From the NCBI GenBank assembly GCA_000004985.1, contig GG739122.1: a stretch of DNA of 7,631 nucleotides; one strand, given 5' to 3'. Positions 1 through 7,631 of this stretch are shown here, piece after piece (within the stretch, counting starts at the first letter, position 1; each line of letters opens with the position of its first letter). Below the pieces are notes generated by a model. It was not told where the DNA came from. It ran no database searches and saw only the letters and a list, made by a program, of their open reading frames with translations. Made by a program: the position numbers and the translations under genes. The DNA comes from Naegleria gruberi. Taxonomy: Eukaryota.

Positions 1-83
1 TATTGATGTTATGTTATTGATTACTATTATATATGTATTACATACTTTACCAACTCCCATATCACCTATTTTTAGTATTATTA

Positions 84-139
84 TAATGATAATGATAATG
101 ATGATGATGATTAAATGTGTGTTATTAATGATGATGATA
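84..139. repeat. Imperfect trinucleotide microsatellite (ATA/ATG)n in the 5' flank: ataatgataatgataatgatgatgatgatt ... aatgatgatgatag.
   Basis: Direct reading of bases 84..111 and 127..139. No ORF is reported here on either strand. Confidence 0.8.
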
Positions 140-539
140 GGAGTAACATGTTAAACATTGATGAATGAATATAGGAATGTAAAATAATAACAACAAACAT
201 ACCAATAATTAAAATTTTAAATAAAGCATCATGGTCTGACATTTTTTATCTGTTGTTTGATGATGATAGACAACTGACAAGACAAAATTAAATATTTAAA
301 ATCACACTTCATAATAAATATTGGACATGATGACAATGAACACACGAATCATTTTAAACAGTTATTTAAATAAATGTTTTATGAAAAACACATCAAGTCA
401 TTTGCTTATTATTTTATTAATTATAATTTTATAAAATATTAATACTTGTAATAATTTGTATATGTTTGTAAACTATTATAAATATTATTCATAATATATG
501 ATCCGAATGTTAAATATTCACAATGACATAATCATAATT

Positions 540-587
540 ACAATGTTGGCATGATTTCACCTTTGTAAAATTTTAATTTTAAAAAAA
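540..587 (+). promoter_or_regulatory. A/T-rich 5' leader ending in an A8 run immediately before the ATG at 588 (ttttaattttaaaaaaaATG). This is a typical dictyostelid translation-start context. The 1..587 region has no ORF and is presumed promoter/5' flank.
   Basis: Sequence seen directly. Generalising from the known A-rich context before Dictyostelium start codons. No TATA box or transcription start can be mapped from sequence alone. Confidence 0.3.
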
Positions 588-1571
588 ATGCAACAAAATA
601 TTAGTGTTGGTCAACAACAACAACAAGCCTTCACTAATTATTATGAACAACAACAACCATCATCATCTAATAACAATATAATAACATCATCATCATCATC
701 ATTTAATTCTAATATTAACAATAATATTAATTCTAATAATAATAATAGAATGAATCAAAAAGAAATATATACATATAATTCAGATTGGATGATATATTCA
801 CTTTCATGGTCAGTTAGAAGAGATGAAAAGTATAGACTTGCAATTGGATCATTTATAGAAGAATATAGAAATAAAGTAGATATAATTAAATTAAATAATG
901 ATAATATATTAGAAAGAGTTGCACAATTTGAACATCCATATCCTGCTACTAAAATACAATTTCATCCTTCTGCTTCTATTAATAATCCTGATTTAATTGC
1001 TACTTCAGGTGATTATTTACGTTTATGGAATATTAATAATAATAATTCAACAACTAGTACTAGTAATAATAATATGAATGTGAATAATGTGAATAATGTG
1101 AATAATAATAATAACATTTCATCACAACAACAACAACAAACAGTTCAAACAGTACAAAAATATCATACATTTAATAATGATAGTTCAAGTGAATTTTGTG
1201 CACCATTAACAAGTTTTGATTGGTGTGAATATAATCCTAATATGATTGGTACTTGTTCAATTGATACAACATGTACAATATGGGATATTCCAACAGGTAA
1301 ATCTAAAACACAACTCGTTGCACATGATAAAGAAGTTTATGATATTTCATTTAAAGATGAAAATATATTTTGTACAGTTGGTGCAGATGGTAGTTTGAGA
1401 ATGTTTGATTTACGTTCATTAGAACATTGTTCAATTTTATATGAACATGAACAATTACAACCTTTATTAAGATTAGCATGGAACAAACAAGATCCAAATT
1501 ATATTGCTACCATTTCAATGGATTCAAATATTATTGTTTTAATTGATATTAGATTATCTTCAATTCCATTA
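588..1571 (+). CDS. DCAF7: DCAF7/WDR68 (TTG1/AN11-family) WD40-repeat protein ortholog. The 5' part of the CDS is visible (328 codons). The C-terminal ~95-100 residues lie inside the masked block that starts at 1572. No intron is needed in the visible part.
   Basis: The translation aligns block by block with human DCAF7 as I recall it. KEIYTYNSDWMIYSLSWSVRRDEKYRLAIGSFIEEYRNKV matches [47 protein letters not shown] matches [21 protein letters not shown] matches [51 protein letters not shown] matches [53 protein letters not shown] matches [39 protein letters not shown]...PLLRLAWNKQDPNYIATISMD matches VGADGSVRMFDLRHLEHSTIIYE...PLLRLCWNKQDPNYLATMAMD. The ATG has an A-rich context. The ORF stays open continuously up to the mask. 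Confidence 0.9.
1077..1103 (+). repeat. Perfect in-frame tandem 9-mer (aatgtgaat)x3 inside the DCAF7 CDS, encoding NVN NVN NVN. It sits within a larger N/S/T/Q-rich insertion (about 1030..1190) that corresponds to a short inter-blade loop in animal DCAF7.
   Basis: Direct reading: aatgtgaat aatgtgaat aatgtgaat, followed by aataataataac and a caa x5 run at 1126..1141. Confidence 0.85.
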
Positions 1572-2821
1572 NNNNNNNNNNNNNNNNNNNNNNNNNNNNN
1601 NNNNNNNNNNNNNNNNNNNNNNNNNNNNNNNNNNNNNNNNNNNNNNNNNNNNNNNNNNNNNNNNNNNNNNNNNNNNNNNNNNNNNNNNNNNNNNNNNNNN
1701 NNNNNNNNNNNNNNNNNNNNNNNNNNNNNNNNNNNNNNNNNNNNNNNNNNNNNNNNNNNNNNNNNNNNNNNNNNNNNNNNNNNNNNNNNNNNNNNNNNNN
1801 NNNNNNNNNNNNNNNNNNNNNNNNNNNNNNNNNNNNNNNNNNNNNNNNNNNNNNNNNNNNNNNNNNNNNNNNNNNNNNNNNNNNNNNNNNNNNNNNNNNN
1901 NNNNNNNNNNNNNNNNNNNNNNNNNNNNNNNNNNNNNNNNNNNNNNNNNNNNNNNNNNNNNNNNNNNNNNNNNNNNNNNNNNNNNNNNNNNNNNNNNNNN
2001 NNNNNNNNNNNNNNNNNNNNNNNNNNNNNNNNNNNNNNNNNNNNNNNNNNNNNNNNNNNNNNNNNNNNNNNNNNNNNNNNNNNNNNNNNNNNNNNNNNNN
2101 NNNNNNNNNNNNNNNNNNNNNNNNNNNNNNNNNNNNNNNNNNNNNNNNNNNNNNNNNNNNNNNNNNNNNNNNNNNNNNNNNNNNNNNNNNNNNNNNNNNN
2201 NNNNNNNNNNNNNNNNNNNNNNNNNNNNNNNNNNNNNNNNNNNNNNNNNNNNNNNNNNNNNNNNNNNNNNNNNNNNNNNNNNNNNNNNNNNNNNNNNNNN
2301 NNNNNNNNNNNNNNNNNNNNNNNNNNNNNNNNNNNNNNNNNNNNNNNNNNNNNNNNNNNNNNNNNNNNNNNNNNNNNNNNNNNNNNNNNNNNNNNNNNNN
2401 NNNNNNNNNNNNNNNNNNNNNNNNNNNNNNNNNNNNNNNNNNNNNNNNNNNNNNNNNNNNNNNNNNNNNNNNNNNNNNNNNNNNNNNNNNNNNNNNNNNN
2501 NNNNNNNNNNNNNNNNNNNNNNNNNNNNNNNNNNNNNNNNNNNNNNNNNNNNNNNNNNNNNNNNNNNNNNNNNNNNNNNNNNNNNNNNNNNNNNNNNNNN
2601 NNNNNNNNNNNNNNNNNNNNNNNNNNNNNNNNNNNNNNNNNNNNNNNNNNNNNNNNNNNNNNNNNNNNNNNNNNNNNNNNNNNNNNNNNNNNNNNNNNNN
2701 NNNNNNNNNNNNNNNNNNNNNNNNNNNNNNNNNNNNNNNNNNNNNNNNNNNNNNNNNNNNNNNNNNNNNNNNNNNNNNNNNNNNNNNNNNNNNNNNNNNN
2801 NNNNNNNNNNNNNNNNNNNNN
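1572..2821. other. Hard-masked block of 1,250 N. It must contain the remaining DCAF7 coding sequence (expected ~290 nt if intronless) and its 3' UTR, plus up to ~950 nt of unknown content.
   Basis: The N run is seen directly. The expected DCAF7 remainder follows from ortholog length (established knowledge). Confidence 1.
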
Positions 2822-3130
2822 CATAACTATGGTTAGTGTATGATTATTCATTTTCGTGTTGATATAAAGGCTAAAGTGGATATGCCTAGAAAGCGGCTTA
2901 TAAGATTAGTGGCATTACCTTCCTATTTAAATAACCATAAAGTGGGAATGTGAAGAACTTCCAATACACCTATGAATTAGGTTACATTATGTGTACAGCA
3001 AAATCAGCGTATTTAAATGGAGCGTATGTTATATAGTTACTCTTATAGGATAAAAATACATAGTAATATCTGTACTCGCAACACAACCAATAATAATGCT
3101 TTTTAATTATTCCATTCAAACTGAGGGTGC
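2822..3130. other. Non-coding block with atypical composition (~35-40% GC, no long A/T homopolymers, no ORF of 60 aa or more). It lies between the masked block and the stop of the minus-strand gene at 3131. It is formally the 3' UTR/flank of that gene but carries no AATAAA on the minus strand. It may be a transposon remnant or ncRNA, unresolved.
   Basis: Base composition counted by eye on 2861..2960 (~38% GC), against ~80-85% AT in the other intergenic stretches (1..587, 6537..6582, 7449..7631). No AATAAA (TTTATT on plus) within 300 nt 3' of the stop. No tRNA-like GTTCGA/TTCGAATCC box found. Confidence 0.4.
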
Positions 3131-3451
3131 TCATAGAGAAGTCTGAAGAAAGAAATATTTGCTTCTTGGATCTAATTTAATTAAATCTTCAAAGAGTGAT
3201 TTAACTTCATCGACTGTCTTGTAAAATGTGGATTTTTTCAATAGAGTTTCAATCATTTCTAATGATCGTTCTGTGAATTTCACTTCTGTAATTTCTTGTT
3301 GTTTTCTTGGCATATTTTCCATCCAATCTGCAACTTTGGCAAATAAATTACTATCATCGAGTTCAACAGTGGAGGCACTTGGCATTGATGAACTAGTTTC
3401 TTCATCAGTCTTTCGTTTCTTTGTTGAGTTTTCCGGGTTTTCTTCAAAACA
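3131..3451 (-). CDS. Terminal coding block of a hypothetical minus-strand protein, 107 stop-free codons ending in TGA at 3131..3133 (...CFEENPENSTKKRKTDEETSSSMPSASTVELDDSNLFAKVADWMENMPRKQQEITEVKFTERSLEMIETLLKKSTFYKTVDEVKSLFEDLIKLDPRSKYFFLQTSL*). It contains a KKRK basic cluster (possible NLS). It is in the same frame as the upstream block 3539..3700 but separated from it by in-frame TGA (3476..3478) and TAG (3452..3454).
   Basis: I translated the minus strand in all three frames by hand. This frame is open for 107 codons in a region where the other two frames are full of stops, and the peptide has a protein-like mix of charged and hydrophobic residues. The first in-frame ATG is at 3383..3385 (this is the 84-aa ORF in the track). 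No family recognised. Confidence 0.55.
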   Translation of the reverse strand, partial: CFEENPENSTKKRKTDEETSSSMPSASTVELDDSNLFAKVADWMENMPRKQQEITEVKFTERSLEMIETLLKKSTFYKTVDEVKSLFEDLIKLDPRSKYFFLQTSL

Positions 3452-3538
3452 CTACTGCTTCCTTTGGGAATGAGTTCAACTCGAGGTGAAACACGTTTTA
3501 AAATAAAAAATTCTGAATAGGAGACAGAAAAAAGGTAA

Positions 3539-3700
3539 CTTTCCATTATAAATAAAAACGCTATTGAAATTCTTAGAGAGCTCAACAAGAAGATAGGTAA
3601 TGAACCATTCATCAATGTTAGTCTCTGAAATTAACTCTTCCACAAATGGATAAACAGGTTGATTATTTCTGAGAAACTTCCTCGGTGCAATCTTAGTGCT
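3539..3700 (-). CDS. Internal or penultimate coding exon of the same hypothetical minus-strand gene. It starts immediately after a 3' splice acceptor (ttaataatttCAG|) and encodes STKIAPRKFLRNNQPVYPFVEELISETNIDEWFITYLLVELSKNFNSVFIYNGK. If read straight through it continues LPFFCLLFRIFYFKTCFTSS* to the TGA at 3476.
   Basis: Minus frame 3 is clean and protein-like from 3700 downward. It is preceded in-frame by TAG, TAA and TAA (3730..3707) and by a pyrimidine/AT-rich tract ending in CAG at 3701..3703, which is the classic 3' splice-site architecture. The other frames carry multiple stops. The long frame-A ORF in the track (3280..3615, TTG start) gives a less protein-like peptide. Confidence 0.55.
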
Positions 3701-3732
3701 CTGAAATTATTAATCAAGATGGTGAAGCTATT
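3701..3732 (-). other. 3' end of an intron of the minus-strand gene (acceptor ...cttgattaataatttcag|AGC). The rest of the intron and all upstream exons are inside the masked block.
   Basis: In-frame stops plus an AT-rich tract plus CAG immediately before the open coding frame. Confidence 0.45.
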
Positions 3733-6190
3733 NNNNNNNNNNNNNNNNNNNNNNNNNNNNNNNNNNNNNNNNNNNNNNNNNNNNNNNNNNNNNNNNNNNN
3801 NNNNNNNNNNNNNNNNNNNNNNNNNNNNNNNNNNNNNNNNNNNNNNNNNNNNNNNNNNNNNNNNNNNNNNNNNNNNNNNNNNNNNNNNNNNNNNNNNNNN
3901 NNNNNNNNNNNNNNNNNNNNNNNNNNNNNNNNNNNNNNNNNNNNNNNNNNNNNNNNNNNNNNNNNNNNNNNNNNNNNNNNNNNNNNNNNNNNNNNNNNNN
4001 NNNNNNNNNNNNNNNNNNNNNNNNNNNNNNNNNNNNNNNNNNNNNNNNNNNNNNNNNNNNNNNNNNNNNNNNNNNNNNNNNNNNNNNNNNNNNNNNNNNN
4101 NNNNNNNNNNNNNNNNNNNNNNNNNNNNNNNNNNNNNNNNNNNNNNNNNNNNNNNNNNNNNNNNNNNNNNNNNNNNNNNNNNNNNNNNNNNNNNNNNNNN
4201 NNNNNNNNNNNNNNNNNNNNNNNNNNNNNNNNNNNNNNNNNNNNNNNNNNNNNNNNNNNNNNNNNNNNNNNNNNNNNNNNNNNNNNNNNNNNNNNNNNNN
4301 NNNNNNNNNNNNNNNNNNNNNNNNNNNNNNNNNNNNNNNNNNNNNNNNNNNNNNNNNNNNNNNNNNNNNNNNNNNNNNNNNNNNNNNNNNNNNNNNNNNN
4401 NNNNNNNNNNNNNNNNNNNNNNNNNNNNNNNNNNNNNNNNNNNNNNNNNNNNNNNNNNNNNNNNNNNNNNNNNNNNNNNNNNNNNNNNNNNNNNNNNNNN
4501 NNNNNNNNNNNNNNNNNNNNNNNNNNNNNNNNNNNNNNNNNNNNNNNNNNNNNNNNNNNNNNNNNNNNNNNNNNNNNNNNNNNNNNNNNNNNNNNNNNNN
4601 NNNNNNNNNNNNNNNNNNNNNNNNNNNNNNNNNNNNNNNNNNNNNNNNNNNNNNNNNNNNNNNNNNNNNNNNNNNNNNNNNNNNNNNNNNNNNNNNNNNN
4701 NNNNNNNNNNNNNNNNNNNNNNNNNNNNNNNNNNNNNNNNNNNNNNNNNNNNNNNNNNNNNNNNNNNNNNNNNNNNNNNNNNNNNNNNNNNNNNNNNNNN
4801 NNNNNNNNNNNNNNNNNNNNNNNNNNNNNNNNNNNNNNNNNNNNNNNNNNNNNNNNNNNNNNNNNNNNNNNNNNNNNNNNNNNNNNNNNNNNNNNNNNNN
4901 NNNNNNNNNNNNNNNNNNNNNNNNNNNNNNNNNNNNNNNNNNNNNNNNNNNNNNNNNNNNNNNNNNNNNNNNNNNNNNNNNNNNNNNNNNNNNNNNNNNN
5001 NNNNNNNNNNNNNNNNNNNNNNNNNNNNNNNNNNNNNNNNNNNNNNNNNNNNNNNNNNNNNNNNNNNNNNNNNNNNNNNNNNNNNNNNNNNNNNNNNNNN
5101 NNNNNNNNNNNNNNNNNNNNNNNNNNNNNNNNNNNNNNNNNNNNNNNNNNNNNNNNNNNNNNNNNNNNNNNNNNNNNNNNNNNNNNNNNNNNNNNNNNNN
5201 NNNNNNNNNNNNNNNNNNNNNNNNNNNNNNNNNNNNNNNNNNNNNNNNNNNNNNNNNNNNNNNNNNNNNNNNNNNNNNNNNNNNNNNNNNNNNNNNNNNN
5301 NNNNNNNNNNNNNNNNNNNNNNNNNNNNNNNNNNNNNNNNNNNNNNNNNNNNNNNNNNNNNNNNNNNNNNNNNNNNNNNNNNNNNNNNNNNNNNNNNNNN
5401 NNNNNNNNNNNNNNNNNNNNNNNNNNNNNNNNNNNNNNNNNNNNNNNNNNNNNNNNNNNNNNNNNNNNNNNNNNNNNNNNNNNNNNNNNNNNNNNNNNNN
5501 NNNNNNNNNNNNNNNNNNNNNNNNNNNNNNNNNNNNNNNNNNNNNNNNNNNNNNNNNNNNNNNNNNNNNNNNNNNNNNNNNNNNNNNNNNNNNNNNNNNN
5601 NNNNNNNNNNNNNNNNNNNNNNNNNNNNNNNNNNNNNNNNNNNNNNNNNNNNNNNNNNNNNNNNNNNNNNNNNNNNNNNNNNNNNNNNNNNNNNNNNNNN
5701 NNNNNNNNNNNNNNNNNNNNNNNNNNNNNNNNNNNNNNNNNNNNNNNNNNNNNNNNNNNNNNNNNNNNNNNNNNNNNNNNNNNNNNNNNNNNNNNNNNNN
5801 NNNNNNNNNNNNNNNNNNNNNNNNNNNNNNNNNNNNNNNNNNNNNNNNNNNNNNNNNNNNNNNNNNNNNNNNNNNNNNNNNNNNNNNNNNNNNNNNNNNN
5901 NNNNNNNNNNNNNNNNNNNNNNNNNNNNNNNNNNNNNNNNNNNNNNNNNNNNNNNNNNNNNNNNNNNNNNNNNNNNNNNNNNNNNNNNNNNNNNNNNNNN
6001 NNNNNNNNNNNNNNNNNNNNNNNNNNNNNNNNNNNNNNNNNNNNNNNNNNNNNNNNNNNNNNNNNNNNNNNNNNNNNNNNNNNNNNNNNNNNNNNNNNNN
6101 NNNNNNNNNNNNNNNNNNNNNNNNNNNNNNNNNNNNNNNNNNNNNNNNNNNNNNNNNNNNNNNNNNNNNNNNNNNNNNNNNNNNNNNNNN
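3733..6190. other. Hard-masked block of 2,458 N. It lies between the N-terminal ORF at 6191..6536 and the C-terminal exons at 3131..3700 on the minus strand. It may hold the body of one long gene (about 1,000 aa if contiguous) or several features. It cannot be assessed.
   Basis: N run seen directly. Confidence 1.
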
Positions 6191-6536
6191 TTAATATATT
6201 TAATTGTTTTGTAATAAATTCTTGTTTTGCTTTATTTGATTGATATTTATATAAATAATATAATATTATTAATACTATTATAAATTTAAAAAATAATCTC
6301 TTCTTTTTAGGTTTTAATGGTTGTTGTTGTTCATGTTGTTGTTGATTATTAAATTGTTGTTCATATTGTTGATAATTGATTATTCTTGTTGAAAATGATC
6401 GGATTGATGATTTATTTTGTACAATTAAATAAGTATACTTTAAAATATCATTACAATTATTATGAATATGAAGATCATTAAATGATTTCCTAATAATATT
6501 ATTGATATTATTATTTAATAGCTTTTTGATTGACAT
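6191..6536 (-). CDS. N-terminal 115 codons of a hypothetical Q/N-rich membrane protein: MSIKKLLNNNINNIIRKSFNDLHIHNNCNDILKYTYLIVQNKSSIRSFSTRIINYQQYEQQFNNQQQHEQQQPLKPKKKRLFFKFIIVLIILYYLYKYQSNKAKQEFITKQLNIL... It has one predicted TM helix (LFFKFIIVLIILYYLYKY, about 6243..6296) preceded by a KPKKKR cluster (positive-inside). The basic, Ser/Arg-containing N-terminus could also be an organellar presequence. The ORF continues into the mask.
   Basis: The ATG at 6534..6536 sits in an A9 context (attaaaaaaaaATGtca) with an in-frame TAG 4 codons upstream. Codon usage is typical dictyostelid coding (caa, aat, tta, aaa). It is open for 115 codons in >80% AT sequence, where random frames close quickly. 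Whether it belongs to the same gene as 3131..3700 cannot be seen. Confidence 0.6.
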
Positions 6537-6581
6537 TTTTTTTTTAATCTAATTTTAAAAAAACTGAAATCAAAAAACAAA

Positions 6582-6587
6582 TTTATT
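6582..6587 (-). promoter_or_regulatory. AATAAA polyadenylation hexamer overlapping the MLF stop codon (agaaAATAAAtttg on the minus strand).
   Basis: Seen in sequence. A hexamer overlapping the TAA stop is common in AT-rich genomes, so this is weak evidence by itself. Confidence 0.45.
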
Positions 6588-7271
6588 TTCTCTTTTCATA
6601 ACTCAATGCTCCTCTAATTCTATTATTATTATTATTACTAGTAGTAGTATTATTACATGTATCATGTGTTAAAGATGATGAAGAGGATGATTTAAATTTA
6701 GGTAATTGTTTTGAATATTGTTTCCATTCTTTATCAAAATCTTGATCAGTTGAAACATTTTCAAGTTTCTTAAATACATGTTCTTTACCTTGTTTATCTC
6801 TTGTTTTTTCTAATAGACTCTTTTTATCACCAACTTGTTTTGTAATTGATACCTTCTCTGTACCTGTTCTTGAATCTTTAATTATTTCTTTTCTTTTACT
6901 TATTTTAGATCCATCTCTATTACTTGAAATACTTGAAAAAGATGATGAATAATATGAATTAGCATTATCAAAATTTGAATGATTGTTAATATTATTGAAA
7001 TGAGAATTAAAGTCTTCATCCATTCTTTTAAATAATTGTTCACTTCTTTTCATTGATGACATCATGTCAAATGGTGAATTTGAAAAGAATGGATCATTAT
7101 CAAAGAATGAATTTGACATCTTCATCATATTAAATGGATCTTCACTTCTTCTTCTTCTATCATTATTATTAGAATTAGTATTTGAATTATTTGAATTATT
7201 ACTATTTGAAGTTGTTCTACTTCTTGTTGAATTGGAAGATGAAGAATGATAATGTCTATAATTATTAATAT
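6583..7271 (-). CDS. MLF: Myeloid leukemia factor (MLF1/MLF2/dMLF) family protein, main and terminal exon, ending ...RIRGALSYEKRK* (TAA 6583..6585). It contains the family signature N-terminal motif MMKMSNSFFDNDPFFSNSPFDMM and the central/C-terminal block ...STDQDFDKEWKQYSKQLPKFK.
   Basis: Matches to human MLF1 as I recall it: SFFDNDPFFSNS against N-terminal MFRMLNSSFEDDPFFSES, and DQDFDKEWKQYSK against DAHAFDEEWQSEVLKYK. Both proteins have K/R-rich tails. The 181-aa ORF in the track starts at ATG 7126..7128, which is where human MLF1 begins. The frame stays open 57 codons further upstream to 7326. Confidence 0.85.
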
Positions 7272-7330
7272 CTATGATTGTTTGTTGTGGTATTCTTAAT
7301 AATGGAATGTAAACTAGTAGTGATACTTAC
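7272..7330 (-). other. Probable 59-nt intron of the MLF gene, phase 1: GTAAGTatcactactagtttacattccattattaagaataccacaacaaacaatcatAG.
   Basis: There is a canonical GTAAGT donor whose TAA is the only stop closing the upstream extension of the MLF frame. An acceptor AG at 7272..7273 restores the frame exactly: exon 1 ends ...gat gat c, and exon 2 starts at att aat. The intron is short and less AT-rich than typical dictyostelid introns. An alternative acceptor at 7255..7256 (tatAG) does not keep frame. Confidence 0.5.
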
Positions 7331-7448
7331 GATCATCTGGATCTTCGTATCTTACACTACTACCATTGCTACTACTCATATGATCACCATATTCATCATC
7401 ATCTGATAATTCTTCAAACATTGGTCCTTGATGTTTTGTTTTTCTCAT
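7331..7448 (-). CDS. MLF: Proposed first coding exon of the MLF gene, MRKTKHQGPMFEELSDDDEYGDHMSSSNGSSVRYEDPDD(H), giving a 268-aa product when spliced to 7271. The alternative model has no exon 1 and starts at the ATG at 7126..7128.
   Basis: ATG at 7446..7448 in a tgaaaATGa context. It is open to the GTAAGT donor. Joining gives a continuous frame through a low-complexity H/S/N/R-rich linker into the conserved MLF motif. Confidence 0.45.
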
Positions 7449-7631
7449 TTTCAAATAAGCAAATGATTCACGGAAGTTGTAATTTTTAAAACTCTATTCT
7501 TTCTCAATAGTAGTGTAGTAATACAATCATATATATACTAAAGACAACACACGATATTGAGGCTTTTTTTTTAAAACTGCTTATTTCCGAGATTTAAAAA
7601 TAATGAGGCGACAAAATTTATTGAGGAAATT
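7449..7631. promoter_or_regulatory. 5' flank of MLF (presumed promoter), including a T9 run at 7566..7574. It may be shared with a divergent plus-strand gene, since there is an ATG at 7604 in an aaaaataATGagg context running off the window.
   Basis: Position relative to the MLF ATG. Only 9 codons of the possible plus-strand ORF are visible (MRRQNLLRK), and they use GC-rich codons atypical for the rest of the window. Confidence 0.2.

Follow-up and report, generated by a model that had tools for sequence, protein, structure and literature searches.

A TRMO-derived segment and the 87 nt beside it on a draft scaffold of Naegleria gruberi

TRMO is the tRNA t6A37 N6-methyltransferase, which also goes by the names TrmO, TsaA, YaeB, C9orf156 (in human) and tRNA m6t6A methyltransferase. 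In Naegleria lovaniensis the gene is a single, intronless ORF of 1,161 nt that encodes the 386-residue protein KAG2393867.1. A literature search returned nothing on TRMO in Naegleria, and it also returned neither a splice-site table for Naegleria nor any statement on U12 introns in the genus. To see what introns of the genus look like, we worked out their boundaries in loci of N. fowleri and N. lovaniensis by reconciling the coordinates of each gene with the length of its product, and added the annotated intron at 7330-7272 of the window, which is one complete scaffold of 7,631 nt from Naegleria gruberi NEG-M and the whole of the DNA analysed here. All seven introns resolved in this way start with GTAAGT, GTATGT or GTGAGT (GT[AG][AT]GT), and they end in YAG or AAG. 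Their lengths range from 58 to 294 nt and their GC from 0.20 to 0.39.

On the minus strand of this scaffold, two stretches are open in the same reading frame, block A (3539..3706) and block B (3131..3451), and the 87 nt between them (3452..3538) contain two in-frame stops. Block B shares with the N. lovaniensis TRMO protein 63-64% identity over a Naegleria-specific linker and the first half of the TrmO_C domain. Unlike that gene, which is one uninterrupted ORF, the contig that carries block B has no TrmO_N barrel, its TrmO_C is cut after DPRSKY, and no start codon lies upstream in frame. The structure resembles that of truncated pseudogenes and gene relics. As in such relics, the homology of block B is internal only and its flanks are abruptly non-homologous, there is no start, the frame ends early, and the segment is unannotated; partial homology thus goes together with a disabling truncation, as is typical of a relic. 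Block B differs from such relics in that its homologous 89 codons have no internal stop or frameshift, and in that a parent gene was not located in the same genome. Neither a target-site duplication, nor a poly(A) tail, nor any transposon hallmark was seen around the TRMO fragment.

The 87 nt are similar to Naegleria spliceosomal introns, such as that at 7330-7272 in NAEGRDRAFT_76749, in length, in GC and in their CAGTAG end, but they begin with TTACCT (GTTACC if shifted by one base), and the 'exons' that flank them are contiguous in no homologue. Block A, for its part, contains DEWFITYLLVELSKNF, which matches the N-terminal motif of the ecdysoneless/SGT1 family (PF07093). The likeness covers about 20 of the 587 profile positions, however, and there is no room downstream of block A for the remaining ~500 residues of such a protein.

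The scaffold and its annotated genes

Block A, block B and the 87 nt all lie on a 911-nt sequence island (2822-3732) that is bounded on either side by a run of N. The run of 2,458 N at 3733..6190 immediately precedes block A when the minus strand is read, and hides whatever lies before it; the run of 1,250 N at 1572..2821 is downstream of the 911-nt contig and hides the 3' end of DCAF7 and anything past block B.

The plus-strand WD40 ORF that starts at 588 is the orthologue of DCAF7/WDR68. Its top match was a predicted protein of Naegleria gruberi, and the second member of the 90% cluster of that protein is EFC35595.1 (NAEGRDRAFT_76748). The sequence of EFC35595.1 consists of the DCAF7 ORF of the window to ~1535, followed by a plus-strand ORF at 2870-2953 that lies beyond the first N-run. 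This shows that the deposited DCAF7 model was spliced over an assembly gap into a spurious exon. Because the deposited model splices across an N-run, the N-runs are genuine scaffold gaps, which the annotation pipeline treated as intron. On the minus strand we reconstructed an Mlf1IP-like gene with its ATG at 7448, an intron at 7330-7272 and its stop at 6583, and the spliced product of 268 aa is identical, residue for residue, to EFC35596.1 (NAEGRDRAFT_76749). The accessions EFC35595.1 and EFC35596.1 are consecutive, which suggests that the interval from 2953 to 6583 holds no annotated gene. A word-index protein search with the N-terminus of the 6536 ORF gave no match, a weak negative, as the index also missed KAG2393867.1.

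An allelic DCAF7, whose low-complexity runs contain indels, is present on a sister scaffold of 7,687 nt, and therefore each haplotype was probably covered at low depth. The window itself is probably a leftover scaffold of low coverage. The DCAF7 loci of N. fowleri and N. lovaniensis and the TRMO locus of N. lovaniensis have no other gene in common with the window.

Block B and the limits of its homology to TRMO

The frame of block B opens at 3451 (CFEENPENS...LQTSL) and runs to a TGA at 3133-3131. An exhaustive HMMER (phmmer) search with block B, run against a library of representatives at 50% identity that would conceal an N. gruberi orthologue behind its N. lovaniensis counterpart, matched six proteins, the best of which was the N. 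lovaniensis TsaA-like domain protein KAG2393867.1 (E 2.7e-26, 64% identity; residues 9-99 of block B against 213-306). Among the others, those from Acrasis kona and Percolomonas are named, and three are unnamed fragments from sequencing-run or metagenome assemblies. Pfam placed TrmO_N (PF01980), the N-terminal beta-barrel that is the SAM-dependent catalytic domain, and TrmO_C (PF18389) on the homologues, and by these domains and by established knowledge of the family they are orthologues of TRMO. When a profile built from seven heterolobosean homologues was run against six frames of the three contigs, block B was the sole match (E 1.9e-27) and the next best hit had E>2. A metagenome scan with block B found no relatives, and no protein corresponding to the 84-aa ATG ORF within it (3385..3131) was present in the public collection.

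The homology to TRMO is limited to 3421..3156 on the minus strand, equivalent to about residues 213/215-305/306 of KAG2393867.1, and comprises the linker and the first half of TrmO_C. In tblastn, tblastx and DNA Smith-Waterman alignments alike it ended abruptly, with KKRK at one edge and DPRSKY at the other, and the flanks of 3421..3156, when aligned with the rest of the N. lovaniensis gene, scored at the level of shuffles, without residual homology. What block B lacks at its 3' side is the last ~80 residues of the C-terminally complete homologues (RREKC..FG..D..N..C...EDWS), that is, the second half of TrmO_C. This half is replaced after DPRSKY by seven unrelated codons (FFLQTSL) and a stop, in a non-homologous tail at 3131..3155 that starts with TTCTTTCTTCAG and offers no GT donor. 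In the homologues the junction DPRSK(Y/H) followed by R, Q, M or I is contiguous in six of six.

At the 5' side, the homologues that reach further upstream have the end of TrmO_N, either directly or by way of a linker, in front of the segment matched by block B, and they have nothing like block A. Stops close the frame 10 codons before the TRMO homology begins and 7 codons after it ends, and there is no in-frame start codon upstream of it. Pfam gave no TrmO_C match on block B. TrmO_N gave no signal in six frames of the three visible contigs; the gap at 3733-6190 could still hold that domain. A candidate remnant of TrmO_N in the other frame of the 87 nt (SPRVELIPK against TPIIDIKPY) was unsupported by Pfam, by the family profile and by DNA alignment, and we rejected it. 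Block B thus has the homology of a TRMO gene and has neither the TrmO_N domain nor a complete TrmO_C, and with these two defining features missing it should not be filed as one.

Within its limits the segment is well conserved. The multiple alignment showed that block B keeps nine of the nine invariant family residues that fall in this stretch, and no stop or frameshift interrupts its 107 codons, 89 of which are the homologous part. Its codon score exceeded that of all 140 stop-free shuffles. Compared with N. lovaniensis, dN was 0.30 and dS 1.37 (dN/dS ~0.22), indicating that purifying selection acted on block B over most of its past, a result that suits a functional exon or a young fragment alike. 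The intact frame, the invariant residues and the dN/dS count against a relic insofar as they would suit a functional exon equally well.

Block A and the 87 nt

Direct translation of the minus strand, with codon starts at 3451+3k, showed that the frame common to both blocks has three stops at 3730-3707 and is open from 3706, reading FQ and then STKIAPRK...FIYNGK to 3539, and that it is exon-like from 3700. Past 3539 it continues through LPFFCLLFRIFYFKTCFTSS to a TGA at 3478-3476, then through THSQRKQ to a TAG at 3454-3452, and reopens as block B. A preliminary description of this DNA had reported the two same-frame blocks, their 87-nt spacing, the two stops and an ATG at 3385 that lies 90 nt after the TGA, and translation confirmed each of these; the eight codons that it counted between the stops are in fact seven. 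Two independent ORFs have a prior chance of 1/3 of falling in the same frame, so a spacing that is a multiple of three carries almost no weight. Over the 87 nt the codon score of the A/B frame was negative (-15 to -18 bits). A second minus frame (3280..3631, 117 codons) is open over all 87 nt and is the frame that paired compensating indels would use; its score of +7.6 bits (p 0.08) was not significant.

Block A follows directly on the acceptor-like TTAATAATTTCAG at 3713-3701, has no ATG and has no usable donor behind it. ORFs of at least 76 codons arose in 128 of 5000 shuffles of 3452-3732 (p~0.026), and the codon-usage score of block A (+8.3 bits) was indistinguishable from that of stop-free shuffles (p 0.19). 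The preliminary view that both blocks are convincingly coding can consequently be kept for block B (E 2.7e-26; 140/140 shuffles) and not for block A (p 0.19; ORF p~0.03). Against TRMO proteins, block A gave Smith-Waterman scores of 24-31 where the shuffle means were 27-29, which is background.

The motif at 3613-3566 of block A resembles the ecdysoneless/SGT1 family. Pfam PF07093 scored 16.9 bits on block A (E 0.002-0.004, profile positions 74-94), below its gathering threshold of 30 bits. For comparison we used a sequence of the N-terminus of human ECD that Pfam validated (517 bits, profile positions 1-301 contiguous). BLASTP aligned the block A motif to DEWFIVYVIKQITKEF of human ECD with 8/16 identities and 13/16 positives, and the Smith-Waterman score of block A against ECD was 57, higher than in 2,000 of 2,000 shuffles (maximum 56) and in 32 of 32 controls with real proteins (maximum 36). 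The similarity to ecdysoneless/SGT1 may be taken as a lead from short sequence matches, and does not amount to family membership. A frameshift-aware alignment raised the score from 57 to 76 at the cost of four frame shifts, and we judged this extension to be overfitting. The AlphaFold2 model of block A reached a pLDDT of 61, which is insufficient for a fold search. The PDB contained no ECD relative. A word-index protein search with A and B together gave no match; this has little weight, since the same index missed KAG2393867.1. As signals of origin, both the length of the block A ORF (p~0.03) and its SGT1-like motif, with a Pfam E of 0.002-0.004, are weak on their own.

We then considered the 87 nt as an intron. 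Their GC of 0.345 is within the range of the resolved Naegleria introns and their length is likewise typical. A donor of the form GT[AG][AT]GT does not occur anywhere in 3700-3452. The donors at hand on enumeration of possible introns were GTTACC, GTTTTT, GTTGAG, GTTGAA, GTGTTT, GTCTCC and GTTTCA. The phase-compatible GT-AG pairs were 3559-3452 (108 nt, joining ...SKNFNS to CFEENP), 3586-3452, 3480-3442 (39 nt), 3539-3393 and 3494-3393, and all of them have non-consensus donors. The AG at 3453-3452 (CAGTAG, followed by TGT) opens block B in phase 0, so a frame-restoring acceptor is present; contiguity of the two flanking exons was found in no homologue. The preliminary description had taken GTAAGT/GTATGT as the local donor consensus, which fits seven of the seven resolved introns. 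It had listed GTTACC, GTGTTT and GTTGAA as the only GT dinucleotides available, overlooking GTCTCC at 3525 and GTTTCA at 3492. Its statement that no phase-compatible AG exists is correct if block B must begin at 3451 and otherwise gives way to the five pairs above. It counts against a relic that the CAGTAG at 3452 is a plausible acceptor for block B, and that both of the flanking gaps could conceal missing parts of TRMO.

The U12 intron consensus has RTATCCTT as its donor and, 10-15 nt from the 3' end, TTCCTTRAC as its branch site. The 87 nt fit a U12-type intron poorly: GTTACCTT is mismatched to the donor at +3 and +4, TTCCCAAAG is mismatched to the branch site at 3/9 positions, and the frame would need GT-TA termini. 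Readthrough was likewise unsupported, with two different stops 7 codons apart, a negative codon score and no homologue over the stretch. Rfam returned chance-level matches only on the 87 nt, folding gave a z-score of 0.06 and no structure, and tRNAs and tandem repeats were looked for and none found. Such short repeats as occur, inverted or direct, are probably fortuitous, and this goes also for an inverted pair (18 nt, 78%) that brackets the TRMO core. A transposable element was rejected, since in none of the frames did Pfam detect a transposase or a reverse transcriptase.

Origin of the two blocks

We consider it about an even chance that the 87 nt are a spacer, with an unrelated ORF on one side and, on the other, a truncated TRMO fragment that escaped annotation. 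They would then be ordinary non-coding DNA between two pieces of unrelated origin, with no intron or recoding site within one gene. The downstream piece would be an internal fragment of a TRMO gene, about 270-290 nt long and equivalent to residues ~213-306 of 386. With neither the catalytic TrmO_N barrel nor the second half of TrmO_C, it would encode no working enzyme as it stands, and it may best be read as a gene relic (a truncated pseudogene) that was made recently or is still conserved. The upstream piece, block A, would be an exon-like ORF that follows a good acceptor and simply terminates at the TGA at 3478-3476; it may descend from an ecdysoneless/SGT1-like gene, or be the final exon of a gene that the gap conceals. 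The frame that A and B have in common would be a one-in-three coincidence. The analysis shows what block B is and where its homology stops, that block A has no TRMO signal, that consensus donors are missing and that the scaffold is a draft; we infer from there that block B is a relic and not an exon, and that block A is derived from coding sequence.

Homology does not place the two blocks in one gene, and there is accordingly no need to invoke an unusual intron or recoding of stop codons. Two of the explanations offered in the preliminary description, a non-canonical intron and readthrough or recoding, are for this reason unsupported. The suggestion that the blocks are separate ORFs comes close to the explanation that we favor, with block B a piece of TRMO and block A without TRMO similarity. 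So does the first part of another suggestion, that of a pseudogene or degenerating ORF; its second part, a transposable element, is without any evidence. The preliminary description had also proposed that orthologues be checked for continuity from FIYNGK to CFEENPEN and had named an origin of the blocks in unrelated genes as the outcome that would tell against it. This junction has no counterpart in the homologues, and that outcome goes against the readings in which A and B form a single gene.

In the main alternative, block B would be a genuine internal exon of a functional TRMO gene whose TrmO_N exons are concealed by the 2,458-nt gap and whose last exon is concealed by the 1,250-nt gap. The interval 3452-3732, to which the 87 nt and block A belong, would then be intron sequence or contain a lineage-specific extra exon, and the ORF of block A would be incidental. 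Block B is conserved as an orthologue would be, in its 64% identity, its dN/dS of ~0.22 and its invariant residues, its homology limits are as sharp as exon edges, and the acceptor-like CAGTAG stands at 3452. Block A is without significant codon usage, the flank has the GC (0.345) and the size of resolved Naegleria introns, and the gene calls of related Heterolobosea begin or break near TP(I/V)xD(I/V)KPY, hinting at introns elsewhere in the gene. However, no GT occurs at or after the 3' edge of the homology, where AGC AAA TAT runs into TTCTTTCTTCAG, and the one donor in reach, GCAAAT at 3162, is of the GC type and poor. The passage from DPRSKY to RREK is uninterrupted in 6/6 homologues and the N. 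lovaniensis gene is intronless. Two introns peculiar to the lineage, with minimum lengths of 281 and 334 nt, would have to lie exactly at the edges of the homology. A 76-codon ORF with an SGT1-like motif would moreover be left as a coincidence. On balance we regard an exon of a working TRMO gene as rather unlikely.

An error in the draft sequence, either as compensating single-base indels or as a chimeric or low-quality consensus of the 911-nt contig, is improbable in our estimation; sequence errors were also among the explanations of the preliminary description. If 3534-3500 had one T too many and an A had been dropped near 3441-3425, block A, the 87 nt and block B would become one ORF. The setting would suit such an error, as the 911-nt island lies between gaps on a leftover 7.6-kb scaffold, probably at low coverage per haplotype, and T- and A-runs are located where the frame shifts would be required. 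The second frame is open over all of the 87 nt with a weakly positive score (+7.6 bits), but at p 0.08 that score is not significant. The corrected ORF would be an unrelated segment fused to the middle of TRMO and gains no Pfam signal, and the four shifts of the frameshift-aware ECD alignment add little beyond the core motif. Indels would also leave unexplained why TRMO homology is lost on both sides of 3421..3156.

A similarly low probability goes to a chimeric gene, specific to the lineage, that would have arisen when a piece of TRMO was joined to another gene; A and B would be two of its exons, and a conventional but weak GT-AG intron would remove the stops. In the frame that they share neither block contains a stop, block A follows a good acceptor at 3701, a second acceptor closes the 87 nt at 3452, and phase-compatible GT-AG pairs are present. 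The best of these introns would be 3559-3452 (GTTTTT...CAGTAG, 108 nt, phase 0), giving ...ELSKNFNS joined to CFEENPENS.... Its donor GTTTTT, like the alternatives GTTGAG and GTTGAA, nevertheless departs from the GT[AG][AT]GT pattern of the seven Naegleria introns; the coding signal of block A is weak, no annotated protein with the sequences of A and B was found, and the TrmO_C domain at the end of the product would be truncated. We hold it to be very unlikely that an expressed chimera specific to N. gruberi recruited the TRMO segment, with A and B as its exons and with 87-108 nt removed through termini far from GTAAGT or not of the GT-AG type.

Least credible of all is an unconventional mechanism within one gene, be it double readthrough or a non-GT-AG, U12-like intron with GTTACCTTTT at 3539 and TTCCCAAAG 11 nt before its 3' end: the spacing is an exact multiple of three, and GTTACCTT and TTCCCAAAG loosely resemble the U12 donor and branch site, but a common frame is a one-in-three event, the blocks are unrelated by homology, the U12-like donor departs from the consensus at two positions of the most conserved core, GT-TA termini would be needed to keep the frame, and the two stops lie 7 codons apart in a stretch with a negative codon score and no RNA structure.

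What is new here is an unannotated TRMO-derived segment on a scaffold of N. gruberi, together with annotation faults on that draft scaffold. Its biological weight is small, and it serves mainly as a correction of the annotation. Should A and B prove to be joined in transcripts, they would reveal a splice site that is very weak, and this in a genus whose donors hardly vary, which would be of moderate interest for intron evolution. As a caution, long frames that share a phase, lie a multiple of three nucleotides apart and are separated by stops mimic an odd intron, and in this case the contig is a fragment of a draft and the resemblance would be a coincidence with odds of 1 in 3.

Homologues and borders of the TRMO-like block

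A word-index protein search with the two minus-strand open frames (block A, 3706/3700 to 3539, and block B, 3451 to 3131) returned no match. The same collection holds P0122, a TsaA-like protein of N. lovaniensis (KAG2393867.1) and the best homologue of block B, which has runs of 11 and 13 residues identical to it. The search missed P0122, and negative results from it are therefore unreliable.

In three other homologues of block B (P0123, P0125 and P0126), the gene calls begin at, or break near, the TP(I/V)xD(I/V)KPY motif, and P0126 carries an 11-residue insert (GFLYFVFPDHL) at this motif. These breaks and the insert suggest that, in some of the organisms carrying these proteins, an intron lies close to where TrmO_N, the N-terminal catalytic domain of TRMO, ends.

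The TRMO-homologous core (3156-3421) is flanked almost exactly by the 18-nt arms of an imperfect inverted repeat (3138-3155, GAAGTCTGAAGAAAGAAA, and 3416-3433, TTTCTTTGTTGAGTTTTC; 78% complementary). This arrangement is probably due to chance, because the arms are A/T-rich and of low complexity, and 13 pairs of this kind, this one included, occur in the contig.

Fragmentary DCAF7 models

The deposited DCAF7/WDR68 model on the plus strand, EFC35595.1 (NAEGRDRAFT_76748; 588-1571 and 2870-2953), takes the 1,250-N scaffold gap at 1572-2821 as an intron and ends in a spurious exon (AKVDMPRKRLIRLVALPSYLNNHKVGM). It lacks the last ~130 residues, a conserved end that the orthologues from N. fowleri, N. 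lovaniensis and Willaertia have. Outside the window, DCAF7 occurs again as an allelic or duplicated copy, EFC35605.1 (P0001), on another N. gruberi scaffold, 7,687 nt long; this copy differs by several indels in Asn/Thr/Gln runs, and its gene model is likewise truncated. A full-length DCAF7 of N. gruberi was not found, so the locus, which looks essential, appears to be present only as two fragmentary haplotype scaffolds.

A minus-strand ORF and gene beyond the second gap

An ORF that starts at the ATG at 6536 (MSIKKLLNNN...) and enters the 2,458-N gap (6191-6536, minus strand) contains a hydrophobic stretch, FFKFIIVLIILYYLY. Neither a Pfam match nor a homologue was found for this ORF, which is apparently unannotated. 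The Mlf1IP-like gene EFC35596.1 (NAEGRDRAFT_76749) occupies 6583-7448 on the same strand, and the deposited protein is identical to the spliced translation of this interval, with the Pfam PF10248 match on the second exon. Its single intron (7330-7272; 59 nt, GTAAGT...CATAG) provides a splice-site reference inside the window.
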